Part shown: positions 1 through 64,000 of the stretch, in pieces | How the letters are laid out: every line of letters starts with the position of its first letter | Position numbering within the stretch: position 1 is the stretch's first letter | Virus record (IMG/VR): IMGVR_UViG_2913177423_000001 | Location: 19,415-83,414 of that record | DNA length: 64,000 nucleotides | From: a virus | Taxonomy: Duplodnaviria; Heunggongvirae; Uroviricota; Caudoviricetes | Direction: 5' to 3' (one strand) | The notes under the pieces: generated by a model | Told to the model about the DNA's origin: nothing | What the model saw: the letters and a program-made list of their open reading frames with translations, nothing else | The model's database searches: none | Translations under genes and position numbers: made by a program

Positions 1-8027: not shown

Positions 8028-9388
8028 GCCTGGTTAATTGGGAAGAGCACCGCGCCAAATTTATAGCGTTGCGTGAAGAAAAAGGGATCACCGTAAAGGA
8101 ATACTGCGAGCAACACGACCTTAGCTTCAATACCGCCAGAAAGCATCTCAATATGAAAAAAAATGAGGTGCGGTCGCAGGTGAAGACTACAAAAAAAAGC
8201 ACCAAATCACCTGAAAAAAAACGGGCAGGAAGAGCAAAAAAAAGGCCAGAAGAGGGTACAGAAACAACAAAATTTACAGAAACTGACAATTCACAGAGCG
8301 GAAGTTCTTTCCGGAGCATGCCGAGAAAGAAAACTTCGGATCATAAAAATAACGACAATAATAACAATGAGATAAAAGAATCTGTCAGGAGATCATTGCG
8401 CGAAAAAATGGCGAAAATGATCCCCGCCGAAGATAAATGCGCCTCAAAAACCGAGGGATCTTCAGCAATGATCCCTGGCGGTGCTGTGCAGCGTGCCACG
8501 TTGCCCACTACGAGTGTGGCTCGCGACATGATGAAGAACGGCGCAGAAGAGCACCTGCGGTTAGCAATTCAAATGGCGCAAGAACGCGCACTTCAGTACC
8601 AAAGCATTGTTGATCAGGAGGCCGAACGCCTACAGGCGGAGATAGACGCCCTGGGTGATGAACAGCCAGAAGGAATGCACCCTGGGCAGCGACTTCTCGG
8701 TCTAATCAGTGACGCGGCCTACTACATGAACGATTTTATCAGTAGGTTGGCAGCGATATATCAGTCCGAACAAAAGCTGCGACAGGGTGATGAAAAACTT
8801 CGTCAGGGTGCTCGCCAGCAAGCATTCAGAGAGGCCGAGGCCAGAGAAAAACTCGAATTAGCACGCCTACAGGCCGAACAGCGCGGCAAAGAGATTGAAT
8901 ATCGAATTGGCGCTGACGCACGCGCAGCCAGAGTTATCGCCGCCGCTATACGTATGCGTGAGCGCGAGGAACTGGACGATATCGGTGTTGCTGAATACAT
9001 CGAGCGTCAGGGTGTCAGTGTCCCGGCTATCCTCGCGGCGCGCGCGGCAAAAGCTATCGATCTTCTCGAACCGCCAGTTTCTGACATCAATGATGTTGAT
9101 GATGAACAGCTGGACAAAGAGGCAAGGGAGTATGCATTGCTTCAGGCAAACCATTCTCAATGGCTGGCAGAGCGCCGGGCAGATGTGGCTACCATTGTTG
9201 AAGACCTGGGGTGCGGAGATTACGACAGCAATGGCGAGCGTAAGGCTGGGGAATTCGAGGCCAACGACGAAGAGTTAGATATTGACCCTTCGGCAACGGC
9301 TGAAATTTACGGTGATTATGATGCATCAGACGTAGGGTATGACGCCGGAGATGATGATATCGCGATAGAACCTCCGGAGGACGATTAA
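8024..9388 (+). CDS. pacA: terminase small subunit (PacA-like, N-terminal HTH DNA-binding)
   Basis: 454-aa ORF coupled to large terminase (stop/start overlap at 9388); N-terminal HTH-like segment, acidic C-terminus. Confidence 0.65.
   Translation: MSLVNWEEHRAKFIALREEKGITVKEYCEQHDLSFNTARKHLNMKKNEVRSQVKTTKKSTKSPEKKRAGRAKKRPEEGTETTKFTETDNSQSGSSFRSMPRKKTSDHKNNDNNNNEIKESVRRSLREKMAKMIPAEDKCASKTEGSSAMIPGGAVQRATLPTTSVARDMMKNGAEEHLRLAIQMAQERALQYQSIVDQEAERLQAEIDALGDEQPEGMHPGQRLLGLISDAAYYMNDFISRLAAIYQSEQKLRQGDEKLRQGARQQAFREAEAREKLELARLQAEQRGKEIEYRIGADARAARVIAAAIRMREREELDDIGVAEYIERQGVSVPAILAARAAKAIDLLEPPVSDINDVDDEQLDKEAREYALLQANHSQWLAERRADVATIVEDLGCGDYDSNGERKAGEFEANDEELDIDPSATAEIYGDYDASDVGYDAGDDDIAIEPPEDD
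8339..8473. promoter_or_regulatory. candidate pac (packaging initiation) site: cluster of five GATC sites
   Basis: GATC at 8339, 8391, 8419, 8457, 8470 within 135 bp inside pacA-like gene; P1 pac is a Dam-site cluster within pacA. Confidence 0.35.
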
Positions 9389-10896
9389 TGGCTGGCGGGC
9401 GCAAGATTAAATGCGTCACCAGCGATCCACGCTGGCGCGATTGGGTAATCAAATACCGCTACAACTTTACCAAGGCTGTTATTGATATTTTTGGATTGTT
9501 TCCCTCACCTCAGCAGCAGGAGATTATCCAGTCCGTACAGCAAAAAGGGAGCAGAACCACTGTTACCTCTGGTCACGGTACAGGGAAATCGTCGTTAACG
9601 GCTATGTTGTTGCTGATTTATTTGATTCTGTTCCCCGATGCCCGTGTCATCATTGTTGCTAACAAGATAGGCCAGGTTAAAACAGGCGTATTCAAATACG
9701 TTAAACAGTATTGGGCGAATGCAGTTAAGCGTCACGGGTGGTTACAGACCTATTTTGTCCTGTCTGACACCATGTTTTATGAACGTTCCCGCAAAGGGAT
9801 CTGGGAAGTTCTCTGCAAAGGTTATCGACTCGGTAACGAAGAAGCACTGGCGGGGGAGCACGCGGCACATTTGCTTCTAATTCTGGATGAAGCATCAGGT
9901 ATATCTGATAAAGCGATCGGCGTAATGACTGGCGCTCTGACTGAAGAAGATAACCGAATGTTGATGCTATCCCAGCCAACAAGGCCAAGTGGTTATTTCT
10001 ACGATTCGCACCATTCTCAAGCTAAAACCCCAGACAACCCGAAAGGGATCTGGACAGCAATTGTTCTTAACTCAGAAGAATCACCGTTCGTCACACCACA
10101 ATTCATCAGGCAGAAACTCCTGGAATATGGCGGTCGCGATTCTATTGAGTACATGGTTAAGGTGCTTGGTCAGTTCCCTCGGGAGATTAACGGCTATTTG
10201 CTTGGTCGTGATGAATGCGATCGCGCAGCGCGGCGCAAGGTGTTGTTGGAGAAAAACTGGGGATGGGTGGCAACAGCTGACGTTGGTAACGGGCGAGACA
10301 AGTCAGTTCTTAATATCTGTAAAGTGTCTGGTCACCGGGAAAAGCGGCGTGTTGTTAACTTTAAGATAATGGAAATGCCAGGGACTATGGACCCGCTGGC
10401 TTTTGCTGACTTTATATACAACGAATGCACGCCGGATAAATACCCGAATATTACAATCGCGGTTGACGCTGATGGTTTTGGTTCAGATACCTGTGCGCAG
10501 TTGGTGCGCCGTGGTGCTAATCCGGTACGTATTCGGTGGGGGAAACCCATGTTTTCGAACAAAGACAAGGAGCGTTTTGTTAACCAGCGTGCCTACGCAA
10601 ATATTATGGCTCGTGATGCCATAAAGTCAGGCCGTATGCGTATAGACAGTGACCCTAAAACGGCAGAGCAAGCGTCAAAAATCCCTTTTTTACTGAATGA
10701 AGAAGGGAAGATGGCGATGATGCGCAAAGAGCACATGCGGCAAAAGCTAAACATCAAATCGCCTGACCGATGGGATACCTACTGCTTCACTATGCTGGTG
10801 GACTATGTGCCTGCAAATGAAGATATCGGTGCGGAAATGGCTACCTTCCGCGACCAGGTTCTTGCAGACATAGAAATGCCGGATCTGGATATATAA
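9388..10896 (+). CDS. pacB: terminase large subunit (PacB-like)
   Basis: Walker A GHGTGKSS, Walker B LLLILDEASG, C-terminal nuclease-like AVDADGFG. Confidence 0.85.
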   Translation: MAGGRKIKCVTSDPRWRDWVIKYRYNFTKAVIDIFGLFPSPQQQEIIQSVQQKGSRTTVTSGHGTGKSSLTAMLLLIYLILFPDARVIIVANKIGQVKTGVFKYVKQYWANAVKRHGWLQTYFVLSDTMFYERSRKGIWEVLCKGYRLGNEEALAGEHAAHLLLILDEASGISDKAIGVMTGALTEEDNRMLMLSQPTRPSGYFYDSHHSQAKTPDNPKGIWTAIVLNSEESPFVTPQFIRQKLLEYGGRDSIEYMVKVLGQFPREINGYLLGRDECDRAARRKVLLEKNWGWVATADVGNGRDKSVLNICKVSGHREKRRVVNFKIMEMPGTMDPLAFADFIYNECTPDKYPNITIAVDADGFGSDTCAQLVRRGANPVRIRWGKPMFSNKDKERFVNQRAYANIMARDAIKSGRMRIDSDPKTAEQASKIPFLLNEEGKMAMMRKEHMRQKLNIKSPDRWDTYCFTMLVDYVPANEDIGAEMATFRDQVLADIEMPDLDI

Positions 10897-10921
10897 AGCC
10901 CCGGCGATGCGGGGCTTGTGA
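10896..10921. terminator. bidirectional intrinsic terminator between convergent pacB-like and repressor genes
   Basis: hairpin AAGCCCCGG-CGAT-GCGGGGCTT. Confidence 0.55.
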
Positions 10922-11959
10922 TTACCAGAGTTTGGCGGCGCGCTGTGTTTGGGAGAAAGTGAACCCGTAACGTTCTTCTATGGTTTTACCGTATCTTTTA
11001 CGGGCATCTGTCAGTTTTATGCCCGTAAGGTCATCTCCGGACATCATCATTACGTCTATTAACTCCAGATCCATTTTATTCAGTCTCGCCATTGCTTCGC
11101 GCGCAGTTTGTATTTTACGCTCAATGATATGGCGAATAGCCGGATCGGCTTCTTCAAGCATTTTGGTCGATTTGTTCTTTAAGCTCTCACTGCGGATATC
11201 GATGTTCCGCAAGATGTATGACTTCGCAACATAGCTTGGTTGGTGCTTCTCCAGATCGCGAACGCGATAAAGACTAAAATCACCAATCAGGCCACAAGGT
11301 ATCGACTCGACCCCAGAATAAATAGTAATGCTGCGACGTTCGCCGACATTATTAACAACGGGTACTGTGGTATCCGGAAGTTTTGCGAAAACTAAGGCGC
11401 CATGTGCGCCGACCCTGAATCGTGACAGAGTATTGCTGTCTTCGATGTTTGTTGTCAGCACGACATCTGTATATCCCTCTTTGCGCGCCCGGTAAATTTC
11501 ACCTTCAGGTTCCGCCGCAAAAAAGCGGCGCTCTTCTTCAAGCGCCCCAACAATTTGTGAAAAAATCTTGTTTTTCAGGCTCTTCTTAATAATTGCGTCA
11601 TACTTTTTGAGCAAATTTTCGCGTGTAAATGAGCGAGTAGTAGTCGCGCTTTGCACAACAATATGCGTGCTTTGATTCGTGTCCTCTATGATGATTGGGA
11701 TCGGAGAATATACAGACTCAACAATGTTAGACGCTTTGCCGTCGGCATTACGGCACAAGTCAACAAAGGCTTTCCATTCTGCGAGGCACTTTTCAGCTTC
11801 TTCTAGTACATTCTGGTCATGCGTTAGTGCAACGTGGCGGAATTCCTCGCCAGCATAACTGGTATCATGGAAAACAGAGTTTGCGACCACCAGCTCTTTC
11901 CACCGTTCAGCGGTTTGCAGGAACCGTTTGTACTCTTTCTCGATCGACTTCTTACTCAT
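10922..11959 (-). CDS. putative master immunity repressor (C1 analogue by synteny; no sequence-level match claimed)
   Basis: 345-aa ORF divergent from recombinase and convergent with pacB as P1 c1; operator motif copies directly upstream. Confidence 0.45.
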   Translation of the reverse strand: MSKKSIEKEYKRFLQTAERWKELVVANSVFHDTSYAGEEFRHVALTHDQNVLEEAEKCLAEWKAFVDLCRNADGKASNIVESVYSPIPIIIEDTNQSTHIVVQSATTTRSFTRENLLKKYDAIIKKSLKNKIFSQIVGALEEERRFFAAEPEGEIYRARKEGYTDVVLTTNIEDSNTLSRFRVGAHGALVFAKLPDTTVPVVNNVGERRSITIYSGVESIPCGLIGDFSLYRVRDLEKHQPSYVAKSYILRNIDIRSESLKNKSTKMLEEADPAIRHIIERKIQTAREAMARLNKMDLELIDVMMMSGDDLTGIKLTDARKRYGKTIEERYGFTFSQTQRAAKLW

Positions 11960-11970
11960 TATTCCTACTC

Positions 11971-11992
11971 GATTTAGTTTTCTAACATAAAA
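11971..11992 (-). promoter_or_regulatory. operator-like motif (rc ATGTTAGAAAACTAAATC) at repressor-gene start
   Basis: motif copy 12 nt upstream of the minus-strand ATG at 11959. Confidence 0.55.
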
Positions 11993-12057
11993 TTACTATG
12001 ACAAATCTATGTCGAATAACAGGGTGAGTAAAGGATCAAGATGCGTTTTTTTATCAT

Positions 12058-12076
12058 CAAATTTAGAAAATTCTGC
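12058..12076 (+). promoter_or_regulatory. operator-like motif variant CAAATTTAGAAAATTCTGC
   Basis: variant motif copy in repressor/recombinase intergenic region. Confidence 0.4.
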
Positions 12077-12152
12077 TTAAAAACTGCCAGGCATAACTTA
12101 AAGCCCACGCCAGCAATGCATTGCCCATCTACGCGGGAAGGAAAAAAATTCC

Positions 12153-12184
12153 TAATTTTCTAACTTTAGATAATTGGCATTATT
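12153..12184. other. rox: rox/lox-like recombination site (14-bp inverted arms, 4-bp spacer)
   Basis: TAACTTTAGATAAT-TGGC-ATTATTTAAAGTTA; arms are inverted repeats with one mismatch; 160 bp upstream of recombinase gene. Confidence 0.7.
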
Positions 12185-12344
12185 TAAAGTTAGTATATAA
12201 TAATGATCAAACGATCAGTATTGACAGACTCAAAAAGTCATGGTTCGAATCAAGGGCTTAAATTTTAAATTCTCACGGATAACTAGCCTGTCATTTTTTG
12301 TTTTTTCGCGTAGCGACACCAATTTATAGAGGTGAAATGATTAC

Positions 12345-13373
12345 ATGAGTAAACTTATTATCTCCGGTAATCCTGGCATGTTTCTTCGTGATATTGGTGC
12401 TGAGTACCAGGAAGCCGCCAAAAATTTCATGCAGTTCCTTAATGACCAGGGCGCTTACTCACCTAATACACTGCGCGATCTGCGCCTGGTCTTTCACTCC
12501 TGGGCGCGTTGGTGCCACGCTCGTGGTCTTGCGTGGTTTCCGATCTCCCCGGAAGCTGCCCGCGAATACCTGCTTCAACTGCATGATGCGGATCTGGCTT
12601 CAACCACCATTGAAAAGCATTACGCCATGCTCAATATGCTGTTGTCACAATGCGGACTGCCGCAACTCTCTGATGACAAAAGCGTATCCCTGGCGATGCG
12701 GCGCATCCGGCGCGAAGCTGCAACCGAAAAAGGCGAACGCACAGGCCAGGCTATACCGTTGCGGTGGAATGATCTGAAATGGCTCGACGTGTTGCTGTCC
12801 CGTTCCGAGCGGCTGGTGGACCTGCGCAACCGGGCGTTTCTCTTCGTGGCATACAATACCCTGTTGCGTATGGCTGAAATGTCCCGCGTGCGTGTTCGCG
12901 ATCTGGAACAGACTGGTGACACTGTAACGCTTCACGTATCCCACACCAAAACCATCACGACCGCCGCCGGACTTGATAAGGTGCTCTCCCTCCGGACAAC
13001 TGCGGTTCTCAATGACTGGCTGGACGAGTCCGGACTACGTGATCACCCGGATGCGATACTTTTCCCGCCAGTACACCGGAGCAACAAAGCGCGGATCACC
13101 ACCACGCCACTAACCGCGCCCGCGATGGAGAAGATTTTCAGTGACGCCTGGGCGCTGCTGGGTAAGAGTGATGCCACCCCAAATAAAGGCCGTTACCGGA
13201 CGTGGACAGGCCACAGTGCGCGTGTTGGTGCCGCCATAGATATGGCTGAAAAACAGGTGTCTTTGGTTGAAATTATGCAGGAAGGTACATGGAAGAAGCC
13301 CGAAACACTGATGCGTTATCTTCGTCGTGGCGGTGTGACAGCAGGTGCCAATAGCCGCCTCATGGATTCATGA
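12345..13373 (+). CDS. dre: Cre-family tyrosine site-specific recombinase (Dre-like)
   Basis: 342 aa; blocks SWARWCHARGLAWFP, VSLAMRRIRRE, AYNTLLRMAEMSRVRVRDL, WTGHSARVGAAIDMA align with P1 Cre; cognate site upstream. Confidence 0.9.
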   Translation: MSKLIISGNPGMFLRDIGAEYQEAAKNFMQFLNDQGAYSPNTLRDLRLVFHSWARWCHARGLAWFPISPEAAREYLLQLHDADLASTTIEKHYAMLNMLLSQCGLPQLSDDKSVSLAMRRIRREAATEKGERTGQAIPLRWNDLKWLDVLLSRSERLVDLRNRAFLFVAYNTLLRMAEMSRVRVRDLEQTGDTVTLHVSHTKTITTAAGLDKVLSLRTTAVLNDWLDESGLRDHPDAILFPPVHRSNKARITTTPLTAPAMEKIFSDAWALLGKSDATPNKGRYRTWTGHSARVGAAIDMAEKQVSLVEIMQEGTWKKPETLMRYLRRGGVTAGANSRLMDS

Positions 13374-13374
13374 G

Positions 13375-13394
13375 ATTAAATTTCTAACACACCT
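13375..13394 (-). promoter_or_regulatory. operator-like motif (rc GGTGTGTTAGAAATTTAATC)
   Basis: motif copy 2 nt after recombinase stop. Confidence 0.5.
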
Positions 13395-13447
13395 TTTTAG
13401 ATTGTTATCTTTGCTGTAAAGTACCCTCTCCTATTTCGGAGGGTGCT

Positions 13448-13792
13448 TTGCAGAGTCAAATCACGGAATCAAGACGCTTTAAGGTTGATGGTTACACCGT
13501 AACCTTCGCCGCTGGTGTTAAGAACAGTCATGCTGTCGTTGTATTTGGCATCATGACCGGACTTGAGGCCGTCCCTGTGTTTACCCTCGAAAAAAACTGG
13601 CGAAATCTGGAGGAAGCGGAAAGCTACGTCCGGAGAGTAACCATCGCTGCCGCCGAAAAACTCCTGTCCCACTATCAGGAAAATTATCGCACTATGGTCG
13701 AGAAGATTAATCTCGCTTTCACTCGCCCCACTACAGGCTTTATCGCCCCGGAGACTAATGCAGGTCGCTATCCTGCAAGGGGGCGTCGGTGA
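13448..13792 (+). CDS. hypothetical protein (114 aa), first gene of accessory operon
   Basis: TTG start after GGAGGG RBS; 4-nt overlap with next ORF. Confidence 0.4.
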   Translation: MQSQITESRRFKVDGYTVTFAAGVKNSHAVVVFGIMTGLEAVPVFTLEKNWRNLEEAESYVRRVTIAAAEKLLSHYQENYRTMVEKINLAFTRPTTGFIAPETNAGRYPARGRR

Positions 13793-14265
13793 AAAATTAT
13801 TACCCATCTCTGAATTGTTACCCGTCTTCGTATCCGGAATTGTCCGGGAAGCTGTTAGCTCTATTGGCTAAATCACCAACTGAATGGTTTAGGCCAGTCG
13901 TTATCAATCCGCACTTCCTGGATTACGGATCTGTTCGCACTCGTAACGAACTCAAAAACCTGCTGGCGCATGGATTCATTCGACATCGCGCCGGGAAAGG
14001 CTATCAGTTAGCGATTGCGCCAGAAGAGGCCGTGCGGCTATTCGCATATCGTGACAGCCAGACAAAAGCGCGGGTAATAGCTCAAATACTTCATAACGGC
14101 AGCACCTATGCCCGCCAGTTTGGCGGCGACACGTCGCAGTTCTTGCGGGCTGTGCGATCGCTGGAAGAACAAGGAGTTATTGAAAGTTCCTGTCTTCCTG
14201 TTCCTACCGTTCCACATATCAAACGTCGGGTTTACACCTTCACGCAGAGAGCAAAAAAACAATGA
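13789..14265 (+). CDS. hypothetical protein, possible winged-helix DNA-binding
   Basis: ATG overlapping upstream stop; segment LAIAPEEAVRLFAYRDSQTKARVIAQIL is wHTH-like (weak). Confidence 0.5.
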   Translation: MKNYYPSLNCYPSSYPELSGKLLALLAKSPTEWFRPVVINPHFLDYGSVRTRNELKNLLAHGFIRHRAGKGYQLAIAPEEAVRLFAYRDSQTKARVIAQILHNGSTYARQFGGDTSQFLRAVRSLEEQGVIESSCLPVPTVPHIKRRVYTFTQRAKKQ

Positions 14266-14756
14266 TTTACGTAAAAGTGAAACGCCTACATCCGGCAGCG
14301 AAACTTCCAGCTTATGCCACTGCCGGATCGGCGGCGATGGATTTTGAGGCTGTTGAAATAACACCGTGCGTCGATAGCAATGGTGCAATTTCCTCAAGCT
14401 GGTGGGTGCATACCGGGCTGGCTATGGAGATCCCGCCCGGCTGGTGTCTGAAACTCTATCCGCGTTCCGGATTGGGCTGCAAAAAACATACTCGCCTGGC
14501 TAACTGTGTAGGAATTATCGACTCCGATTATCGCGGTGAAATCATGGCAAAACTGATTACTGATCCCGGCGGTGAAGGCGTTTGCCTCAAGCCAGGAATG
14601 GCGGTCATGCAAGGCATTTTTGAGCGTGTTGAACAAGTCTCTCTTGTCGAAGTTGAGGAACTCAACGAAACGGAACGTGGTGCTGGTGGCTTTGGTAGCA
14701 CATCAGAAGGCCGCTTTGAAATTAAGCGTTCACCGCTTCAGTACGAAAAGTTATAA
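14262..14756 (+). CDS. dut: dUTP diphosphatase (dUTPase)
   Basis: dUTPase motifs PRSGL, GIIDSDYRGE, RGAGGFGSTSE. Confidence 0.85.
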   Translation: MIYVKVKRLHPAAKLPAYATAGSAAMDFEAVEITPCVDSNGAISSSWWVHTGLAMEIPPGWCLKLYPRSGLGCKKHTRLANCVGIIDSDYRGEIMAKLITDPGGEGVCLKPGMAVMQGIFERVEQVSLVEVEELNETERGAGGFGSTSEGRFEIKRSPLQYEKL

Positions 14757-14770
14757 GCAGAGGGACAACT

Positions 14771-15457
14771 ATGAAGGAAAAGCTTTTGAAGACGCTCCCT
14801 GAGTACAAATACCACGGAACCATTCGCGCATCGAAAATCAAAAAGATCAAGCCTATTGGCGGATTAATTCCTCTCTGGGGTGATATTGAGGTCACCGAAC
14901 CAAAAGGGGTAACGATTCGTGTTGATTTAATGTTTTTACAAAAATACCGACCACAAATTGGCGGGTATTTGGTCGTTCATGAGGACGGATATTTGTCCTA
15001 TTTATCAGAAAAAACATTTAAAGAGGGCTTTAGTCGAATTGATGACATCTCAGAAAATGAAACAACAGTCATCATTGCCGATGACAAAGGCATGATGATT
15101 AATCTTGCCGGGATCGTATCTATTTATGCTGATGACATCACTAACCAACAAGAAGAAATCGACCTTGAGGCAGCCGACTTTTCTGACGCGCTGATGTGGC
15201 TGAAGGATGGCAAGAAAGTTGCTCGACGCGGGTGGAACGGCGAAAACCAATTCTGCTGGCTGGTTCCTGACAAACAGGGCGCTTCAAGACTAACCCCTAT
15301 AAAACATGCCGCAAGCGGAGAGCTTGAAATCAATTTCGGCTCGCCCCTTGCTCCTTATGGAGAGCATTTCACTTTGAAAAATGCACAAGGTGTCTTTCTT
15401 CCGTGGCTACCTTCTGTCGGCGACCTGCTGGCATGTGACTGGTTTGTAGTGGAGTGA
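14771..15457 (+). CDS. DUF2829 (Tad2-like) domain protein with 130-aa N-terminal extension
   Basis: C-terminal DFSDALMWLKDGKKVARRGWNG ... VFLPWLPSVGDLLACDWFVVE matches DUF2829 signature as recalled. Confidence 0.6.
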   Translation: MKEKLLKTLPEYKYHGTIRASKIKKIKPIGGLIPLWGDIEVTEPKGVTIRVDLMFLQKYRPQIGGYLVVHEDGYLSYLSEKTFKEGFSRIDDISENETTVIIADDKGMMINLAGIVSIYADDITNQQEEIDLEAADFSDALMWLKDGKKVARRGWNGENQFCWLVPDKQGASRLTPIKHAASGELEINFGSPLAPYGEHFTLKNAQGVFLPWLPSVGDLLACDWFVVE

Positions 15458-15463
15458 TTTGAC

Positions 15464-16237
15464 ATGGAAAGCACCAAAACAACTCAATACCGCTTGCGTA
15501 ATGGCCTGCTGGTGGCTGTTAACGCCGACATGTCACTGCCGTTTGACACGATAGAACGCACTATCATGACGTATCTCGGCTTTAATGAAGAGCTGAATGA
15601 AGAGCATGGCGTAGCTATATGGAGTGATGCAGACAGCGGCGTTCGTCGTTACATCACTGCCAGAGGCAAAGACTACTCTCTGGAAGAACTGTTTACCCTT
15701 GCGCAGTCTTTCGAATGTGTAGCATTGGACCTGTTTAATGATCCTGCTATAGCGCAACGACTTATCCGCGAGCTTGGGCTGTCGGTTACCCCAATTATCT
15801 TTAAAAATGGCAGCCTGACTGGCACATGGCGCGTAGAGCGCATCTCAAACTACCTTCCATATAACCGCCAGTTAAACGGGGTAATTTCCGGCGTCAATCA
15901 GCCTGTAGCGTGTGAAAACGCAAACCTGGTTGTCGCTGTTTTGGCAACTGCATGTCGCGTTATTGGTTTGACTAAACAGGCATTTATCCATTTTCCCAAT
16001 GGTGCAGAAGGTGGCGTAGAAATTATCGCGTGTGATTTCGAATTTACCTGGATGCTTCGTGAATATCTGGACCGAACAGTGTTCCGCGCCGAAGAACTGG
16101 ATCTGTATATCACGTCAACGATTCCTGATGATGTGCGAGCTGAAGCAATCGCTACAGCCAGAGCGAAATGCCGTGCGTCGATTGCAGAACAAGCCAAAGA
16201 AGAAGTTACAGTTAAGGAAGTGGCAGATGGTAACTAA
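15464..16237 (+). CDS. hypothetical protein (257 aa), translationally coupled to terminase paralog
   Basis: stop overlaps downstream start; no recognised domain. Confidence 0.55.
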   Translation: MESTKTTQYRLRNGLLVAVNADMSLPFDTIERTIMTYLGFNEELNEEHGVAIWSDADSGVRRYITARGKDYSLEELFTLAQSFECVALDLFNDPAIAQRLIRELGLSVTPIIFKNGSLTGTWRVERISNYLPYNRQLNGVISGVNQPVACENANLVVAVLATACRVIGLTKQAFIHFPNGAEGGVEIIACDFEFTWMLREYLDRTVFRAEELDLYITSTIPDDVRAEAIATARAKCRASIAEQAKEEVTVKEVADGN

Positions 16238-17321
16238 GAGCAATATTTATAAAGATCCGCGCTGGCTGTCGCTGGTGGAGAAATATAAAGACAATTGGGT
16301 ACTGGCAGCAAAAGAATTGTTTGATATTGATTTAAGCCACCAGCAACAACAAATTGTTGAAGCTATACAGCCCAATAATGCAAAAGCTACTGTCACCACT
16401 CCGCATGGGATCGGACGACCGCAAGTGCTTGCTGTTATTAGTACCCTTTATACGATTATGTATCCTGATTCCCGGACAGTAATTGTTTATCCAAAATCAA
16501 ATGCTTGCAAAAGAGGAATTGTTGCATATGTGTGGCAATGTTGGGAGGCATTGCTGAAAAAACAACCTTTTATCATTGAGTATTTTAAGGTCGGTGATAG
16601 CGGTCTGATGTTCAATGAATTTTGGGGAATGTGCTTTTGTAACTACCGCCTTAACTATGAAGATAGCATTGCAGGTCACTACGCCGACCATCTTTTATTC
16701 ATTATTGTGGATTCCGCACATATCAGCGATCGGGCATACAGTATTGTGTGGGCAAGCATGACTAGTGGTGATTCACGCATATTGCTCACTTCAATTCCGT
16801 CACCAGAGGAAATAGGCTTTTTTTATGATTCACATCATGGACGTGCTTTAGCTGAAGATAATCCGAGTGGTGTCTATAAAGCCATTAAGCTGAGTGCTGA
16901 GGATTCACCATTTATTACCCAAGAATATCTTGATCATTTTGCCGAAAGGTATGGCGGGCGAAATAGTGATGACTATCGTCGTATGATTCTTGGTGAGTTC
17001 CCTGGTATTAGGGAGGCTGTTCTTGAATCAGATATGCCGAAGACAATGCGCTTTTCGATGCCTGATGGTAGTGAATGGACAATGCCATTACGAGTGATAG
17101 CCCGGCATCATGCGCAGCACCACGCCAAAAAACATAGCGTCACGACATTAGAATGGTTGAAATCGCACACTATTCCACTCTTCACTGCAGATCACAATGC
17201 TATCGTTGAGTGGGCCAAAACAATTCCGTGGGAGCATGTCGCTGAATACGCTCACATGCTAAAACCGCCGAAAGACAGACACGAAATTAGCTGGCTGACA
17301 GCCGAAAAAATCATTGAATGA
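16227..17321 (+). CDS. degenerate terminase large-subunit ATPase-domain paralog
   Basis: homologous to PacB-like N-terminus (DPRW..QQQ..; YFYDSHH..DNP.G..SPF..YGGR) but Walker A is PHGIGRPQ, Walker B is FIIVDSAH (no Asp-Glu), no nuclease domain; start moved to ATG 16227. Confidence 0.6.
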   Translation: MVTKSNIYKDPRWLSLVEKYKDNWVLAAKELFDIDLSHQQQQIVEAIQPNNAKATVTTPHGIGRPQVLAVISTLYTIMYPDSRTVIVYPKSNACKRGIVAYVWQCWEALLKKQPFIIEYFKVGDSGLMFNEFWGMCFCNYRLNYEDSIAGHYADHLLFIIVDSAHISDRAYSIVWASMTSGDSRILLTSIPSPEEIGFFYDSHHGRALAEDNPSGVYKAIKLSAEDSPFITQEYLDHFAERYGGRNSDDYRRMILGEFPGIREAVLESDMPKTMRFSMPDGSEWTMPLRVIARHHAQHHAKKHSVTTLEWLKSHTIPLFTADHNAIVEWAKTIPWEHVAEYAHMLKPPKDRHEISWLTAEKIIE

Positions 17322-17330
17322 TATCAACAA

Positions 17331-17358
17331 AAAGCCCGCCTGGTCTGGCGGGCTTCTT
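17331..17358. terminator. bidirectional intrinsic terminator
   Basis: hairpin AAAGCCCGCC-TGGTCT-GGCGGGCTT plus T-run, between convergent genes. Confidence 0.7.
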
Positions 17359-17359
17359 T

Positions 17360-17749
17360 TCATAACACAGGGCAATCGTCAAATTCCCCACTCCGGGCAT
17401 CATTGATGATGTGGGTGATCACGCCAAACACAGCATTGCTGCCTGTATATCCATCGTCATCCTTCGGCAACGCTTCCTTCTTGCCGGATCTTAAATCCTC
17501 CAGGTGCTGATGCGGATGCTTCCGGTATCTCTTTACGCGATATTCCCCCTCTATAGCACATACAAGCAGCGAACCATCAACTGGAGTGAGTGAGGAATCG
17601 ACCACAAGCAACGCTCCTTGCAATATGCCTTCGCGGTAATGGCTGTCAGCCGCCCGCATGAAGTAGGTGGCTGATGGATGCCTGATTAGGTGCTGATCAA
17701 GAGATATGCGGCGTTCAGCGTAATCCGCCGCAGGAGAAGGGAAGCCCAT
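17360..17749 (-). CDS. humD: UmuD-prime homolog (HumD-like, S24 LexA/UmuD family)
   Basis: 129 aa; UmuD-like core GSLLVCAIEGEYRVKRY ... AVFGVITHII; LexA box directly upstream. Confidence 0.8.
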   Translation of the reverse strand: MGFPSPAADYAERRISLDQHLIRHPSATYFMRAADSHYREGILQGALLVVDSSLTPVDGSLLVCAIEGEYRVKRYRKHPHQHLEDLRSGKKEALPKDDDGYTGSNAVFGVITHIINDARSGEFDDCPVL

Positions 17750-17767
17750 AGCGTTTTCACCTCTAAA

Positions 17768-17787
17768 TACTGTTTATATATACAGTA
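17768..17787. promoter_or_regulatory. LexA (SOS) box TACTGTTTATATATACAGTA
   Basis: CTGT-N8-ACAG palindrome about 19 nt upstream of humD start. Confidence 0.7.
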
Positions 17788-17847
17788 TACATTAAAGAGG
17801 CTTGAAGTGTGCAATAGAGCGATGCTTTGCGCTCGCCTGGTGGCGCG

Positions 17848-18099
17848 TTATTTTTTGGCTATATCATCTTTCTGATATACCGGATCGTTCCCTTTTGGCA
17901 GCTGGAGGCTTAACTGCCGGTAGTGCCGTAGCCGTTCCATGAAATAGGTGCGCAGGTTCTCCGGCTGCTCACGGGCTACCTGTTCCGCTATGACGGGTAT
18001 GTTCAATCGCTCTTTGTAGGCTACGCCGCTGGCAGCAAGATCTACGTTTACCTTGTCTCGCTCTTCCTGATTTTTAGCCGCAATATTCCAGTCTGACAT
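17848..18099 (-). CDS. hot: DNA polymerase III theta-subunit homolog (Hot-like)
   Basis: [36 protein letters not shown] aligns with E. coli HolE. Confidence 0.8.
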
Positions 18100-18120
18100 A
18101 AAATAGCCCTAATTTATTGA

Positions 18121-18567
18121 TTAGTGTTCATCCCAGGGAGACATATCCGGAAGGGTATCAACAATACGGAATTTACCGGGATAACGGTATCTACAGCCCG
18201 CCTGAGTCCATACAGTAACGACAAATCCCCCGCCCTGTTCATCTTCAGGTAGCAGGCGATCTGCTTGCTCGGAAACCATGTGGACCACAAAAGGAGCATC
18301 ACTACCGTCTTCGAATAGCACCTCAAGGGCGTCCCGGCCTTCCAGGCTACCTCTGCTGATGATGACATATTCTGCACCGCGCATTTCTTTCAACAAATGC
18401 TTTGCGGAGTCAGGCACAAGCAACCTGGCTGCGCCAGCGTTCCACGAGAGATACACATATCCAGCTCGTGCATTTTCTGACTTCCAGTAGTCAGTTTCCT
18501 TTAACGCCTGACCTTCGTTCTTAATGAAAAACATAAAAACTCCCTTTTCAAATTTTCGAGTAAACAA
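18121..18567 (-). CDS. hypothetical protein (148 aa)
   Basis: ORF in minus-strand array; start uncertain. Confidence 0.5.
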   Translation of the reverse strand: MFTRKFEKGVFMFFIKNEGQALKETDYWKSENARAGYVYLSWNAGAARLLVPDSAKHLLKEMRGAEYVIISRGSLEGRDALEVLFEDGSDAPFVVHMVSEQADRLLPEDEQGGGFVVTVWTQAGCRYRYPGKFRIVDTLPDMSPWDEH

Positions 18568-18616
18568 CTTAGCGCGGAATCAGTATTCGCCCCAAGATGT
18601 AAAAAGTCCACCAGCG

Positions 18617-18889
18617 TTATGGTTCGCATTTCCATATGGTGTTCTGAACGCCAGTACCGGGCGCGAGATGGGGGTTAGCGTTCGCGCTATGCTGATATAC
18701 GGCTTTAGACTTTCCATATTGCTGACAGGCTTTATCTGCGGTTTTTTGCAGGCTATCCAGCCCATACCAGCCATCTGACTGAATGCTTACCTTTTCACCG
18801 TCGTTGTATTGCACCATCGCACACCCGGACATAGCCAACATCGCACCGACAATAACGCTTTTCCATAAAACTCTATGCAACATATACAA
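18617..18889 (-). CDS. putative lipoprotein (signal peptide with lipobox LAMSGC)
   Basis: N-terminal hydrophobic signal and Cys lipobox. Confidence 0.5.
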   Translation of the reverse strand: MYMLHRVLWKSVIVGAMLAMSGCAMVQYNDGEKVSIQSDGWYGLDSLQKTADKACQQYGKSKAVYQHSANANPHLAPGTGVQNTIWKCEP

Positions 18890-18952
18890 AAATCCCCTCT
18901 GTGAATTAAGGGGATTTTAACATGGTGATCGGATATCAGCTTTATCCGGAAT

Positions 18953-19705
18953 TTAATCAGCCTCCAGTGGCAATAACGCCTTAGCCATTTCATGAATCAG
19001 CATGGCATCAATGACGCCTAGCGTATGGCCCGGCTTAATCTTTAATGCGGCCTCAAGATAGCCTCTTTCCAGAGTGGTTTTTACGCTTTTCCTGGGCGCT
19101 TGTTGGGGACTATCCGGAAGATCCGGATGGTTGCCAGCCTCATAAGCTACCCGCAACCAGTGCATGAATGTTTCCGCAGACACACAACCACAGTCCACAT
19201 CGATTTTCCCGCGTTGCTGTTCCAGCCATTGCTCAAAATCTAACTTGCAAGCCTTACTTTCAAGTTCATCACCATTGAACTCGACTTTCTGCGACGCTAT
19301 GAGAGCGGCTTCGTACTGTTCGCGAGAGACAACTGACTGGTATTCATCGCTATCAAGGTCACGAATTGGAAGCTCAATCTCACGACAAAAATTCCGCCCA
19401 TAGAACTGGTCTTTTTTGTGGTCTGAGCCAAAAGCAAAAGTCGCGCATGGCGCCATTAAATTGACACTGAGTATGTGACAATAACTCATGCCATCAGGCC
19501 ATCCGCCGCACTTAGGCAACTCCTTCACTAATAAGTCGATCAGCTTCATTGTTTTACCATCTTTGCAAGTCGCCAAAGCCATTTGAGCAAGCGCCAATAC
19601 TTCATCTGCCGTATATCCAGCACCGTGACCATACATTTCTATTCGGGAAATAATCTCTGATATACGCTCTTTATTGATTCTGATCATAGTTCTATTTCCT
19701 TGCAT
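18953..19705 (-). CDS. hypothetical protein (about 245 aa)
   Basis: long minus-strand ORF; start may be internal ATG at 19687. Confidence 0.55.
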   Translation of the reverse strand: MQGNRTMIRINKERISEIISRIEMYGHGAGYTADEVLALAQMALATCKDGKTMKLIDLLVKELPKCGGWPDGMSYCHILSVNLMAPCATFAFGSDHKKDQFYGRNFCREIELPIRDLDSDEYQSVVSREQYEAALIASQKVEFNGDELESKACKLDFEQWLEQQRGKIDVDCGCVSAETFMHWLRVAYEAGNHPDLPDSPQQAPRKSVKTTLERGYLEAALKIKPGHTLGVIDAMLIHEMAKALLPLEAD

Positions 19706-19908
19706 GGTTCGCCTTTACGGCACACAGTAGCGCGATCATTTCTCACATTAACCACTGTCACCGTCCCATCATCACATTGAGTAACAATGAAAGGGTATTC
19801 GCTCTCTTTTATGCAATGTTGCTGTTCTCCAGCCGTTACAACAAAGGGGATTAATAAAGTCAAAAGCACTGCTAATTTACTAAATGTAGCCATAGCGATC
19901 GTTACCAT
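19684..19908 (-). CDS. hypothetical small secreted protein
   Basis: N-terminal signal-like hydrophobic segment; Cys-rich mature part. Confidence 0.4.
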   Translation of the reverse strand: MVTIAMATFSKLAVLLTLLIPFVVTAGEQQHCIKESEYPFIVTQCDDGTVTVVNVRNDRATVCRKGEPCKEIEL

Positions 19909-20108
19909 AACTTTCCTCCTGACTCAAAGTCAGCTATAAGCCAGGCTGCAAAAAGCGGAAACCCGCTCCAAAAACCACACGCCTCCGTACCCCATGTCAC
20001 ACCACCAGCCAACAAAACAAATAAACCGCAAAAGCATACAAACAAAAAAGTAATCCAAATTTCTTTCTGTTTTTCATTATGGTTGACTCCAGTTATCTTC
20101 AATAACAA
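19902..20108 (-). CDS. hypothetical small membrane protein
   Basis: hydrophobic ORF filling gap in tightly packed array; weak. Confidence 0.3.
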   Translation of the reverse strand: MLLKITGVNHNEKQKEIWITFLFVCFCGLFVLLAGGVTWGTEACGFWSGFPLFAAWLIADFESGGKLW

Positions 20109-20370
20109 TACTTAACCTCTGAAGCCATTCAGCTAATTTCAACATGGCTTCTCTTTCGCTTAAACCACGCGGAAAATCATCAAGCGAAATTGCTGGCTTG
20201 ATGATCCCCGAATTATCCATTTCAACGGTCAGATTTTGCTCCAGCACGGTATTCCTTACGCGGCTATTGTGCCGAAGCAAATATACTGAACGTGATTTAT
20301 TGGTTTTGTGGTCGAACGTATATTCGGTAAGTATCATCTGGCTTCCGCCATGATTATTACCGCGCCACAT
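20077..20370 (-). CDS. hypothetical protein (97 aa)
   Basis: ORF in operon array. Confidence 0.4.
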   Translation of the reverse strand: MWRGNNHGGSQMILTEYTFDHKTNKSRSVYLLRHNSRVRNTVLEQNLTVEMDNSGIIKPAISLDDFPRGLSEREAMLKLAEWLQRLSIVIEDNWSQP

Positions 20371-20382
20371 AATTACTCCGTG

Positions 20383-20799
20383 TTAATAAGAGAAATAGAC
20401 CGTTGCAACACTGTTATATTGGTCGAACGAAATAGCATTTACTTCATAGCTGGTGGGCAGCTTCTTACCAAGAATGTAGCCTGGCCATGAGTTCCACGGA
20501 ATTTCTGCACGGTCGTCGTCTTGCCACATTACGCAACCAAGAGAGCCAACCATTTCACCATATCGCTTGCCACAAGTAACAAAGCCGATATTCGGCTTTT
20601 CTTGTGTTACTGATACCGTGGTGGTATTGGCAGATGCATTGATTGCAGTACGCCGCGCTTGCTCGCTAGCGATAGAAGCATTTACTGCCGCCGTGGTCGC
20701 TGCTGTTGCCGCCGCTCCAGCGGCAATAACTGACGCGTGGGATAAATGACTGGCTGATAACATAGCCAGAAAAATAATAGCTCTTTGAAATTTAGCCAT
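20383..20799 (-). CDS. hypothetical secreted protein (signal peptide, Ala/Thr-rich linker)
   Basis: N-terminal signal-like segment IIFLAMLSASHLSHA. Confidence 0.5.
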   Translation of the reverse strand: MAKFQRAIIFLAMLSASHLSHASVIAAGAAATAATTAAVNASIASEQARRTAINASANTTTVSVTQEKPNIGFVTCGKRYGEMVGSLGCVMWQDDDRAEIPWNSWPGYILGKKLPTSYEVNAISFDQYNSVATVYFSY

Positions 20800-21073
20800 T
20801 GATATTCACCTTTATTGCGTACACCTTTACCGGATTCTCTCCAAAGTGCGGATGTGTAATTGTCTTTATTTCATACCCTTCATACGGGACGTCTATTCTG
20901 CGACTGGAGTCGTCGCGCTTCGGATATCCCCTTGTGATAATCAGGCGGTCATACTCCCGGAACATAATTCGCTTATTCCAGTAGTCATTACACAGGCGAT
21001 ACTCTTCCGTTTTCTCTCCGCGAATGATGGCATCGAAGTATTCACCTTTAACGGCAAGTTGCAGGTTAGCCAC
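20792..21073 (-). CDS. ASCH/DUF3850-like domain protein
   Basis: GTG start 6 nt after AAGGAG RBS; LAVKGEYFDAIIRGEKTEEYR resembles ASCH/DUF3850 N-terminus. Confidence 0.45.
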   Translation of the reverse strand: MANLQLAVKGEYFDAIIRGEKTEEYRLCNDYWNKRIMFREYDRLIITRGYPKRDDSSRRIDVPYEGYEIKTITHPHFGENPVKVYAIKVNING

Positions 21074-21575
21074 GGTTAACTCCTTGCTGTGTGGCGTCGA
21101 GTAATAAATCCCACAACCGCTGAGAGCAATTTCCGCATGTACAGCGTTGACCCACAACGTTTATCGCGTTGCTGATTTCCGGCGTTACCTGTTTAGGAAC
21201 CATAACCCAACCATCCGGAGTTACCGGAGAGTTGCGCATTGCGACCTTTAATGCCTCATAGAAGCAACTTTTCAGATTGTTGAACTGACGCCCATTTAGA
21301 GGGCCGTGTTCAGTCAGCATGTTGTGTAATTTCCATGCCGCGTCGTTTACTTCGTTGGATGACAGGGGAGGCAGCTTGTAAGCCTGGCTTACAGGCTCGT
21401 CACCATTAAGCATGGCAGCGCGGAGTTTCTGTATCTCCCGTGCCATTATTGCGTCCTGACGAGGAGTGAACATATCACCTGCAATAATTCTGTTTAGTTC
21501 CTCGTCAGTGAACTCATAATCATCAGGAACATTGTTAACCTCAGCATAAAGAGGCTTTTTGGTAGAAATGGTCAT
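21066..21575 (-). CDS. hypothetical protein (169 aa)
   Basis: ORF in operon array, stop overlaps downstream start. Confidence 0.5.
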   Translation of the reverse strand: MTISTKKPLYAEVNNVPDDYEFTDEELNRIIAGDMFTPRQDAIMAREIQKLRAAMLNGDEPVSQAYKLPPLSSNEVNDAAWKLHNMLTEHGPLNGRQFNNLKSCFYEALKVAMRNSPVTPDGWVMVPKQVTPEISNAINVVGQRCTCGNCSQRLWDLLLDATQQGVNRG

Positions 21576-22198
21576 CGTAAAACACCCTCCACACTTACCA
21601 GTCCGTTCCGCAAAAGATAATCCATCGCCCTATCTGGTAATTTGCAATCAGGTTTTGCTTTTTTCAGTTGGCTGACCAATTGTTTAACCAGCATTGTTAA
21701 TTCGATAACCTGGTAGCGCGGCAATGGTGAATTATCGGATTTGTCCTGACTGTCTGCGCTGCATGAATGCCCTTCCAGCCAAGCCAATGCTTGTCGCATG
21801 AAATACGCAATATGTTTGCCGTGGTAATCGTCTTCATCGATGTGAAAAGCGATACTGCGGATGTATTCAATTGCGTTTTCAATGGCCTCCGGCGTTATCG
21901 GCGCTGACATATTTTGATTTTGGAATGCCAAGACGCGGCTGGCATCCTCAACACCTTTAACTGCATCTGCGCAGTAGTTATAGCGATTGCATTCCACTAA
22001 CTTCTGCTTGAGATTTTCAATTGCTTGCGCGATTTTATCCGGCACTGGCGGTTCTGCCCGGCCTTTCCAGCCTTCCCACATGGCAGCCATCATCACGAAC
22101 CAGGTGTTTCCACAGCCATCTTTTTTGTTATCAAAGAACCAGTCAGCGAACTCTAGGCTCATGCCATTTTGTTCTGCTATTTCATATCGATTATCCAT
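21572..22198 (-). CDS. hypothetical protein (208 aa) sharing a C-terminal module with ORF 25272-25895
   Basis: C-terminus LPDRAMDYLLRNGLVSVEGVL parallels LPNDAMNYLKSCGVVSEDAV. Confidence 0.55.
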   Translation of the reverse strand: MDNRYEIAEQNGMSLEFADWFFDNKKDGCGNTWFVMMAAMWEGWKGRAEPPVPDKIAQAIENLKQKLVECNRYNYCADAVKGVEDASRVLAFQNQNMSAPITPEAIENAIEYIRSIAFHIDEDDYHGKHIAYFMRQALAWLEGHSCSADSQDKSDNSPLPRYQVIELTMLVKQLVSQLKKAKPDCKLPDRAMDYLLRNGLVSVEGVLR

Positions 22199-22213
22199 TG
22201 TTCATCTCCTTGT

Positions 22214-22495
22214 TTAGCATGGCGGCGCGGCGTATAGCTTACGGGTCTGAACGCCTTCCCCAAGGCGTTTCTCTCCCTCGGCAAACCATTCGAAAGCACA
22301 TTCCCCGCAATCTTCCCATTCCCCCCATTCATCATTTTCTGCATCCCACTGGCGATACTGATATGCCACAGGCTCTGCTCCCAGCGATGCCAGCGCAATT
22401 TCATAAGCACGGCGCTCAATATTGTCTCTAACGTCCAGGCTACCGATTCGCTCTTTGATTTCTTTAATCAGTTCTTTGTCTGTAAAAGTGTTCAT
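22214..22495 (-). CDS. hypothetical acidic protein (93 aa)
   Basis: ORF in operon array. Confidence 0.45.
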   Translation of the reverse strand: MNTFTDKELIKEIKERIGSLDVRDNIERRAYEIALASLGAEPVAYQYRQWDAENDEWGEWEDCGECAFEWFAEGEKRLGEGVQTRKLYAAPPC

Positions 22496-22498
22496 AGG

Positions 22499-22687
22499 TT
22501 ATCCTCTAAGTGCCACAACGCGCACTTCCGGGTCAAAGGATGATGAATTTTCATCTGTAATATCAGCGACATGGACTACGAAATCGTTATAGTCACCCTC
22601 TGATTGGTCATAGCCCTGCCAGACCACGACAGCCTCAGGAGGCATTTTTCTGAGCTTGCTGATTAACTGCCTCACTGTCAGTGACAT
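22499..22687 (-). CDS. hypothetical small protein (62 aa)
   Basis: start moved to ATG abutting upstream stop (ATGA overlap). Confidence 0.4.
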   Translation of the reverse strand: MSLTVRQLISKLRKMPPEAVVVWQGYDQSEGDYNDFVVHVADITDENSSSFDPEVRVVALRG

Positions 22688-22688
22688 A

Positions 22689-23243
22689 TCACTCTCCTTT
22701 GATGCGAATGCCAGCGGCGCGGATAGATTTCCATTGTTCCCACATTCGGTTGAAGTCTGTGCCTGATAAGGTTGCGTTACGGTATCCAGTTTCGGTACGC
22801 AATCCTTCAAGCGTCGATTTGGAGATACAAATTGAATGCATTACCCATGATTCAAACAAATCACGCTCCCGAGCTTCGCAACTTTGCTTACTCATATATT
22901 CGATACGATCAGCCATCGCAGCGCACTCTTCAAAGTTGCTAAATGCCTTTCGCTCCCATTCAGCGCATTGTTTTCTAAGCTCTGCAATCAGCTTGTCTTT
23001 GCCTTCCAGCTCAACGCGCAGCTTCCCTACCGTTAGCGCAATATCCTCATTCTCCTGATCGCGGTGTTTGATGTATTGCTGGTTTCTTTCCCGTTCATCC
23101 AGAAGCGCTAGCACAATGTGTGGCGTTATCAAGGACTCAAATTCGGTAACAGCTTGCTCACCTCGCTTGTAATTCTTAATCCCACCTAAATTTTTCGCGT
23201 TCTGTGCCGCCTCACGCAGTGCCTGGTAATTAATTTCGCTCAC
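22689..23243 (-). CDS. Ead/Ea22-like coiled-coil protein
   Basis: coiled-coil core KLRVELEGKDKLIAELRKQ shared with paralogs upstream. Confidence 0.5.
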   Translation of the reverse strand: MSEINYQALREAAQNAKNLGGIKNYKRGEQAVTEFESLITPHIVLALLDERERNQQYIKHRDQENEDIALTVGKLRVELEGKDKLIAELRKQCAEWERKAFSNFEECAAMADRIEYMSKQSCEARERDLFESWVMHSICISKSTLEGLRTETGYRNATLSGTDFNRMWEQWKSIRAAGIRIKGE

Positions 23244-23947
23244 TGGCTGCCTCCTTTGCGAAGCTCTGCGGCAAAGTCAGTGGCATGTTCACCGAGTAGT
23301 TTCCAGTTATCGCGTATATCAGATGCAAGCGACTGTTCGGATTTTGAGTTACATTTCTGTGCAAACATCTCCACCCCCTGCGCCCGCACTTCAGCCAGGA
23401 AAGCGCCAGTAGCAGGAGTGTCAATGCAAACACTGTCACGAAGGATGAAGAACGCATTAAGCATTCCTCTTTCTGGTACATCGTCCTGGCATTCCTCATA
23501 TGCAGCCAATGCATCCATCATTTTCTGACCGAATTGCGGAGGTTGTGCAGATTTCAGTGCTATATTCTCCGCCGCCAGCGTCGCGCGATTGCTCTCCAGT
23601 TCTGCAATGCGCTGTTTTGCGGCATCAAGTTCAATCGACAATTTTTCCAACTGCTCTTTATGCTTTTTGTATGCCTGATATGCGTGCCAGGACTGTCCTT
23701 TGCGCACACTTTCAGTAATATCAGAAATCTGTTCTGGTGTTAGCGTGGTCAGTGGCTGCGCCGGGAAAATCAGCACTTTCCCGGCATCCCAATCAAAACC
23801 CGCCTGAATTGACTGAACCTCAACTGATGGTGTTGAACCAATGCTACCTGGTGAATGGATAACAATCGCCATGTCCATATCACGATGCTGGCAGTGTTTG
23901 TTGGACAAGATACGATTCACCAACTCAGAAAATTTGGAAAATTTCAT
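23240..23947 (-). CDS. Ead/Ea22-like protein, paralog A
   Basis: [14 protein letters not shown] and [14 protein letters not shown] match paralog 24267-24968; start at ATG overlapping upstream stop. Confidence 0.55.
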
Positions 23948-24270
23948 GCTGATTCCCTTTGCTCTTCTTGGATAATGTTGTTGCAATCTTTCACGCACTC
24001 GTCACAGATGAAAACGTTGTCCCCGGCAATTAACTTTTTGACGGTGTGCTGGGATTTATTGCAGAAGCTGCAATAAAGCGTTGGACTGGCTGATACGGAT
24101 GGTGCTCCGGATGTCAGCCGCGCGATGTCGTCCTTGCGGCGCAACATCACACGGCAGCACTCAGCAAGTTTCTCCGGGGAGATTCCTTCCTCCGTGGCGA
24201 GTGCCTCCAGTCGTTCAAGCACGTGGAAGGCTTTTTCCTGGGTAAATGCAGAATGTGATATGGCCATCAT
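23944..24270 (-). CDS. small protein with C-terminal ClpX-type zinc-binding domain (C4 zinc ribbon)
   Basis: [39 protein letters not shown] closely matches ClpX N-terminal ZBD. Confidence 0.65.
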
Positions 24271-24968
24271 CTCTCCCCTTCAAAGTTCGGGCGCAGGCAG
24301 GATTGTCCTTTACGAAGCAGGGCTGCGAACCTGTCAGCCGCATCCGCGCAAGCAGAAGCAACGGAATCAAAAAATGGATCATCTCCGGTATCGCGCATCG
24401 TCAAAGCGAATGCCTCCAATCCCTGAGCCTGTATTTCTACAAGATAAGCCTCAGATATAGTGCTTTTCGCTTCACCTAACTCGTTATGAGCTATGTTCGC
24501 TACACATGCGATGTCTATATCTGGATGATTAATTGGGAGATGGCTAAGAATTGCCTCAAGTGCTGCTTTTTTGTTTTGGCATTCCGCCACCAGCGCCCCG
24601 CTATTGCTTTCCAGCTCTGCAATACACTTTTTAGCGGCCTCCAGCTCAACACGCAGCTTCTCAAGCGTTAGGGCCATCTCCACTTTCTCGTCCAGCAGTT
24701 CAATCACATCAGGATCGCTACCATCAACTACTGATATGCGCGAATTTTTGTAATGCTCGTCAGCATAAGTTCGTCCAGTTTTGAAGCGTCCGTCAGCCTC
24801 CATGCCGGAACAGGCATAAACAACATGTGATCCAGATATGCGTTCCATTGACATTTCCTCGCCACAAACAGAGCATTTAGGCGCTGGTTTCGGTGAATAA
24901 CGTTCACGTAACGGATAGTAAAGCTCGATCTCCGCCAGTTGCTCTGGCGTTAAACCTTCAGACTTCAT
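24267..24968 (-). CDS. Ead/Ea22-like protein, paralog B (N-terminal Cys4 zinc ribbon)
   Basis: CSVCGEEMS...YACSG motif plus [14 protein letters not shown] coiled coil. Confidence 0.55.
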
Positions 24969-25275
24969 GCACTCTCCTTTCGAAATAAACGTACTGATTA
25001 ATCATGCCCAGGGGCATTTCGAGTTTTTCCGCGATCTCACGGCGGGGAACGCCACACTGATGAAGCTGCCGCGCCAGCTCTATATCGCTCTGCCGATATT
25101 TGGCTGACTGGTGAAAGTCACCTTTCAGAATCATTCTGATCCCCAGTTCCCGCGCTTTAGTCCTGACAGCATCTCCGGTACGCCCGATCAGCCTCCCGAT
25201 ACTCTCGACTGTCATAGTTCCGGCGCACTGGCGGAGTATCATGATTTCTGCCCTTCTCCATCCCCGCCATCTCAC
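24958..25275 (-). CDS. putative HTH DNA-binding protein
   Basis: two HTH-like segments (TMTVESIGRLIGRTGDAVRTKARELG; GVPRREIAEKLEMP). Confidence 0.5.
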   Translation of the reverse strand: MRWRGWRRAEIMILRQCAGTMTVESIGRLIGRTGDAVRTKARELGIRMILKGDFHQSAKYRQSDIELARQLHQCGVPRREIAEKLEMPLGMINQYVYFERRVHEV

Positions 25276-25895
25276 GCTGACATCCTCTGAGACATAAACT
25301 CCACAAAACGAACTGCATCTTCAGAAACAACGCCGCATGACTTCAGATAATTCATTGCGTCATTAGGTAGCGGATTAGTTGGTTCGGCATTTGCCAGGGG
25401 TTGAGATAAACGCGTGATTAATTTGACCATTCTCCGCTGCCGGAGGTTGTATCCTTCAGCTAAAGACAGGTAACTGGAAAGGGTATTGCTTAAGCGGGCG
25501 CGAAGCTGATCCGTGCCGTGACATTCAATAGCAACATCACGTAACGCATCGACCAGTTCACGGTAAATATGCGCAGCCATTCTGCAATCTGAGTCAGACG
25601 GCGCTTCATAAATTACCGTCAGCTCCAGTTTTTCAGCCAGGGCGTGTTCTGCTCGTGCTCCTGCGGACGCTTCCCAGCCATTAAGCAGATAGATAGCATC
25701 AGCAGAACGCACCATTGCCAGGCAAATATCCATGTATTCGCTCTGACAAAGGCCACCAGGTAATACCGCCGGATTAAGAACGATATGCCCTTCAGCCATC
25801 AGCTCGCTCGCTTTCGCATTAAACGCCGCGCGGTTGTAATCTGGATAACCAGTCATCGGACCCGCGATGTAAATTTTCAAAACACGTTTCACCAT
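25272..25895 (-). CDS. DUF4406-like protein (nucleoside 2-deoxyribosyltransferase-like fold) with C-terminal extension
   Basis: N-terminus KIYIAGPMTGYPDYNRAAF ... YLLNGWEASAGARAEHALAEKLELTV; start moved to ATG 25895 overlapping leader ORF stop. Confidence 0.55.
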   Translation of the reverse strand: MVKRVLKIYIAGPMTGYPDYNRAAFNAKASELMAEGHIVLNPAVLPGGLCQSEYMDICLAMVRSADAIYLLNGWEASAGARAEHALAEKLELTVIYEAPSDSDCRMAAHIYRELVDALRDVAIECHGTDQLRARLSNTLSSYLSLAEGYNLRQRRMVKLITRLSQPLANAEPTNPLPNDAMNYLKSCGVVSEDAVRFVEFMSQRMSA

Positions 25896-26050
25896 CAAAA
25901 TTTCCCCAGCATCGTGACGCAAAACATAAGCACTGCAAAAAGCTCAATACCAAGCTCAAGTAGCGCCAACGCGCCGAAAAACAGCACATAAAACAGGCCG
26001 ATCTCATTCACAGGTGGCTGGTGGATCGCACTTAAGGCTATAAGCATCAT
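25895..26050 (-). CDS. hypothetical small hydrophobic leader protein (51 aa)
   Basis: GGAGGA RBS then ATGATG; two TM-like segments; stop overlaps downstream start; not in ORF track (below cutoff). Confidence 0.3.
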   Translation of the reverse strand: MMLIALSAIHQPPVNEIGLFYVLFFGALALLELGIELFAVLMFCVTMLGKF

Positions 26051-26086
26051 GTCCTCCAAACAGTAAACAGCGACTGATATTAATGT

Positions 26087-26123
26087 TTTGTGTTAGAAAA
26101 TCAATTTTGAATATCTAACAAAT
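26087..26123. promoter_or_regulatory. inverted pair of operator-like motifs between divergent operons
   Basis: TTTGTGTTAGAAAATCAATTTT and inverted GAATATCTAACAAAT. Confidence 0.55.
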
Positions 26124-26168
26124 ATGATCAATCATAAAAAAATCGCTGATAAGTAAGAGGCAGCCAAC

Positions 26169-26747
26169 ATGCAGAGACAGAGTTATTGGGAGAAACAGAG
26201 ACAAAAAGCCATGCAAAAACTGGCTGATCCGGAATGGCGGGAAGAGCAAAGGGCAAAACGTCTTCAGCAGGCTCAACGCCAGCAGCAACGCGCAAGGGAA
26301 AAAGCCGCATCGCCTGAATATCGTCAAAAGAAACTTGAAAAAGTGAGGCAAAGTGAACAGCGCAGAAGAGAGAGGGCGGCGTCAGCCCTCCCCAAAAAAA
26401 CGCGCCCGTCACGCGGATTAAAAGGGAGATCACTCACAGCAGAAGAGCGCCGGATACAGGAGGCTATAGGCAAACTCCCCTGTATTGCCTGCCATCTTCA
26501 CGGGAAGCATAGCCCTGTCGTATCTCTCCACCACATATTTGGCAGAACGGCTAAAGATGCCCATAAATACGTTCTCCCTTTGTGTAAATGGCACCACCAG
26601 CACGCAGCGCCAGCAGAGATCCGCGAACAATATCCCTGGTTGGTTCCTGTTCATGCTGATGGAAAAATAGGCGGGAAAGCAGATTTTATACGGCACAATG
26701 CCGAAGAGATGACGCTCTATCAGACGGTGCAAGAAATGGTGAATTAA
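26169..26747 (+). CDS. ref: Ref-like HNH endonuclease (recombination enhancement function)
   Basis: basic/Gln-rich N-terminal half; C-terminal HNH-like CIACHLHGKHSPVVSLHHI ... LPLCKWHHQ; operator upstream as for P1 ref. Confidence 0.7.
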   Translation: MQRQSYWEKQRQKAMQKLADPEWREEQRAKRLQQAQRQQQRAREKAASPEYRQKKLEKVRQSEQRRRERAASALPKKTRPSRGLKGRSLTAEERRIQEAIGKLPCIACHLHGKHSPVVSLHHIFGRTAKDAHKYVLPLCKWHHQHAAPAEIREQYPWLVPVHADGKIGGKADFIRHNAEEMTLYQTVQEMVN

Positions 26748-26763
26748 TTTTCTAACATTTTAT
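26741..26763 (-). promoter_or_regulatory. operator-like motif (rc ATGTTAGAAAATTAATTC)
   Basis: motif copy overlapping ref stop. Confidence 0.5.
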
Positions 26764-27078
26764 GTTGAGTTTGAAATTTACTGATTGTACATTTTGATTA
26801 GATTGGTTCACCGCTCGACGCAACGAGACAAATCCTCAAGGATTTCGTATGATTGCCAATGTCATAGTTATGGCAGCGCAATACAGGTGGCTAAAAGCCC
26901 CCGTTGACTCACGGTGTTCCAACCTGTATTGCGCCGCCACCAGACCGTGGAACAGTCTGTGACGGCTTCGAAAGCAAGGAGTCACTATGAACAATTACAA
27001 ACTTTTCCCATCACTCACCGTCTACTCACGCAATAACCTGCGTTCTTTGCTCCCATCAAAACTGGAGGGAGTATCAAA

Positions 27079-27246
27079 ATGACCGTTCGCTACCTGAATT
27101 ATCAAATCCAGAACATCACTGGCGGTTGCTATGACTGGTTTGTCACTCTTGGTAAAGAAGTGATCACCGGGAAGCTGGATGAAGTGAAAGCTAAAGCAAT
27201 GGCCTACGCCTGCAAGCAAGCCCAAAAGAAGAAAAGAAAAGCATAA
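27079..27246 (+). CDS. hypothetical small basic protein (55 aa)
   Basis: GGAGGGAG RBS 7 nt upstream; MTVRYLNYQIQNITGGCYDWFVTLGKE...KKKRKA; below ORF-track cutoff. Confidence 0.35.
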   Translation: MTVRYLNYQIQNITGGCYDWFVTLGKEVITGKLDEVKAKAMAYACKQAQKKKRKA

Positions 27247-27289
27247 GAAAACACACTGTTGCGCCCTGGCATTATCGTGGGGTATATTT

Positions 27290-27425
27290 CTACGGCACCT
27301 TAGAAAAACGGGTGCCGGGATTGGTCTCCCGGTAATGTCAAAGGCGACACATAGACGCCGCAAGCGTCTTTTTTGTTGTCGGCGCACTCGCACACCTATC
27401 AATGGTGGGCTGTGTGGTGGCTTCC
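27290..27425 (+). ncRNA. candidate C4-like antisense regulatory RNA in immI-like leader
   Basis: TTGGTCT (27327) and GTGGGCTGTGTGG (27399) complementary to AGACCAA and CCACACAGTCCAC 60-80 nt upstream of icd-like RBS; hairpins and T-run at 27352-27378. Confidence 0.25.
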
Positions 27426-27538
27426 TCGGAAGCGCCGGTTCCCTTTGACGCCGGTAAGACCAACTCCACACAGTCCACCGCCAGTAAGATTGGTCTCTTC
27501 GGCGGTGGTATCGTTCACTGTCAAAGGAGGCTGCCAAT

Positions 27539-27754
27539 ATGGCTACTACCCCTACCCCAACTCATTCTGAATTTATCTGGCGTTTCTATTCCTGCCAAAA
27601 ACACCTGTATATCTGCGTAATGGCTGCTACCGAAGCAGAAGCTCGCTCATACCTTCCTGATACTCCCTGCATTTTTGCTGCCCGCTTCACTCTTGATGCG
27701 ATGGAGATCCTCAATTACTGGAATCTGCCGATGAACTGCGTGGAGGTGCACTGA
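27539..27754 (+). CDS. icd: Icd-like cell division inhibitor
   Basis: 71 aa; pattern FIWRFYSC ... ATEAEARSYLP ... CIFAARF; AGGAGG RBS; stop overlaps ant start. Confidence 0.55.
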   Translation: MATTPTPTHSEFIWRFYSCQKHLYICVMAATEAEARSYLPDTPCIFAARFTLDAMEILNYWNLPMNCVEVH

Positions 27755-28680
27755 TGAATCTGTCCATCTCTCAAAAAGCGACAATGACCAGCATTGAGAT
27801 CGCGGAGCTGGTAGGTAAGCGTCCTGATAACGTTAAACGCACCATTGAACACCTAGCGGAACGGGGCGTAATATCTTTTCCTCAAATTGAGGAAAAGCCC
27901 ACCGCAGGGCGCCCGGCGAGCTATTACGTCTTCGAAGGCGAGCAAGGCAAGCGCGACAGCATTATTGTCGTCGCACAGCTTTCTCCTGAATTTACCGCCC
28001 GGCTGGTGGACCGCTGGCGCGAACTGGAGAATGCCAGGGGACCGTTAAAAACAAAGGCCGAAATTCTGGCTGAAATGGCGCAAATGCATCTTGAGCATGA
28101 ACGCAGGATCAACGCCGTAAATGCCCAGGTAGCCGAAGTTTCGGCACAAGTGTCCAGGGTCGCTGAAACCGTCGAGCAAATAAAGAAAGGCAATATGCCG
28201 GAAGGTTACATTGGCTACCGCCAGCTGGCGGCGAAATGTGGCTTGACTGAAGCCAAATGTCGCAACCTGGTCAACGCTTACCGTATCCCCACCGATACGC
28301 ATGAGTTTTTAACGCCCGATGGTTTGCTTGCCCGACGCTCCATTGTGGCCCTGGCCCCCTTCCGGAAAGCCTTTAAGCAGGTTATGTCGGAGGCCGAACC
28401 ACGTAATAAACGCTGGTATCATCCAAAAATGGGCCTCTTTCAGGCAATCCACCATCCTTTACCGAAAATCCCAAAAGATAATCTGTCACTGCATACAGCC
28501 AGAGAGAAGATCAGAAGTGGATATGCAACGGTATGCCGTCGTGCCTCATGGTCTGAAGGTGTATGGGTATGGCCCGAAGGCGGATCAAGGAAGCACTGGC
28601 GCACTATCCGAGATGGTAAAATTCATGCTATTGATTTAGCGCCAGAGGATATGGTTGCTATGGACTGGATTGTTAGTTAA
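27754..28680 (+). CDS. ant: antirepressor (Rha/Ant family N-terminal domain)
   Basis: N-terminus MTSIEIAELVGKRPDNVKRTIEHLAERGVI typical of Rha-type antirepressors. Confidence 0.7.
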   Translation: MNLSISQKATMTSIEIAELVGKRPDNVKRTIEHLAERGVISFPQIEEKPTAGRPASYYVFEGEQGKRDSIIVVAQLSPEFTARLVDRWRELENARGPLKTKAEILAEMAQMHLEHERRINAVNAQVAEVSAQVSRVAETVEQIKKGNMPEGYIGYRQLAAKCGLTEAKCRNLVNAYRIPTDTHEFLTPDGLLARRSIVALAPFRKAFKQVMSEAEPRNKRWYHPKMGLFQAIHHPLPKIPKDNLSLHTAREKIRSGYATVCRRASWSEGVWVWPEGGSRKHWRTIRDGKIHAIDLAPEDMVAMDWIVS

Positions 28681-28687
28681 TTACTGT

Positions 28688-28711
28688 TGCCCCGGCCTGT
28701 CCGGGGCTTTA
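28688..28711 (+). terminator. intrinsic terminator after ant
   Basis: hairpin GCCCCGGCC-TGT-CCGGGGC plus TTT. Confidence 0.5.
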
Positions 28712-28739
28712 ACTGCTAAATAATCGGATTCTCCGCACG

Positions 28740-29051
28740 ATGAAGAAAATAGATTTCACTTACTCTGCCGCCACAGTCCAGCGACGTTTCAGTCTCATAA
28801 GGGAAGTGGAACTATCAAAAACCGGGTATCAGGTTCTGTTGGATGAAGAGTTATCACTGATGGTAATAGCAGAAAAATTGGCTATGCCGAATGATCGGCA
28901 CAAAGTCATTGCAAGCCTTGACCTGGTAACAAACAGATACTGGGAAGCAGAGGGACCACATGGAGATGGTGTAATACGCGAAATGATTGAACAAGCGACG
29001 CCCCTACGCTATCGGATACGAAATGAAGTCACCATAATTGAAAGGTCTTAA
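28740..29051 (+). CDS. hypothetical protein (103 aa)
   Basis: ATG ORF, no recognised domain. Confidence 0.5.
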   Translation: MKKIDFTYSAATVQRRFSLIREVELSKTGYQVLLDEELSLMVIAEKLAMPNDRHKVIASLDLVTNRYWEAEGPHGDGVIREMIEQATPLRYRIRNEVTIIERS

Positions 29052-29182
29052 CGATAGTCTGCCACGAATAGTAACTTCCACTGCCTTAAGTTATTTAATT
29101 GCATTACAAAGTGTAAATTAGTAATATTAGAGTCTCACACAGCACTATAACTATATGTTTTTTATGTAAAAGGACGATAATT

Positions 29183-29533
29183 TTGGCTACTAAAGTTAAA
29201 CTAGAAAATCCGCAAACTGGCGAGTCAATAACAGGTTTTTATGGCTTTTCCTGGACTACATTCTTGTTTGGCGCTTTTCCAGCTTTGTTCAGGAAAGACT
29301 TTATAACTTTTGTTGGGGTATTCGTTGTGATGCTGATACTGGCATGCCTCACATTCGGAATTGGCCCTTGGATAGCCTCGTTTATCTGGGCGTTCATGTA
29401 CAATAAATATTTCACCGTAAATAAGATAAAACAAGGATTCGTATTTGCTAGTTCTCACACAGAAAATGAGTTAGCCGCCAGCAAACTTGGATTAGCCTTA
29501 AATCAAAACAACTGCAAAACTATTACCGCGTGA
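29183..29533 (+). CDS. small inner-membrane protein (DUF2628-like)
   Basis: two TM segments; motif GFYGFSWTTFLFGAFPALFRK. Confidence 0.5.
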   Translation: MATKVKLENPQTGESITGFYGFSWTTFLFGAFPALFRKDFITFVGVFVVMLILACLTFGIGPWIASFIWAFMYNKYFTVNKIKQGFVFASSHTENELAASKLGLALNQNNCKTITA

Positions 29534-29537
29534 AACC

Positions 29538-29570
29538 AAAAAAGCAGGCTTATTTTAAGCCTGCTTTTTC
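29538..29570. terminator. bidirectional intrinsic terminator
   Basis: hairpin AAAGCAGGCTT-ATTTTA-AGCCTGCTTT with T-runs both strands. Confidence 0.7.
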
Positions 29571-29575
29571 GATTA

Positions 29576-30451
29576 CTAGTCCTGCTGACAATTAAGGAAC
29601 ATAAACGCACGTTTGTCCGTTAAATCAGTAACATAATATTCACGAATACCATTCGGTTTTATGCGGCGAGCATACACAAACTTATGAACTGGCTGGTCGC
29701 TGCCATAACTAACCTCAGTGCGAAATTCATCGACCGTGCTACCATCCTTTTCTGTCTCTTTGCGTATCAGTTTATTGTTCAGATCTGGCTGAGTCTCATC
29801 CATTCCGCTAAATGCATCTTGCCCGGTACTATTACCCCGGTTGCCACGTGGTAAATCCCACGAAAAATAAGTCCCATAGTCTGTAATTACCTGATCCCAC
29901 GCCCCGGTTTCATCCATATAATGACTACGCTTCCCTTGGTATGTTACGTCAACCTTACAGGAAAACGTTGGCGCGCTATTACTTGCAGCTGAGGCCGTTG
30001 AAGATTGTGTAACACTGCCATTGTTGGCATTTCCATAGTTCCAGCCATCATGCAACGCTTTAACCCACAGATTAGTCAGGGATAGCGTAACATCATTCCC
30101 CAACGCCTGGCTGATTCGAAGCCTCTGTATCCGGCGTAACCCATACTCATAGGCTTCATCGTCATTAATCACTCGCCCACGTTGAGCGGCTACCACCCCA
30201 GATTGCCACGCACGATTAATTTCACGAATAAGATACACTTGTGGATCAACGCCGTATCTGTTGTATTCATAGTAAAGGCTCATTGCGCCGTGTTGGCTCT
30301 GGTATTCATTAGCCCATGATATAACCGCGTTTCTTCCATAATCCGCGAGCGCAGAATGACTTGACAGAAGAAGAGCAACGCCAACAGTCTTCAGTAATTT
30401 GAATCGGCACAACTTTTTAATAATACGATTGGGAAATGTTTTTTTGCTCAC
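29576..30451 (-). CDS. secreted protein of unknown function (291 aa, signal peptide)
   Basis: GTG start; basic N-region then TVGVALLLSSHSALA; stand-alone gene between terminator and non-coding DNA. Confidence 0.6.
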   Translation of the reverse strand: MSKKTFPNRIIKKLCRFKLLKTVGVALLLSSHSALADYGRNAVISWANEYQSQHGAMSLYYEYNRYGVDPQVYLIREINRAWQSGVVAAQRGRVINDDEAYEYGLRRIQRLRISQALGNDVTLSLTNLWVKALHDGWNYGNANNGSVTQSSTASAASNSAPTFSCKVDVTYQGKRSHYMDETGAWDQVITDYGTYFSWDLPRGNRGNSTGQDAFSGMDETQPDLNNKLIRKETEKDGSTVDEFRTEVSYGSDQPVHKFVYARRIKPNGIREYYVTDLTDKRAFMFLNCQQD

Positions 30452-30732
30452 TTTTCAACCTTTTGCCACAAATCCAGACCAACTACCTAATAATAATAAC
30501 TAACCACTCTGTTTTTTTGATAAGCACCAAATCGTTTACAAAAAAAATAGCAAATGACTATTGACACTATTCTGGAAATCACAAACTGCACATAATCCAT
30601 CGCGCTAACGGCTCCCGTTGAAGGTTCTTTTGACGATTAACTTTCAGCCGAAGCGCGGTAGGGAGTCATAACGCCAAAGCAGGCCGCCATGTGCGGCCTT
30701 TTTTTGTATCCGTCATCCGTGGAGGAAGGACA

Positions 30733-31386
30733 ATGGAAAAGATCGCAATATTCAGCCTGACCACCAGCAAACCGCAAATGCTCACTGCAATACTGAAAGA
30801 CGGCGCTCTCGTGATTAACGAAGTAAAACCCCTTCCCGCGTCAGCATTGGAACAAAAGCAAAAAATTCCTCCAGCTATAGCAGCCCTGCGGAAAAGCAAA
30901 TTTAAGGTGCTGGTTGACGAAATTACGCCAACGATCTCCGCTGGCACCGGAGCAAGCCAGGTAACACTCAAGACACGTCATGCCGACGGCAGAGCTGCGA
31001 TCATCGTAGGGATGGAAAGATACAGAGAGCTAAAACTCCAGAAGCTATTATCCCTGCCGCAAAATAACAAAGGAGCTTTCGAAATCCCCGACTCCATCGT
31101 TGACACCGAATACAACGGTAACGGAGAAGAAGTCTACCGAGTGAACTGGCAGGATATCAGGCCGGAACATATTCTGATGATCCTGTGTTGCTACGCGACC
31201 GTATACCACAACGTTGCCAGCGCGGATTACGTGGAACAGATGACAGGCACAGTCGAGAAAGAGCACAAAACAGGCATCCTCGCTTCGTTCCTGTCCATTA
31301 TTGGGCATGAAAAGGTTAAAGCAGGCACCTCCCAGCCAAAGTCACTGGCTGGGAAAGAAGTTGATGAAGATACCGTGATACTTTGA
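30733..31386 (+). CDS. hypothetical protein (217 aa)
   Basis: start moved to ATG with GGAGGAAGG RBS. Confidence 0.55.
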   Translation: MEKIAIFSLTTSKPQMLTAILKDGALVINEVKPLPASALEQKQKIPPAIAALRKSKFKVLVDEITPTISAGTGASQVTLKTRHADGRAAIIVGMERYRELKLQKLLSLPQNNKGAFEIPDSIVDTEYNGNGEEVYRVNWQDIRPEHILMILCCYATVYHNVASADYVEQMTGTVEKEHKTGILASFLSIIGHEKVKAGTSQPKSLAGKEVDEDTVIL

Positions 31387-31715
31387 TCACATCAGTAGCT
31401 TTGTTAACTCCCTCAATACCAGGTAGAAGAGTAACAAAAATACTGACGCCAGTATTTGCGTGGTCAATGAAGCGTTCATAAACAGATCAATTAGCATTAT
31501 TAATTCGAAAATAACATCCATGTCATTCGCTCAGTTTAATTTTTAATCTACTGCCAGTAAGTAATGAAGCTGGCCCCGCATAAAGATTAATGAAAGTCAC
31601 TTGTCACCAGTGAGGGGATTTATGAATCACATCTCCCTGAGCTGGTGGCCTGTCTGTTTCTCGCATTTCACACCCTGCATACAGTTTCCCCAGGTTATGA
31701 CTGAGGATTTTTGTT

Positions 31716-32045
31716 ATGGGCTATAGCAGACTCGACGATCGATACATTGAAGACGATATTCTGCGCGCACTGTTCCACCAGGAGATGATTAAACGGGTAT
31801 CGGAATATCACCCGGATAACTTCCAGTACACGATAAAAATTGATGAAGTCTATCGTTCAGACCTGGCTGCCTACCGGGCGTATGGGAACGCAGATTTACG
31901 CTGGGTATTCAGAGTGCTGGTGGGGCATGAATCAGAAATGGAAGAAATGCCCGCCGGGACCACGTTAACTCTCCCTGATGTGGCATGGCTGAGAAACAAG
32001 ATCCGTGATTATGCTGGCGCTGAACCGGAGATAAAAAATGCCTGA
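31716..32045 (+). CDS. hypothetical protein (109 aa); C-terminus weakly resembles LysM-like tail protein X
   Basis: ends ...AGTTLTLPDVAWL; stop overlaps next ORF start. Confidence 0.45.
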   Translation: MGYSRLDDRYIEDDILRALFHQEMIKRVSEYHPDNFQYTIKIDEVYRSDLAAYRAYGNADLRWVFRVLVGHESEMEEMPAGTTLTLPDVAWLRNKIRDYAGAEPEIKNA

Positions 32046-33234
32046 TTTCCTGAAAAACCAGGACGGGCGCTATATCACTGACGGCCTGTCCTCTAAGGAC
32101 TTCACGCGTATATTCGACCTTATCAGGAAAGAACAAACCCGTAAGCGCCGACAAGCTCACCGAACGCTTACACCTGGCAGACTGAGGAACAAATCCGCCG
32201 AAGATATTCTCAAGTTAGGGAAGAAGAAAGGCGGCACGTTCTTTACGCGAGACGATCTGAAAGGTTTCGAAAAGCTACGGAGTAAAACGCGCGAAAAATA
32301 TGACAGCAAGACGGCTGGCATTACATACGCCCAGCTGGTGGCGTCCAGCCAGGCTATCGATATTAAGCGTGCAAATAACGCCGTAGACGACGGTTCCGGT
32401 ATCAAAAGAGCTACGCCCGTATCTCTTCGCCACAACGTGATTAATATCCGCGTAGAAGCATCAGATATATCCGTCCACCAGCATCATATCGTCCGGATAC
32501 GCTTTGAAGAATGGGATCAGATGGTCGATGACATCGCAGAAGACGATAAATCAGCCCTGAAAGTCACTAAATCACTGTGTGCTGGGCGGGTATCTTTCGA
32601 TTGTGACTGTGGTCGTCATCAATACTGGTATCGTTACATCGCCACTGCGGGTAACTTTGCCCTGGCACCGCCAAAAGAATACGCCTATCCAAAAGTTCGC
32701 AACCCGAAGCTGCAAGGCGTCGCCTGTAAACACGTGATCCACTCAATGACGCGGTTACAGTCCGCCAGTTGGCAAATGAGTATTGCTCGTGCGCTACAAA
32801 AGGCTGCAACGCAAATTGCATTTGGTGACGATCGCCGCCGTACAACCAAACACTTCTCAAAAGAAGACGAGAAGGAGTTTAATCGCAATCGTAGCAGTAA
32901 AACGAACGTTGAAGCCGCCAAACGCGAATGGAGGCTCTATCAGAAACGCCAGGCCGCTTTAAGCACAAAACTGGCAAAGGACAACGGCAAGATTGACATG
33001 CTACGTGACCAGCTGACCAGGGCCAGAAAGTTGTCAGACGCACAGAAAAAACGAGCGGCAGCAAAAGAAGCGGCCTTGCAACGCGAGAAACAGAAAAACA
33101 AGGAGCTTCAGCAACGCCTTGCCGATCAGTTCGCACTGAAGAAGCAGGCGTTCATTGATGCGCTTGTCATGGCAGGAACGTCACCTGAGCAAGCTGAAAA
33201 AATGTTTATGGAGTATGTGAAGAAAGGTTCTTAA
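32038..33234 (+). CDS. SWIM-type zinc-finger protein with basic coiled-coil C-terminus
   Basis: CxC-N27-CxH pattern (FDCDCGRHQYW ... ACKHVIH). Confidence 0.55.
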   Translation: MPDFLKNQDGRYITDGLSSKDFTRIFDLIRKEQTRKRRQAHRTLTPGRLRNKSAEDILKLGKKKGGTFFTRDDLKGFEKLRSKTREKYDSKTAGITYAQLVASSQAIDIKRANNAVDDGSGIKRATPVSLRHNVINIRVEASDISVHQHHIVRIRFEEWDQMVDDIAEDDKSALKVTKSLCAGRVSFDCDCGRHQYWYRYIATAGNFALAPPKEYAYPKVRNPKLQGVACKHVIHSMTRLQSASWQMSIARALQKAATQIAFGDDRRRTTKHFSKEDEKEFNRNRSSKTNVEAAKREWRLYQKRQAALSTKLAKDNGKIDMLRDQLTRARKLSDAQKKRAAAKEAALQREKQKNKELQQRLADQFALKKQAFIDALVMAGTSPEQAEKMFMEYVKKGS

Positions 33235-33242
33235 TTTACAAC

Positions 33243-33266
33243 AAAGGCGGTTATCCCGCCTTTTAT
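33243..33266. terminator. bidirectional intrinsic terminator
   Basis: hairpin AAAGGCGG-TTATC-CCGCCTTT plus T-run. Confidence 0.65.
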
Positions 33267-33267
33267 A

Positions 33268-34017
33268 TTACTTGTCCTTTGATGTCGATTGAGACTCATA
33301 TATTGCCTCTACGTCATCTATTAGTTTATTAATACCCCACAATCCAGTGTCTTTATAAAAATCGCTTTCTTCAATTGCTTTTAATAAATCGGCAAAATCT
33401 TCTTGGGTGGAAATTCTTTTCTTTTTTGCTTTATATACATCGACAATTACTTTTATGCCGTGATACAGAGCCACTCTGGCACTCTCAATCTCTCTCTTCT
33501 TCTCTTCAATTGCAGACAATAATTTATATTGATCTTCTGTTTGCTTTTCTAGACTTAAAAGCTTGTTCTCTTTTTGCTTCAGGTTGATCTGCAATTCTTT
33601 TATTCTTGCTCTCTCTTCTAAATCAAACTCATAGTCAATGTATCTGATTCTTGCATAGTTCCTCCCTGTTGCTTTTGATATACACATTGTTATATAAGGC
33701 ATTACCACTGACGCAGTGGTTCCATATATAAATGGCATAACAAAATGAGCCACAAACGGAGATACAACGATGGGACCAATATAAGGAAAGTGATATTTCT
33801 CGCCAACCCATACTATAGACAATGTTGTATATATATCGTACTTTGATTTAAATAAAATAATAATATCCTGCCAGTTAACGACAAAAAAAGAAACCACAAC
33901 ATATGCAAACAACTTATTAAATAACTTGTCTCTTATGGCTTCTTCGATTGTGTTCTTGACTGTGACATTTTCATCTTTATTTTCTAGTGATGAATCTTTG
34001 CTCATATAAACAATCAA
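33268..34017 (-). CDS. AT-rich membrane protein with cytoplasmic coiled-coil domain
   Basis: about 32 percent GC against the element background; 2-3 N-terminal TM helices then charged coiled coil; start may be internal ATG at 34005. Confidence 0.55.
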   Translation of the reverse strand: MIVYMSKDSSLENKDENVTVKNTIEEAIRDKLFNKLFAYVVVSFFVVNWQDIIILFKSKYDIYTTLSIVWVGEKYHFPYIGPIVVSPFVAHFVMPFIYGTTASVVMPYITMCISKATGRNYARIRYIDYEFDLEERARIKELQINLKQKENKLLSLEKQTEDQYKLLSAIEEKKREIESARVALYHGIKVIVDVYKAKKKRISTQEDFADLLKAIEESDFYKDTGLWGINKLIDDVEAIYESQSTSKDK

Positions 34018-34066
34018 ACCTTCTTATCTTTATTTTTGGTAAAGGCGGTCATCCAGACCGCCAAAC

Positions 34067-34426
34067 TCAAACACCAACCAGGCTTTCAAGAGGAATACCA
34101 AACTGGGAATGTAAACGACGAATCATAGGTAACGTCAAATTTCGTGTCCCATTAAGCACTTCGTAAACACGGTTTGACTTACCAATTGCCGGTTCCAGAT
34201 CCTTCACTGTCAGCCCTTGCTGTTCCATACGAAACTTAATGGCTTCAATAGGTGATGGTGGCTCTATTGGGTAATGCTTTTTCTCGTACTCTTCAATGAG
34301 CAGGCACATTACTTCAAAGAAATCGCCTTCCGGTGTGTTCATTTCCGGTTCGTTATCGAACATCGGTTCGACCGCACGCAGTGCGGCCTCATAATCTTGT
34401 TCTGTACGGATAGGTTTAATGTTCAT
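34067..34426 (-). CDS. higA: HigA-family antitoxin (HTH-XRE)
   Basis: 119 aa; C-terminal HTH LTVKDLEPAIGKSNRVYEVLNGTRNLTLPMIRRL; directly downstream of HigB-like ORF. Confidence 0.7.
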   Translation of the reverse strand: MNIKPIRTEQDYEAALRAVEPMFDNEPEMNTPEGDFFEVMCLLIEEYEKKHYPIEPPSPIEAIKFRMEQQGLTVKDLEPAIGKSNRVYEVLNGTRNLTLPMIRRLHSQFGIPLESLVGV

Positions 34427-34429
34427 GAT

Positions 34430-34732
34430 TTACTCCAGTTCTATTGTATCCGCTTCAATGGCATCGTATTCCTTATGTGTTCCAATAAACTTAACGAACA
34501 TCCATCCTCGCTGATAAGCAATTGCGACAATTAACCTGTAATCATTTCCCTTAATATTGAACACCACGCGCCTGTTTTTAAGGATGCTGGCTGTCCGGTA
34601 CTGTTCTTTGATCTCAGCCGGATTTTTCCAGTCAGCCTTTGTTGCTTCATCAACCCATGCCTTTAATGGCTGTTCTGCATCGGGATTCTTCGCCCAGAAA
34701 TCCCTTAGTGTTTTTACCGAAATTATTTTCAT
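34430..34732 (-). CDS. higB: HigB-family toxin (RelE/ParE superfamily)
   Basis: MKIISVKTLRDFW ... RVVFNIKGNDYRLIVAIAY ... GTHKEYDAI; start at ATG with GAAGGA RBS. Confidence 0.7.
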   Translation of the reverse strand: MKIISVKTLRDFWAKNPDAEQPLKAWVDEATKADWKNPAEIKEQYRTASILKNRRVVFNIKGNDYRLIVAIAYQRGWMFVKFIGTHKEYDAIEADTIELE

Positions 34733-34835
34733 CACAGATTCCTTCTCTCTGAAAGCAGAGTAGTCCCAATATGGGACAATGTAAAGCACTTTAGTCCCAT
34801 GCTGGGATATGAATTGAAATCACAATCTCCAGACA

Positions 34836-35669
34836 ATGCACCTTCGATACCTGATACATCGACCTTTGAGGATGCTTATGGGCCGTTTTGACGAATGGTT
34901 TGCTGACGATGCAAACCTGGTAAGTAAGGAGTCAGAACATGACAGCACGCAGAGAGAAACGCCAGCGCCGATTGAAGAGGATGCAGGAGGCGCGCCGGAA
35001 CATGGCAATACCGGATCGGATTCATTCAGCATTCTGGAAGAGCAATCCACCGCCGAAGCTGATCGCCATGATAATTTCCCTGGTAGCGGCGGTAGTTTTA
35101 CTCCGGACACTGGAGAACCTGATATAGCCATTCTGCCATCTTCCCTGGCAGGCAGAGAACCAACTCCACAGCTAAAAACACGCTATAACGGGCATAAAGC
35201 CTTTAACGACCAGATCCGTGCTGACTGGATGTTAATTATTGAATCCAGCCCAGACGCGTTCCAGGCGCTCTTATACCGACCTGATGTCGGCACATATGGC
35301 GTGGTCAGCGACGAAACTGGAGAAGAGTCATTCACTGAACTGGATAACAACCAGCGCGAACTGACTTACCAGGAACCTGAAATCGTTTATGTGCTGGATA
35401 ACCCTGATGGGCGTGACTCTTTCCATGCTCTTGACTCAGACGGTGAGCAGGACGGTCTGACTGATGACGTCCTTATTCTGCGAATCGCCGCAAATAACGT
35501 ACCCGTCGGCTCAATTCTTGAGTGGAATGAAGAGATGGCAAATGGTGTAGCTCGCCGCTGGTGGTATGTACACCGTATTTTCAGTTACGGCACACAGCAT
35601 GTCGGCTCGCTTTACTACTGCATACCCGCAAGAAACTTTGATACGACTCAGAATGGGGTGATCGAGTAA
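34836..35669 (+). CDS. hypothetical acidic protein (start uncertain)
   Basis: long ORF, Asp/Glu-rich; first gene of rightward cluster. Confidence 0.5.
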   Translation: MHLRYLIHRPLRMLMGRFDEWFADDANLVSKESEHDSTQRETPAPIEEDAGGAPEHGNTGSDSFSILEEQSTAEADRHDNFPGSGGSFTPDTGEPDIAILPSSLAGREPTPQLKTRYNGHKAFNDQIRADWMLIIESSPDAFQALLYRPDVGTYGVVSDETGEESFTELDNNQRELTYQEPEIVYVLDNPDGRDSFHALDSDGEQDGLTDDVLILRIAANNVPVGSILEWNEEMANGVARRWWYVHRIFSYGTQHVGSLYYCIPARNFDTTQNGVIE

Positions 35670-36433
35670 TGTCAAACAATACCCTCCTGGCGCGGATCGG
35701 CGAATGGCAGACAACACGCACAGGGAAATTCCAGACTACTGGCCTTGAGAGCGTGGATAACGCGTTCGCTTCGCTCATTAGCAACATTTTTTCAGATATC
35801 TTGCTGGTGGAACCTACGCGAGAAGAAAAGCGTTTTGCATCGTTTCTGAATCGCCCACCAGCCGAACGTGTTTACGTGGCTCGTTTCGATAATGCTATTG
35901 AGTTTCTTAAAGCCGTGCGCCGCGCAAATGCCGGGCAAGGAAGAAAACCGGAAAACCAGAACATTAATCGCGATGCCTTGCCGTTGATCAACATCTCCCG
36001 GTCTATGGATATCAGCTATATCAATGATGATCAGCAGATAGACCGCAGGCAAACTGCCAGTTTTTGCAACCCGGATACTGGAATGCCTTTAGCGACTCTG
36101 GAATACACCCAGGCTATCCTGACTTATGACGTTACGTTAATGGCTACTGATAAAGCAACCATGAGTCTGATGTGTAATTCGCTGGGCGCGCGGCTCCGCC
36201 TGATGACCGGAACACAATTTGAGGCAAACACTAACCTGGTGCGTGTTCCTGTTCCTCTGATTTGCTCCATTCAGGATGCTAAAGACGTTGGATTTACGGA
36301 TGTTTCGGCACCCGTGGGAGAAGAGAGGATTTATGCTACTCAGGCACCTGTAAGCGTCATTGCGGATGTAATCACAGCCTGGGAATTGGACGCGAAACGC
36401 GTTGTTACTGAAACCTCGCTGGCTATGGGGTAA
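35669..36433 (+). CDS. hypothetical protein (254 aa), probable virion/baseplate-associated
   Basis: start overlaps upstream stop; precedes spike-like gene. Confidence 0.5.
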   Translation: MSNNTLLARIGEWQTTRTGKFQTTGLESVDNAFASLISNIFSDILLVEPTREEKRFASFLNRPPAERVYVARFDNAIEFLKAVRRANAGQGRKPENQNINRDALPLINISRSMDISYINDDQQIDRRQTASFCNPDTGMPLATLEYTQAILTYDVTLMATDKATMSLMCNSLGARLRLMTGTQFEANTNLVRVPVPLICSIQDAKDVGFTDVSAPVGEERIYATQAPVSVIADVITAWELDAKRVVTETSLAMG

Positions 36434-36436
36434 TCA

Positions 36437-37417
36437 ATGTCCCAGGAGTTACAACAATACTTCCTCCAGTCAGTCACAATTAACGATAACAAAGTGCCAC
36501 GAGACTGGATTTTTACCGCAGTGTACGTGGAAAAGAGCAGCCTTAAAGCGCCGTTATTGAAGCTGGAAATTCATGACATGACAGGCACCATAATTGATGA
36601 CTGGAAAGCTAAATACGGTGCATCGCTGGTGGCTGAAATGGGCGATCCAAACGGTAATGCTGGCACTTTTAAAACAACTTTTTTTGTTACGTCAGCAATG
36701 CTGGCTGGGGATGTAGTTACCGTTATTGCGGTCAGTGAAGACGTGCATCGGTTTAAGATCCCCTCCCCTCGCACCAATCTACACACGAACAAAACGCCGG
36801 ACACCATATTCAAGGCGTATAGCGGCAATCTTAAAATTTCCAGCAGTGTCCTAAAGCGTGCGGTTACATATCACCTGAACGCAGGCGACAAGCCGTCAAA
36901 AATGCTCTCAGAGATAGCACGCGACAAAGGTGCATTGTGTTGGGTCTGCCGGGGAGAATTTAACTTTTACACCCTGGCTGATCTGATGAAGCAAACTCCA
37001 TCCTTCACCTACGAAGGTAATAATCCACAAGCGAAATACACCTTGTCAAAAATGCGCATGATTCAACAGGAACATGCGACAACAGCAAAGAATCAGTACC
37101 GTTTTGTGGGCTATTCCATGACTGATGGTTATATCGAATATGGCGATAGTTCCCTGCCTGTACGTTACATATCCGATTCCGATATGGAAACTCTTCGCAA
37201 TATGCAGCTGTCTCTCGTCCCCAAAATGGATATAGAAGTTGCAGGCAATCCGGATATAAAGCCAGGAATGCTGATAGAGATTCTTGTATACCGTTATGAT
37301 CAAGAAAACCGTATCGATGAATCAATGCCACGTAAGCTCATAGTGAAAAACGTCGCTCACTTTGAAGATCGTATAGGCTACACAACCAGAATGATATTAG
37401 GAGTGCCAAATAAGTGA
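36437..37417 (+). CDS. hypothetical protein (326 aa), probable baseplate component
   Basis: coupled to downstream spike-like gene (4-nt overlap). Confidence 0.5.
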   Translation: MSQELQQYFLQSVTINDNKVPRDWIFTAVYVEKSSLKAPLLKLEIHDMTGTIIDDWKAKYGASLVAEMGDPNGNAGTFKTTFFVTSAMLAGDVVTVIAVSEDVHRFKIPSPRTNLHTNKTPDTIFKAYSGNLKISSSVLKRAVTYHLNAGDKPSKMLSEIARDKGALCWVCRGEFNFYTLADLMKQTPSFTYEGNNPQAKYTLSKMRMIQQEHATTAKNQYRFVGYSMTDGYIEYGDSSLPVRYISDSDMETLRNMQLSLVPKMDIEVAGNPDIKPGMLIEILVYRYDQENRIDESMPRKLIVKNVAHFEDRIGYTTRMILGVPNK

Positions 37418-38067
37418 AGCGTAGAGCGCAGATAGTAGGAACCGAACACCCGGCAGGACTCATGCGCGCTCAGGTTCGAATTTTACCTGACTGGAATGGA
37501 GTTCCCGACGATGATCTCCCCTGGGCAGAATACCAGTTACCCATAGGTAACGCGTTTGTACCTACAGTAAAAGGCGACCTGGTATGGGTAGAGTTTCCTT
37601 ATCTGGATGTTAATGGTCGAATTGATACCAGACGCCCAATGATAGTTGGCGCGGCTCAGGATGCGCCTGGTGGAGTACCAAACGTCGCGCCGGAGGCGTC
37701 AGGCAATGGTAGCGGCTGGACGCCACCTGAAGTAGACGGAGCGCCTCCCCGCCCGCAATTTTCGGCGACAAAAGATTTCGTTATTCACCGCAACAATGTG
37801 CTCGAAGTGCGAACGGTTGGCGGTGGATATGAAATAGCGAATACGGCAGCAGGCTCAAGGATAGGAATGAATGAATCAGGGCAGATATACATCATTGGCC
37901 CGGCTGATGTAGTAGTGAATGCGGGAGGGAGTGTTAACGTCAAATCAGCCGATAACATCAGCGTTAATGGCAAAAACATTTCTGTGACAGCCGACGAAAA
38001 TATTGATTTCAAGGCAGGAGGCACCTTCCAGGCTATCGCAAGCAACTTTGATTTCAAGAAGGGATAG
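37414..38067 (+). CDS. baseplate central spike protein (gpV-like OB-fold)
   Basis: N-terminal GDLVWVEFPYLDVNGRIDTRRP resembles P2 gpV-type spike; Gly-rich C-terminus. Confidence 0.5.
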   Translation: MKRRAQIVGTEHPAGLMRAQVRILPDWNGVPDDDLPWAEYQLPIGNAFVPTVKGDLVWVEFPYLDVNGRIDTRRPMIVGAAQDAPGGVPNVAPEASGNGSGWTPPEVDGAPPRPQFSATKDFVIHRNNVLEVRTVGGGYEIANTAAGSRIGMNESGQIYIIGPADVVVNAGGSVNVKSADNISVNGKNISVTADENIDFKAGGTFQAIASNFDFKKG

Positions 38068-38076
38068 AAAACACAT

Positions 38077-38120
38077 CCAATTGTGTTAGATAATTGAATA
38101 GAATTTTCTAACACAATTGG
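38077..38120. promoter_or_regulatory. perfect palindromic double operator (CCAATTGTGTTAGA ... TCTAACACAATTGG)
   Basis: 14-bp perfect inverted termini enclosing two motif copies, ending 7 nt before rdgC-homolog ATG. Confidence 0.6.
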
Positions 38121-38126
38121 TGAAAC

Positions 38127-39032
38127 ATGAGATCTGTCGCTTTCAAAAACATCTTCATCTATCGTCTTTCACGTGAAGTTAACTGGAGTGCCGCAGAAGT
38201 ATCCGATGCTCTTAGCAAATTCGTGTTTACTCCTTGCGGTTCTCAGGACACAGCTAAAGTCGGTTGGACACCTGTTCTTGGTGACAACCTCACCCATGAA
38301 TACCAGGGTTTTCTGCTAATACAGCATAAGCGAGAAGAAAAAATTCTCCCTTCGCAGGTGCTCAAGGAAGAGTTGCAGAAAAAAGTCCTGAAACTCGAAG
38401 AAGAGCAAGCACGCAAGCTGAAGAAAACGGAAAGAGACAGTCTTAAAGATGAAGTCCTGCATTCCCTTTTGCCTCGCGCGTTCACGAGAAAATCACTCGC
38501 CAAAATCCTGATCGACCGCAGCAACCATCTGGTATTCGTTGAGGCAAGCAGCGCCAAAAAGGCAGAGGATCAGCTGGCTTTATTGCGAAAATCGCTCGGC
38601 AGCCTGCCCGTCATTCCATTCACACCACGCGAACCGCTGGAAATCACAATGACCGAGTGGTTTAAAAACGGCTTCCCTGCCGGATTCACAGCAGGTGAAG
38701 ATGCCACATTAAAGGCTCTGTTTGATGATGGTGGTGCCGTTCGCTGCAACAAAGTTGATCTACAGTCCGACGAGATTATGTCTCACATTGAGGCGGGGAA
38801 AGTAGCTACGACCGTTGCAATTAACTGGATGGACCGCGCGTCGTTCAGAGTAAACGATGATATGAGTATCAAAGCCCTGACATTCTGTGATGATCTCTAT
38901 GACCAGAATGACGATATCGACCGGGAGGATGTAGCACAACGATTTGATGCTGATTTCGTGCTCTTTACGGGCGAATTATCTGCACTGTTTAACGCGCTGG
39001 TGGAGGCCATTGGCGGTGAAGCAGAACGATAA
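38127..39032 (+). CDS. hrdC: recombination-associated protein RdgC homolog
   Basis: near-colinear match to E. coli RdgC ([59 protein letters not shown]). Confidence 0.85.
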
Positions 39033-39048
39033 TAACCGACCGCTTGTT

Positions 39049-39696
39049 GTGAGTGTGTGTGATTTTACGGGGGGAATGGTTGCCCCCTGGCTGGAATACG
39101 GTGTCGATGCCGCTATCGTCGATCCACAGCACTTATCGACCAGTGACGAGCTGATGCAATCAGGTGCCGTTCTGACGCGTATTAGTGCGATCATCGATAG
39201 CGATGAAGTATACGCTTTTCTCCGTAAGAATTTGCAGCGCATCGTGTTTCTGGCCGGGTTCCCACCGTGTACTGACCTGGCTGTTTCCGGCGCGCGCTGG
39301 TTTTCGGACAAGGCTAATAAAGATCCGGTCTTCCAGTTCAAAGCAATGCAGGTTGTCTGGCAGTGTTATGACATTGCAAAGATGATCGGTTGTCCGTACA
39401 TGATTGAAAATCCGGTCAGCAAAATATCGACATTCTGGCGTAAGCCAGATCACATCTTTCACCCTTACTTCTTCACTGCATATTGTCAGGAAGATAACTA
39501 CACCAAAAAAACATGCCTCTGGAGCGGCCAGGGCTTTGTCATGCCTGATGCCCTAATGGACGAATCATTAGGCAAGCCAGATAACAGAATCCATGCCGCG
39601 CCACCAGGGCCTGACAGGGCTAATTTTAGAAGTGCTACTCCACATGGATTCGCAAAGGCAGTTTTCGAAGCGAATAAGGGGGTGCTCTATGAGTAA
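39049..39696 (+). CDS. putative DNA (cytosine-5) methyltransferase-like protein (short)
   Basis: motifs CDFTGG, FPPC (PC-motif) and IENP (ENV-like); GTG start inferred. Confidence 0.5.
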   Translation: MSVCDFTGGMVAPWLEYGVDAAIVDPQHLSTSDELMQSGAVLTRISAIIDSDEVYAFLRKNLQRIVFLAGFPPCTDLAVSGARWFSDKANKDPVFQFKAMQVVWQCYDIAKMIGCPYMIENPVSKISTFWRKPDHIFHPYFFTAYCQEDNYTKKTCLWSGQGFVMPDALMDESLGKPDNRIHAAPPGPDRANFRSATPHGFAKAVFEANKGVLYE

Positions 39697-40594
39697 ATCT
39701 ATAGCAAGCATAGCCATAGAAAAACGGGATACGATGGCTGAAATTAGCTATATGCGCACCATTCGGACTCCGGATGAATATGAGCGTCCGATCTTCAAAT
39801 GGGTAGGTGGTAAATTCTCAGAATTGCCTACAGTGCTTGAGCATCTACCACACGGCAAGCGGTTAATAGAACCGTTCGTTGGTGGCGGTTCCGTATTTAC
39901 GAATGCAGGATTTCGCCACAACCTGCTTAATGATATTAACGGTGACCTGATTAACTTCTATCAGACATTGCAGCGGGAAGGACATTCGCTCGTCACGCTG
40001 TCATATAGTTTTTTCAAAAATTACAACAACGCTGACGCTTACCTCGAAGTGCGTGAGGCATTTAACAGAGGAAAGTATGACCAGCTACATCATGCTGCCG
40101 CCTTTTTGTACCTTAATCGGCACTGTTTTAATGGCGTAACACGGTACAACCAAAATGGCGATTTCAACGTGGGGTATGGCAAATACAAAGCGCCCTACTT
40201 CCCACATGCAGAGATGGAGGCGTTTTTGGCTGATGACGTACTCAAAAACACATCCTTTGTATCAGGTGACTTTGCTGGCGTCATCGAGGCGGCTGGTGAA
40301 GACGATGTGATTTTTTGCGATCCGCCGTATGAACCGCTGCCGGATACAGAGGGATTTACCAGCTATTCAGGAAATAGCTTCCGTTTCGATGAACAAAAAA
40401 GGCTTGTATCACTGTTGGTGGCTGCCCACCAGCGCGGCGCGAAGGTAGTGATAACAAACAGTGGCGCGCCCAAAATTCGCGAATTGTACGAAAGAAACGG
40501 TTTTAAGCTGTACCACATGCCAGCCAGACGGTCCGTGTCATGCAAAGCATCCACGCGAATAGTCGCTAACGATATCATTGCAACGCTCAAATAG
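39689..40594 (+). CDS. dam: DNA N6-adenine methyltransferase (Dam family)
   Basis: KWVGGK motif and catalytic DPPY; ATG overlapping upstream stop. Confidence 0.8.
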   Translation: MSKSIASIAIEKRDTMAEISYMRTIRTPDEYERPIFKWVGGKFSELPTVLEHLPHGKRLIEPFVGGGSVFTNAGFRHNLLNDINGDLINFYQTLQREGHSLVTLSYSFFKNYNNADAYLEVREAFNRGKYDQLHHAAAFLYLNRHCFNGVTRYNQNGDFNVGYGKYKAPYFPHAEMEAFLADDVLKNTSFVSGDFAGVIEAAGEDDVIFCDPPYEPLPDTEGFTSYSGNSFRFDEQKRLVSLLVAAHQRGAKVVITNSGAPKIRELYERNGFKLYHMPARRSVSCKASTRIVANDIIATLK

Positions 40595-40618
40595 AAAAAG
40601 CCCCAGGCGGGGCTTTTG
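40595..40618 (+). terminator. intrinsic terminator
   Basis: hairpin AAAAGCCCC-AGGC-GGGGCTTTT. Confidence 0.65.
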
Positions 40619-40661
40619 ATGCCGATACAGTGTCAATTTGATATCAATATGGTTGTATATT

Positions 40662-40720
40662 AACACCATTACGGCACCACTTTGACACCATTATTGCACC
40701 GGTACATGATAGACACCAAT
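40662..40720. repeat. centromere-like iterons (11-bp periodic (A/G)CACCA repeats), downstream cluster
   Basis: ACACCATTAC GGCACCACTTT GACACCATTAT TGCACC ... Confidence 0.5.
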
Positions 40721-40737
40721 GAGGCATCAAATCGGTA

Positions 40738-41022
40738 TCATTTTGCATCCTCTGACTCAGCAAGCATGAGGATGGCATGTCGAATCAGGTTCAATTTGCT
40801 GCGGTTAAGCTTTTTGCTTAACGCATCGAGCACCCCGTACTCATATTCATTAAAGCTCACGCGTATGGATTTAAAGTCACGCGGCGCATCTTTATCTGGA
40901 GTTTGAGTTGCAGCCTCAACGCCCGGCACCAAATCGGCTTTAATGGCGAACTCTTCAATGCGGCGCTCTAGTTCAGGGTCTTTTACAGCTTGTGCATTCA
41001 CTGGCTCACGGCGCTTAATCAC
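40738..41022 (-). CDS. ParG-like small centromere-binding protein (putative ribbon-helix-helix)
   Basis: 94-aa ORF coupled downstream of ParA (4-nt overlap). Confidence 0.5.
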   Translation of the reverse strand: MIKRREPVNAQAVKDPELERRIEEFAIKADLVPGVEAATQTPDKDAPRDFKSIRVSFNEYEYGVLDALSKKLNRSKLNLIRHAILMLAESEDAK

Positions 41023-41651
41023 GATAACAACTCCTTAATCAACATCTGGATCTCGCCCTTTGCTTTCCCGTTGTCCATTTCAACAACACCCTTCCCTTCT
41101 GCCATGCAGTCACGATAAATCTTACGGTCACGGACGACAGTTTTCAGGAGTTCAAGTTGCGGGTATTCAGCAAGATATTCCCTTGCCTCATTGGCTTCGT
41201 TAACGACCGGGTTGGATGGTGCCATAGTCAGCATGGCATACGCCTTAAGTTTAGGGTTGAAATCCATCGCCTCAGCTATAACCTCAACAAGGTGCGGTAG
41301 AGTATCCAGATCCGGCTGGGAAGGACGGAACGGCACCAGAAGCACATCTGCCGCTGTCATGCCTGTACGCATCTCACGACTGTCGCGACCAGCAGTATCG
41401 ACGACAACGTACTCGTAACGTTTATCCAGATCGAGCAGCGTCTCACGAATATTATCGAACTTCTGCACGCAGTGAATGACAGGGGCAACCTCACCTGCAT
41501 TACGGTCTGACGCCCATCGAGCTGCCGTTCCCTGTTTATCAGCATCAATCAAGACGACATCTTTGTTTTTTCGGGCCAGCTCGGCACAAATATTGACGCT
41601 GGTGGTTGACTTGCCACAGCCTCCCTTTTGACTTGCTACCAGGATAATCAT
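41019..41651 (-). CDS. parA: ParA/ParF-type partition ATPase (small Walker-type)
   Basis: deviant Walker A KGGCGKST; 210 aa. Confidence 0.85.
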   Translation of the reverse strand: MIILVASQKGGCGKSTTSVNICAELARKNKDVVLIDADKQGTAARWASDRNAGEVAPVIHCVQKFDNIRETLLDLDKRYEYVVVDTAGRDSREMRTGMTAADVLLVPFRPSQPDLDTLPHLVEVIAEAMDFNPKLKAYAMLTMAPSNPVVNEANEAREYLAEYPQLELLKTVVRDRKIYRDCMAEGKGVVEMDNGKAKGEIQMLIKELLS

Positions 41652-41714
41652 GTCCGCACCTCGGCTTTATTACGGCTCTATTTTCACACTAAAACAGTAC
41701 CGATTTAACACATC

Positions 41715-41882
41715 AACGGTACAGCAATAGCACCATTCTTAATGCCAGGAGTATAACATCAAATCCGATGGATACTGGTACACGTTTTGCGCCTGAATAG
41801 CACTAAATTAGCACCAAATATGCACCAGTACATTAACAACACCAATTCGGCGTTGTTTTGGTGCCACTTCAACACCATTTTG
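41715..41882. repeat. centromere-like iterons ((A/G)CACCA at about 11-bp spacing), upstream cluster
   Basis: about 8 copies between parA start and parR-like stop. Confidence 0.5.
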
Positions 41883-41940
41883 ACACCAAAACTGAACAAA
41901 AAAGGCTGCAATTTGCAGCCTTAAGATAGTGTATGAACCG

Positions 41941-42285
41941 TCAATCAGGTAGAGAGTCAGCCAGATTGCGCGCCGACGCGCTTTTGGCAACAACTTGCTC
42001 CTTCACTGGCTCAATGGAGGCAGGTCGCTCTTCAACCGCAGCAGGTAGTTCCAGGAAGGACGCCAGCATTTTTCGGATCAGATCCGGGTTATTGTCTTCG
42101 GTTAGCAGGGAAGCCAGTAATCCTGGAAGCCTGCTATCGACTTCTCCCAGCGCAAGCCCTGCCAACAATGCAGTTCTTGCCATATCGCTATGTTTTTTTA
42201 TCTTCTCGCTCGCCGCCTTTTCATTGGCATAAGCCTCTGGGCGAAGATAAATCATCACTTTCTTACGTTCCTGAGACATGGACAT
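41941..42285 (-). CDS. ParR/StbB-like partition adaptor
   Basis: 114-aa ORF immediately downstream of ParM-like gene; followed by minus-strand terminator hairpin. Confidence 0.45.
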   Translation of the reverse strand: MSMSQERKKVMIYLRPEAYANEKAASEKIKKHSDMARTALLAGLALGEVDSRLPGLLASLLTEDNNPDLIRKMLASFLELPAAVEERPASIEPVKEQVVAKSASARNLADSLPD

Positions 42286-42291
42286 ACCTCG

Positions 42292-43248
42292 TTAACCGAT
42301 TGCTTTCAGGCCATGAACAAGAGCAAGTTGCGGGTCATCCGCCACGAAGAAACGGTCATCGCGAATATTAACTTGCTCGCGAATTGCATCAGCCACCAGT
42401 GGTGCGCCGCCACCGATCACCATGACATGCGTATATCCTTTAAAGTCGCCAATCACATCAAGAACGCGGGTACGCAGACGGTCAATACTTGCAGCAATGG
42501 CCTTTTTCACATCACCAATAGCTGATGGGTCATTGATATTGTCGTTCAGATAATCTTCATCGTGGCGGTTAATAATGAGCTGATCGACATTGTAATTTGA
42601 CGTTTCGGTATTGGCTCTGGCAAGTGCTTGCCTTACTTCCCTGGTAACCAGAGAGACGCCAAGATTCGAATCGCCAAAAACACGGGAAACTGCCGTCATT
42701 TGCCCGGCGACCATTGAAACATCAAGGGTAGTTCCACCCAAATCGACGATAAGAACAGAGTGGGCAGGGTTCAGATTGTCGCACAGGCCAATTCCTGCCG
42801 GAATAGACTCCGGGCGTACCGTAACTTTCTTAATCGTGAACACATTGCCTTTATTCAGCGTGACGGGGCGCATAAGGCTGGCTTTTTTGCGCTCGATGTT
42901 ATCGAGATTGTATTGCGCGTCGTCGTCGTAAAACTCCGCCAGAGGCAGCGTGACCACGATTTCTACTTCCTGCGGCTCAATGCCACTGGTCAGCAAAGCA
43001 TGGTGAACAGCCAGGACGTTAAGCGGGCTGTATTGCCATTCCACGTTATTCGTCGGCAGAACATCTGGCGAGATCAAATCATACGAATACTTTTCGTCGT
43101 CAATGACATAGTTAAACGGCTTGCCAGCACCAAATGTTGCGGACCAGCCGCGCTTAAAGCTGTTAGGACTGATGTGCGTGCGAGTTTCCCCGTCGTGTTC
43201 CCACAGCATTTTGATATTTGTTGAACCATCGTCGATAAAAATGCGCAT
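42292..43248 (-). CDS. parM: ParM/StbA-type actin-like partition ATPase
   Basis: MRIFIDDGSTNIK phosphate-1 motif, LIVDLGGTTLD phosphate-2, VMVIGGGA adenosine motif. Confidence 0.8.
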   Translation of the reverse strand: MRIFIDDGSTNIKMLWEHDGETRTHISPNSFKRGWSATFGAGKPFNYVIDDEKYSYDLISPDVLPTNNVEWQYSPLNVLAVHHALLTSGIEPQEVEIVVTLPLAEFYDDDAQYNLDNIERKKASLMRPVTLNKGNVFTIKKVTVRPESIPAGIGLCDNLNPAHSVLIVDLGGTTLDVSMVAGQMTAVSRVFGDSNLGVSLVTREVRQALARANTETSNYNVDQLIINRHDEDYLNDNINDPSAIGDVKKAIAASIDRLRTRVLDVIGDFKGYTHVMVIGGGAPLVADAIREQVNIRDDRFFVADDPQLALVHGLKAIG

Positions 43249-43269
43249 CTTCTTGCTCCACTTCTGAGA

Positions 43270-43435
43270 CACATTTGAGAATCAAATCATGATTTTAAAA
43301 GAGAAGGAATCGAAAATCCACACAATTCGAGATGAAAGAGAGTCGTTATTGAGATTATTTTGAGAATATCTTTAACCACTTTCTGGGTTTGATGCAAAGG
43401 TGAGAACAATTCGAGAATAAAACGAGAATTTTAAA
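43270..43435. repeat. parC-like centromere iterons (TTGAGAAT / TCGAGAAT repeats)
   Basis: about 8 copies of GAGA(A/T)T-core repeat upstream of parM-like gene. Confidence 0.5.
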
Positions 43436-43513
43436 TATTTCGTGATTTCACTCTCTCTTTGAGTGACGAAATAACAAAGTGATGACAATAGGCGAATAAC
43501 CAGGAGATGAAGA

Positions 43514-43798
43514 ATGAGCGCAATAGCCACCAGCGACACACTTTGTTCCGGTCACGGAGGATTCCCGCCGCGGCTGGTTGCTGAAACCGTTCCCTGGTTC
43601 ACCGTCAACGGTAAGCCAGTTGTTGTGGATGGTGCCATGTTCCCCAGCCATACAGACGGTAACAGCACACATCCGGGATCGGCTGTATCGACGCGGGCAT
43701 GGTATTCAATAGGTGGAAAGGGAGTCGTCTGCGTAGGCGATCCGCTTTCTTGTGGTTCTGTTATCGCCAACGGCGAGGATATTTTTCAGGTCGCATAA
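43514..43798 (+). CDS. PAAR-like spike tip protein
   Basis: TVNGKPVVVDGA and IGGKGVVCVGDPLSCGSVIANGE resemble PAAR repeats. Confidence 0.5.
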   Translation: MSAIATSDTLCSGHGGFPPRLVAETVPWFTVNGKPVVVDGAMFPSHTDGNSTHPGSAVSTRAWYSIGGKGVVCVGDPLSCGSVIANGEDIFQVA

Positions 43799-44601
43799 TG
43801 CTTGATTCAATAGGTGAAGTTAAAGCCTTCCAAATTCTGTCCGGCGCTGGTGCCTCCACACCGGAATCAATATCCATAAGCCGGGCGGCTTCTTCAAAAG
43901 CTTCGTCACTCGCAAGCGACATACAGGAAATGGTTCATCCTGATAAAACCTATCCTGATTCAGTGTCTGCCTGGACGACTCAATTGCTTGGATTTTCCGA
44001 ACAACTCAATGAGGCAAGCAAGGCATCATCAGCCCTGGCTGACTCTCTTTCCCCATACACGACGCCATCAGAGCTGTTACAGATGAAGATTGGCTGGGAG
44101 TGCCACGCAAAAGGTAATGAACTGATCCCCACGCCAGCGTTCGCCCTGGTTGAGGGGATGGGGAATGTTTCCATACCGCAATCACTAACGGACGCATTGG
44201 CGGCGCTGAAACTTGACGATCTGAATACCGCCATGAACGCCATAAACGCAAAAATTGAAGCTGCCGGGAGTGCTGGGGGTGATAGTGATGGTGGACAGGC
44301 TGGTGGTGGGGCAGCTCAGGCTCCGGACATTACTCAGGATGAAATTGATGATTTACGGGAAGCTGTAACAGTAGCTGAAGTTTCACTCTCCGGGATTAAT
44401 TCAGCAAGTGAGAGTGTCGTAGCCCTTGCTGACCGCATTAAAACGTCAACAACTCAGGCCGCCAAGGGGCTAGAGAACGCTGTAGCCATCACCTTAACAG
44501 GTTCTCTACTGGGCGATGCAGTAATGAGTCCGGCAATCAGTTTAATCATGCCACAAGGCGTTATCGATGCGCTCCAAAAGAGCACCAAAAAGGAACCATA
44601 G
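43798..44601 (+). CDS. hypothetical virion-associated protein (268 aa)
   Basis: ATG overlapping PAAR-like stop (TAATG). Confidence 0.5.
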   Translation: MLDSIGEVKAFQILSGAGASTPESISISRAASSKASSLASDIQEMVHPDKTYPDSVSAWTTQLLGFSEQLNEASKASSALADSLSPYTTPSELLQMKIGWECHAKGNELIPTPAFALVEGMGNVSIPQSLTDALAALKLDDLNTAMNAINAKIEAAGSAGGDSDGGQAGGGAAQAPDITQDEIDDLREAVTVAEVSLSGINSASESVVALADRIKTSTTQAAKGLENAVAITLTGSLLGDAVMSPAISLIMPQGVIDALQKSTKKEP

Positions 44602-44656
44602 CAGCACCACTTAGGCACATAAACGGATGTAAATTGGTACATGTTTAACACCAAAA

Positions 44657-45130
44657 GTGAACCTGAAGAGGATGGTTTTGAAAAAGATAATTTTGATTGT
44701 AATTGCGCTTTTAGCCATTTCTGGAATTTACCGAACAACGACGGCAGTTATCGAACACATCAGGTATGTCCGGTCGCTTGAAGACTCAAAATCACTACTG
44801 GAAAGCACAAACAACACGCTTTCTACCGCATTACAGTTAAGTGAGAACGCTCGCTCTGCCATGCAGGCCGAAAACGAAAGAGTCAAAGCTCTGGAAAAGG
44901 AGTACCAGCGAAAAACAGCAGAACTGAATACCAAACTGATCAAACAACGGGAGGAAAGCCAGAATGAAATCACTCGTCTTGAAACTGCGTTACGCCGTGC
45001 TGGGATTAACGATGTGCGTGTGCCTGATGACGTTATCAGGATGCAGCGGGAACGGGCAAAAGCCATCAACCAGCGTGCCAGTGAAAATTACCGTAGAAGC
45101 CACCAGCAAGCCGCAGGCAAATCTGATTGA
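44657..45130 (+). CDS. i-spanin (Rz-like)
   Basis: N-terminal TM then coiled coil; o-spanin ORF embedded in its 3-prime end. Confidence 0.6.
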   Translation: MNLKRMVLKKIILIVIALLAISGIYRTTTAVIEHIRYVRSLEDSKSLLESTNNTLSTALQLSENARSAMQAENERVKALEKEYQRKTAELNTKLIKQREESQNEITRLETALRRAGINDVRVPDDVIRMQRERAKAINQRASENYRRSHQQAAGKSD

Positions 45131-45296
45131 TTACTCCCCTTGTTTAGTGCCAGAGGACACGCCAGTGCTGTTAAACAAGTATCCAACATACACAGAACAG
45201 TTATTCAGCACGATCGATGAATGCAACCAACGAAACGCACTGAATAACCAAAGGAATAGGGAGATTTGGGAAGGGAAGGGGGATCACGGCTCCTGA
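44964..45296 (+). CDS. o-spanin (Rz1-like outer-membrane lipoprotein)
   Basis: signal peptide with lipobox LSGC; begins in +1 frame inside i-spanin. Confidence 0.55.
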   Translation: MKSLVLKLRYAVLGLTMCVCLMTLSGCSGNGQKPSTSVPVKITVEATSKPQANLIDYSPCLVPEDTPVLLNKYPTYTEQLFSTIDECNQRNALNNQRNREIWEGKGDHGS

Positions 45297-45769
45297 AGCC
45301 AGATATCCTGGCTGTCAGCTTCTTCGAAACCGTGGCAGACGTTAAAGTCACTCAAACGATACTGACGCTGACGGCCTCTATTTCGCTCATGCCAATGCAT
45401 ATATCCACCAGCAAATGCCAGCGGGCAATCGCTATAGTCTATATAGCCAATACCATTCCCCAGGCGGGCCTCGCGTGCGCCAGCTTTCCAGGACAACAAA
45501 AACGAGTCACGATCTGCCAGCATGACAACAAAATCATCCGGCTCACCTATGCAGTGAAGAATCCCTGCTTTACATAACTGTTTTAGCGCCTTCGATTGGC
45601 CCAGGATGTCTTCGCCATAATACTGAAAACAATCATCAACAACAGCGGGATAACCAGCAGGGGGATTCAGGCTGGTTGGTATCGCTGACGCGATTGCCAG
45701 CATTAAGCGATATTGTGATTTTGATGGATTTGCGTGACTCATTTTTTCCTGCCTGTTCACTGTCGCCAT
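45284..45769 (-). CDS. hypothetical protein (start uncertain)
   Basis: minus-strand ORF convergent with spanins. Confidence 0.45.
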   Translation of the reverse strand: MATVNRQEKMSHANPSKSQYRLMLAIASAIPTSLNPPAGYPAVVDDCFQYYGEDILGQSKALKQLCKAGILHCIGEPDDFVVMLADRDSFLLSWKAGAREARLGNGIGYIDYSDCPLAFAGGYMHWHERNRGRQRQYRLSDFNVCHGFEEADSQDIWLQEP

Positions 45770-46149
45770 GCGTTTTTTAACTCTGGGATATCAGCCATTT
45801 CAATTAACTTTCGCAGTCCAGCACTGACTTTCCCATTGCCAATCATAGCAAGCCAGTCTCTCACAGCTTTCGGCATATAGAGCGTAGCTGTTACCGGCTC
45901 TTCAACTCTCGCGGGACATCCGCATACAGGCCATTTAATTGATTCCATAACTTCGGAGGCCGGGGTGAGGGCGGGAACATTAAGAATATCTCTACCAGAA
46001 AACTGGATGACGATTCGTTCAGCGAGGGAGAGTATCTCACTTTCAGCAAGAATTGATGCCAGTTGCGCCTCAACAAGAAAGCGGCTCGTTGTGTTCAGGG
46101 AGTGGCTTTTCGCGCCATTTTTATACGAAACAAAGATCCGATACGCCAT
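45757..46149 (-). CDS. hypothetical protein (130 aa)
   Basis: ATG 12 nt from operator-like motif. Confidence 0.45.
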   Translation of the reverse strand: MAYRIFVSYKNGAKSHSLNTTSRFLVEAQLASILAESEILSLAERIVIQFSGRDILNVPALTPASEVMESIKWPVCGCPARVEEPVTATLYMPKAVRDWLAMIGNGKVSAGLRKLIEMADIPELKNAWRQ

Positions 46150-46160
46150 AACCGTAATGA

Positions 46161-46182
46161 TTTATGTTAGAAAATTAAAATT
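46161..46182 (+). promoter_or_regulatory. operator-like motif TTTATGTTAGAAAATTAAAATT
   Basis: motif copy between divergent genes. Confidence 0.5.
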
Positions 46183-46307
46183 AAACCACATAACAACGTG
46201 CGTGTTAATAGATTTTATTTTACTAATGCTATTGACTAAATCACAAAGTTGGTATTGTTAGCGCGTCAAAAGAACCTTCACGCCGCGCCCGAATTTAGGG
46301 CTTAACC

Positions 46308-48005
46308 GTGAATAAAAACATTCAGCCAGCTCGTGATCGCGAGCGCGATATTATGAATCGGGCGGCAAGCGTCATGGCTATGACCGTCGATCCGACCACC
46401 GATGCTGCGGGCAATATGATTGCTGATCAGGCAGTGATGATGGAGAACCTGGACAAAGCTATCCAGAAGGAGGCTATGTTTGAAGGCGTAAATCCAGAGG
46501 TTGCACGTCAGATCGCTGGTGGGTGGGCTATGTCTCTGCATGAGTACAAGCGCCAGCATGGTCACTACCCGGCAAGCGACATCCTGGCAAACGCACACAT
46601 GGCACTTGAGCGCCTGATGACTGAATGTGCCAGCGATAAGCATGAAGGTACTGGCAGGGCAATGTTTGAGTCTGTCGCTCAATCGATGCGCAGCTCTGAT
46701 GGTGTAATGAAAGTAGCTCAGTATGCAGCTCTGATTCTGCCTGCATCGCTGGGTGCTGCTACCAGTGATGCCTGTACTTTTGTTCCTTGTGAACGTGACG
46801 AGTCAAATATCTATGAACTGGTCAACGTAGCAGGCACAAAATTCGGCACCTTCAAGCAAGGTGACGAACTGAATATGCAGTCCGCAGGTGTTTATTCTCA
46901 AATGAAACGCCTGTATACCCTTTCCACTAAAGGTGATGGCAGCACCAAAACTTTCCAGTTCGACATCCAAAATTTTGAGGGCCAATCCTGCCCGCTGCGC
47001 GCTGGTTATAACAAACTGCTGATCAACCGCAAACCGTCCAAGGTTGACGACGGCGATGGCAACCTTTATTTCAATGATAAAGACAGCAAAGGCAATGCTT
47101 TCTCCGCCACCGCAAAAGTCGCTTATGACACTGGCGTCATCGACATTACCTTCACTCAAGCGCCAGCAGAAGGGACTGAAATTGCTGTTCAGGTCGAAAT
47201 TAACATCGAGCGCAATCCAAGCCTGATTCCGGTAATCAACCAGGCTATGCGCAAGTATGAAGTTCGCCCATCTCAGTACGTAATTGCTTCCGAACACACA
47301 GTAATGTCCGCTTCCGATTTAAGCCGCGAACACGGCCTTGAATTGGCAGCTCTTCAGTTCTCTGCAATGCGCAACTGGATCTCCCATGAAACCGACATCA
47401 TGCGTCTTCGCACCCTGGTATTCCATACCGTTTATGGTCGTGAATTTGATGTGGCTCTGCCTGAAGCTCAAAACTATGAGTCCTGGGTCGGCCTCCTGCG
47501 CCACGCAGTAAACGCCCTGTCTCAGGAAATGGCAAACCGCACCCTGACCACGGGTATTCGCGGCGGCTTCGCAGGTGGTGACGCAGCTAACTTCCTGCGT
47601 TCTCTGCCTCCACAGCACTTCCAAATCGCGCCGGGCTACGTTCAGTCACCGTATGTGCAGTACATCGGCACCCTGTTTGGCACGATTCGTATTTACGAAG
47701 TGCCGCAGCCTGTATGTGAGCAATTCCAGGCACAGGGATATGACTTAGGTCTGGATGACATTTATTTCTATGGTCGCGGTGAAGGCATCGGTAAAGCCGG
47801 GCTGATCGCTGGTGATGCGGTCCCAGCAATCCCGTATGTGCACGAAACCAATCCATCTCTCGTTAACCGCACCACTCTCTGGGGTAGTGCTATCAACGAA
47901 GTCCACCCGCGCAACGGTGAGAATTATTTCGCCCGCCTGCGTCTGACTCGTGCCAAAGAAGGTGCAATCGACATGCTGACCGGGAAGGTCAACGAAAAAA
48001 AGTAA
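46308..48005 (+). CDS. major capsid protein candidate (P1 gp23-like by size and context)
   Basis: 565 aa (about 62 kDa), first gene of late structural block; assignment by size and order only. Confidence 0.45.
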   Translation: MNKNIQPARDRERDIMNRAASVMAMTVDPTTDAAGNMIADQAVMMENLDKAIQKEAMFEGVNPEVARQIAGGWAMSLHEYKRQHGHYPASDILANAHMALERLMTECASDKHEGTGRAMFESVAQSMRSSDGVMKVAQYAALILPASLGAATSDACTFVPCERDESNIYELVNVAGTKFGTFKQGDELNMQSAGVYSQMKRLYTLSTKGDGSTKTFQFDIQNFEGQSCPLRAGYNKLLINRKPSKVDDGDGNLYFNDKDSKGNAFSATAKVAYDTGVIDITFTQAPAEGTEIAVQVEINIERNPSLIPVINQAMRKYEVRPSQYVIASEHTVMSASDLSREHGLELAALQFSAMRNWISHETDIMRLRTLVFHTVYGREFDVALPEAQNYESWVGLLRHAVNALSQEMANRTLTTGIRGGFAGGDAANFLRSLPPQHFQIAPGYVQSPYVQYIGTLFGTIRIYEVPQPVCEQFQAQGYDLGLDDIYFYGRGEGIGKAGLIAGDAVPAIPYVHETNPSLVNRTTLWGSAINEVHPRNGENYFARLRLTRAKEGAIDMLTGKVNEKK

Positions 48006-48152
48006 TGGTGGCGAACGTGTCGGTATCACCTACGTCAGTTGACGTAAATGAAGGTGAAACTATCGCCGCGAGCACTTCAAAGGCACAGAAAAAAACAAAG
48101 CAGAAGTAAGGCAAAAACACGCCCCTGAATAAGGGGCGTTCAGGAGAAAAGA

Positions 48153-48431
48153 ATGGCAAACATTCAAGTAACTATCACGCCATCTGACGCAACAGACAAA
48201 TCTTTCACTGTTGAGTCCGATCACCCTGAAATTGTCCAGGTTGATGGCACTACATGTACCGCTCTTAAGGCAGGGCAGGCAGTGCTGACAATCAAAACTA
48301 ATGACGGCAATAAAACCGCACAGTGCACGGTCACTGTTAGGGAGGCACCTAAAAGCGTAAGCGCCGTCAGTGTTGAACCGACTACGAAAGAAGTAACCGT
48401 AGGCGACAACTTCACGGTAAGCGAATCCTGA
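48153..48431 (+). CDS. Ig-like (Big_2-type) domain protein
   Basis: 92 aa beta-rich Thr/Val pattern with AGRBS; between capsid-like and sheath-like genes. Confidence 0.55.
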   Translation: MANIQVTITPSDATDKSFTVESDHPEIVQVDGTTCTALKAGQAVLTIKTNDGNKTAQCTVTVREAPKSVSAVSVEPTTKEVTVGDNFTVSES

Positions 48432-48499
48432 TCAGAGGCTACCCATTAACCGTGGGTAGCCTTGCCTCGTTCTCTCGCTTTAGAGGATAAGAACACAGC

Positions 48500-50155
48500 A
48501 TGAATAAGATTAGTTTTTCGGTAGGGCAGGCAGCTGGCGTTGCTGTAATGGCGGTAAATGCTGACGCTACCCTCACCAATACCAGCGGTGGCGCATCCGT
48601 CTTTGCTGGACTTGTAATATCGCGTCGTGGCGCACCGGGTAAAGTGCTGAAAGTTGACGATACGACTTTTCAAAGCGTATTAGGTTCACCTATTCACCCT
48701 CGCCAGGGATCGGCATTTGAACCATACCGCCACGTGGAACGTGCCGTAAAAGGCGGCTCTGGTTATGTCGTTCGTGTTTGCGCTAAAGACATGAAGGTGC
48801 CGGGTATTTCTGTTTCCGTTGCGGGCAGAGCAAAAGCGGCTAAGGCGAACAAAACACTTACCGTGGAACCTACTGAAACCACAGTAAATCCAGGTGACAC
48901 ATTGAGCGTTGCCGTTGCTTCAACTGCAACAACGAAATCAGTAACCTTCACTCCAAAAGAGACACCCCAGATTGATGATGGGATGGCCGTATTCTTCATC
49001 AAAGATGGTGATGCATCTCAAAACCGCATGTTATCACTAACTCGCGATGATGAAGAAAGCGAACTCTTTACGCTGACGCTGAAAGAAAAACAAACCGATG
49101 GGTCCGTTGAGGTGCTGGAAAGCCACCAGGTGTCCTTCAATCCAGAAGGCACTAACGACATGGGCCAACCAGCATGGATTCCGACACTGCTTGAAAGCCA
49201 GTCCACTCGCATTGGTGCCGTCCTGGCAGATAATGCGGAAGCATCTGCTGCTCAACTCATGTTTGAGGATGTGGCTTTTGAAGGCGGCACTGATGGCGAT
49301 CTGTCCACCATTGACACTGAAGACTATCTGGAAGCATTAAAAGTCCTCGAAGCTTCAGAGGTTAATTACACCGCATTGCTGTCACTGGGCTGCTATGACG
49401 CTTCCGTCTTAGCCGCGCTCAAAAATCTGGCTGAAGACGTTCGCGTAGACATGTTCTACGACCTGAATGGCAATCAGATGCCAGAAAATGCCATTTCAGA
49501 AGCCAAAAGCCATAGTTTTGGTGGCTCACATCAACCAAGTCGTTATTACTTCCCATTCTCCTGTCGAGACACCTTCACTGGTATGAATGTTGTTTACGGC
49601 ATCAGTTGCGACGCATTTGTCGCAAAAGCGAAAGGTGTTGCGCTGGTTTCTGATGTTGGTGGCTGGCACTACGCTCCGGCAGGTGTATCTCGCGCGACGA
49701 TTGATCGACAGAATATTGCCCGAATACCAAATATCGGTGCCGTTGATCGCGAAGCGTTCGTCCTTGCACGCATTAATCCAGTTTCTGTTGCTGCTGATGG
49801 TTCTGTCTACATCGACGACTCTTTAACAACTTTCAGTAAAAACAACTACCTGCGATTCCAGCACGTTTCGTCTCTGATGAATGCTATTGCCCGCAATTTC
49901 TATGAAGTTGCTCAGACAATTAAGCATGAACCTGACGGCATTACCCAAGCGACGCTGATGAAAGCAATGACTGAATTGCTTGATCGATTCTATGCCTCAG
50001 GTGCGCTAGTGACGCCTCGTGACAAGTCTCAAGGCGAAGATCCATATGTTGTCCAGGTTGTCCAAAAAGACATCGACCTGTGGGAAGTATCCTGGTCTGT
50101 CTGCCCAACTGGAACTGCTCGCCGAATTGTCGGCAAACCAATTCTGATGCGCTGA
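48500..50155 (+). CDS. contractile tail sheath protein candidate
   Basis: 551 aa preceding tube-like genes; assignment by size and order. Confidence 0.45.
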   Translation: MNKISFSVGQAAGVAVMAVNADATLTNTSGGASVFAGLVISRRGAPGKVLKVDDTTFQSVLGSPIHPRQGSAFEPYRHVERAVKGGSGYVVRVCAKDMKVPGISVSVAGRAKAAKANKTLTVEPTETTVNPGDTLSVAVASTATTKSVTFTPKETPQIDDGMAVFFIKDGDASQNRMLSLTRDDEESELFTLTLKEKQTDGSVEVLESHQVSFNPEGTNDMGQPAWIPTLLESQSTRIGAVLADNAEASAAQLMFEDVAFEGGTDGDLSTIDTEDYLEALKVLEASEVNYTALLSLGCYDASVLAALKNLAEDVRVDMFYDLNGNQMPENAISEAKSHSFGGSHQPSRYYFPFSCRDTFTGMNVVYGISCDAFVAKAKGVALVSDVGGWHYAPAGVSRATIDRQNIARIPNIGAVDREAFVLARINPVSVAADGSVYIDDSLTTFSKNNYLRFQHVSSLMNAIARNFYEVAQTIKHEPDGITQATLMKAMTELLDRFYASGALVTPRDKSQGEDPYVVQVVQKDIDLWEVSWSVCPTGTARRIVGKPILMR

Positions 50156-50196
50156 TTTATTACCCCCGCAGGAATGCGGGGGAGAGAGGTTTGAAA

Positions 50197-50931
50197 ATGA
50201 AAAATTATACTGCTGATCCTTTTATGCGTGCGATTTTTGGTTCTGGCTGCTTTGAAAGCGGTGATAAATCCACGCTGGGAAATGATGATAAAGCCATGCT
50301 GGAAAGCGCCGAACAGAAAGGAACTAACACTCAAGCAAAGCCAAAAGAAGATATTGAAACCGCGATGATGGAAGCGGTTGAGTCTCGCGCACAAGGAGAT
50401 ATGCGCAGCCTGGCGGCTTCCATGCTTGCTGGCTGGATTGAGGATGGCGATCCGGAAGCTGACTCATTTGATGCGTTAGCAATCACTATGGCTGGCCTGG
50501 CTGATATCGATGAAGACACCGATTTTACCGATGAACAAGTCGATGCTTATAACGATGCTCTTGCAGCCCTTGCAGATGCTGCTGTTGCGCTTGGCGCAGA
50601 CCAGGACGACGTAACCGAGATGATCGACGATGAAGATGACTCTGCTGCCGAACGTGTATATGACGCGCTTTCCGAAAGCGACGCCGACATGATGGAAGCG
50701 GCTATTGCCATTTACACCGTTGCTGGTGGTGACAGCGCAATGCTGGAAGCGGTACGTAAAAAAGTGGTCCGTGATGGCAAGGTTACCATTATCCGTAAGC
50801 GCCCGCGCCCTCGCCGCATGACATCATTGCAAAAACAGGCGCTGAAAAAAGCACGCCGCAAAGCGCACACATCCGTAGCAAATATCAACCGCAAAAAATC
50901 AATGCGCATTCGCAAAAAACGCGGTTTGTAA
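50197..50931 (+). CDS. hypothetical bipartite protein (acidic N-terminal, strongly basic C-terminal tail)
   Basis: GGAGAGAGG RBS; Asp/Glu-rich body then RKRPRPRR...RRKAHT...RKKSMRIRKKRGL. Confidence 0.5.
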   Translation: MKNYTADPFMRAIFGSGCFESGDKSTLGNDDKAMLESAEQKGTNTQAKPKEDIETAMMEAVESRAQGDMRSLAASMLAGWIEDGDPEADSFDALAITMAGLADIDEDTDFTDEQVDAYNDALAALADAAVALGADQDDVTEMIDDEDDSAAERVYDALSESDADMMEAAIAIYTVAGGDSAMLEAVRKKVVRDGKVTIIRKRPRPRRMTSLQKQALKKARRKAHTSVANINRKKSMRIRKKRGL

Positions 50932-51057
50932 GTGACACAGGCCGCCTGCAAAGGTGGCCTCTTTCTGGGAGGAATAGCTGTGTATTGCGGGGCAAGTTTA
51001 GCTGATGGCATAAGCCCTTTTTTAAAGGTTTATATTATAAACGAGTCCAATACAGAT

Positions 51058-51576
51058 ATGGTGGTTGGCTATATCGGAGAAGGTTCGTCTGCGGAATTAG
51101 CATCACTATGGCAATCTCCATTTGAAGATAAAGCTATGGGAAGTTTGTTAGGAACAATTAGTGATGCAGCTTCATCATTGACTGGCATAGTACAAACTTT
51201 AAGTGGCCGTACAAGCAAAAGCCGATTCAATTCCACGTTAATCTGGGAAGGGCAACAACCACCAGAGTTCAATCTAGTGCTGGATTTCTTAGCAACATCC
51301 AATGCGAAAATTGAAGTTAATGACGCAATTACAACCTTATTAAAAATGGCCTCTCCAGAGTTAAATGACGTTGCGCCAATGGGAAGGATTCCTGAAACAG
51401 TCACAATTAATATTGGCAGAAACGTCCTGCTGACTGGCGTTGTTATCAAAAGCGTAAGTTACCAGCTGGACGCCCCGCGCACACCGGAAGGCTATTTCAC
51501 TCATAACACGGTAACCCTGCAATGCAGCGGAAATACCTCGATTAACCGTAGCAACATATCATCTGTTTTTGTGTAG
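51058..51576 (+). CDS. hypothetical tail structural protein (start uncertain; frame open from 50932)
   Basis: ORF within tail module. Confidence 0.4.
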   Translation: MVVGYIGEGSSAELASLWQSPFEDKAMGSLLGTISDAASSLTGIVQTLSGRTSKSRFNSTLIWEGQQPPEFNLVLDFLATSNAKIEVNDAITTLLKMASPELNDVAPMGRIPETVTINIGRNVLLTGVVIKSVSYQLDAPRTPEGYFTHNTVTLQCSGNTSINRSNISSVFV

Positions 51577-51584
51577 GAGTATTT

Positions 51585-52076
51585 ATGTCCGGTTTTGCAA
51601 ATACAAAAGCCGATATCGCCTTTCTGAAATCTCGGTTTAATAAAAACCTGGCTGCGGGCGAAAAACTTATTGGCTCTGAATATTGGATGACCATTAAAGG
51701 TTATGAGCATTTGTCTGTGCTGGTTCGTACTGCTCAGTTACCAGAAATGACACGCGAAGATGTGGAAGATTACGCTCCTGGTGGCATGAAATTCAACCAG
51801 CACGGACCACTACGCAACTCTGGTGAATTTCAGGTCACATGTGCGGAAACCATCGAGGGCGCAGTTCTCGCTGCTGTAAAACAAATGGTATACGGCAAAG
51901 AATATCTGGAAATTACATTACAGGCAGCTGCTGAATCCAATAGCGGTAACCATAAAGGTCTGATCCGCACATATTCTCACTGCAAAGTGTATTCCGACGC
52001 CGTGGACTTCTCCTCCGAAGACGTAACGGCTGTTGTTAAACCTTCTCTGCGTATTGTTTACAACTGGGCAGAATAA
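51585..52076 (+). CDS. tail tube protein candidate
   Basis: 163 aa, size and position typical of myovirus tube. Confidence 0.45.
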   Translation: MSGFANTKADIAFLKSRFNKNLAAGEKLIGSEYWMTIKGYEHLSVLVRTAQLPEMTREDVEDYAPGGMKFNQHGPLRNSGEFQVTCAETIEGAVLAAVKQMVYGKEYLEITLQAAAESNSGNHKGLIRTYSHCKVYSDAVDFSSEDVTAVVKPSLRIVYNWAE

Positions 52077-52130
52077 TCCCCGCTCCCGCCCTTGTGGCGG
52101 GAACATCTTTGTTTTGGAGTTGTAGGCACG

Positions 52131-52682
52131 ATGACACCAACCGAATTATTAGAAAGCGTTAAGGCACGATTTAATCCACTGCTTGTGCGTGAAGAAGAAA
52201 CGCTGAAAGCCTTCCTGATCAAAGCTCTGACCACGTATCAGGACAGGGCAGGGGTAGTGAAAACGTTAAAACTTGAAAAAGCTGGTGGTACTGCAATTCC
52301 ATTGCCAGAAGATTATCTCTCTCTGGTTCATGTTACCGACAACAATGGCCTGTTGGTCTATTCGGATGAATTATCCGGCTTTATTGAATTAGAGCTAACA
52401 GGTTCAGAACGCTGGCCTTTTCGGATGCTCTATCTGGTTAATCTACGCGACAGAAAGCTGGATGAATGGCAAGTGCCTCCTGCAATCATTGGAATGCTGG
52501 AGGAATATCTGGAGGCGCTTATCAATGTCAGAAATGTCGCCCGGCAGCGTAGAGCGTCCATCGACGGGAAATTTGACTACTCCGATCTGCCCGATGAAGC
52601 CACGCTATATGCCCGCGTGCAGGAGATTGAGGAAAAAATGTCCTCAAACCGGGCCATTATTCCGGGGGCTACCATTTTTTAA
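52131..52682 (+). CDS. hypothetical tail-module protein
   Basis: ATG with upstream GGAG. Confidence 0.45.
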   Translation: MTPTELLESVKARFNPLLVREEETLKAFLIKALTTYQDRAGVVKTLKLEKAGGTAIPLPEDYLSLVHVTDNNGLLVYSDELSGFIELELTGSERWPFRMLYLVNLRDRKLDEWQVPPAIIGMLEEYLEALINVRNVARQRRASIDGKFDYSDLPDEATLYARVQEIEEKMSSNRAIIPGATIF

Positions 52683-52697
52683 CGCTGGAGGCGCAGA

Positions 52698-53405
52698 GTG
52701 AGTATTTTCAGCAGCGTTGGTAGAACGTTGACCACCGCATTGTCATTTAACACGAAATCATTCACCAGCAACCTCATTAGCGACATTCTTGATAAAGCCA
52801 TATCAGGCGGCGGGGTAAGCGGGAATTACAGTAGCGATATTGCCTACGGGAAAAATATTGTTGCTACCGCTATGCGTATCCGTTACGCCCAGGGGTGGCA
52901 GTGGACCGTTGAAGTGGATGGTCTGAACGGCTTCGATATGTTCGTGAAGGATATCACCTACAGCAGTGGGAACATTGAGACAGAAAGCAAGGTGATAGGC
53001 AGCGTGGAGTTCAGTAAGCCAACCTACGTTAGCGCCGGGCCTGTCACTATGACCGTAAGGGATACCGAAGACGGCAAGATCATGAACTGGTTCAAAGAGC
53101 GTCGCTCTCGCGTAACAAATCCGGACGGAACAATAAACCTTCCTCCTGAATATCTGATGAAAATCCGTCTCTACCGGGTAACTCAGGACGGAGGAAAAGA
53201 ACTGGAAGAAGAAATGCGCGTATTTCCTACGCAACTTGGGGAAATCACACGTTCACGTGATCAGGTGTCAGAGTTCTTGTCATACCCAATCACTTTCCAG
53301 AAATACACATCCGCAGGCTCAGGTGTTTCTGCTTTGGTCAACGGTGCAGCAGGTATGGCCACAAGTGCGTTAAAGGGGGCTATCAGTGGAGTGATCAAAT
53401 TCTGA
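52698..53405 (+). CDS. hypothetical tail-module protein (235 aa)
   Basis: GTG start after GGAGG RBS. Confidence 0.5.
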   Translation: MSIFSSVGRTLTTALSFNTKSFTSNLISDILDKAISGGGVSGNYSSDIAYGKNIVATAMRIRYAQGWQWTVEVDGLNGFDMFVKDITYSSGNIETESKVIGSVEFSKPTYVSAGPVTMTVRDTEDGKIMNWFKERRSRVTNPDGTINLPPEYLMKIRLYRVTQDGGKELEEEMRVFPTQLGEITRSRDQVSEFLSYPITFQKYTSAGSGVSALVNGAAGMATSALKGAISGVIKF

Positions 53406-53492
53406 AACGCTTTAATTATGTGTGCTGGCGGGATGATCATTTCCCGTCAGCAACCACGCCCCCAACGATAGCGGGTAGGGAAGGATGCGCAA

Positions 53493-53788
53493 TTTTGAGG
53501 GCATTTTTTACATCATCAATCCATCTGTAATGATGGCATTCTTTACACATTCCAATGTAATCAATAAGTTAACCTAACAAACGATTAAGGAAAATAGCAA
53601 TAAGAATGCCAGACACACACGATATAGACTGAGGGTGATTTTTACATAATCATTGTATATCAATAGGTTACATGAAAACCTAAACTATAAACGACAAGAT
53701 ACATGCGATTTAGATGTAAAAATTGCCCTCAATTGCCGATCGTTGAGGGCAAATTCTACACCTACAGAGTGGTGTAAAAATTGCCCTT
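53493..53788. repeat. iteron array downstream of repA (incA-like), 19-22 bp TGAGGGCAAATCTTACACC-type repeats
   Basis: copies near 53493, 53629, 53713 (inverted), 53741, 53770 (inverted). Confidence 0.6.
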
Positions 53789-54542
53789 AAGACTGTTGAT
53801 AGGTAAATTTTATCCTGGAAACTTTGCCGCCTTCCGTCACTTCTGAGAAGACTATTTTCATTTTTGTATTTTTTTCAATCTCTGCTACAGCCTTCGTTAA
53901 AAAACTTCTCTTAAATTCAGCATACCGCTGGTAGCTTTTTGGCAGCCCGTAACGCTCCCGCATCCATTCGACGCCCAGTATGGCAAAACCGCTTCCATCA
54001 TCCTTTCTGTACTGGCATAAGGACTCATAAAGCCGCATAGAATAAGGATTTGTTAGGCGAGATACTTCGGTAAAATTCAGCCTTGTGAATCTCTTATCAA
54101 GCAGAGTAAAAAATGGCATGAGATATGGATTCAGATGAATAATGTAAGTCCCGCGCCGTGGTGAATAGGCATCCTTAATCATCCAAGGATAAGACTCATA
54201 ACTGTCTTCTGATTCAGTCGATTCATCAGGGTTATATATCGTGACTTTCTTCTCGCTAAGTCCTGAGATGGCCTTACGAATATCCTTGCTGGCTTCGGCA
54301 GAGGGCAAATTATACATCTCTGCATATTCGTTGACCGTTAACTCACAGGCACCTGAACCAAGAACGCCATCCTTAGAAGCATAACGAAGTCTTCCCACCA
54401 CAATAAACAACAATCGCTTTTGGTCGCGCGTCAGGTGATAAGCCGCCTCTGTGATCTCGTTGGCCTGGGCCAGACTACGACTAATTGGTGTCGCTGATTC
54501 AATAAGACTGACGGCTTTTGCCGTTAATTCCGCTCTGTTCAT
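53787..54542 (-). CDS. repA: iteron-binding replication initiator RepA (Rep_3 family)
   Basis: Rep_3-like blocks (LTRDQKRLLFIVVGRL, SYPWM, RLYESLCQYR); start at internal ATG; flanked by iterons. Confidence 0.75.
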   Translation of the reverse strand: MNRAELTAKAVSLIESATPISRSLAQANEITEAAYHLTRDQKRLLFIVVGRLRYASKDGVLGSGACELTVNEYAEMYNLPSAEASKDIRKAISGLSEKKVTIYNPDESTESEDSYESYPWMIKDAYSPRRGTYIIHLNPYLMPFFTLLDKRFTRLNFTEVSRLTNPYSMRLYESLCQYRKDDGSGFAILGVEWMRERYGLPKSYQRYAEFKRSFLTKAVAEIEKNTKMKIVFSEVTEGGKVSRIKFTYQQS

Positions 54543-54565
54543 AACCCTGTGTGATCCTTCAAATG

Positions 54566-54685
54566 GTGAGGGCAATTTTTACATCACTTTGAGGGTAATT
54601 ACTACACCTTTTGAGGGCAAATCTTACACCTTCTGAGGGCAAATCTTACACCGATCACGCTTAGTTGAGGGCAAATCTTACACCT
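54566..54685. repeat. origin iteron array upstream of repA (five direct repeats)
   Basis: GGTGAGGGCAATTTTTACATCA, TTTGAGGGTAATTACTACACCT, TTTGAGGGCAAATCTTACACCT, TCTGAGGGCAAATCTTACACCG, GTTGAGGGCAAATCTTACACCT. Confidence 0.7.
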
Positions 54686-54779
54686 TCCTCCTCTACAGGC
54701 CGCGCCACCACTGGCTCCAGCGATGCCTAAAAAGGATCTAAAAATGATTAAAAATGGAAAAAGGTTTATAAAAATACTC

Positions 54780-54788
54780 TGTGGATAT
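54780..54788 (-). promoter_or_regulatory. DnaA box-like site (rc ATATCCACA) in AT-rich origin flank
   Basis: 8 of 9 match to TTATCCACA next to iterons, AT-rich stretch and GATC site. Confidence 0.3.
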
Positions 54789-54929
54789 GTGAATAGCGTC
54801 ACTTAAGGTGTAAAAATCACCCTCAATAATCACTACACGATTGACAAAATCATCACTCAATCCCCCTCCGAAATCACACACTCCCTATCCTCTGGAAAAT
54901 GAACAGATACCTGCTTATCGGAGGAATAC

Positions 54930-55751
54930 TTGAACATTCCAAAATTCCCATTGCCTTCCCGCCCTGAGACAGAAATTCAGTTCCACGCACCCACCGTGAA
55001 GGATGCGCTGAAATATTCTGACCTGAACCCGGCAGAAGATGAAGCAACTACTACAGAGTACCTGAACTCTATGCAGGATGGCGAAATTAACGACAGTGCT
55101 TACTGGACAGTCCAGGATCGCAGAACTGCCCTTTGGTGGATATTTGTTAATTCACGTCCCGATGCAGTAATGACCTACTCCTATGAGTGCAGTCACTGCG
55201 GTAATACGCATCACGCTGATATAAACCTGAGCGATCTGGCTCAAACAGTAGAGATACTCACTGTACCGCCTTACGTAAAAACCAACGTACCGGTAAACGG
55301 TGTACCAACTGACTGGATACTTAAACCATTAACCGGGAAAGGCGCGGAACTCCTTGAACGTATGCGTGCGTCACTTCCTGATATGAAAAGCCCTGAATAC
55401 AGTGCAGGCGTGGCCCGTATGCGCATTGCAGAACTCGCTTTATGCACGGCACTGGACGACGATCCGGAAGACTTCACTCAAGCAGCTAACCGCCGTTTCG
55501 ACATCATTGAAAGCATGGCGCTTGAAACGGAGTTTACTCCGCTTGTAGCTCGCATACAGCTTATGCAAAAAGACCTTCGCCACGGCCTGAAAATGTCTAT
55601 TGAGAGAGGCAAAAGCCGCCTAATCCTGCCTCCGCAACATTGCAAAAACGCTAAGGAGGGTGCAGACGTGACTACCACGCTGTACGTCCCCTTTCTCAAT
55701 AGAGAGTTTATCCCATCAATTAGATCTGAATGGATGGCTAACCATTATTAA
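54930..55751 (+). CDS. hypothetical protein (273 aa)
   Basis: ATG ORF between replicon and tape-measure gene. Confidence 0.5.
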   Translation: MNIPKFPLPSRPETEIQFHAPTVKDALKYSDLNPAEDEATTTEYLNSMQDGEINDSAYWTVQDRRTALWWIFVNSRPDAVMTYSYECSHCGNTHHADINLSDLAQTVEILTVPPYVKTNVPVNGVPTDWILKPLTGKGAELLERMRASLPDMKSPEYSAGVARMRIAELALCTALDDDPEDFTQAANRRFDIIESMALETEFTPLVARIQLMQKDLRHGLKMSIERGKSRLILPPQHCKNAKEGADVTTTLYVPFLNREFIPSIRSEWMANHY

Positions 55752-55871
55752 CAACCTGACTCTGTATGGATATCAGCCTGTTAGTGACGTTGAACAATTA
55801 CCGCAATGGCGAGCACTCCACATGTCAAAAGCCCTGGAAGAAAAATACAAAGCTCAAGCCGGGAATAAACG

Positions 55872-58800
55872 TTGATCGCCGCTGGCAAAAGAGAGGTTAT
55901 TTTGAAAGAGAATAAAGACCGCATCGCAATAATTGACGCTATTCAGGGGGCGAGCACAAACGAACTCAAGGCTCTTGCTGAGATCAAAGACGCCATTCTC
56001 TCTGGTAGAGGGTCTATAACTCAACTTAATGAAAGGCAGGGTAAAGTTAGTCAAAGACTATCCCGTAGACGCATAGCAAGCGAACCCGATGCCTCTGATG
56101 ATGCCAAGAATACCCAGGCCAACCCATATATAAAGCGCCTTCCGATGAAAAAAGGGAGGACACAGGTCAACAACGGAGAAAAACGACTCATTGTTGCAAC
56201 CAACACATCAGAGCGCGTTCATTTTGCGTCATCACGCCAGTCCGCCCAAAAGTTGAAAGGTTCTGTACCAGTAGCCGCCAATTCTGCCCCTCTTGAACCA
56301 CAATCCCCCCAAAGCCAAAAAGGACCGCTTCGGGATAGTAATGGACGCTTTGTATCCCAGAAAAACAACGAGGATATAGCCAGAAAAAAAGAATGGCAGA
56401 ACGCACGTAAGGCCGACGCCAAACTACAAGAAGGCTTCCTCCGGAAATTAGGCTCCATTATGGGGGTAGATGGCAATCGGTCTTCCAGTGAAGAGTCCTT
56501 AACAGATGCCGCAGGTGTCGGCGCTGGTGGCCCGTTGTGGATGGCTGCTCGCGGCATGTACGACATTACTAAAGAGATCACAGGTAAAGCAGAATCTCTT
56601 AAAGAATGGGTAGAAAAGGGGAAAGGTGAGGCTTCAGCTTCAAAAGTGACATCGCCAGCAATCACTTATCCGGCAGCGGTGAATGCTCAAAAAGCAACAT
56701 CCGCAAAAGCGTTTAATAATGCTGTTGAGACAAAATCCACACAGGCAGTAGAAGAGCAAACAAAAATCCTTCAGACCAATGACAACAAAATAATTGATGG
56801 TCTGGAAAATGTCTCTGACGAAGTAGTTAAACTCCGCAAATCGGTGTCTTCTGGGAATAAGTTCGGCTTAAGTGATCTCTGGAGAAATCGACAAGGCGGA
56901 AGAAATAAAATCAATTTTGGCGATCAGACAAGTAAAAACAAAAGGCGTAAATCGAAAAGGAAAGGTCGCAATCTGGGGAAAAAAGCCCTTTCCGTTGGTG
57001 AAAAAGCCGCTGCCGGAACCGCTGCCGCTGGAGCTGGTGCCGGAGCTGCAAAGACTGTTAAAACAAAGGTTAGTAAAGCCAAAGACATCAGCACCACTAG
57101 CGACGTATCTAAGGGTATTGGTAAAGAGGCAAAAAACACTGCAAAGGCAGTTAAGCCAGTAGGTGTAGTTGCCGAAGAGGCCACAATTAAAACAGGTGAA
57201 ACTGTTGCAAAGAAAAAAACCGAATCCGTAGCCCTCAAAAGTGCTGCAAAAATAGGCGTTAAATCAGCTGCATCTACAGCTGCAAGAGCTATCCCGATCA
57301 TCGGATCGCTGGCTATGGCGGGATATGACGCAATAGATGGTTACACTGATACAGATGCGCAAAAGGCAGCCTTTGGCTTAAGTGATGATGATGCAGTATC
57401 CACACAGCAAAAATCCGCTTACGCAACAGCTAATGTGCTTGATATGGGCGGCTTAGTGTCGGGCGCAACCAACCTGATAGGCAAAGGGATTTCTGCGTTA
57501 GGCTTCGAAAGGGCAGGTGAAAAACTTCAGAATTTTGATACCGGAGATATTGCTCGTGGTGTTAATGGCGCAGTAGATATCACTAAATCTGCTTTTGGAA
57601 GCCTTAAGGATAAATTTTTATCCACTGATGAAAACACGAAGCAAGTAAAAAAAGCGGTTGAGGATGGCACCAAGAAGACTGTCGATGCGATTCATTCTTT
57701 AGGTGAGCAGCTACAAGGCGGGCGTGATGGTGAAGATGGTGTTGGTGAGCACGGGTATACTTCCCCGGCTGAATTTAATGCCCCTACCAGCAACACCATT
57801 GCAGCGGATCTGAATATTGGTGGCAGCAACGCTAAAAACCGCAATTACCGGAATAATAATCTCGGCAACCTTGTTTTCGCTAATCAGGAAGGGGCGACGC
57901 TGGAAGCGCCAAATGCAAAAGGTGAGCAACGTTTTGCGCGATTTAACACGCCTGAAGAAGGGATCAGGGCGCTGGCAAACCAGGTGTCAAGCTATTACAA
58001 CGGCACCAGTGCCGCAGCGGGACACCAGAAGTTACAGACGGTATCAAGCATCATTTCCAAATGGGCGCCGCCAAATGAGAACAATACCAATCAATATATT
58101 GATAACGTCAGTAAATATCTTGGCGTCTCGCCTAATGAAAAAATAGATGTCAGCAACCCAGAGGTTATGACGCAATTAGTTCGTGCAATAGCAACGAAAG
58201 AAGGCGGAAACCCGGCGGTTAACAATGAGTTCATAAAGAATGCTCTTGGGACATTCAACGCAAATACTGGTCGTTGGGAAGGGCGTTTCTCCGATGAAAC
58301 ATTGGCGCGACTTAATAAAATTCAGAAAGAGAATGGCGGTCAGCTAATTGCTCGTGATTCGCAATATAGCGTTGGTCGCAAGGTGAAATATGCTGATGGA
58401 ACATCTCCGGCAAAATCTGTATTGAATGCAGTTCCAACAGCAACACCTAAGCCAATTGAAGTTGCACAACATGCCCAGGCAGCCAAAAAGCCACTAAAAC
58501 CAGGCAACCAACCACAACCGATTAATCCAGAGAACGCTGATGTTAATACCGGCACGCCATCAAGTTTGCCTGAGCGGTTAATCGCCATAAATGAAAGCGG
58601 AATTAGTGGCGTAACTAATTTGTTTGGCGGCGCGGCTACCAGCCTTGCTGGAACACACCTGGACTTGGTGAAGGATTTTGCGTCGGCTACTTCATTAGGT
58701 TCTGTATCTTCGCTTTCCGAAAAAGCGAAGGGAATGGACCAGGCTCTGACTGAAAAAATATCCGGATTAACAGGCAAACCTTTTGGATTCAAAAAAGCCT

Positions 58801-59561
58801 CCCAGGTAGCTGATATCAGAGAGGCTATACAAAAAAGGCCAACCCATGAACGCGATATATCTTCAGTCGATCTTCTCGCTGGCGCGTCACAGCCAACAGA
58901 GAATAAAAAAACACCTGTAAACCCAAAAGGGATTCCGGTCTATGACAATGGCTACAAGGTAATAGACGGCGAAGATAAGGGATTTCTTGGCTCTTTGTTT
59001 GATTCGTCATTAACAGGCATGAAGCGCATTGGTTCGGCTGTATTACCTGCAATTGGTGACAACGTTTCACAACTTGTAGGCGGCATCGATGGCACTGGCA
59101 TATTGAATGATTTTGTCTATCAGGCTACAGGGCAGAATTCAACAATCGCCAGGGCGATTAGCCCACTTACAAGAAGTGCTGGTGGTTGGCTAAATAATGG
59201 CATTCAACAAACCGCTGATAGCATCAGGGGAATATCAACTGAGGCAAATAATGCCATATTTGGCTCTGCGTCAGCCGTGCAGGAACCTTTTCTTGCTATG
59301 CCGCCACAGCTTCCCACTGTAACCGATCTTGCTCGAAGCGGAATAAGGCAACCATTAACTACTGACACTGCAAATAACGATCCTGCTATGTTGAAGGCAT
59401 TGGATAACGTCTGTTCTATCCTGAACGACCTTCTGAATGTGAGCAAAAATAATACGAAAGGCGATCCGGATAAGGTTGTCAAAACATCGCAGCCACAGCC
59501 GCGACCACGTGCGAGCACAACCATTAATGACCCGTCGCTGGATGCTCTGCTTGAGGATTAA
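55872..59561 (+). CDS. tail tape-measure / injection protein (Sit-like, about 1229 aa)
   Basis: very long Lys/Ala/Gly-rich ORF ahead of baseplate genes; start codon uncertain (TTG 55872 or 55902). Confidence 0.6.
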   Translation: MIAAGKREVILKENKDRIAIIDAIQGASTNELKALAEIKDAILSGRGSITQLNERQGKVSQRLSRRRIASEPDASDDAKNTQANPYIKRLPMKKGRTQVNNGEKRLIVATNTSERVHFASSRQSAQKLKGSVPVAANSAPLEPQSPQSQKGPLRDSNGRFVSQKNNEDIARKKEWQNARKADAKLQEGFLRKLGSIMGVDGNRSSSEESLTDAAGVGAGGPLWMAARGMYDITKEITGKAESLKEWVEKGKGEASASKVTSPAITYPAAVNAQKATSAKAFNNAVETKSTQAVEEQTKILQTNDNKIIDGLENVSDEVVKLRKSVSSGNKFGLSDLWRNRQGGRNKINFGDQTSKNKRRKSKRKGRNLGKKALSVGEKAAAGTAAAGAGAGAAKTVKTKVSKAKDISTTSDVSKGIGKEAKNTAKAVKPVGVVAEEATIKTGETVAKKKTESVALKSAAKIGVKSAASTAARAIPIIGSLAMAGYDAIDGYTDTDAQKAAFGLSDDDAVSTQQKSAYATANVLDMGGLVSGATNLIGKGISALGFERAGEKLQNFDTGDIARGVNGAVDITKSAFGSLKDKFLSTDENTKQVKKAVEDGTKKTVDAIHSLGEQLQGGRDGEDGVGEHGYTSPAEFNAPTSNTIAADLNIGGSNAKNRNYRNNNLGNLVFANQEGATLEAPNAKGEQRFARFNTPEEGIRALANQVSSYYNGTSAAAGHQKLQTVSSIISKWAPPNENNTNQYIDNVSKYLGVSPNEKIDVSNPEVMTQLVRAIATKEGGNPAVNNEFIKNALGTFNANTGRWEGRFSDETLARLNKIQKENGGQLIARDSQYSVGRKVKYADGTSPAKSVLNAVPTATPKPIEVAQHAQAAKKPLKPGNQPQPINPENADVNTGTPSSLPERLIAINESGISGVTNLFGGAATSLAGTHLDLVKDFASATSLGSVSSLSEKAKGMDQALTEKISGLTGKPFGFKKASQVADIREAIQKRPTHERDISSVDLLAGASQPTENKKTPVNPKGIPVYDNGYKVIDGEDKGFLGSLFDSSLTGMKRIGSAVLPAIGDNVSQLVGGIDGTGILNDFVYQATGQNSTIARAISPLTRSAGGWLNNGIQQTADSIRGISTEANNAIFGSASAVQEPFLAMPPQLPTVTDLARSGIRQPLTTDTANNDPAMLKALDNVCSILNDLLNVSKNNTKGDPDKVVKTSQPQPRPRASTTINDPSLDALLED

Positions 59562-59941
59562 TGCTGATGCTTTACGAAATAGACGCAAGACTTCAAACGA
59601 ATGAGAGTGGCGTCATTATTGCAGAGGGTAGTAACGCTACCTGGATGGCCCGCCTTGACGAGTGGCTACGAACCCCCGAAGGGAGCGTTTATGGCTTACC
59701 GTCATGGGGAAACCCAATGGAAGAGTTTAAGCACGAACCATTCGGTTCTGAAACTTCGCACATAGTTGAAGTGGCTATCGAAGGGAGAATGATGACAAAA
59801 CTACGACAAGACCTGCCCGGTTTAGATGTGCAGGGGATTCGCTGTACATCCATTTCTGAAGATTCTTTATTAATCAGTTTTTATGCGAAAGGGGGGAGCA
59901 TGGATATTGTTATGCAGAAATCAAGCGAGGTGGGTGCGTGA
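59561..59941 (+). CDS. baseplate wedge protein (gp25/W-like)
   Basis: 126 aa; GLPSWGNPMEEFKHEPFGSETSHIVEV resembles gp25/GPW. Confidence 0.5.
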   Translation: MLMLYEIDARLQTNESGVIIAEGSNATWMARLDEWLRTPEGSVYGLPSWGNPMEEFKHEPFGSETSHIVEVAIEGRMMTKLRQDLPGLDVQGIRCTSISEDSLLISFYAKGGSMDIVMQKSSEVGA

Positions 59942-61368
59942 CGATTACCGAATTACTCGACAAATTTAATACCAAGCTGAATGAAAACCCCTGGTGGTCA
60001 CGTTTTGTAAACAGTCAGTTTGTACAGATGCAGGCGGTGTTCGGTGCGCAGGTGATTTATATTGCGCGCACATTTGCAAGTCGCGCTCTGACCGAGGGAT
60101 TTATTTCAACGGCCACACGGAGAGCAAGCATTTTAGCGGGAGCTGAAGACCGCAGTTACGTCGGGCGATTTGTGAGTGCTTCATACGGCACAATTTCGAT
60201 AACGAATAAAACAGATCGGGATATAACGTTGCCTGCGGGAGCAGAGTTGCTTGCCAGCGACCAAACGCCACTTGCAATTATTAACAGTGTTATTGTTCCT
60301 GCCGGGGGAGCTGTTCACGGTGTTGAAACCAAACAGCATGAAGCCGTGAGCGTGACATTTGATGTTGAAAAAGAAACCGCCTTTCTTACGCTGTTGCTTT
60401 CCAGGGAACTGACAAAAGAAGTGTCCAGCCTCGATGTTACTGTGATTATTAATGGTGCAGAAGAGAAATGGACCTACAACCCATTATTTCGAATGTCCAG
60501 AGACAAGAGCAAACACTATGTATTGGCATATAAGCCAACGGAACAACTTGGCGTCAAATTTGGTGATGGTTCTATGGGGATGATGCCGCCAGCTGGGTGC
60601 CAGGTGCGAATTGATGTAATGGCAAGTCTCGGTGACTACACTTTGGCTGAAGGACAAAAGTTAGAACCTGCTGGAAATATTGCTCAATATGTAGAGTCAC
60701 TGGAAATTAAAACCGATTCGATTATTACCGGAGGCGGTGGAATGGAAACCACAGAAGAAACCCGAAACCGTGCACAGTATTATGTTGCATACGATGAACA
60801 AGTCGTATGGGGAGGTGATTATCGTCAATTCATCCAGAACGTGGTACACGGCACGTCATGGCTTAACGTTTGGGGGGAAGCGTTACAAGAAAAAATAACC
60901 GGATTTGATGTGCGCAACATCAATAAGATTTTCTTTTGTGGGCATAAGCCGGGCGTAAGCCAGGAACAACTAAAGTCAGAAATACTTAAAGCCCTGGAGA
61001 ATGTGCCAAACGAATTGAACAAGCGGTTCGAATATGTGGACACAAATGAGCAGCCATTTACTATAACTTTCACAGGCATTGCACGTAAAAACGTTCTGAT
61101 AGATGACGCTAAAAACGCCATTAGAAAGGCGTTAGAGGATAATTTTGGTCGTGATTCGTCTTCATTTAGTTTGTTGTTACAGAGCGATGATGATTCCCAG
61201 CAATGCTATGCGCAGGTAAAAGTTAAAGACATTTGGCGCGTTATAGAATCACTGGATATGTTTCTCTCTTACGATATTACAACACAGAATATGAAGGATG
61301 CTGTTTACTTCAATGACTTTATATACCTTGACGTAAATTCATCTACCTTCAGTATTTCCTATCCGTAA
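59938..61368 (+). CDS. baseplate J-like protein
   Basis: 476 aa, coupled between gp25-like and fiber-proximal genes. Confidence 0.5.
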   Translation: MTITELLDKFNTKLNENPWWSRFVNSQFVQMQAVFGAQVIYIARTFASRALTEGFISTATRRASILAGAEDRSYVGRFVSASYGTISITNKTDRDITLPAGAELLASDQTPLAIINSVIVPAGGAVHGVETKQHEAVSVTFDVEKETAFLTLLLSRELTKEVSSLDVTVIINGAEEKWTYNPLFRMSRDKSKHYVLAYKPTEQLGVKFGDGSMGMMPPAGCQVRIDVMASLGDYTLAEGQKLEPAGNIAQYVESLEIKTDSIITGGGGMETTEETRNRAQYYVAYDEQVVWGGDYRQFIQNVVHGTSWLNVWGEALQEKITGFDVRNINKIFFCGHKPGVSQEQLKSEILKALENVPNELNKRFEYVDTNEQPFTITFTGIARKNVLIDDAKNAIRKALEDNFGRDSSSFSLLLQSDDDSQQCYAQVKVKDIWRVIESLDMFLSYDITTQNMKDAVYFNDFIYLDVNSSTFSISYP

Positions 61369-61378
61369 TGAGGCTGAA

Positions 61379-62224
61379 ATGAAAGAGAATTGGTTTAAGG
61401 AGCGGTTAACTAAAGCAAAACAGGATTCTAAGCTCTGGAGCGCCTTCATAGGCGCTTTACAGGACGTCTGGGATGAAGCTGTAGAACCGATATTAACCAG
61501 AATAAGTAACAGAAAATCATTCTTCACGATGGCAAGTGAAGATATGGATACTCGTATCGCGGAATACGGGCGCTTTTTCGTTATTACCGAAAAAGATAAG
61601 ACCCGTAGACCAATGCTTCTGGCCCAACGTTTAGATGAAGTGCATTTTAAAGGAACTCTCCGCCCGATTGAGCAGACGTTCTGGCGTGAATTCGGCACAA
61701 TCCCTGTAACATGGGAGCCTCTTTACGCCCCCGTAGATTTAGAAAAGCATCCCTATGGTTCGTATTTTGCTACAGCAATTGAGATACCTACAGCGCAGGC
61801 CCAATTTGGAGAATTCTTTCTAACATCACGAGGGCTGGTTGTTGTTGATCAGAATAAGCTCTATCGCTCATATGGCGAGTATAATAAAGGTACGGCAGTA
61901 CAGAAATTATTAGCAGATTTTGAAACAGTAATCGCGCCTTTGTTACCGCTGCATATTGTTTTTGATGGAGTGTCCTTCCAGCTTAGTGCTGTATTCCCTG
62001 AAGTGGCAGAAATACTAAATTGCTTGTCTACGGACGTTTCGGTAATTGAAGGTGTTTATGTTACTGATAGTATGACTGATATGCTATCCCGTAGTGATAA
62101 CTCCTGCCAGGTAGACAATATTTCGCTTGATGCTATTCCGAACAGAACGGCAGAAAAGCAACTACATCTTGATATAATCCCACTAGATGCCTGGCCTTTA
62201 GATTACCACCTTCAGCCTGTTTGA
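61379..62224 (+). CDS. baseplate/tail-fiber attachment protein candidate
   Basis: 281-aa ORF in baseplate-fiber block. Confidence 0.45.
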   Translation: MKENWFKERLTKAKQDSKLWSAFIGALQDVWDEAVEPILTRISNRKSFFTMASEDMDTRIAEYGRFFVITEKDKTRRPMLLAQRLDEVHFKGTLRPIEQTFWREFGTIPVTWEPLYAPVDLEKHPYGSYFATAIEIPTAQAQFGEFFLTSRGLVVVDQNKLYRSYGEYNKGTAVQKLLADFETVIAPLLPLHIVFDGVSFQLSAVFPEVAEILNCLSTDVSVIEGVYVTDSMTDMLSRSDNSCQVDNISLDAIPNRTAEKQLHLDIIPLDAWPLDYHLQPV

Positions 62225-62320
62225 TAATTCTTCCCCCGGGCGTGCGGGGGAAGAACAACGGAAATCACAAACTGAGCATACTCTCCTTCGGTTCATTGCT
62301 TATGAAGGGGCTATGTTCGT

Positions 62321-62767
62321 ATGGCAGAAAATTTAAAGGCAAGAGATGGCAATAGCCTGTATAAGGCACAATTGCTTTCCTACTACTATTCACGCCGTGC
62401 CGAATCAGCGATCGGTAAAGGTGCGCGTTTCGTTATCTCTAAGGCGTATTGGTGCAAATCTGGACTGGTAACTGCAAATGGTGCTGGTGGCTGGAATATT
62501 GCTGACATTCCACTCGATTTTAAATTGAGTGACGCTCAACAGTTTGCTGCTTCCGATCTGATATTGTCCAGTGTGGATGGAATTATCACTATCAATGCTG
62601 CCTTCCCTCAAGAAAGAATGCCGGATAACACGCCCTATGACTTTAACACGCTTGTGCTTGTTGATGCTGAAGATCAGGCTTTTGGCGTGCTTTGTACCCA
62701 ACAGGATACTCTCTACAAAGGTAAGCGTTACAGCATTCTCATGACAATCGAGCAAGTTGAGGGATGA
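62321..62767 (+). CDS. hypothetical protein preceding tail fiber gene
   Basis: 148 aa; stop overlaps tail fiber start. Confidence 0.45.
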   Translation: MAENLKARDGNSLYKAQLLSYYYSRRAESAIGKGARFVISKAYWCKSGLVTANGAGGWNIADIPLDFKLSDAQQFAASDLILSSVDGIITINAAFPQERMPDNTPYDFNTLVLVDAEDQAFGVLCTQQDTLYKGKRYSILMTIEQVEG

Positions 62768-62769
62768 TT

Positions 62770-64000
62770 ATGGGAGCTGATAAAACGAAAAGCATAATGA
62801 CACTATCTTCACGTGTCACGCAGCCACTGCTTGCTGATGTTCAATATTTCGAACTGTATAGTAGTTCGGCTCTTAACAGGAAGTTAAAAAATATTGTTTT
62901 GCCAGGTTTTTACTGCGGATTTGAACCAGTTCCCGGCACAGGATTGAGTGTCCGTATTACTTCTGAAAATTCAGATGGTAAGGGTGCTGCTTCAGTAGAT
63001 GTAAATAATGTTCAGATATCCGTTCAACAAATAGAAGATGTGATTGTTCCGGTAAAGGCCGGGGCTACGAACATTATTGTGCTGGAAGCTAATTTTGAAC
63101 ATGGTGTAAAAACTACCCAGGTAGATATCACATCTTCTGTCAGTGCTGCCAGAATATACGCTCGCACGGACAACACTATCGGGCAGAATCAAATTGAATT
63201 ATGTCGAGTTGTCGTGCCTAGCGGTGCTACAGCCGTGACTAAAGAAATGATTGTGCTTAAATACCGCGTCAATCGTGCTGTTGGCGTTGAGTTCTCTAAT
63301 GAAATAAGCAGTACAGAAGAGAGAAAAGCGGCTACTCCCCTGGCTGTCAAAACCCTCCATGATTTGGTTGATACAAAAGCCCCGATCGACAGCCCGAATC
63401 TGACAGGGACGCCAACTTCGCCTACACCAGAACCTGGTACAAACAACACACAGATCGCAAATGCGGCCTTTGTCTATGCGGCTATAAATGCGCTGATCAA
63501 TGGCGCACCAGGGACTCTGGATACACTGAAAGAAATTGCGTCCGCCATCAACAACGATCCGAAGTTCAGTGAAACTATTAATAAAGCACTGGCTCTTAAA
63601 GCACCTTTGGCAAGTCCTGCATTAACGGGAATCCCTACTGCGCCTACCGCTGCACAGGGAACAAATAATACTCAGATCGCTACGACTGCTTACGTACGGG
63701 CTGCTATATCTGCATTGGTCGGCTCATCACCAGAAGCTCTTGATACCCTGAATGAGCTTGCAGCAGCACTTGGCAATGACCCGAACTTTGCGACAACAAT
63801 GACAAATGCGCTGGCAGGCAAACAGCCCCTTGACGCAACTTTAACCGCACTTGCGGGGCTTGCAACTGGCGCAAATAAATTGCCGTACTTTACAGGTAAA
63901 GATACTGTTGCCCAGACTGATTTAACTTCAGTCGGTCGCGATATCCTGGCTAAAACAAGTGTCCTTGCTGTTATCCAATACCTTGGTTTAAGAGAACTCG
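62770..64000 (+). CDS. tail fiber protein, N-terminal part (3-prime truncated by window end)
   Basis: repeated SPxLTGxPT(A/S)PT..GTNNTQIA(N/T)(A/T)A(F/Y)V modules and KLPYFTGKDTVAQTDLTSVGRDILAK; frame open to last base; not in ORF track. Confidence 0.75.
   Translation, partial: MGADKTKSIMTLSSRVTQPLLADVQYFELYSSSALNRKLKNIVLPGFYCGFEPVPGTGLSVRITSENSDGKGAASVDVNNVQISVQQIEDVIVPVKAGATNIIVLEANFEHGVKTTQVDITSSVSAARIYARTDNTIGQNQIELCRVVVPSGATAVTKEMIVLKYRVNRAVGVEFSNEISSTEERKAATPLAVKTLHDLVDTKAPIDSPNLTGTPTSPTPEPGTNNTQIANAAFVYAAINALINGAPGTLDTLKEIASAINNDPKFSETINKALALKAPLASPALTGIPTAPTAAQGTNNTQIATTAYVRAAISALVGSSPEALDTLNELAAALGNDPNFATTMTNALAGKQPLDATLTALAGLATGANKLPYFTGKDTVAQTDLTSVGRDILAKTSVLAVIQYLGLREL

Follow-up and report, generated by a model that had tools for sequence, protein, structure and literature searches.

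Genomes of E. coli, Shigella, Salmonella and Klebsiella contain many early accessory genes of lambdoid, P22-like, N15-like and P1/D6-like phages, almost all of them annotated as "hypothetical". The Ea22 proteins have a mosaic build, and their portable C-terminal domains, among them the lambda Ea22 C-terminal domain (CTD) and the DUF551 end of the Ea22 variants of Stx phages, are dimeric whatever their sequence (PMC10834534). DUF4406 (PF14359), a ~95-residue domain of nucleoside 2-deoxyribosyltransferase-like proteins, usually stands alone in proteins of 113–120 aa, and otherwise occurs with many other extensions. The modular theory of lambdoid phage evolution, as set out by Susskind and Botstein and in later comparative papers, includes conserved gene-boundary "linker" sequences.

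The C-terminal tail described here occurs on two proteins, A and B, encoded by one P1/D6-like phage-plasmid within the window (the whole stretch of DNA that was analyzed, 64,000 nucleotides), and belongs to a known kind of portable domain, found at the C-termini of mosaic accessory proteins of phages. Like the Ead/Ea22 C-terminal domains, it follows a variable N-terminus and a coiled coil and lies among non-essential accessory genes in which alternative C-terminal pieces are found on shared bodies; an Ead_Ea22 signature is present in 16 of 135 tail carriers, and A-like bodies (P0214 to P0221, with P0214 and P0216 sharing A's own body) carry a DUF551 end where A has the tail. It differs from the lambda Ea22 CTD, for which an NMR structure has been solved, and from DUF551 in having no sequence relation to them (no Pfam or PDB match), in its much smaller size (~45 residues) and predicted all-helical rather than mixed α/β structure, and in its wider occurrence, which extends to enzymes and, beyond the exo-xis region, to nin-like regions and P1/D6 phage-plasmids. 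The P22/lambdoid Eaa proteins are also close, the rear half of A including the tail being 82–95% identical to Eaa-named proteins (P0289 and P0307, "Eaa protein" in UniRef), with 83% identity of these two over 61–62% of A. In the phrog_660, phrog_924, phrog_8171 and phrog_60 profiles it is the extreme C-terminal end that the tail matches, but these are whole-protein clusters of unknown function, whereas the tail is a single unit that cuts across at least five PHROG families, none of which defines it as such. As with the lambdoid linkers, it is a conserved gene-end stretch, in many pairs between unrelated flanks, with translation signals for the next gene; unlike these short non-coding or neutral junctions, it is coding, and its peptide is under strong purifying selection.

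Architecture of the two genes

Both genes exist where the first-pass annotation had placed them. Their features, with the evidence for each, are as follows.

21572..22198, minus strand: ORF A, 208 aa, mosaic Eaa-like protein (ORF call and profile matches)
21575..21712, minus strand: canonical tail module of A, residues 163–208, YQVIELTMLVKQLVSQLKKAKPDCKLPDRAMDYLLRNGLVSVEGVLR (family HMM, E 6e-27)
21572..21590, minus strand: last 19 nt of gene A, GGAGGGTGTTTTACGATGA
21066..21575, minus strand: gene downstream of A, 169 aa, MTISTKKPLYAE..., its ATG overlapping the A stop codon
25272..25895, minus strand: ORF B, 207 aa from ATG, DUF4406 body (ORF call and Pfam)
25608..25877, minus strand: DUF4406 (PF14359) domain, B residues 7–96 (Pfam, E 2.5e-34)
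25452..25595, minus strand: middle helical hairpin of B, residues 101–148 (PHROG matches and predicted structure)
25308..25445, minus strand: divergent tail module of B, residues 151–196, LRQRRMVKLITRLSQPLANAEPTNPLPNDAMNYLKSCGVVSEDAVR (alignment, HMM, PHROG and predicted structure)
25275..25307, minus strand: extension of B after the module, 11 residues, FVEFMSQRMSA
24958..25275, minus strand: gene downstream of B, 105 aa, helix-turn-helix, phrog_323, its GTG start overlapping the B stop

ORF A matches phrog_25300 over residues 1–67 (DUF5490 weakly over the same residues), phrog_14306 over residues 50–93, and the C-terminal end of phrog_660/924 over residues 137–208, and it terminates in ...KLPDRAMDYLLRNGLVSVEGVLR directly before the stop codon. 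P0212 from Escherichia sp. E14S1 is 100% identical to A. The A body has no recognizable catalytic domain. Pfam searches of A and B gave no gathering-score match to PF13935 (Ead_Ea22) and no match to DUF551 (PF04448). PF13935 matches are present in the neighboring ORFs 22689..23243 and 24267..24968, and a ClpX zinc-finger-like protein is encoded at 23944..24270 in the same operon. The first-pass description of this operon as early found no support in the upstream region, which gave neither a promoter-like hit nor a sequence fitting the P1 C1 operator consensus.

ORF B, whose sequence includes ...PLPNDAMNYLKSCGVVSEDAVRFVEFMSQRMSA up to the stop, is composed of a DUF4406 body, a helical hairpin, a divergent tail and the short extension. 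The whole architecture corresponds to phrog_5781; B-type proteins are found on P1/D6-like phage-plasmids, and the addition of hairpin and tail to DUF4406 is seen only in this phage-plasmid subgroup of 198–207 aa. The body is a clear member of its family (118 bits against a Pfam cut-off of 22), and its model, with pLDDT mostly above 90 over residues 21–90 and 84–89 at both edges, aligns in Foldseek over ~100 residues with 2a0k, 8pqt, 6qai, DNPH1 and MilB. The body is thus predicted to have the expected nucleoside 2-deoxyribosyltransferase/DNPH1/MilB-like fold, with putative catalytic activity. The middle hairpin is a shuffled piece as well, matching parts of six other PHROG families.

Homology of the two C-termini

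Both proteins had been proposed to end with a common motif, LP(D/N)(R/D)AM(D/N)YL...G(L/V)VS.E.V. The motif is present in both, but only A, which stops two residues further on, ends with it; B does so approximately, with 12 residues (RFVEFMSQRMSA) after the final V of the motif. In the family alignment R196 of B matches the canonical final R, which sets the B extension at 11 residues.

BLASTP aligned the C-terminal regions of A and B with 15/40 identities (38%, E 2e-5) and found no further significant similarity between the two bodies, bearing out the proposal of a common module on unrelated proteins. The Smith-Waterman score of 63 compares with a shuffle mean of 30 (sd 4.9), with 0 to 2 of 5000 shuffles reaching 63; the corresponding Gumbel p of ~1e-4 is significant against these controls, though borderline by itself because all protein pairs in the 64-kb window count. 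An independent HMM, built from 134 tails of other proteins with B-type sequences excluded, was decisive: searched against 1174 six-frame segments covering the whole window, it recovered A at 6e-27 and B at 1.8e-7, with the next best match at 1.2 and no third copy of the tail. The phrog_660 profile likewise matches the A tail (E 5e-22) and the B tail taken alone (E 0.0024). The two C-termini, only ~47% identical in DNA, are homologous copies of one module, with A canonical and B divergent.

Spread of the module, its carriers and selection on the peptide

The tail consensus is roughly ELTMLVKQL..L+KAKPD.KLP..AMDYL.R.GLISVEDVLR, in which many polar positions (E, K, P, K, D, Y, G, R) are nearly invariant. 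A search for the same tail on other phage proteins, as the first-pass annotation had suggested, found it in 1628 protein clusters (50% identity level) at E ≤ 1e-3, 600 of them at ≤ 1e-10, and at 452 loci in IMG/VR; the module is a very widespread portable unit and no local peculiarity of this operon. It is carried by temperate phages of Enterobacterales, including N15 (gp45), ST64B (Sb32) and ArgO145 (gp10), which have the same tail as A; more distant versions occur in Pseudomonas phages and in phages known from metagenomes. No entry in Pfam, NCBIfam or the PDB covers it, and a profile search of PDB sequences gave nothing better than E 0.14, for unrelated HisG proteins. The module ends at the last residue of the protein in 149 of the best 150 matches, and the terminal LR is present in 134 of 135 new representatives. 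In B and in the distant Kluyvera, Erwinia and Pseudomonas phiAH14a members, 11–27 residues follow the module, so the exact C-terminal ...LR is a subgroup trait rather than a defining one.

The bodies fall into 49 groups among 132 tail representatives. Besides the Ead_Ea22 proteins, the 135 carriers scanned with Pfam include four with PF04447 and one each with MazG, ASCH and DUF3850, so that the tail is found on Ead/Ea22 coiled coils, Eaa-like proteins, PF04447 dATP/dGTP and MazG pyrophosphohydrolases, ASCH proteins and, here, DUF4406. The term "catalytic bodies", used in the first reading of this locus, accordingly suits B and the PF04447, MazG and ASCH carriers but not A. In the Ea22-like carriers (ST64B Sb32, FSL SP-016, phiAH14a gp48 and P0091), helix 1 of the tail runs straight on from the coiled coil. 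Nearly body-less carriers of 70–95 aa lie in phage replication gene clusters, where they adjoin PolA, a PD-(D/E)XK nuclease and an SNF2 helicase.

Purifying selection acts on the tail peptide: over 224 pairs the median dN/dS is 0.145, and the peptides remain alike while synonymous sites are close to saturated (pS up to 0.74). Among 286 pairs with at least 93% identical tail DNA, the upstream sequence is unrelated in 84 and the downstream sequence in 149; near-identical tail DNA between unrelated flanks shows that recombination moves the tail from gene to gene. The tail is a clean, quantifiable case of mosaicism within genes, the exchanged piece bringing a candidate translational junction with it, and for annotators it is a new domain to define, with more than 1600 clusters, kept by selection and outside Pfam and NCBIfam.

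Predicted structure and possible function of the module

The AlphaFold2 models place a helix at residues 162–180, a loop at 181–188, a second helix at 189–197 and an extended end in the A tail, and a helix at 154–169, a loop at 170–176 and a helix at 177–186 in the B tail; the predicted helices match in register with the sequence alignment. With pLDDT between 42 and 72 (about 50–72 in A, below 50 after residue 170 in B), the predicted fold is a statement about secondary structure. Neither AlphaFold2 model shows confident packing of the tail onto its own body. Unpacked models of low confidence are as expected if the tail needs a partner.

The tail is most likely a protein-protein interaction module, serving self-association or docking. 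In our preferred, tentative reading, this small autonomous homologous module, recombined between carriers, would act as an interaction element, most likely with its own copy. The module is predicted to start with an amphipathic helix, followed by a loop that contains Pro (KPDxKLP), the second helix (AMDYLxR) and a short extended stretch, and it is one of several interchangeable C-terminal pieces of mosaic Ead/Ea22/Eaa-type accessory proteins. The helix-loop-helix is proposed to join an intermolecular helical bundle, in which its partner would most likely be another copy of the module; this would cap or dimerize the carrier as with the other portable Ea22 C-terminal domains.

Docking onto a common conserved partner is rated only slightly below self-association. 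In the form of a docking or address tag, as the first-pass annotation had suggested, by which one conserved partner in host replication, nucleotide metabolism or proteostasis, or of phage origin, gathers different bodies, this alternative is possible and less probable than our preferred reading. It would account for a strongly conserved peptide (dN/dS 0.15) on many unrelated bodies, several of them nucleotide-acting (DUF4406, PF04447 and MazG), and the low confidence of the monomer models is consistent with it. The near-invariance of polar positions beyond what a simple dimerizing hairpin requires, together with the near stand-alone versions in replication clusters, would fit a specific external partner better. 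The strict C-terminal position would suit recognition of a free C-terminus, but a free ...LR-COOH cannot be essential, since B and the distant members extend past the module. Also against a docking tag, no neighboring gene is conserved with the tail among 97 loci (the commonest, a DUF4406 gene, is present at 32, mostly of one prophage type), only one copy of the tail was found per ±3 kb locus, and searches of the PDB and PADLOC found no relative. That the tail is an address label recognized by a single conserved host hub, such as a component of the replisome or of the nucleotide pool, is unlikely; if it were, recombination would hang the label on nucleotide glycosidases, pyrophosphohydrolases, ASCH proteins and Ea22-like regulators for delivery, and temperate phages at large would share a plug-in targeting system that comes with an expression junction of its own. 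For experimenters, the tail is one small bait that could reveal the common ground of many carriers, and its nucleotide-acting carriers may bear on lysogeny control or counter-defense.

An improbable alternative is that the tail has another role at the protein level, for example as a lid that regulates or autoinhibits its carrier, as a signal for stability or degradation, or as a small helix-loop-helix that binds nucleic acids. Its flexible attachment, seen in the low pLDDT and the lack of confident packing against the body, and the presence of the ClpX zinc-finger-like protein in the operon would be compatible with such roles; however, a ClpX-zinc-finger gene accompanies the tail at only 1 of the 97 loci, and the ...VLR and ...MSA ends are unlike ClpX tags such as those of ssrA (LAA) and MuA (RRKKAI). 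The net charge of the consensus, judged from its sequence, is close to neutral, which also counts against this alternative.

The gene-end junction

Gene A ends with a GGAGG Shine-Dalgarno-like site and, ~10 nt further on, an ATGA in which its stop overlaps the start of the downstream gene. This junction signal is present in 82/82 tails, all of which end in ATGA or GTGA. Among 24 DNA variants, which are phylogenetically related so that the counts overstate independence, the last codons are GAG in 24/24, GAT in 18/18 and TGA in 24/24, and the last-position Arg is encoded by CGA, CGG or AGA only. GGAGGA and NTGA are thus kept at synonymous sites, with the constraint confined to the last six or so codons. 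A junction was taken to require a Shine-Dalgarno sequence 5–13 nt before a start that overlaps the stop, with a real downstream ORF. Of 30 distinct contexts, 13 have an ORF of at least 30 aa downstream of the tail, nine more have a 27-aa ORF and about six have none; in the commonest context the overlapping ATG opens a 3-codon ORF only. As a sequence pattern, the module of the enterobacterial subgroup brings a putative ready-made translational-coupling junction, because its last six codons encode both the Shine-Dalgarno sequence and NTGA.

These features, along with the identical tail DNA between unrelated flanks, the nearly constant gene-end position and the GAA rather than GAG at the equivalent Glu codon of B, where the module lies away from the junction, might be read as marks of a DNA-level gene-boundary cassette for recombination and a ribosome-binding site/start overlap, the peptide being of little importance. 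We consider this quite improbable: the peptide is kept while synonymous sites approach saturation, A and B share 38% of residues and only ~47% of bases, synonymous constraint is limited to the final codons, in distant members the peptide core is retained at a distance from the end of the gene, and no real gene starts at the overlap in the commonest context. Least credible is a chance resemblance of two amphipathic C-terminal helices, which the short match and the uncompelling pairwise p might suggest and which is effectively refuted because the independent HMM finds B, with the phrog_660 match and the in-register helix-loop-helix predictions at or near both C-termini also against it.

The module is not alone in having the junction signal, since 4-nt overlaps are common throughout these operons, as in the Kluyvera and Erwinia extensions. 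In B, the DNA of the extension itself provides an AGAGGA site, and GTGA forms the overlap with the helix-turn-helix gene that follows.

Genomic setting of ORFs A and B

The window derives from a P1/D6-like phage-plasmid, and 75-96 kb E. coli plasmids and phage D6 are 86-93% identical to it over the A/B region. ORF A (Eaa-like) and ORF B (with a DUF4406 body) lie inside one long leftward string of densely packed genes, whose other products include three Ead/Ea22-like or coiled-coil proteins and one protein each of ClpX-zinc-finger-like, helix-turn-helix and ASCH type.

Features of the A/B region
21572..22198, minus strand: ORF A, 208 aa, C-terminal sequence ...YQVIELTMLVKQLVSQLKKAKPDCKLPDRAMDYLLRNGLVSVEGVLR followed by the stop
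22214..22495, minus strand: ORF adjoining A; begins with a 42-residue module, MNTFTDKELIKEIKERIGSLDVRDNIERRAYEIALASLGAEP, also found at the N-terminus of E. coli K-12 CPS-53 YfdT
23240..23998 and 24267..24968, both minus strand: coiled-coil/Ea22-like ORF pair with a common rear module distinct from the tail
23944..24270, minus strand: ClpX-type C4 zinc finger protein, 108 aa, finger at the C-terminus (Pfam E 6.6e-18)
25272..25895, minus strand: ORF B, 207 aa counted from ATG, C-terminal sequence ...RRMVKLITRLSQPLANAEPTNPLPNDAMNYLKSCGVVSEDAVRFVEFMSQRMSA followed by the stop
25452..25595, minus strand: helical hairpin of B, residues 101-148, between DUF4406 and the tail
25895..26050, minus strand: small hydrophobic ORF directly upstream of B, ~51 aa, MMLIALSAIHQPPVNEIGLFYVLFFGALALLELGIELFAVLMFCVTMLGKF, with a GGAGGA site
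26169..26747, divergent from the A/B gene string: Ref nuclease gene

The protein encoded by ORF A is 100% identical to one from Escherichia sp. E14S1 and has no Pfam domain save a sub-threshold DUF5490 match at its N-terminus, while residues 7-96 of B are DUF4406 (Pfam E 2.5e-34). The first-pass annotation had placed both genes in an early operon, which we could not confirm: the region upstream of B matched neither a sigma-70-like promoter nor the P1 C1 operator consensus (ATTGCTCTAATAAATTT). The small hydrophobic ORF at 25895..26050, whose TGA has one base in common with the ATG of B (TGATG) and whose equivalent in D6 is orf88, probably heads the leftward operon, following an AT-rich stretch at ~26080-26140. 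The D6 equivalent of the zinc finger protein is apparently annotated 'carboxylate--amine ligase', which looks like a mis-annotation.

The C-terminal modules of A and B are homologous

The resemblance between the C-termini of A and B, which the same annotation described as a motif with which both proteins end, is real, though it closes only A; B continues for 11 more residues after the module. Residues 167-206 of A align with residues 156-195 of B with 15/40 identities (BLASTP, pairwise E 2e-5). In a comparison with shuffled controls, the Smith-Waterman score was 63, against a mean of 30 (sd 4.9) for 5000 shuffles, 0 to 2 of which reached 63; the resulting Gumbel p of ~1e-4 is by itself only suggestive, since the proteins of a 64-kb window form a few thousand pairs. 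Chance resemblance is excluded by an independent HMM, trained on 134 tails taken from other proteins, with B-like ones excluded, and run with filters off against all 1174 six-frame segments of the window: it found A at 6e-27 and B at 1.8e-7, with all others at E >=1.2. The isolated B tail was also matched by the PHROG profile phrog_660 (E 0.0024), and AlphaFold2 predicts a helix, a 7-8-residue loop and a second helix for both tails, in a register that agrees with the alignment. Since the DNA of the two tails is only ~47% identical, they are old relatives and not a recent within-genome copy, and recent exchange between them is likewise ruled out. Residues 52-69 of the ORF at 22499..22810 (minus strand; MSLTVRQLISKLRKMPPE) weakly resemble helix 1 and the start of the loop, at an HMM E of 1.2, which is not significant.

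Distribution of the tail among proteins and phages

A tblastn search with the last 52 residues of A showed that the same peptide ends quite different proteins.

Proteins with the tail at the very end (tblastn)
N15 gp45: 139 aa
Salmonella phage ST64B Sb32: 205 aa, Ead/Ea22-like
ArgO145 gp10: 114 aa
vB_EcoS-673R7 URC10291: 167 aa

When an 18-tail profile was run exhaustively (HMMER) against 1.84 billion cluster representatives, 1628 proteins matched at E<=1e-3 and 600 at <=1e-10. The match reaches the last residue in 149 of the 150 best matches, whose lengths range from 51 to 395 aa, and 134/135 new representatives end in LR. This search was used in place of another profile search, which gave only proteins of <=95 aa and hence said little about bodies (the carrier proteins minus the tail). 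IMG/VR, searched with an alignment narrower than the 18-tail one, yielded 452 tail loci, and a scan of genome contigs only 9. Among PHROGs, the tail makes up the C-terminus of at least five distinct families (660, 924, 8171, 30109 and 60). Its settings include the int-xis/ea region (ST64B), P1/D6 phage-plasmids, and nin-like regions after replication genes (N15, FSL SP-016, Rac-like and Pseudomonas phiAH14a).

Pfam and NCBIfam contain no model of the tail, and its profile matched nothing significantly among all PDB sequences; HisG N-terminal sequences, at an insignificant E of 0.14, were rejected as relatives. PADLOC returned nothing relevant and no link to known defence systems. In E. coli K-12 no link to the tail was found; CPS-53 YfdT lacks it and shares only the N-terminal module of ORF 22214..22495. 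A 'Segatella copri' MAG includes two of the genome contigs, L085 and L090, with enterobacterial-type tail genes at 57-78% identity to the tail of A, and one L085 product is identical to ArgO145 gp10; the bin was probably contaminated by an E. coli prophage.

More distant members, from Kluyvera, Erwinia, Pseudomonas phage phiAH14a (gp48) and metagenomic phages, keep the core (helix 1, loop, AMDYL helix and GL...R) and add 4-40 residues after it. Some carriers of just 71-95 aa have a single N-terminal helix in front of the module. The gene cluster around one of them encodes PolA, an SNF2 helicase and a nucleoside deoxyribosyltransferase, and its immediate neighbours are a PD-(D/E)XK nuclease on one side and small ORFs on the other. 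The short metagenomic forms are better evidence for an autonomous module than the 70-82 aa ORFs of Erwinia and Kluyvera, whose value as proof of an autonomous protein is weakened, the Kluyvera copy being a likely frameshifted body-plus-tail gene.

Bodies that carry the tail

With the last 48 residues cut off and alignment over >=70% of the longer body required, 132 representatives fell into 49 body groups, many still joined by other small shared pieces. Most of the 135 carriers scanned have no Pfam domain; the remainder include 16 with Ead_Ea22, 4 with PF04447 dATP/dGTP pyrophosphohydrolase and one each with MazG, ASCH and DUF3850. The A protein is itself composite: residues 1 to ~150 elsewhere end in DUF551 with the tail absent (P0214, P0216), and residues ~98 to 208 stand behind at least six other N-termini (P0222, P0223, P0225, P0236, P0241 and P0289, the last named 'Eaa protein' in its database record).

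DUF4406 occurs mostly alone, in proteins of 113-120 aa, or with unrelated N- or C-terminal extensions, and its combination with the helical hairpin and the tail was seen only in 198-207 aa proteins on contigs of ~85-95 kb, the size of phage-plasmids. The fold search was confined to the body of B because of the low AlphaFold2 confidence for both tails; in its AlphaFold2 model this body has a nucleoside 2-deoxyribosyltransferase / DNPH1 / MilB fold (pLDDT mostly >90). The hairpin also has matches within six other PHROG families (21459, 20174, 21749, 38634, 15065 and 29262), and B therefore consists of at least three shuffled pieces. P0142, a relative of the stretch 24958..25895, is a natural deletion variant that has wholly lost the tail: its DUF4406 and hairpin run on in frame into the rear half of the helix-turn-helix protein encoded downstream (QSDIELARQLHQCGVPRREIAEKLEMPLGMINQYVYFERRV). 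At L044-type loci (~31 of 97) a stand-alone DUF4406 gene of ~100 aa lies 1.6-2 kb upstream of a canonical tail gene in the same operon; the parts fused in B are often neighbours elsewhere, though most cases represent one prophage type and are not independent.

The closest known counterparts of the tail are the 'Eaa' proteins and two portable Ead/Ea22 C-terminal domains, the lambda CTD and DUF551, which share its behaviour but are unrelated in sequence. The tail is smaller than the Ead/Ea22 domains and undefined in Pfam, NCBIfam and the PDB. It is an as yet unnamed addition to a known class of portable phage C-terminal domains, not a new class.

Selection, recombination and the gene-end junction

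The median dN/dS of the tail is 0.145 (224 pairs with pS >0.15, from 24 distinct tail DNA sequences), and some pairs near synonymous saturation (pS 0.70-0.74) have nevertheless kept 75-90% of residues, which together indicate that selection maintains the peptide. Among 286 pairs from dereplicated contexts with >=93% identical tail DNA, the flanking 150 nt were unrelated upstream in 84 and downstream in 149. The tail DNA behaves as a mosaic island, and its spread to so many bodies is explained by recombination joints at both module edges.

All 82 enterobacterial tails end ...G GAG GAT GTT TTA CGA TGA or in a close variant, with GGAGGA ~10 nt before a stop/start overlap (ATGA in 73, GTGA in 9). 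The Glu codon inside this site is GAG in 24/24, while that at the module start is GAA in 22/24; the junction Asp codon is GAT in 18/18, the stop TGA in 24/24 and the final Arg codon only CGA, CGG or AGA. In B, where the module lies away from the junction, the corresponding Glu is GAA, and an AGAGGA...GTGA junction of its own follows 11 codons on. An overlapping ORF of >=30 aa is present in 13 of 30 distinct downstream contexts and a conserved 27-aa hydrophobic ORF in 9; the N15 tail gene is followed by the annotated 18-aa gp45.1. About 6 of the 30 lack an overlapping ORF, among them the context seen most often, in which the ATG yields just MNI and a stop. Overlapping junctions are frequent throughout these operons, the Kluyvera and Erwinia extensions included. 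The module end is read as shaped into a coupling signal, which would not be the reason for the module's existence.

The 27-aa hydrophobic ORF (MTWPEAFTTVGIAMAVALVVYSICR...), which starts at the ATGA overlap directly downstream of the tail in nine contexts (L003, L004, L027, L030, L032 and others) and carries no annotation in the records seen, may encode a genuine small membrane protein. Two IMG/VR loci, L018 and L025, carry a TTA to TAA change two codons before the usual end (...AEGV, stop, R) that shortens the protein by 2 residues, and keep the downstream ATG with a GGAGGG variant of the Shine-Dalgarno site.

Possible function of the tail

The data show the tail to be a mobile module, homologous and under selection, that usually sits at the end of unrelated bodies; we infer a role as a protein-protein interaction element. 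Helix 1 has an LxxLVxxLxxxL pattern and runs straight on from the coiled coil in Ea22-like carriers, and the AlphaFold2 monomer models, of low confidence for both tails, show no confident packing on the body. Published work describes the same architecture for Ea22: a common N-terminus and coiled coil followed by interchangeable, portable C-terminal domains, which are dimeric whatever their sequence (PMC10834534). The tail may self-associate into a small helical bundle; this is the reading we tentatively favour, at somewhat less than even probability, because of the continuity of helix 1 with the coiled coil, the lack of confident packing in the monomer models, the Ea22 architecture and the oligomeric state of the NDT-family and MazG-family enzymes. 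Docking onto a common conserved partner, as the first-pass annotation suggested, would be a near second, and would suit both the unusually strong conservation of polar positions and the existence of near body-less carriers. A nearby phage-encoded partner was rejected, as no window gene accompanies the tail in more than one third of loci; the ClpX-zinc-finger gene does so in 1/97 only, and no second tail was found within a locus (one per +/-3 kb). A purely DNA-level role is improbable in view of the median dN/dS of 0.145.

The tail is of interest for its spread over >1600 clusters and its attachment to nucleotide-acting enzymes, and it could serve as a single bait for what abundant 'hypothetical' phage proteins have in common.

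Other shuffled modules nearby

The ORF pair 23240..23998 and 24267..24968, whose N-terminal parts differ, aligns over ~135 residues (BLASTP, E 2e-9) in a rear module that reads LEKL.(V/I)EL(D/E)AAK..IAELESN and then ...(F/Y)L.E(V/I).AQG(V/L)E.FA...AA.LRKG. The pair is a further example, after A and B, of proteins in this operon with a common C-terminal module.

In other phages (P0222, P0223 and P0232) the N-terminal module of ORF 22214..22495 and the rear half of A are joined without a gap in a single protein, so that two adjacent genes here are one gene elsewhere. Over-expression of YfdS or YfdT, with YfdQ and YfdR, inhibits replication initiation (PMC4776307). A short Pro-rich motif, (L/F)Y(T/A/M)(A/T)PP(A/V)P, recurs precisely where varied N-termini meet the common rear half in the A-like proteins P0222-P0326, and is found also at the end of ORF 22214..22495 (...RKLYAAPPC, stop); it may serve to link modules or be a site where recombination preferentially joins them.

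Follow-up and report, generated by a model that had tools for sequence, protein, structure and literature searches.

A ClpX-type zinc-binding domain behind a conserved helical hairpin in a small protein of a D6-like phage-plasmid, a possible decoy of the ClpX N-domain

The ClpXP protease sets the stability of RpoS, UmuD', FtsZ, antitoxins (MqsA), lambda O, MuA and P1 Phd. The 64,000-nucleotide stretch of DNA analyzed here, referred to below as the window, is that of a D6-like phage-plasmid, a relative of P1. For one of its genes, the first-pass annotation proposed a small phage protein that carries a C-terminal ClpX-type zinc-binding domain (ZBD) and lacks any AAA+ module, and suggested that a free ZBD could pair with host ClpX or titrate adaptors. 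Is this domain genuinely that of ClpX, is the gene maintained, and what might a phage do with a ClpX ZBD that is detached from its unfoldase?

Results

The gene in question is a complete minus-strand ORF at exactly 23944..24270 (stop codon 23944-23946) that encodes 108 residues; the C-terminal sequence cited in the first-pass annotation, which gave no strand, is that of its product. An identical protein is named in databases as 'ClpX C4-type zinc finger protein [Escherichia sp. E14S1]' (P0001), and in RefSeq the reading of the homologs begins with the second ATG, yielding 107 residues. A strong Shine-Dalgarno sequence, GAAGGGGAGAG, is present 5' of the ATG; by direct reading of the sequence it occupies 24271..24279 on the minus strand (AGGGGAGAG) and adjoins the start codon. 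The gene is translationally coupled to both flanking genes through 4-bp ATGA overlaps: its start overlaps the stop of an upstream Ead/Ea22-like gene (24267..24968, minus strand, 233 aa; PF13935, 38 bits), and its stop overlaps the start of a downstream coiled-coil gene (23240..23947, minus strand, 235 aa) whose RefSeq homolog is named Ea22-like. These genes lie in a tightly packed accessory block (22689..26059, minus strand) which diverges from ref (26169-26747, plus strand) and is ordered as a 54-aa hydrophobic peptide, DUF4406, small HTH-like, Ea22-like, ZBD, coiled-coil and Ea22-like genes. The P1 C1 operator consensus had 0 matches in the window at up to 3 mismatches, promoter prediction upstream of the ZBD operon made no sigma-70-like call, and the sole LexA box of interest in the window is positioned at humD, not at the ZBD operon. 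HumD, encoded on the same element, is the phage's own pre-processed, LexA-controlled analog of UmuD'. The ClpXP-dependent addiction module of P1, phd/doc, is absent from the window.

Residues 65-108 (23947..24078, minus strand) constitute a ClpX-type C4 ZBD, as assigned by Pfam, solved-structure matches, alignment and fold comparison. The Pfam family PF06689 (zf-C4_ClpX) matched residues 66-102 over model positions 2-39 of 39 with an E-value of 6.6e-18, its 64.8 bits exceeding the gathering cutoff of 27, and the best solved-structure matches were the E. coli ClpX ZBD entries 1OVX and 2DS5 (E=2e-16 to 1e-15). Identity to E. coli ClpX amounts to 29/40 residues in the ZBD core (72%) and 31/45 overall. 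On this alignment all four Cys ligands, upon whose conservation the first-pass annotation had made its reading depend, are kept: C67, C70, C89 and C92 (codons 24070-24072, 24061-24063, 24004-24006 and 23995-23997, minus strand) align with the ClpX ligands C14/C17/C36/C39 (mature numbering) in a CxxC-x18-CxxC arrangement, and they are invariant in 23 aligned sequences and in 33/33 unique ZBDs of the family. The AlphaFold model (pLDDT 82) displays the treble-clef elements E80-82, E87-89 and H90-107, corresponding to the zinc knuckle, β-hairpin and C-terminal helix. It deviates by 0.8 Å over 38 residues from 2DS5/2DS6, at 74% identity, and by a Foldseek rmsd of 0.7-0.8 Å from 2DS5/2DS6/2DS7/2DS8, an agreement which, for a predicted model and crystal structures that were probably in its training data, may partly reflect training on the same structures.

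The resemblance to ClpX ends with this domain. No AAA+ module or Walker A motif is present in the 108-residue protein, the C-terminus of which lies 16 residues past the last Cys, and the NCBIfam ClpX equivalogs NF003745 and TIGR00382 scored 48.1 and 44 bits where their cutoffs are 359 and 370.75, with matches limited to model positions 5-50. A full ClpX unfoldase is ruled out by these sub-cutoff scores, the C-terminal placement of the ZBD and the missing Walker A, and the absence of an AAA+ module claimed earlier is borne out. The ClpX-type ZBD in this small protein is thus genuine and far beyond chance, in keeping with the original proposal, and the element that carries it is a phage-plasmid.

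Preceding the ZBD, residues 1-53 (24112..24270, minus strand) are predicted to form a helical hairpin, with AlphaFold placing helices at residues 11-28 and 32-53 (block pLDDT 84-93) and the family signature V(M/I)LRRK(D/N)D sitting in the second helix. The two parts are joined by a flexible linker, residues 54-64 (24079..24111, minus strand), where the pLDDT drops to ~63 and dN/dS is ~0.9; by alignment, the linker is the recombination junction in a chimera, P0031. The hairpin has neither a Pfam match nor a fold match in the PDB, and a word-index search together with a complete HMMER search through 1.84 billion representatives detected it only before ZBDs or in truncated fragments, on which grounds a domain shared with other proteins was rejected. 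BLASTP of the hairpin against the Ea22-like neighbors returned chance-level matches of 8-19 residues only; with no such pairwise similarity and no Pfam match to PF13935, assignment of the ZBD protein as Ead/Ea22-like was rejected as well. The architecture of hairpin and ZBD persists down to ~47% hairpin identity, in the relatives P0052 and P0055. A new observation is therefore that the ZBD of this family is always preceded by a conserved hairpin that is found nowhere else.

The ZBD annotation of the family is itself already known and present in RefSeq, where some members are entered as 'ClpX C4-type zinc finger protein' and others under the incorrect name 'carboxylate--amine ligase'. A full-length match was obtained to PHROG 6797 (listed function unknown), with residues 2-107 aligned to profile positions 1-106 of 107 at E=2.1e-53. 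Homologs were found in 125/5426 complete E. coli genomes, and the settings of the gene comprise D6-like plasmids, other prophages and the P2 gpA-gpQ hotspot, three unrelated backbones. That the gene moves among these as a single unit is likewise new. It nearly always sits among Ea22-like paralogs; in the P2-like context, the neighbors are unrelated to those in the window, save for a 46-residue match to the Ea22 N-terminus, which rules out a conserved partner gene, none being present across the three backbones. That the gene moves alone, without a conserved partner, suggests that its target is a host or universal one. PADLOC-DB v2 gave no match for the ZBD protein, and the sole match among the neighbors was that of a coiled coil to JetC, at 13 bits; as papers on the P2 hotspot also make no mention of ClpX, zinc or Ea22, a known defense system was rejected.

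Across 27 unique coding sequences, dN/dS came to 0.29 in the hairpin and 0.61 in the ZBD, establishing, again as a new observation, that both are under purifying selection. The tighter constraint on the hairpin, a part that the first-pass annotation overlooked, favors a specific partner over generic titration. Compared with E. coli clpX, the gene is 60% identical in nucleotide sequence, with saturation at synonymous sites (pS 0.89). This rules out recent capture from E. coli clpX and marks the gene as old and maintained. Protein identity is ~70% despite this saturation, demonstrating that the ZBD sequence is actively maintained.

Mutagenesis of ClpX has identified L13 and H23 (Met1 numbering) as binding the MqsA degron and the SspB tail (PMC8808172), and F16 and I46 (mature numbering) as the pocket common to lambda O, TF, SspB and RssB (PMC7804408). 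The window protein keeps these ligand-contact residues as L65 (=L13), H75 (=H23), F69 (=F16) and I99 (=I46). Among the family ZBDs, F16 is retained in 33/33, L13 in 30/33, I46 (as I or V) in 29/33 and H23 in 20/33. The fold core common to phage and host ZBDs comprises L12, Y13, V24, L27, I28, V33, F34, I35, V40, C43 and I47. New as well, alongside the retained contact residues, is the replacement in the family of others that are near-invariant in cellular ClpX: G18, E23 and D45 are kept in none of its members, P31 in 3% and L42 in 13%. Mean pairwise ZBD identity is 71% within the phage family versus 92% for ClpX across Proteobacteria. A ZBD-core pattern scan of genome contigs, dominated by genuine clpX, provided a ClpX comparison set that is biased by the pattern and by similarity ranking. 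With ClpX-invariant residues replaced and a much faster evolution, the family ZBD is not simply a faithful ClpX copy, and the difference in pairwise identity suggests that the ClpX-type interaction surface may be remodeled for another partner.

Discussion

The locus thus holds a real, selected gene whose product unites the ZBD fold, the zinc ligands, the ligand-contact residues, a flexible ~10-residue linker and a conserved hairpin, with no ATPase. We tentatively propose, at somewhat less than an even chance, that this protein acts as a decoy of the ClpX N-domain for a specific client. SspB, RssB, UmuD/UmuD', lambda O, MuA, FtsZ and MqsA all dock on the N-domain (PMC5415555, PMC7804408, PMC8808172). 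The phage ZBD would form a zinc-bound dimer, as the isolated ClpX ZBD does, and this dimer would recognize N-domain-type signals, be they adaptor tails (SspB-XB, UmuD, RssB) or N-domain-dependent degrons (lambda O, MuA, UmuD', FtsZ, MqsA). Since no unfoldase is attached, a bound client would be shielded from ClpXP instead of being delivered to it, making the protein a competitive decoy; Wojtyra et al. (2003) reportedly observed competition by the isolated ZBD for lambda O and SspB. The affinities published for ZBD-peptide contacts are low, and titration would thus require abundant protein or the help of the hairpin. The hairpin may stabilize the dimer and/or add a second contact, conferring selectivity for one client as opposed to general ClpXP inhibition. 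Candidate clients are the host UmuD tether (protecting HumD), RssB/RpoS, a replication initiator and an antitoxin.

Several lines of evidence argue for the decoy: i) the identity of the domain, from PF06689, the ClpX ZBD structures and the 0.8 Å fit, ii) a ZBD without an AAA+ module, iii) the retained ligand-contact residues, with F16 invariant, iv) a functional gene, as judged by dN/dS, the strong ribosome-binding site, ATGA coupling and its presence in 125 E. coli genomes, and v) the persistent architecture, in which the hairpin never occurs as a domain without a ZBD. Counting against it, H23 has given way to Y, T or A in 13/33 family sequences, the L42 position, which adjoins the I46 pocket, is Asp in the window protein, and no XB/UmuD-like tether motif ([LIVM]R[VIEL][VI][KRV]) was found at the termini of ~105 window ORFs. 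The broader scenario, in which temperate phages would have detached the ClpX docking domain, fused it to a specificity hairpin and made a mimic that intercepts ClpXP targeting signals, is rather unlikely.

Viewed beside the E. coli ClpX N-domain (1OVX, 2DS5-2DS8, PF06689), the modeled phage domain has the same C4 treble-clef fold and CxxC-18-CxxC spacing and retains L13, F16, H23 and I46. It differs in its faster evolution, in the replacement of G18, E23, P31, L42 and D45, and in lying C-terminal behind a hairpin with no AAA+ unfoldase, whereas the ClpX domain is N-terminal. The docking step that the protein would address is the same as for SspB, RssB, the UmuD tether and IraD/IraP/IraM (PMC7804408, PMC8808172). 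With SspB it also shares a similar layout of two modules and a flexible tether. Adaptors, however, carry the ZBD-binding peptide while the phage protein carries the ZBD itself, with no XB-like motif and no homology to them.

Phage protease inhibitors encoded in early or accessory regions include lambda CIII (FtsH), T4 PinA (Lon) and T7 Gp4.5 (Lon). The ZBD protein is likewise a small protein of such a region, and may share their kind of role, interference with a host protease to the benefit of a labile protein; it has no sequence or fold relation to them, PF06689 being its only Pfam match. CIII, PinA and Gp4.5 act by substrate-like competition or direct protease binding, while the mechanism proposed here would be mimicry of a protease recognition domain. 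No phage inhibitor of this type that targets ClpXP is known to us, nor any comparable factor in enterobacteria, and the searchable literature likewise gave none, nor did it yield a study of a phage-borne free ZBD.

Alternatively, the ZBD could have been exapted as a generic zinc-ribbon dimerization or protein-binding module with a partner outside ClpXP, such as an Ea22-like neighbor or a host factor, a reading we regard as rather unlikely. Treble-clef fingers are versatile binding modules, the ClpX-invariant positions are systematically altered in a fast-evolving domain, and the gene is usually accompanied by Ea22-like paralogs. Furthermore, P0031 is a natural chimera that fuses an Ea22-type coiled coil straight to the same ZBD, and the layout of a coiled coil with a C-terminal ZBD recurs in unrelated viral proteins (L148, L156, L160, L163, L164), which suggests that the ZBD is a portable end-module. 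Against this, the immediate neighbors vary by context, with unrelated flanks in P2-like prophages, the hairpin is without similarity to Ea22-like proteins, and the ligand-contact residues are kept, as is ~70% identity to ClpX through saturated synonymous divergence. Re-use of the ZBD in an unrelated role would amount to ordinary domain shuffling in a phage accessory region.

The ClpX ZBD is a dimerization domain (PMC5415555, PMC8808172), and phage and host domains have its fold core in common. Both facts accord with an action of the phage ZBD on ClpX itself, by a mixed ZBD dimer or by docking on the ring, either as a dominant-negative cap against N-domain-dependent recognition or as an adaptor with a new substrate recruited to ClpXP by the hairpin; we consider this improbable. 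A flexible linker and second domain are the layout of a tethered adaptor such as SspB, but nothing points to any cargo for the hairpin. Moreover, the ClpX ZBD dimers are said (Wojtyra/Donaldson 2003) to be very stable and at high local concentration in the hexamer, making invasion by a homodimerizing free domain unlikely.

More doubtful still is a prophage exclusion factor, in which the decoy mechanism would serve the lysogen, the free ZBD expressed there starving superinfecting phages that need the ClpX N-domain. Mu would be one such phage, as its transpososome must be remodeled by ClpX. In P2-like prophages the gene, which behaves as a mobile single-gene cassette, occupies the gpA-gpQ slot, which holds old/tin and is a documented anti-phage hotspot (PMC9122126), and MuA recognition depends importantly on the ClpX N-domain (PMC5415555). 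Yet hotspots carry non-defense cargo too, PADLOC models match neither the protein nor its neighbors, and in D6-like plasmids and other prophages the gene lies within a long co-oriented, coupled block of early-region type (Ea22-like, DUF4406) that is no known defense island.

Lastly, a decaying, functionless fragment of a captured clpX is very improbable and effectively refuted: 2/36 loci (L117, L118) are frameshifted within the ZBD helix, with fusion to the following gene, and truncated fragments (P0030, P0051, P0054) exist, but copies are intact at 34/36 loci across three phage backbones, the Cys ligands are invariant, dN/dS is <1 in the hairpin and ZBD but ~1 in the linker, synonymous saturation relative to clpX denotes an old, maintained gene, and a ZBD placed C-terminal behind a dedicated conserved domain is unlike the layout of a truncated clpX, so that architecture, dN/dS and conservation rule out a truncated clpX or pseudogene.

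If the decoy reading is correct, the protein would give lambda CIII, T4 PinA and T7 Gp4.5 their first phage counterpart directed at ClpXP, one acting by recognition-domain mimicry. Depending on the timing of its expression, it could protect a phage protein, for example HumD via capture of the host UmuD tether; sited in the P2 gpA-gpQ hotspot, it could instead keep out competitors that depend on ClpX, Mu among them. A decoy would also exemplify a simple and general viral strategy, in which the docking site of a protease is mimicked rather than its substrate, and would offer a genetic tool to switch off N-domain-dependent ClpXP degradation while leaving ssrA-tag degradation untouched.

Free ZBDs occur in other phages as well, in PHROGs 12435 ('protease'), 5259 and 20296, in the 65-aa 'Clp protease' A0A9E7CCK4 of Pseudomonas phage PP9W2, and in the IMG/VR loci L139-L165. 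These phage or prophage proteins are likewise small and uncharacterized, consisting of a ZBD with a short helical or unstructured extension and no AAA+ module; their extensions are not homologous to the window hairpin, and most keep G18 and P31, which are lost in the window family. Were the decoy reading true, such unrelated mini-proteins, each a different extension plus a ZBD, would represent a widespread, unrecognized class of protease decoys.

The system is tractable, with a cultured phage, D6, that carries a homolog (orf93), a 12-kDa protein and quantitative ClpXP assays. Escherichia phage D6 is the type phage of the plasmid-prophage group to which the window belongs. Its orf93 (YP_009914770, 106 aa) is a direct homolog with the same architecture and the same operon position; the L42 position is Ala rather than the Asp of the window protein, the C-terminal tail is different, and the name 'carboxylate--amine ligase' is a misannotation.

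A ClpX-type zinc-binding domain without a motor

The first-pass annotation had placed a small protein with a C-terminal ClpX-type zinc-binding domain (ZBD) at 23944–24270, with no strand given; an open reading frame with exactly these bounds is present on the minus strand and encodes a 108-residue product, the ZBD protein. A strong Shine-Dalgarno sequence, GAAGGGGAGAG, directly precedes its ATG, and ATGA overlaps join its start to the stop of the upstream gene and its stop to the start of the downstream gene, as is typical of translational coupling. The sole significant Pfam domain is zf-C4_ClpX (PF06689; residues 66–102, 64.8 bits against a cutoff of 27, E = 6.6e-18), and a sequence search of the PDB returned ClpX N-domains only (1OVX, 2.4e-16; 2DS5, 9e-16). 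Upon alignment to E. coli ClpX, 29 of the 40 core residues are identical and Cys67, Cys70, Cys89 and Cys92 align with the four zinc ligands; the loss of ligands that the annotation had allowed for was not seen.

An AlphaFold model built from a 21-sequence family alignment (pLDDT 82) predicts helices at residues 11–28 and 32–53 (the hairpin), a low-confidence linker at 54–64, and a β-hairpin followed by a helix at 65–107, the last of which superposes on ZBD crystal structures at 0.7–0.8 Å. The hairpin has no fold match in the PDB. Score, ligands and fold place the protein in the ClpX-type ZBD family. As had also been claimed, the AAA+ module is absent: the protein reaches just 44–48 bits on the NCBIfam ClpX equivalogs (cutoffs ~360), and no more than the first ~50 positions of these models are covered. 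Because this module is missing and the order of the parts is reversed, the protein is not a ClpX.

Genomic setting

The window derives from a D6-like (P1-relative) phage-plasmid. A 24-kb slice of it matches ~90-kb E. coli plasmids (89–92% identity, 70–75% of the slice covered) and Escherichia phage D6 (89% identity, 62% covered); an 83-kb contig from Escherichia sp. E14S1 encodes a protein identical to the ZBD protein. D6 encodes a 106-residue homolog, orf93, at the equivalent position (viral locus L002, 3986–4306). The gene lies near icd/ant in an accessory block divergent from ref, a tightly packed minus-strand array ordered 54-residue hydrophobic peptide, DUF4406, small HTH-like protein, Ea22-like protein, ZBD protein, coiled-coil protein, Ea22-like protein and onwards. 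The three Ea22-like or coiled-coil genes flanking it (22689–24968, minus strand) are paralogous. The very hydrophobic peptide that opens the operon (25895–26059, minus strand) has conserved counterparts in D6 (orf88) and 12 related loci (cluster 5). No P1-type C1 operator occurs anywhere in the window, and neither a recognisable sigma-70 promoter nor a LexA box was found upstream of the operon; between the operon and ref, the divergent intergenic region holds an imperfect palindrome of 26 nt (26079–26132, 73% complementary, 2-nt spacer) that may serve as an operator. The phage-plasmid also encodes, on the plus strand, tRNA-Arg(tct) (4398–4474), tRNA-Thr(tgt) (4479–4554) and tRNA-Met(cat) (6027–6102).

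An obligate two-domain architecture

Searches with residues 1–62 alone, by word index and full HMMER over 1.84 billion representatives, matched only the protein's own family and a deeper branch (protein entries P0052 and P0055), in which a hairpin of ~47% identity again ends in a ZBD. As the hairpin, truncated fragments aside, is seen only with a ZBD, even in this deep branch, the pairing is an old and obligate two-domain architecture. The deep-branch ZBD is more ClpX-like, with G18, E23, P31 and L42 (E. coli ClpX positions) kept.

Relatives show traces of recombination among the Ea22-like and coiled-coil paralogs and between these and the ZBD gene: three proteins (P0002, P0012 and P0020) bear N-terminal extensions grafted from the upstream Ea22-like gene, and P0031 is a chimera in which an Ea22-type coiled coil joins the ZBD at the linker. 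Two viral loci (L117, 6001–6849; L118, 5971–6828) carry a frameshift in the ZBD helix just past the fourth Cys, their frames running on into the downstream gene as fusions of 282–293 residues; these are probably decaying copies.

Selection and divergence from cellular ClpX

Pooled Nei-Gojobori dN/dS over 27 unique coding sequences, a crude pairwise estimate, was lowest in the hairpin (0.29), intermediate in the ZBD (0.61) and highest in the linker (0.90). Nucleotide identity between the ZBD and E. coli clpX is 60% with synonymous sites saturated (pS 0.89), which rules out recent capture from clpX; given that ~70% protein identity persists despite this saturation, the domain has been maintained by selection.

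For comparison, ClpX ZBDs were drawn from 77 proteobacterial genomes and E. coli, using a pattern over positions 33–40 and ranking by similarity to the query; the set is biased toward similar sequences, with the divergent positions outside the pattern. Within this biased set the cores share a mean pairwise identity of 92%, and 35 of 40 positions are near-invariant. Phage-family ZBDs average 71% (minimum 42%), though confined to enterobacterial phages, and their consensus equals ClpX at 28 of those 35 positions. The zinc ligands, F16 (33/33) and the fold core (L12, Y13, V24, L27, I28, G30, V33, F34, I35, V40, C43, N44, I47) are retained. Consistent departures fall at G18 (N/K/F/E, never G), E23 (A/T/K), P31 (D/E), L42 (V/A/D) and D45 (R/N/E/S), with further ones at S20 (S/P) and I46 (V/I); the window protein carries G18N, E23T, P31D, L42D, D45N and R48Q.

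Distribution and mobility

At 90% identity the family falls into about 30 clusters, every one from Escherichia or Salmonella; it corresponds to PHROG 6797, listed as function unknown. Database names are 'ClpX C4-type zinc finger protein' or, wrongly, 'carboxylate--amine ligase', a widespread misnomer (D6 orf93, P0002, P0004, P0006 and others) for ~107-residue hairpin+ZBD proteins that lack a ligase domain. Megablast against 5426 complete E. coli genomes detected the gene in 125 of them, at 78 chromosomal and 51 plasmid sites; among viral contigs, 34 loci carry it.

Three or more classes of context were distinguished: D6-like phage-plasmids; integrated prophages adjoining mrp/apbC, with a 561-residue methyltransferase-like gene, an HD-domain gene and a UmuD'-like gene; and P2-like prophages, where the gene lies in the interval from replication gene A, with ParM/StbB-like genes after it, to portal gene Q. 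P2 itself has old/tin in this slot, which is documented as a hotspot for anti-phage cargo (PMC9122126). The immediate neighbours change with context, save that an Ea22-like gene is usually close by, so the gene travels as a single-gene cassette. PADLOC defence models matched neither the ZBD protein nor its neighbours. The cargo in the gpA–gpQ hotspot of one P2-like prophage (L004, 6439–9443) comprises a ParM/StbA-like ATPase, a StbB-like protein, a 66-residue signal-peptide protein, the ZBD protein, an unrelated 169-residue protein and an Ea22-like protein. Finding a plasmid-type partition pair in such a prophage is unusual, and a PADLOC scan of the 66-residue, 169-residue and Ea22-like proteins gave no match.

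A possible decoy for ClpX targeting signals

As a zinc-bound dimer, the ClpX N-domain docks the adaptors SspB, RssB and UmuD and some substrates, among them lambda O, MuA, UmuD', FtsZ and MqsA, but it is not needed for ssrA-tag recognition (PMC5415555, PMC7804408, PMC8808172). Mutagenesis points to L12, L13 and H23 (Met1 numbering) as taking part in binding of the MqsA degron, at a site overlapping that of the SspB tail (PMC8808172), and to F16 and I46 (mature numbering) as part of a hydrophobic pocket common to TF, lambda O, SspB and RssB (PMC7804408). Of these ligand-contact residues, L13 (Leu65), H23 (His75), F16 (Phe69) and I46 (Ile99) are preserved in the window protein. Because a signal-recognising ZBD without a motor can only sequester, we tentatively favor, from these sequence features, a competitive decoy that would bind ClpX N-domain signals and withhold them from degradation. 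Single ZBD–peptide contacts are weak and no other part of the protein is as constrained as the hairpin, from which we infer that the hairpin adds dimer stability or a second contact, and would thereby make the decoy client-specific. Such specificity could be tuned by the remodelled positions, of which L42 and D45 lie around the pocket and G18, E23 and P31 in the knuckle loop and turn.

These same replacements are equally compatible with the main rival, a somewhat unlikely one, in which the remodelled surface now serves a partner outside ClpXP. Heterodimerisation with ClpX, raised in the first-pass annotation alongside titration of adaptors, we consider unlikely, as ClpX ZBD dimers are reported to be stable and locally concentrated. 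The P2 hotspot location suggests an exclusion role, which would use the decoy mechanism for a different beneficiary and which we judge distinctly improbable; a dead fragment is excluded by the data. A phage decoy of ClpXP is a well-founded and easily testable hypothesis with a credible mundane alternative.

One beneficiary of such a decoy can be hypothesized. The window encodes a HumD-like, pre-processed UmuD' analogue of 129 residues (17360–17749, minus strand) that shares 43% identity with residues 25–139 of E. coli UmuD and has a perfect LexA box, CTGTTTATATATACAG, just upstream (17770–17785). At eight of the mrp/apbC-type prophage loci, a UmuD'-like gene starting exactly at the UmuD Cys24/Gly25 cleavage site lies 3–4 kb downstream of the ZBD gene. 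According to Neher et al. 2003, as cited in PMC8808172, ClpXP degrades UmuD' when the heterodimer is held at the ClpX N-domain by its host UmuD partner; a decoy capturing the UmuD tether would stabilise the phage mutagenesis protein. We advance this link only as a hypothesis, because P2-like loci do not show the association.

Free ZBDs recur in phages

RefSeq and UniProt already annotate the domain, so the initial observation as such is not new. The following seem to be: that hairpin and ZBD are obligately paired, how selection acts on the pair, that it moves between phage backbones with the P2 hotspot among its locations, that ClpX-invariant residues are systematically replaced, and that phages repeatedly encode free ZBDs. 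No functional study of a phage free ZBD was found in the searched literature, which omits most subscription journals. At least 17 other small viral proteins (60–184 residues; among loci L139–L165) join a free ClpX-type ZBD to unrelated extensions, and three further PHROGs and a 65-residue Pseudomonas phage protein match a free ZBD; no characterisation of any of these is apparent. A coiled coil with a C-terminal ZBD is a repeated layout (L148, L156, L160, L163, L164), an N-terminal ZBD with a tail occurs in L139, L144 and L165, and about 25 other viral contigs encode full-length ClpX.

What the first reader, a model, noticed from the sequence alone, without database searches (positions are those of the whole stretch)
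27290..28680. immI-like locus with a candidate C4-type antisense RNA
Upstream of the icd-like and ant genes, the leader contains TTGGTCT and GTGGGCTGTGTGG, which are complementary to AGACCAA and CCACACAGTCCAC located 60-80 nt before the icd RBS. P1 C4 RNA represses icd-ant translation through two such pairings. A hairpin plus T-run at 27352-27378 could define an RNA end.
Basis: partly seen in the sequence, partly recalled or inferred. Interest (0 to 1): 0.5.

Follow-up and report, generated by a model that had tools for sequence, protein, structure and literature searches.

The report
P1-type C4 antisense RNA immunity switch

Summary
The locus is a P1-type immI module. Rfam places a C4 antisense RNA at 27398-27485 (73.7 bits, threshold 45) and an isrK-type leader RNA at 27295-27374 (61 bits, threshold 50). 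These lie upstream of an Icd homologue (64% identical to P1 Icd) and a translationally coupled antirepressor.

- The 13-nt complementarity (27405-17 with 27466-78) is the closing stem of C4 itself, not a regulator-target duplex.
- AGACCAA (27457-63) is C4's a' recognition element. It matches TTGGTCT twice: a1 in the leader (27321-27) and a2 (27490-96).
It matches GTCAAAGG at b1 (27337-44) and at b2 (27520-27), which overlaps the icd Shine-Dalgarno.
- The terminator ends the upstream leader RNA, not C4.

About 55 related loci carry different a and b sequences, and these co-vary at all three sites. Phage D6 (87% identical overall) carries a different cassette. The same allele occurs in at least 13 sequenced plasmids. 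This is known biology and of low interest. Side observations are a second C4-like module upstream and "ash family protein" annotations lying on C4.

The parts
27259..27288 (+). Predicted sigma-70 promoter: -35 TTGCGC at 27259-64, an 18-nt spacer, and -10 TATATT at 27283-88. The predicted transcription start is about 27295.
   Evidence: Read from the sequence. It aligns column for column with the annotated constitutive P1 promoter P1c4/P51b (TTGACC ... TATAGT) in alignment A2. It is identical in D6. It matches only 8 of 12 consensus positions, so the simple scan did not list it. Inferred, not shown.
27295..27374 (+). isrK-type / c4-a1b1-type leader RNA. It has a 5' hairpin, a second hairpin that presents a1 in its loop, a b1 linker and an intrinsic terminator.
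   Evidence: Rfam RF01394 isrK scores 61 bits against a threshold of 50, with a weak c4-a1b1 RF03163 hit at 27282-27335. The P1 a1/b1 leader matches both models.
27321..27327 (+). a1 box UUGGUCU, complementary to a'. It lies in the loop of the second leader hairpin.
   Evidence: It sits at the position homologous to the annotated P1 a1.
27337..27344 (+). b1 box GUCAAAGG, complementary to b'.
   Evidence: It lies 16 nt after a1, compared with 14 nt in P1.
27353..27375 (+). Intrinsic terminator of the leader RNA: stem 27353-27369 followed by TTTTTT.
   Evidence: Terminator scan. It corresponds to the terminal hairpin of the isrK model.
27404..27482 (+). Predicted mature C4 antisense RNA of about 79 nt (Rfam hit 27398-27485). 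Closing stem 27403-19 / 27464-80, hairpin 1 at 27420-33, hairpin 2 at 27434-55, junction 27456-63, then CCA at 27481-83.
   Evidence: RF01695 scores 73.7 bits against a threshold of 45. MFE -44.1 kcal/mol, z -5.4. The consensus structure has 18 of 24 pairs with compensatory changes in 43 homologues. The ends are inferred from the annotated 77-nt P1 c4.
27442..27449 (+). b' recognition element CCUUUGAC, in the loop of C4 hairpin 2.
   Evidence: It corresponds to UCACUAAC of P1 C4.
27457..27463 (+). a' recognition element AGACCAA, in the single-stranded junction of C4.
   Evidence: It corresponds to CUGUCAA of P1 C4.
27490..27496 (+). a2 target box UUGGUCU in the icd leader, 8 nt after the predicted C4 3' end.
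   Evidence: The position is as in P1 and in about 55 related loci.
27520..27530 (+). b2 target box GUCAAAGG (27520-27), overlapping the icd Shine-Dalgarno AGGAGG (27525-30).
   Evidence: The a2-to-b2 spacing is 30 nt, against 29 nt in P1. In related loci the b2 match ends in GGA of the Shine-Dalgarno.
27539..27754 (+). icd-like gene (71 aa).
   Evidence: NCBIfam NF033153 phage_ICD_like at 2e-13. 64% identical to P1 Icd. PHROG 1426.
27754..28680 (+). Antirepressor gene (308 aa). Its start overlaps the icd stop (TGATG), which suggests translational coupling.
   Evidence: PHROG 63 'anti-repressor Ant' at 4e-64. Pfam Phage_pRha N-terminal domain. It is not homologous to P1 Ant1. D6 orf82 is annotated as Ant.
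26866..26984 (+). Second, weaker C4-like module. The RNA is at 26866-26944, an a2-like box UGGAACA at 26948-54, and a b2-like box GAGUCA at 26979-84 on the Shine-Dalgarno of a 31-aa ORF (ATG 26987). A 55-aa ORF follows at 27079-27246.
   Evidence: RF01695 scores 39.7 bits, below the threshold of 45, with E 2.3e-5. Fold z -5.3. It is conserved in D6 and in a Shigella plasmid, where an Icd-like gene follows it.

Best explanation
The region is a P1-type immI operon of a D6-like plasmid prophage.

1. A moderate constitutive promoter (about 27259-27288) starts a transcript at about 27295.
2. Most transcripts probably stop at the intrinsic terminator (27353-27375). This yields an isrK-type leader RNA of about 80 nt that displays the a1 and b1 boxes.
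3. Read-through transcripts contain a tRNA-like C4 precursor. This is cut out, by RNase P at the 5' end in P1, to give an RNA of about 79 nt (27404-27482).
4. C4 uses two exposed elements: a' AGACCAA in its junction and b' CCUUUGAC in its second hairpin loop. They pair with a2 (27490-96) and b2 (27520-27) in the icd-ant mRNA.
5. b2 overlaps the icd Shine-Dalgarno, so icd is not translated. The antirepressor gene is coupled to icd (TGATG overlap), and in P1 its transcription depends on icd translation. Antirepressor is therefore not made and lysogeny is kept.
6. The a and b sequences set the immunity specificity. This element carries a cassette different from phage D6.

Shown here: family membership, structure, the complementarities, their co-variation, and the gene content. 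Inferred from P1 and Gifsy-1 work: transcription start, termination and read-through, processing, and repression.
For: - Rfam C4 scores 73.7 bits and isrK 61 bits, both above their gathering thresholds.
- The C4 fold has z -5.4. In an alignment of 43 homologues, 18 of 24 pairs show compensatory changes.
- The layout matches the annotated P1 order P-a1-b1-c4-a2-b2-icd-ant element by element, with near-identical spacings.
- Window and D6 are 90-100% identical on both sides of the cassette but only 47-62% identical across 27360-27520. In D6, a1/a'/a2 and b1/b'/b2 are all changed together (TTGAGAC and GCAAAAGG).
- In 75 candidate loci from viral contigs, the cognate a2 7-mer is present in 57, against 0.1% of non-cognate pairings. 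The figures are a1 58 of 75 against 2.3%, b2 of 7 nt or more 51 of 75 against 1.9%, and b1 46 of 75 against 6.7%.
- Icd is 64% identical to P1 Icd and matches NF033153. The downstream gene matches PHROG 63 anti-repressor.
- The literature describes C4 as a trans-acting repressor of Ant synthesis and an RNase P substrate (PMC8546580, PMC11143913, PMC12197685).
- In Gifsy-1 the RNA of about 80 nt downstream of isrK arises by processing of read-through from the isrK promoter (PMC4825925).
- c4, icd and antirepressor homologues are reported in a D6-like plasmid (PMC6799933).
Against: - There are no expression or processing data for this element.
- Each short pairing alone is not exceptional in 64 kb (ranks 48-88 of 63,984 windows).
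- The promoter matches only 8 of 12 consensus positions and was not listed by the scan.
- The terminator sits between the promoter and C4, so the supply of C4 depends on unmeasured read-through.
- The antirepressor is not homologous to P1 Ant1.
- No P1-type C1 operator is present anywhere in the window. The link to the primary repressor therefore differs from P1 or is unknown.
Confidence: 0.85

Rival explanations
1. Anti-antisense (decoy) reading of the leader. The short isrK-type RNA (27295-27374) is more than a by-product. Through a1 and b1 it binds the a' and b' elements of C4, either in trans or in cis within the read-through precursor. It thereby relieves repression of icd-ant. The terminator read-through ratio and the leader level would then set the switch. 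This adds to the best explanation rather than replacing it.
For: - a1 and b1 are exact copies of a2 and b2 and co-vary with a' and b' in most loci.
- a1 sits in a hairpin loop and b1 in a weakly structured linker.
- The MFE of the read-through transcript pairs a1:a' and b1:b' in cis.
- In Gifsy-1, IsrK supplied in trans raises anrP translation more than 100-fold. The compensatory mutant pairs G28/C162 and G31/C159 (PMC4825925) fall exactly on a1 UUGGCGU (nt 26-32) and a' ACGCCAA (nt 158-164) in loci with the same spacing (L077, L105).
- isrK lies directly upstream of C4 in 10 of 17 loci.
Against: - The Gifsy-1 sequence itself was not obtained, so the mapping is by position only.
- The Gifsy-1 authors explain their data by mRNA refolding and orf45 translation, not by titration of a C4-like RNA.
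- Nothing here measures stoichiometry.
- The second C4-like module has no a1/b1 leader, so a decoy is not obligatory.
Confidence: 0.4
2. The leader RNA ending at the 27352-27378 terminator is the antisense regulator. It pairs through TTGGTCT and GTGGGCTGTGTGG with AGACCAA and CCACACAGTCCAC in the mRNA, 60-80 nt before the icd ribosome site.
For: The complementarities exist. TTGGTCT in the leader is truly complementary to AGACCAA.
Against: - GTGGGCTGTGTGG (27405-17) lies downstream of that terminator, so it is not part of the terminated leader RNA.
- Both 13-mers lie inside one RNA that matches the C4 covariance model, where they form the closing stem. The experimentally defined 77-nt P1 C4 contains both arms.
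- Pairing 60-80 nt upstream of the Shine-Dalgarno would not occlude the ribosome site, whereas b2 does.
Confidence: 0.03
3. The stretch 27402-27520 encodes a small 'Ash family' protein, as PGAP annotates in related plasmids, and the RNA features are incidental.
For: - An ATG-initiated ORF (27402-27620) overlaps C4 and gives a weak Pfam Phage_ASH hit (E 0.0034, below threshold).
- Related plasmids carry a CDS called 'ash family protein' at this spot.
- The Gifsy-1 work reports effects of orf45 start-codon mutations.
Against: - Across 43 homologues the ORF starting at the conserved AUGG ranges from 14 to more than 130 aa and is absent in 5. The hairpin-loop length varies by amounts that are not multiples of 3, so the frame is not kept.
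- Substitutions are compensatory for RNA pairing.
- No Shine-Dalgarno precedes 27402.
- In the window the ORF runs out of frame into icd.
Confidence: 0.03

Closest known systems
Phage P1/P7 immI operon (c4-icd-ant1/2; C4 antisense RNA, Rfam RF01695)
   Same: - The order of parts is the same: promoter, a1, b1, hairpin with T-run, C4, a2, b2 on the icd Shine-Dalgarno, icd, and a coupled antirepressor gene. The spacings are near-identical.
- C4 has the same three-helix fold.
- Icd is 64% identical.
- The promoter aligns with P1c4/P51b.
   Different: - The a and b specificity sequences differ: UUGGUCU/GUCAAAGG here against UUGACAG/GUUAGUG in P1.
- The antirepressor is a Rha-domain, PHROG 63 protein unrelated to P1 Ant1/Ant2.
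- No P1-type C1 operator (Op51) or second promoter was found.
- The flanking genes differ: ref and small ORFs upstream and a pmgF-like gene downstream, instead of sim and kilA.
Phage D6 and D6-like plasmid prophages (for example pYU39_89); ImmI-related region
   Same: The window is 87% identical to D6 across 27075-29100 with the same gene order. c4, icd and antirepressor homologues, plus a second antisense-RNA region, are reported for this group (PMC6799933).
   Different: The C4 cassette (about 27320-27530) is only 47-62% identical to that of D6 and carries other a and b alleles. The window's allele is the minority type: 13 of 100 matching PLSDB plasmids are at least 99% identical, and 15 E. 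coli complete genomes carry it.
Gifsy-1 IsrK / orf45 (STnc1160) / AnrP of Salmonella (Rfam RF01394 isrK)
   Same: The leader at 27295-27374 is a full-length isrK match with the same terminator. In Gifsy-1, read-through gives a processed RNA of about 80 nt and an antirepressor-like gene follows.
   Different: Here a separate icd gene with its own Shine-Dalgarno takes the place of 'orf45' as the coupled upstream reading frame. The Gifsy-1 study describes activation by IsrK and does not mention C4. Hfq binding was not tested here.
c4-a1b1 motif (Rfam RF03163, clan CL00128)
   Same: It describes the a1 and b1 copies upstream of c4. The P1 leader matches it at 51 bits and also matches isrK at 35 bits. 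In locus L077 both models hit the same element.
   Different: The window's leader scores only 17.6 bits on this model and is captured by isrK instead. In the search output isrK is listed without a clan.
Phage P22 immI (sar antisense RNA controlling ant)
   Same: The logic is the same: a small antisense RNA blocks antirepressor translation to keep lysogeny (PMC12197685).
   Different: Different RNA family and geometry. sar is transcribed from the opposite strand across the ant start, and there is no tRNA-like processed RNA, no a and b boxes, and no icd. This is a functional analogy only.

Membership tests
C4 antisense RNA (RF01695) / P1-type immI | Match to the curated covariance model above its gathering score | tested here: met
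   73.7 bits against 45, full length 1-87, at 27398-27485.
C4 antisense RNA (RF01695) / P1-type immI | tRNA-like fold: a long closing stem enclosing two hairpins, supported by co-variation | tested here: met
   MFE -44.1 kcal/mol, z -5.4. 18 of 24 consensus pairs show compensatory changes in 43 sequences that include the window.
C4 antisense RNA (RF01695) / P1-type immI | Two exposed elements (a', b') complementary to a2 and b2 just downstream, with b2 covering the ribosome site of the first gene | tested here: met
   a' at 27457-63 pairs with a2 at 27490-96. b' at 27442-49 pairs with b2 at 27520-27, which overlaps AGGAGG at 27525-30. The same geometry occurs in about 55 loci with different sequences.
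C4 antisense RNA (RF01695) / P1-type immI | Duplicate a1 and b1 boxes upstream of c4 | tested here: met
   a1 at 27321-27 and b1 at 27337-44, homologous in position to the annotated P1 a1 and b1.
C4 antisense RNA (RF01695) / P1-type immI | Downstream icd homologue followed by a coupled antirepressor gene | tested here: met
   Icd matches NF033153 at 2e-13 and is 64% identical to P1 Icd. The icd stop and ant start overlap as TGATG. The downstream gene matches PHROG 63 anti-repressor.
C4 antisense RNA (RF01695) / P1-type immI | Antirepressor homologous to P1 Ant1/Ant2 | tested here: not met
   BLASTP against P1 Ant1 gives E 0.025 over 67 residues, with no real similarity. The cargo gene is a different antirepressor family. 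This is not defining for the RNA family: Stx phages, APSE and Gifsy-1 also carry other antirepressors.
C4 antisense RNA (RF01695) / P1-type immI | Processing from a co-transcript to about 77 nt by RNase P, and repression in trans | not testable with these tools
   Known for P1/P7 from the literature. Here only the homologous ends (27404 and 27482) and a CCA after the stem can be read.
C4 antisense RNA (RF01695) / P1-type immI | C1-controlled operator and promoter (Op51/P51a) upstream, as in P1 | tested here: not met
   The P1 operator consensus with up to 3 mismatches gives 0 matches in 64 kb. The D6 repressor may use another operator, so this test is weak.
isrK Hfq-binding RNA (RF01394) | Match above gathering score, including the 3' intrinsic terminator | tested here: met
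   61 bits against 50, full length, at 27295-27374. The terminator was found independently.
isrK Hfq-binding RNA (RF01394) | Hfq binding and trans-activation of the downstream antirepressor-like gene | not testable with these tools
   Experimental properties of the Salmonella RNA (PMC4825925).
c4-a1b1 motif (RF03163) | Match above gathering score | tested here: not met
   17.6 bits against 46.7 at 27282-27335. The same element is captured by isrK. P1 and L077 show that the two models overlap on one element.

The most novel reading that the evidence does not exclude
The isrK-type leader and C4 are two halves of one three-part RNA switch. The leader carries a1 and b1, C4 carries a' and b', and the mRNA carries a2 and b2. 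In this reading the terminated leader RNA is the dedicated anti-antisense decoy for C4.

This would merge Rfam isrK (RF01394) with the c4-a1b1 motif. It would also reinterpret the Gifsy-1 IsrK/STnc1160/AnrP system as a P1-type immI module, with induction working through the leader:C4 ratio. The papers I could search treat IsrK and c4 as unrelated systems.
Probability: 0.4. Interest if true: 0.45.

Novelty: already known. Interest (0 to 1): 0.17.

Why it matters
- The switch decides whether the plasmid prophage makes antirepressor. Its a and b sequences define a secondary immunity specificity.
- The window carries a different cassette from phage D6, so the two should not cross-repress each other's antirepressor. 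This is relevant to co-residence and competition among D6-like plasmids in E. coli and Salmonella.
- For annotation, C4 and its leader are unannotated in the near-identical public plasmids. They are instead covered by "hypothetical" or "ash family protein" CDS calls.
- The observation that isrK and c4-a1b1 describe one element offers a simple way to unify two literatures, but it is not a surprise at the level of mechanism.

Tried and rejected
- **Gifsy-1 sequence.** I scanned genome contigs for the Gifsy-1 isrK with an 18-mer guessed from the Rfam consensus. The link to Gifsy-1 therefore rests on nucleotide numbering in the paper.
- **Primary papers.** The P1 papers and the D6 genome paper are not in the held library.
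- **Literature search.** One search was wasted because "immI" matched "immigration".
- **C1 operator.** A search for a P1-type C1 operator found none.
- **Second icd or C4-icd copy.** A BLAST of the region against the window found none beyond the sub-threshold C4-like RNA at 26866.
- **Stronger a' and b' duplexes elsewhere in the window.** Sites at about 52345, 6150 and 59697 lie inside ORFs and rely on G.U pairs, so I treat them as chance.
- **Cis hairpin in the icd leader.** The fold is not significant (z -1.6), so I did not interpret it.
- **Minus-strand ORF.** The 171-aa ORF at 27022-27537 has no family hit and overlaps the RNA genes, so I treat it as spurious.
Full report
**What is in the sequence**

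The hairpin with T-run is a clean terminator-like site, with a stem at 27353-27369 followed by TTTTTT. The ORFs downstream are a 71-aa gene at 27539-27754 and a 308-aa gene at 27754-28680. The stop of the first overlaps the start of the second as TGATG.

**What it is**

A scan of the whole window against Rfam at gathering thresholds gives two adjacent hits on the + strand. One is the isrK Hfq-binding RNA at 27295-27374 (61 bits, threshold 50). The other is the C4 antisense RNA at 27398-27485 (73.7 bits, threshold 45). Both are full length.

- The 71-aa protein matches NCBIfam phage_ICD_like (2e-13) and is 64% identical to P1 Icd.
- The 308-aa protein has a Phage_pRha N-terminal domain and matches PHROG 63 "anti-repressor Ant" at 4e-64. 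It is not related to P1 Ant1.
- The region is 87% identical to phage D6, where the two genes are annotated as Icd-like and Ant and no RNA gene is annotated.
- A paper on the D6-like plasmid pYU39_89 already reports an ImmI-related region with homologues of c4, icd and an antirepressor, plus a second antisense-RNA region (PMC6799933).

**Correcting the pairing scheme**

The stem encloses hairpin 1 (27420-33) and hairpin 2 (27434-55).

- The isolated C4 sequence folds into this shape at -44.1 kcal/mol, z -5.4.
- In an alignment of 43 homologues, RNAalifold returns the same structure, and 18 of 24 pairs show compensatory double changes.
- The annotated, experimentally defined 77-nt P1 C4 contains both arms.

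The 13-nt complementarity is therefore intramolecular.

The P1 record annotates a1 (TTGACAG) and b1 (GTTAGTGC) upstream of c4. It annotates a2 and b2 downstream, with b2 just before the icd start. The window has the same layout with different sequences:

| Element | Sequence | Position |
|---|---|---|
| a1 | UUGGUCU | 27321-27 |
| b1 | GUCAAAGG | 27337-44 |
| b' (hairpin-2 loop) | CCUUUGAC | 27442-49 |
| a' (junction) | AGACCAA | 27457-63 |
| a2 | UUGGUCU | 27490-96 |
| b2 | GUCAAAGG | 27520-27 |

b2 overlaps the Shine-Dalgarno AGGAGG at 27525-30, which lies 8 nt before the icd ATG. The a2-to-b2 spacing is 30 nt, against 29 in P1.

In fact it ends the upstream leader.

**Is it more than chance?**

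The 10-mer GATTGGTCTC occurs exactly twice in 64 kb, against 0.1 expected. The 9-mer TGTCAAAGG occurring twice is less striking, since 14 of 100 shuffles reach 2. Each short duplex ranks only 48th to 88th among about 64,000 windows by energy. The argument therefore rests on comparative data.

- A pattern scan of viral contigs for the conserved hairpin-2 and junction frame, with the a' and b' positions left free, returned 120 stretches, of which about 55 are true C4 loci.
- Among 75 loci that pass a structural filter, the reverse complement of each locus's own a' 7-mer is found just after its C4 in 57 and upstream in 58. For non-cognate pairings the rates are 0.1% and 2.3%.
- Matches of at least 7 nt to the hairpin-2 loop are found at the b2 site in 51 and at the b1 site in 46. 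For non-cognate pairings the rates are 1.9% and 6.7%.
- Among the loci that carry cognate a2/b2 boxes there are at least ten distinct a alleles and at least twenty distinct b loops. a and b assort independently: L056 shares the window's a allele and L033 shares its b allele, but none in that sample has both.
- Against D6, identity is 90-100% on both sides but 47-62% across 27360-27520. All six boxes and both C4 stems are changed in a compensatory way. This is what a swapped immunity-specificity cassette looks like.

The allele is not unique. It is at least 99% identical in 13 PLSDB plasmids and 15 complete E. coli genomes, all D6-like plasmids of about 90 kb.

**The leader**

- The P1 a1/b1 leader matches Rfam c4-a1b1 (51 bits) and also, weakly, isrK (35 bits).
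- The window's leader matches isrK strongly and c4-a1b1 weakly.
- In 17 viral loci with C4, isrK lies directly upstream in 10 and c4-a1b1 in 2. In L077 the two models overlap on the same element.

isrK and c4-a1b1 are therefore two descriptions of one leader. In the search output isrK is listed without a clan.

The sequence upstream (TTGCGC, 18 nt, TATATT; 27259-27288) aligns with the annotated constitutive P1 promoter P1c4/P51b and is identical in D6. It would start transcription at about 27295, the first base of the isrK match. No P1-type C1 operator is present in the window.

**Mechanism**

The best-supported reading is the P1 mechanism. C4 is cut from the read-through transcript and pairs through a' and b' with a2 and b2. 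This occludes the icd ribosome site and so shuts off the coupled antirepressor gene. For the origin of the processed RNA by read-through from the isrK promoter. I put this at 0.85.

The role of the leader is less certain.

- a1 sits in a hairpin loop.
- The MFE of the whole read-through transcript pairs a1:a' and b1:b' in cis.
- In Gifsy-1, IsrK supplied in trans activates the downstream antirepressor-like gene more than 100-fold. The compensatory mutant pairs there (G28/C162 and G31/C159) fall exactly on a1 and a' of the common UUGGCGU/ACGCCAA allele in loci with the same spacing.

This suggests that the leader acts as an anti-antisense decoy for C4 (about 0.4). I could not obtain the Gifsy-1 sequence to confirm the mapping.

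**Rejected readings**

- A protein-coding reading of the C4 stretch is also unlikely. PGAP calls an "ash family protein" there in related plasmids, and there is a weak Pfam Phage_ASH hit. However, the ORF starting at the conserved AUGG varies from 14 to more than 130 aa, is missing in 5 of 43 homologues, and does not keep its frame.

**Other observations**

- A second C4-like RNA lies at 26866-26944. It scores 39.7 bits, below threshold, with E 2.3e-5, and has fold z -5.3. It has its own a2-like box (UGGAACA, 26948-54) and a b2-like box (GAGUCA, 26979-84) on the Shine-Dalgarno of a 31-aa ORF, at the canonical 31-nt spacing.
- This second module is conserved in D6. In a Shigella dysenteriae plasmid it precedes an Icd-like gene. 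It probably corresponds to the "second region" noted for pYU39_89.

**Verdict**

It is a standard, database-detectable member of a well-described system, already reported for D6-like plasmids. Interest is low. The only mildly new angle is the identity of isrK with the a1/b1 leader and what that implies for the Gifsy-1 IsrK system.

Noticed in passing
window 26866-27246: A second, weaker C4-like RNA at 26866-26944 scores 39.7 bits, below the Rfam threshold, with fold z -5.3. It has its own a2-like box (UGGAACA, 26948-54) and b2-like box (GAGUCA, 26979-84) on the Shine-Dalgarno of a 31-aa ORF, followed by a conserved 55-aa ORF (PHROG 7786). There is no a1/b1 leader. A promoter-like site at 26825-26853 lies just upstream. 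The module is conserved in D6. In a Shigella plasmid (L208) an Icd-like gene follows it instead of the 31-aa ORF.
   Followed up: partly
window 27402-27620; L123 1023-1142: PGAP annotates an 'ash family protein' CDS exactly over the C4 RNA in many D6-like plasmids. The window's overlapping ORF gives a weak Pfam Phage_ASH hit (profile positions 49-88). The ORF is not conserved in length or frame across 43 C4 homologues. At least this part of the Ash family therefore looks like a translation of a conserved RNA gene.
   Followed up: partly
L077 5157-5244; L002 1218-1312: Rfam isrK (RF01394, listed without a clan) and c4-a1b1 (RF03163, clan CL00128) hit the same element upstream of C4. They appear to be two models of one leader RNA.
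   Followed up: partly
L017 4574-4763 and 5233-5421: One viral contig carries two complete isrK-C4 modules in tandem, about 660 nt apart.
   Followed up: no
window 27800-27920: Within the antirepressor gene, a patch encoding roughly residues 16-55 (the Rha/HTH region) is only 38-65% identical to D6, while the rest of the gene is 82-97% identical. This is a second mosaic patch next to the C4 cassette.
   Followed up: no
window 27022-27537 (- strand); L001 3131-3430: A 171-aa minus-strand ORF with no family hit overlaps the leader and C4 RNA genes. D6 annotates a similar 'orf84' there. It is probably a spurious call over the RNA genes.
   Followed up: partly
L004, L006, L017, L035 and others: In many loci with the UUGGCGU allele, the ORF starting at the AUGG of C4 runs in frame through b2 into the icd-like gene (...EAAIMAT...). 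This may relate to the 'orf45' translation effects reported for Gifsy-1.
   Followed up: no
window 4398-4471, 4479-4551, 6027-6099: Three tRNA genes on the + strand of this plasmid-prophage window (Rfam tRNA, 65-68 bits).
   Followed up: no
window 26169-26747: A Ref-like RecA-dependent nuclease gene (Pfam RecA_dep_nuc, 5e-36) lies directly upstream of the two C4 modules, as in D6.
   Followed up: no

Follow-up and report, generated by a model that had tools for sequence, protein, structure and literature searches.

An exported beta-barrel protein predicted in a D6-like phage-plasmid, and the in-frame exchange of its N-terminal module at a sim-like locus

A lone gene for a putative secreted protein on the minus strand, set between the phage genes orf80 and mat, raises the question of what kind of gene it is, how it came to occupy this place and what its product may do. 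The gene lies in a 64,000-nucleotide stretch of viral DNA (referred to here as the window; IMG/VR record IMGVR_UViG_2913177423_000001, positions 19,415 to 83,414), and the first-pass annotation of this sequence had read it as a moron candidate that stands between terminators and might be a lysogenic-conversion factor. A comparison with 50,697 phage records gave a match to phage D6 alone (85.6% identity), and the window has the D6 gene order, with the C4 antisense RNA (Rfam), icd, ant, a pmgF-like gene, orf80, the gene under study, mat, gp26 and gp25. The window was therefore assigned to a D6-like phage-plasmid of the P1 family. Members of this family are frequently found in E. coli and Salmonella, and resistance genes are often part of their load. 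The gene is convergent with orf80 and divergent from mat, and is located approximately 2 kb from c4-icd-ant, on the side of that operon opposite to the sim position in P1. The determinants of co-existence and superinfection in the P1 family are poorly understood, and a sim-like locus bears on them; to our knowledge, P1 sim has received very little study since 1990. The features discussed below are collected in Table 1.

Table 1. Location of the gene, its predicted parts and its surroundings in the window
Feature	Position	Strand	Basis and remarks
orf80, convergent neighbour	29183-29533	plus	
Bidirectional intrinsic terminator, common to the gene and orf80	29538..29570	both	Fold energies
CDS of the predicted exported two-domain protein	29576..30451	minus	GTG start, 291 aa; TAG stop 29576-29578; ORF list
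Conserved antiparallel beta-barrel, residues 162-291 (approximately 125-130 aa)	29579..29968	minus	Cys165, Cys288, invariant loop YFSWDLPRGNRGNSTGQD
Asn/Ser/Thr/Ala-rich flexible linker, residues 143-161	29969..30025	minus	Composition; pLDDT <50 for residues 144-165
Type-A N-terminal helical module, residues 37-142	30026..30343	minus	AF2 model, five helices, pLDDT ~70
Sec-type signal peptide (predicted), codons 1-36	30344..30451	minus	n-, h- and c-regions, AXA rule; predicted cleavage SALA/DY after Ala36
Upstream region of this variant, 109 bp, 30% GC	30452..30560	minus	RBS, presumably promoter
Exchanged module (upstream region, signal peptide, N-terminal module and linker)	29966..30560	minus	Window compared with contig L032
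P1-type late-promoter look-alike for mat, AAATGACTA-ttga-CACTAT	30552..30570	plus	Comparison with annotated P1 LPsit, LP26 and LPmat
Conserved mat promoter/leader (172 bp), outside the gene unit	30561..30732	plus	95-100% identical to D6
Terminator-like hairpin before mat	30681-30706	plus	Hairpin scanner

The 291-aa ORF, listed as a single minus-strand gene by the first-pass annotation, is a real gene under purifying selection in both domains. In addition to the ORF call, an AAGG Shine-Dalgarno-like motif is present approximately 8 nt 5' of the GTG start, and the same start is used in the RefSeq annotation of a 98%-identical CDS on plasmid pPSS-08-1_2. Comparison of the C-terminal domain with its D6 counterpart gave a pS of 0.75, at which synonymous sites are saturated, a pN of 0.12 and a dN/dS of approximately 0.03, and comparison of the N-terminal domain with a 97-98% identical relative gave a pS of 0.07 with no non-synonymous changes. 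It is highly improbable that the ORF is a decaying or chance reading frame or encodes a virion structural protein, as might be supposed from the lack of an annotation in every library searched and from the poor first full-length AF2 model, because both domains are under strong purifying selection, the model of the barrel is confident, a signal peptide is present, and neither P1 nor many of the D6-like elements have the gene. As far as decay or chance is concerned, these findings amount in effect to a refutation.

The 291-aa protein has all of the sequence characteristics of Sec/signal peptidase I substrates. The n-region of its signal (residues 1-21) has a net charge of +8, the h-region (TVGVALLLS) has a mean Kyte-Doolittle hydropathy of 2.2, and the c-region (S-A-L-A/D-Y) fits the AXA rule, with small residues at -3 and -1; this n/h/c anatomy and the AXA site support the classical signal peptide claimed at first reading. 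All homologues with the same N-terminal module, designated type A, have divergent signal sequences, each of which ends right before a conserved mature DYG/DYA. A lipobox was sought in the signal region and was absent, there being no Cys at +1. Given its Sec signal peptide, the predicted mature product, a soluble protein of 255 aa (approximately 29 kDa), should reach the periplasm. Both the three-part anatomy of the protein and its export are considered very probable.

The type-A module that would follow the signal peptide was seen only in the proteins P0001, P0002, P0008, P0011 and P0012 and in a protein from Buttiauxella (L015). No relative of the module was detected by hhalign or with Pfam or PDB profiles, and hhalign comparisons with the lipoprotein encoded upstream of a stand-alone barrel, with the N-terminal part of P0015 and with a 202-aa protein found at the same locus in related plasmids were negative. 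The type-A module thus appears to be an orphan domain. The AF2 model of the full-length protein was poor (pLDDT 55.7) and was for that reason left out of the fold search.

The C-terminal barrel was modeled with confidence (pLDDT 90). Nine alignment columns are invariant over 11 diverse barrel proteins, including Cys165, Cys288 and the Gly-rich loop F-x6-G-x2-G-x-S-T-G, which is YFSWDLPRGNRGNSTG in the window protein and HGNRGDSTG in distant members. The two invariant Cys are located in the first and last barrel strands and probably form a disulfide. The barrel is a module in its own right, being found alone in secreted proteins of 145-170 aa (P0013, P0016 and P0017) and also behind at least four N-terminal parts, namely a SimB-like domain, the type-A module, a multi-TM membrane anchor (P0014) and the N-terminal part of P0015. 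Stand-alone barrels adjoin His-rich lipoproteins in two unrelated, apparently chromosomal contexts, with which a ligand-binding or general envelope function is as compatible as an anti-phage one.

The remote homology search recommended with the first-pass annotation was carried out, and the sole library match was PHROG 13054, a family of unknown function, in which residues 143-291 align with positions 127-275 of 276 (E 2.2e-82). Since only the C-terminal half of the window protein fits this family, its membership is by domain and not by architecture. Searches of the window protein against Pfam, NCBIfam and PADLOC gave zero matches, the same searches with the neighbouring and alternative proteins of the locus gave nothing, and PADLOC matched no family at E values up to 1 with the window protein, the D6 orf79 product and the 202-aa and 130-aa proteins found at the same locus. 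No PDB sequence profile fell under an E value of 0.1 with the barrel or the full-length protein, and Foldseek searches of the barrel against PDB and BFVD returned no significant match, only generic folds with E >0.1. Comparison of the barrel with the 130-aa protein by hhalign was also negative, with only a local motif resemblance.

The barrel family is rare, comprising 10 clusters among 5.8 billion, 12 representatives among 1.84 billion, one of 185,579 species-representative genomes and 16 IMG/VR contigs. Nearly all of its members are on phage-plasmids, and a chromosomal copy is present in Buttiauxella. Of the barrel carriers in PLSDB, 56 plasmids encode a fusion of the SimB-like domain with the barrel (SimB-like::barrel), compared with three that encode the type-A fusion. 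Type A was found in five of 5426 complete E. coli genomes, each time on a plasmid and with 97% identity. In two P1-like phages the type-A gene occupies other positions: in L012 it directly follows ssb within a lyd/dar-like operon, and in L011 it follows upfC-upfB and a spanin-like gene, behind a strong terminator.

The borders of the gene were examined next to its neighbours. On the downstream side, the terminator (29538-29569) consists of A6, a 9-bp GC-rich stem (GCAGGCTTA), a TTT loop, the complementary stem and T5; it starts 5 nt past the stop codon of the gene and also closes orf80. Its predicted folding energy is -20.1 kcal/mol on the plus strand (z -4.7) and -26.8 kcal/mol on the minus strand (z -6.0), where none of 200 shuffled sequences was equally stable. 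A simple hairpin scanner overlooked this terminator because its A and T runs pair. The same hairpin was found in D6, and type-A plasmids that lack orf80 and have ant as the neighbour carry a different hairpin at the end of the gene, so that the terminator belongs to the orf80 or backbone side.

On the upstream side, the 281 bp from 30452 to 30732 contain no credible ORF, and mat starts with an ATG at 30733. The strong folds of the downstream hairpin and this ORF-free stretch agree with the bidirectional terminator and the approximately 280 bp of non-coding DNA described at first reading. Of the 281 bp, only the 109 bp next to the gene go along with it; these are conserved in the type-A plasmids and could not be aligned with D6 or with L032, a contig that encodes SimB-like::barrel. 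The remaining 172 bp, the mat leader, are common to more than 100 plasmids. The terminator-like hairpin within this leader has no T-run on the minus strand and hence is no boundary of the gene but belongs to mat. The first-pass description of a gene between terminators therefore holds for the downstream hairpin and not for the second, plus-strand one, which does not flank the gene. The fold of the mat leader was not significantly stable (z -1.4), and a search of the intergenic region against Rfam gave zero families.

Comparison of related plasmids indicated that the position between orf80 and mat is a variable slot. Its flanks are common to 119 PLSDB plasmids, and at least four variants of its contents were found among close phage-plasmid relatives. 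A 202-aa secreted protein fills the slot in 67 plasmids; it is followed by a 130-aa secreted protein in pTB423, by a truncated copy of the 130-aa protein in L005, and by SimB-like::barrel in L013 and several IMG/VR contigs. D6 carries SimB-like::barrel alone, and the window carries type-A::barrel. This survey of presence and absence across related phage-plasmids, which had been suggested with the first-pass annotation, thus showed flanks of 90-100% identity around differing contents, and the gene was absent from P1 when sought there. Given the variation of the slot and the different positions in the two P1-like phages, the gene lacks the conserved synteny of a structural gene, in keeping with the earlier remark that it has no virion hallmarks.

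The edges of the variation were located by alignment. Compared with D6, the window is 90-95% identical up to approximately 29520 and approximately 75% identical over the barrel-coding part, cannot be aligned between 29966 and 30560, and is again 95-100% identical from 30561. Compared with L032, it is approximately 98% identical over 29600-29960 and 98-100% identical from 30561, and the sequence between 29966 and 30560 cannot be aligned, its identity being approximately random. Identity of approximately 98% on both sides of a segment with none defines the exchanged unit as one of approximately 600 bp. Its left joint is in frame, at the start of the barrel and the 3' end of the linker-coding sequence (approximately 29960-29975), and its right joint, at 30560/30561, lies inside the late-promoter look-alike for mat, which marks the right edge of the cassette. 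These alignments show an in-frame recombination that replaced the upstream region, the signal peptide and the N-terminal module with retention of the barrel, and the exchanged unit is half a gene plus its upstream region rather than a whole gene.

The partner of the barrel in most relatives connects this slot to the P1 sim operon. The active sim protein in P1 is SimC, which, in work ascribed to Maillou and Dreiseikelmann in 1990 and to Kliem and Dreiseikelmann in 1989, is said to be a processed periplasmic effector that imposes a block after adsorption; we know of no demonstrated role for P1 SimB, and likewise of none assigned to SimA. The P1 genes simA (52 aa), simB (111 aa) and simC (264 aa) all encode signal peptides and are located beside c4-icd-ant. 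The sim genes are non-essential in P1 and dispensable for plaque formation (PMC10695390), and sim is credited with superinfection exclusion (PMC9177967, citing Kliem and Dreiseikelmann 1989). The orf79 product of D6 is annotated as a 'putative superimmunity accessory function protein, similar to P1 simB' and carries, after its signal peptide, a SimB-like domain (52% identity to P1 SimB, E 3e-25) and then a C-terminal domain of approximately 130 aa. It is only in this C-terminal half that it resembles the window protein, with 82% amino acid identity over 130 residues (162-291). A 'simB homolog' in a divergent region was also described in a population study of D6-like prophages (PMC6799933), in which joint divergence of the simB region and of sit was noted for three plasmids.

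The window protein itself gave no match to P1 SimB in BLASTP, tblastn of SimB against the 64-kb window gave none, and homologues of SimA and SimC are also missing from the window. With zero homology to SimA, SimB or SimC, the link to sim consists of the domain partner and the position only. Membership of the P1 SimB family (PHROG 14329) was rejected on account of the absence of homology to the SimB domain (DFSK[IV]DCN ... NSLG), and membership of the sim operon was rejected since SimA and SimC are missing and the gene is on the other side of c4-icd-ant. The barrel aligned to P1 SimC by hhalign with a probability of 0.08%. SimB stands alone in 20 clusters, and a profile search with the SimB domain for informative fusions returned short stand-alone proteins only.

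Two further contigs bear on the ancestry of the slot. One P1-like contig encodes full-length SimA-SimB-SimC beside ant/icd; the place of simA is taken there by a gene for a 179-aa protein with 69% identity to P1 SimA, so that P1 simA is a truncated remnant. On an unrelated plasmid contig, a 163-aa homologue of the 202-aa slot protein (E 3e-13) precedes a stand-alone SimB homologue. A secreted protein of approximately 160-200 aa followed by SimB is thus a conserved pair, of which the D6 slot represents a shuffled form, with the barrel gained and SimC missing. In the D6 lineage, the orf80-mat slot corresponds to the sim (superimmunity) operon of P1; it has been repeatedly reshuffled, and the window allele has lost all Sim-homologous parts and kept the barrel alone.

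The description of the gene as a moron stands in part. Its variable presence between conserved flanks agrees with that description, but foreign composition and a convincing promoter of its own were not found. With a GC content of 45.3%, compared with 47.2% for the window and 40-52% for the neighbouring genes, recent acquisition as judged from foreign base composition was rejected. No minus-strand sigma-70 site with at least nine of 12 matches and a 16-18 nt spacer was detected upstream of the gene, where only weak candidates such as TTATCA-19-TATTAT are present in the 109-bp region. Across the window, zero sites matched the P1 C1 operator consensus with up to three mismatches, and no P1-type late promoter in the orientation of the gene was found upstream of it or of any homologue. 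As for a terminator of its own, a strong hairpin is present, which is shared with orf80 and belongs to the backbone. A P1-type -22 box (AAATGACTA) lies 101 bp upstream of the gene start, and this box is used in both orientations in P1, by LP26 and by LPpmgL. On the gene strand, TTTTTT occupies the -10 position, or else TATTTT with incorrect spacing, and the look-alike presumably serves mat.

From these comparisons, the gene is probably an exchangeable accessory cassette of a sim-like locus. The best overall explanation, which is offered tentatively and with somewhat less than even confidence, is that it encodes a sim-type accessory exported protein with a Sim-like periplasmic action. The barrel would be the constant binding unit, acting via the invariant loop F..G..G.STG, the N-terminal module would be an exchangeable partner or specificity unit, and the protein, in the periplasm of the cell that carries the element, would act on a target that either passes through the envelope or is located in it. 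The favoured action would be Sim-like superinfection exclusion, in which phage DNA entry after adsorption would be disturbed; it is favoured because of the domain partnership with SimB, the ancestry of the locus and the combination of a constant domain with a swapped adaptor. Since the barrel is common to the SimB-like protein of D6, a role in the envelope, such as blocking the entry of other phages, is plausible. Taken by itself, an exclusion function, be it as a Sim-like periplasmic exclusion factor or as a binding factor, is drawn by analogy and is possible but doubtful. Several observations count against it: the window protein has no Sim homology, the PADLOC searches were negative and the fold matches were generic; in addition, the promoter search was negative, type-A homologues are located beside lysis or late genes in two P1-like phages, P1 SimB is not known to have a role of its own, and the settings of the stand-alone barrels suit a general envelope function equally well. 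A bolder version, in which the barrel would represent an undescribed periplasmic effector family re-targeted by in-frame swaps of its N-terminal adaptor and hence a recombination-driven, modular superinfection exclusion, is unlikely, and so, to a like degree, is the accompanying proposal that the swapped adaptors would be SimB-like, helical type A, membrane-anchored or none.

Alternatively, the protein might be a lysogenic-conversion factor, expressed from the prophage as a periplasmic or secreted protein that changes a host trait unrelated to phage entry. Capture of a ligand, lipid or metal, resistance to stress or serum, and adhesion would be examples. Predicted export, the variable accessory slot, the chromosomal copy in Buttiauxella and the His-rich lipoproteins beside stand-alone barrels in two unrelated contexts would all suit such a factor. 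Conversion is nevertheless rated as improbable, and the examples with it, given that no similarity to known conversion or virulence factors was found, that the family is so rare and type A so infrequent in E. coli, that almost all members are on phage-plasmids with a SimB-like partner domain, and that the promoter search was negative. The small size of the predicted periplasmic barrel, the extreme conservation of a single exposed loop and the two Cys, which are typical of periplasmic proteins, would also suit an inhibitor or immunity protein that uses the loop to block an incoming enzyme at its active site, as PliC, MliC and PhiA do. The enzyme could be a lysozyme or a transglycosylase, an effector of the T6SS or colicin type, or a transglycosylase used in phage injection, such as Sit; with a phage transglycosylase as the target, this reading would overlap with exclusion. 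The PliC/MliC motifs (SxSGAxY and YxxxTKG) and the Ivy motif are missing, however, and Foldseek gave no significant match, so that inhibition is considered quite unlikely whichever of these targets is assumed.

A late periplasmic function in the lytic cycle, for example in the modulation of lysis or the protection of progeny, was weighed as well. Transcription of the gene would then start at the late-promoter box that mat also uses, or reach the gene by read-through, and would not take place in the lysogen. The -22 box upstream of the gene, the bidirectional use of this box in P1, and the location of type-A homologues in a lyd/dar-like operon and after spanin-like genes agree with late expression; but the -10 sequence on the gene strand is unsuitable, no late box with the orientation of the gene precedes any homologue, the gene in L011 is cut off from the operon before it by a strong terminator, and the slot varies among viable phage-plasmids. 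The late function and its proposed mode of transcription are accordingly also considered quite unlikely, and a sim-type accessory exported protein is retained as the preferred explanation. If the re-targetable exclusion module proved true, the P1 'SimB' domain would finally gain a function; if the protein has no anti-phage role, it would be another exported accessory protein without a characterised function, and its interest would be local only. The analysis shows that the D6-lineage locus is a shuffled relative of sim, that its constant element is an unannotated beta-barrel domain, and that two natural alleles, type A and SimB-like, differ by a clean in-frame module swap.

Small barrels of periplasmic or soluble proteins resemble the window barrel in shape alone (Foldseek E >0.1): the Cap15 barrel, nitrobindin/Rv2717c, LolA, YceI/BcnA and PliC/MliC/PhiA have 2-13% identity to it and their family motifs are absent, and membership in PliC/MliC/PhiA was rejected for lack of the SxSGAxY and YxxxTKG loops. 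Classical morons (lambda bor and lom; those of HK97/HK022) are likewise extra, variable genes among backbone genes with a terminator after them, but the window gene has neither a clear promoter of its own nor an atypical composition, and its exchange involves, in frame, half a gene and the upstream region rather than an autonomous whole gene. Closer to the locus, P1 SimB (111 aa) is also a small exported protein of the P1 family encoded near immI (c4-icd-ant) and is the partner of the barrel in most relatives, although no sequence similarity to the window protein could be detected. P1 SimC (Sim) provides the working analogy for the mechanism as an exported phage-plasmid protein that is dispensable for lytic growth, but it is non-homologous and differs in size and predicted fold. 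The nearest counterpart is D6 orf79, which shares the slot, the orientation, a signal peptide and the barrel with the window gene; orf79 has a SimB-like N-terminal domain, whereas the window protein has an unrelated helical module in its place and its gene a different upstream region.

The first 14 annotated codons of the D6 barrel gene orf79 (L001 7129-7170; VKLMVLGTALAAKM) are homologous to the 5' start of the gene encoding the 202-aa secreted protein that occupies the variable slot between orf80 and mat in other plasmids. The D6 arrangement probably arose by deletion of this slot gene, and the true orf79 start in D6 is probably MFFIKNGK, downstream of the annotated start. An unrelated plasmid contig with ProQ, KilA-N and Rep3 (L033 2993-3845) encodes a 163-aa homologue of the 202-aa protein immediately upstream of a stand-alone SimB homologue. 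Genes for a 202-aa-type protein and a SimB homologue, both exported, form a conserved pair. The simA gene of P1 (52 aa; L002 3912-4070) seems to be truncated, retaining only the 5' part of a gene for a secreted protein of ~179 aa. P1 SimA is 69% identical over 42 aa to the intact ~179-aa counterpart encoded by another P1-like element (L034 2911-3450), and covers positions 1-41 of the 213 positions of PHROG 3933.

In pTB423-type plasmids the barrel gene is replaced by a gene for a 130-aa secreted protein (L014 3868-4260), in which GTYTLYSLDVPSRGDMT resembles the GTYFSWDLPRGNRGNST that is invariant in the barrel; the hhalign probability between this protein and the barrel was only 0.4%. The sole match among species-representative genomes was a 270-aa type-A::barrel gene of Buttiauxella massiliensis. 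On one side of it lies an N6-adenine methyltransferase-like gene (809 aa) and on the other a gene of unknown function (582 aa), and this neighbourhood (L015 2793-8124) resembles a defence island. Homologous His-rich lipoproteins, 45% identical to each other, are encoded near both of the stand-alone barrels P0013 and P0016 (L006 6558-8438; L008 7523-8513), the contexts of which otherwise differ; a Tad2-like gene is also present on L006. The association of barrels with His-rich lipoproteins may indicate that the two are functionally tied to the biology of metals or of the envelope.

The mat leader (30597-30732) is 100% identical to that of D6, versus 90-97% for the adjoining genes, and ends, directly before the mat RBS, in a terminator-like GC hairpin (30681-30706) followed by T7. 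The leader with this hairpin may function as an attenuator or as a small RNA; it matched no Rfam family and its fold z-score was only -1.4. Two look-alikes of P1-type late promoters were found (see table). The right breakpoint (30560/61) of the module swap, the exchange of upstream region, signal peptide, N-module and linker, falls inside the one before mat, although its perfect -22 box is contributed by the type-A allele. The second is oriented antisense to mat and directed toward a small ORF (31387-31521), and read-through from this look-alike could reach the type-A::barrel gene (29576-30451).

RNA genes and late-promoter look-alikes in the window
Feature	Position	Strand	Basis
isrK-like RNA, preceding the C4 antisense RNA	27295-27374		Rfam
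C4 antisense RNA	27398-27485		Rfam
Late-promoter look-alike before mat, AAATGACTA-ttga-CACTAT	30552-30570	+	Matches P1 architecture (-22 box, 4 nt, -10)
Second late-promoter look-alike, AAGTGACTT-tcat-TAATCT	31594-31621	-	Sequence resemblance
Three tRNA genes (Arg-TCT, Thr-TGT, Met-CAT)	4398-6102		

The three tRNA genes are a feature in which the window resembles P1-family phages.
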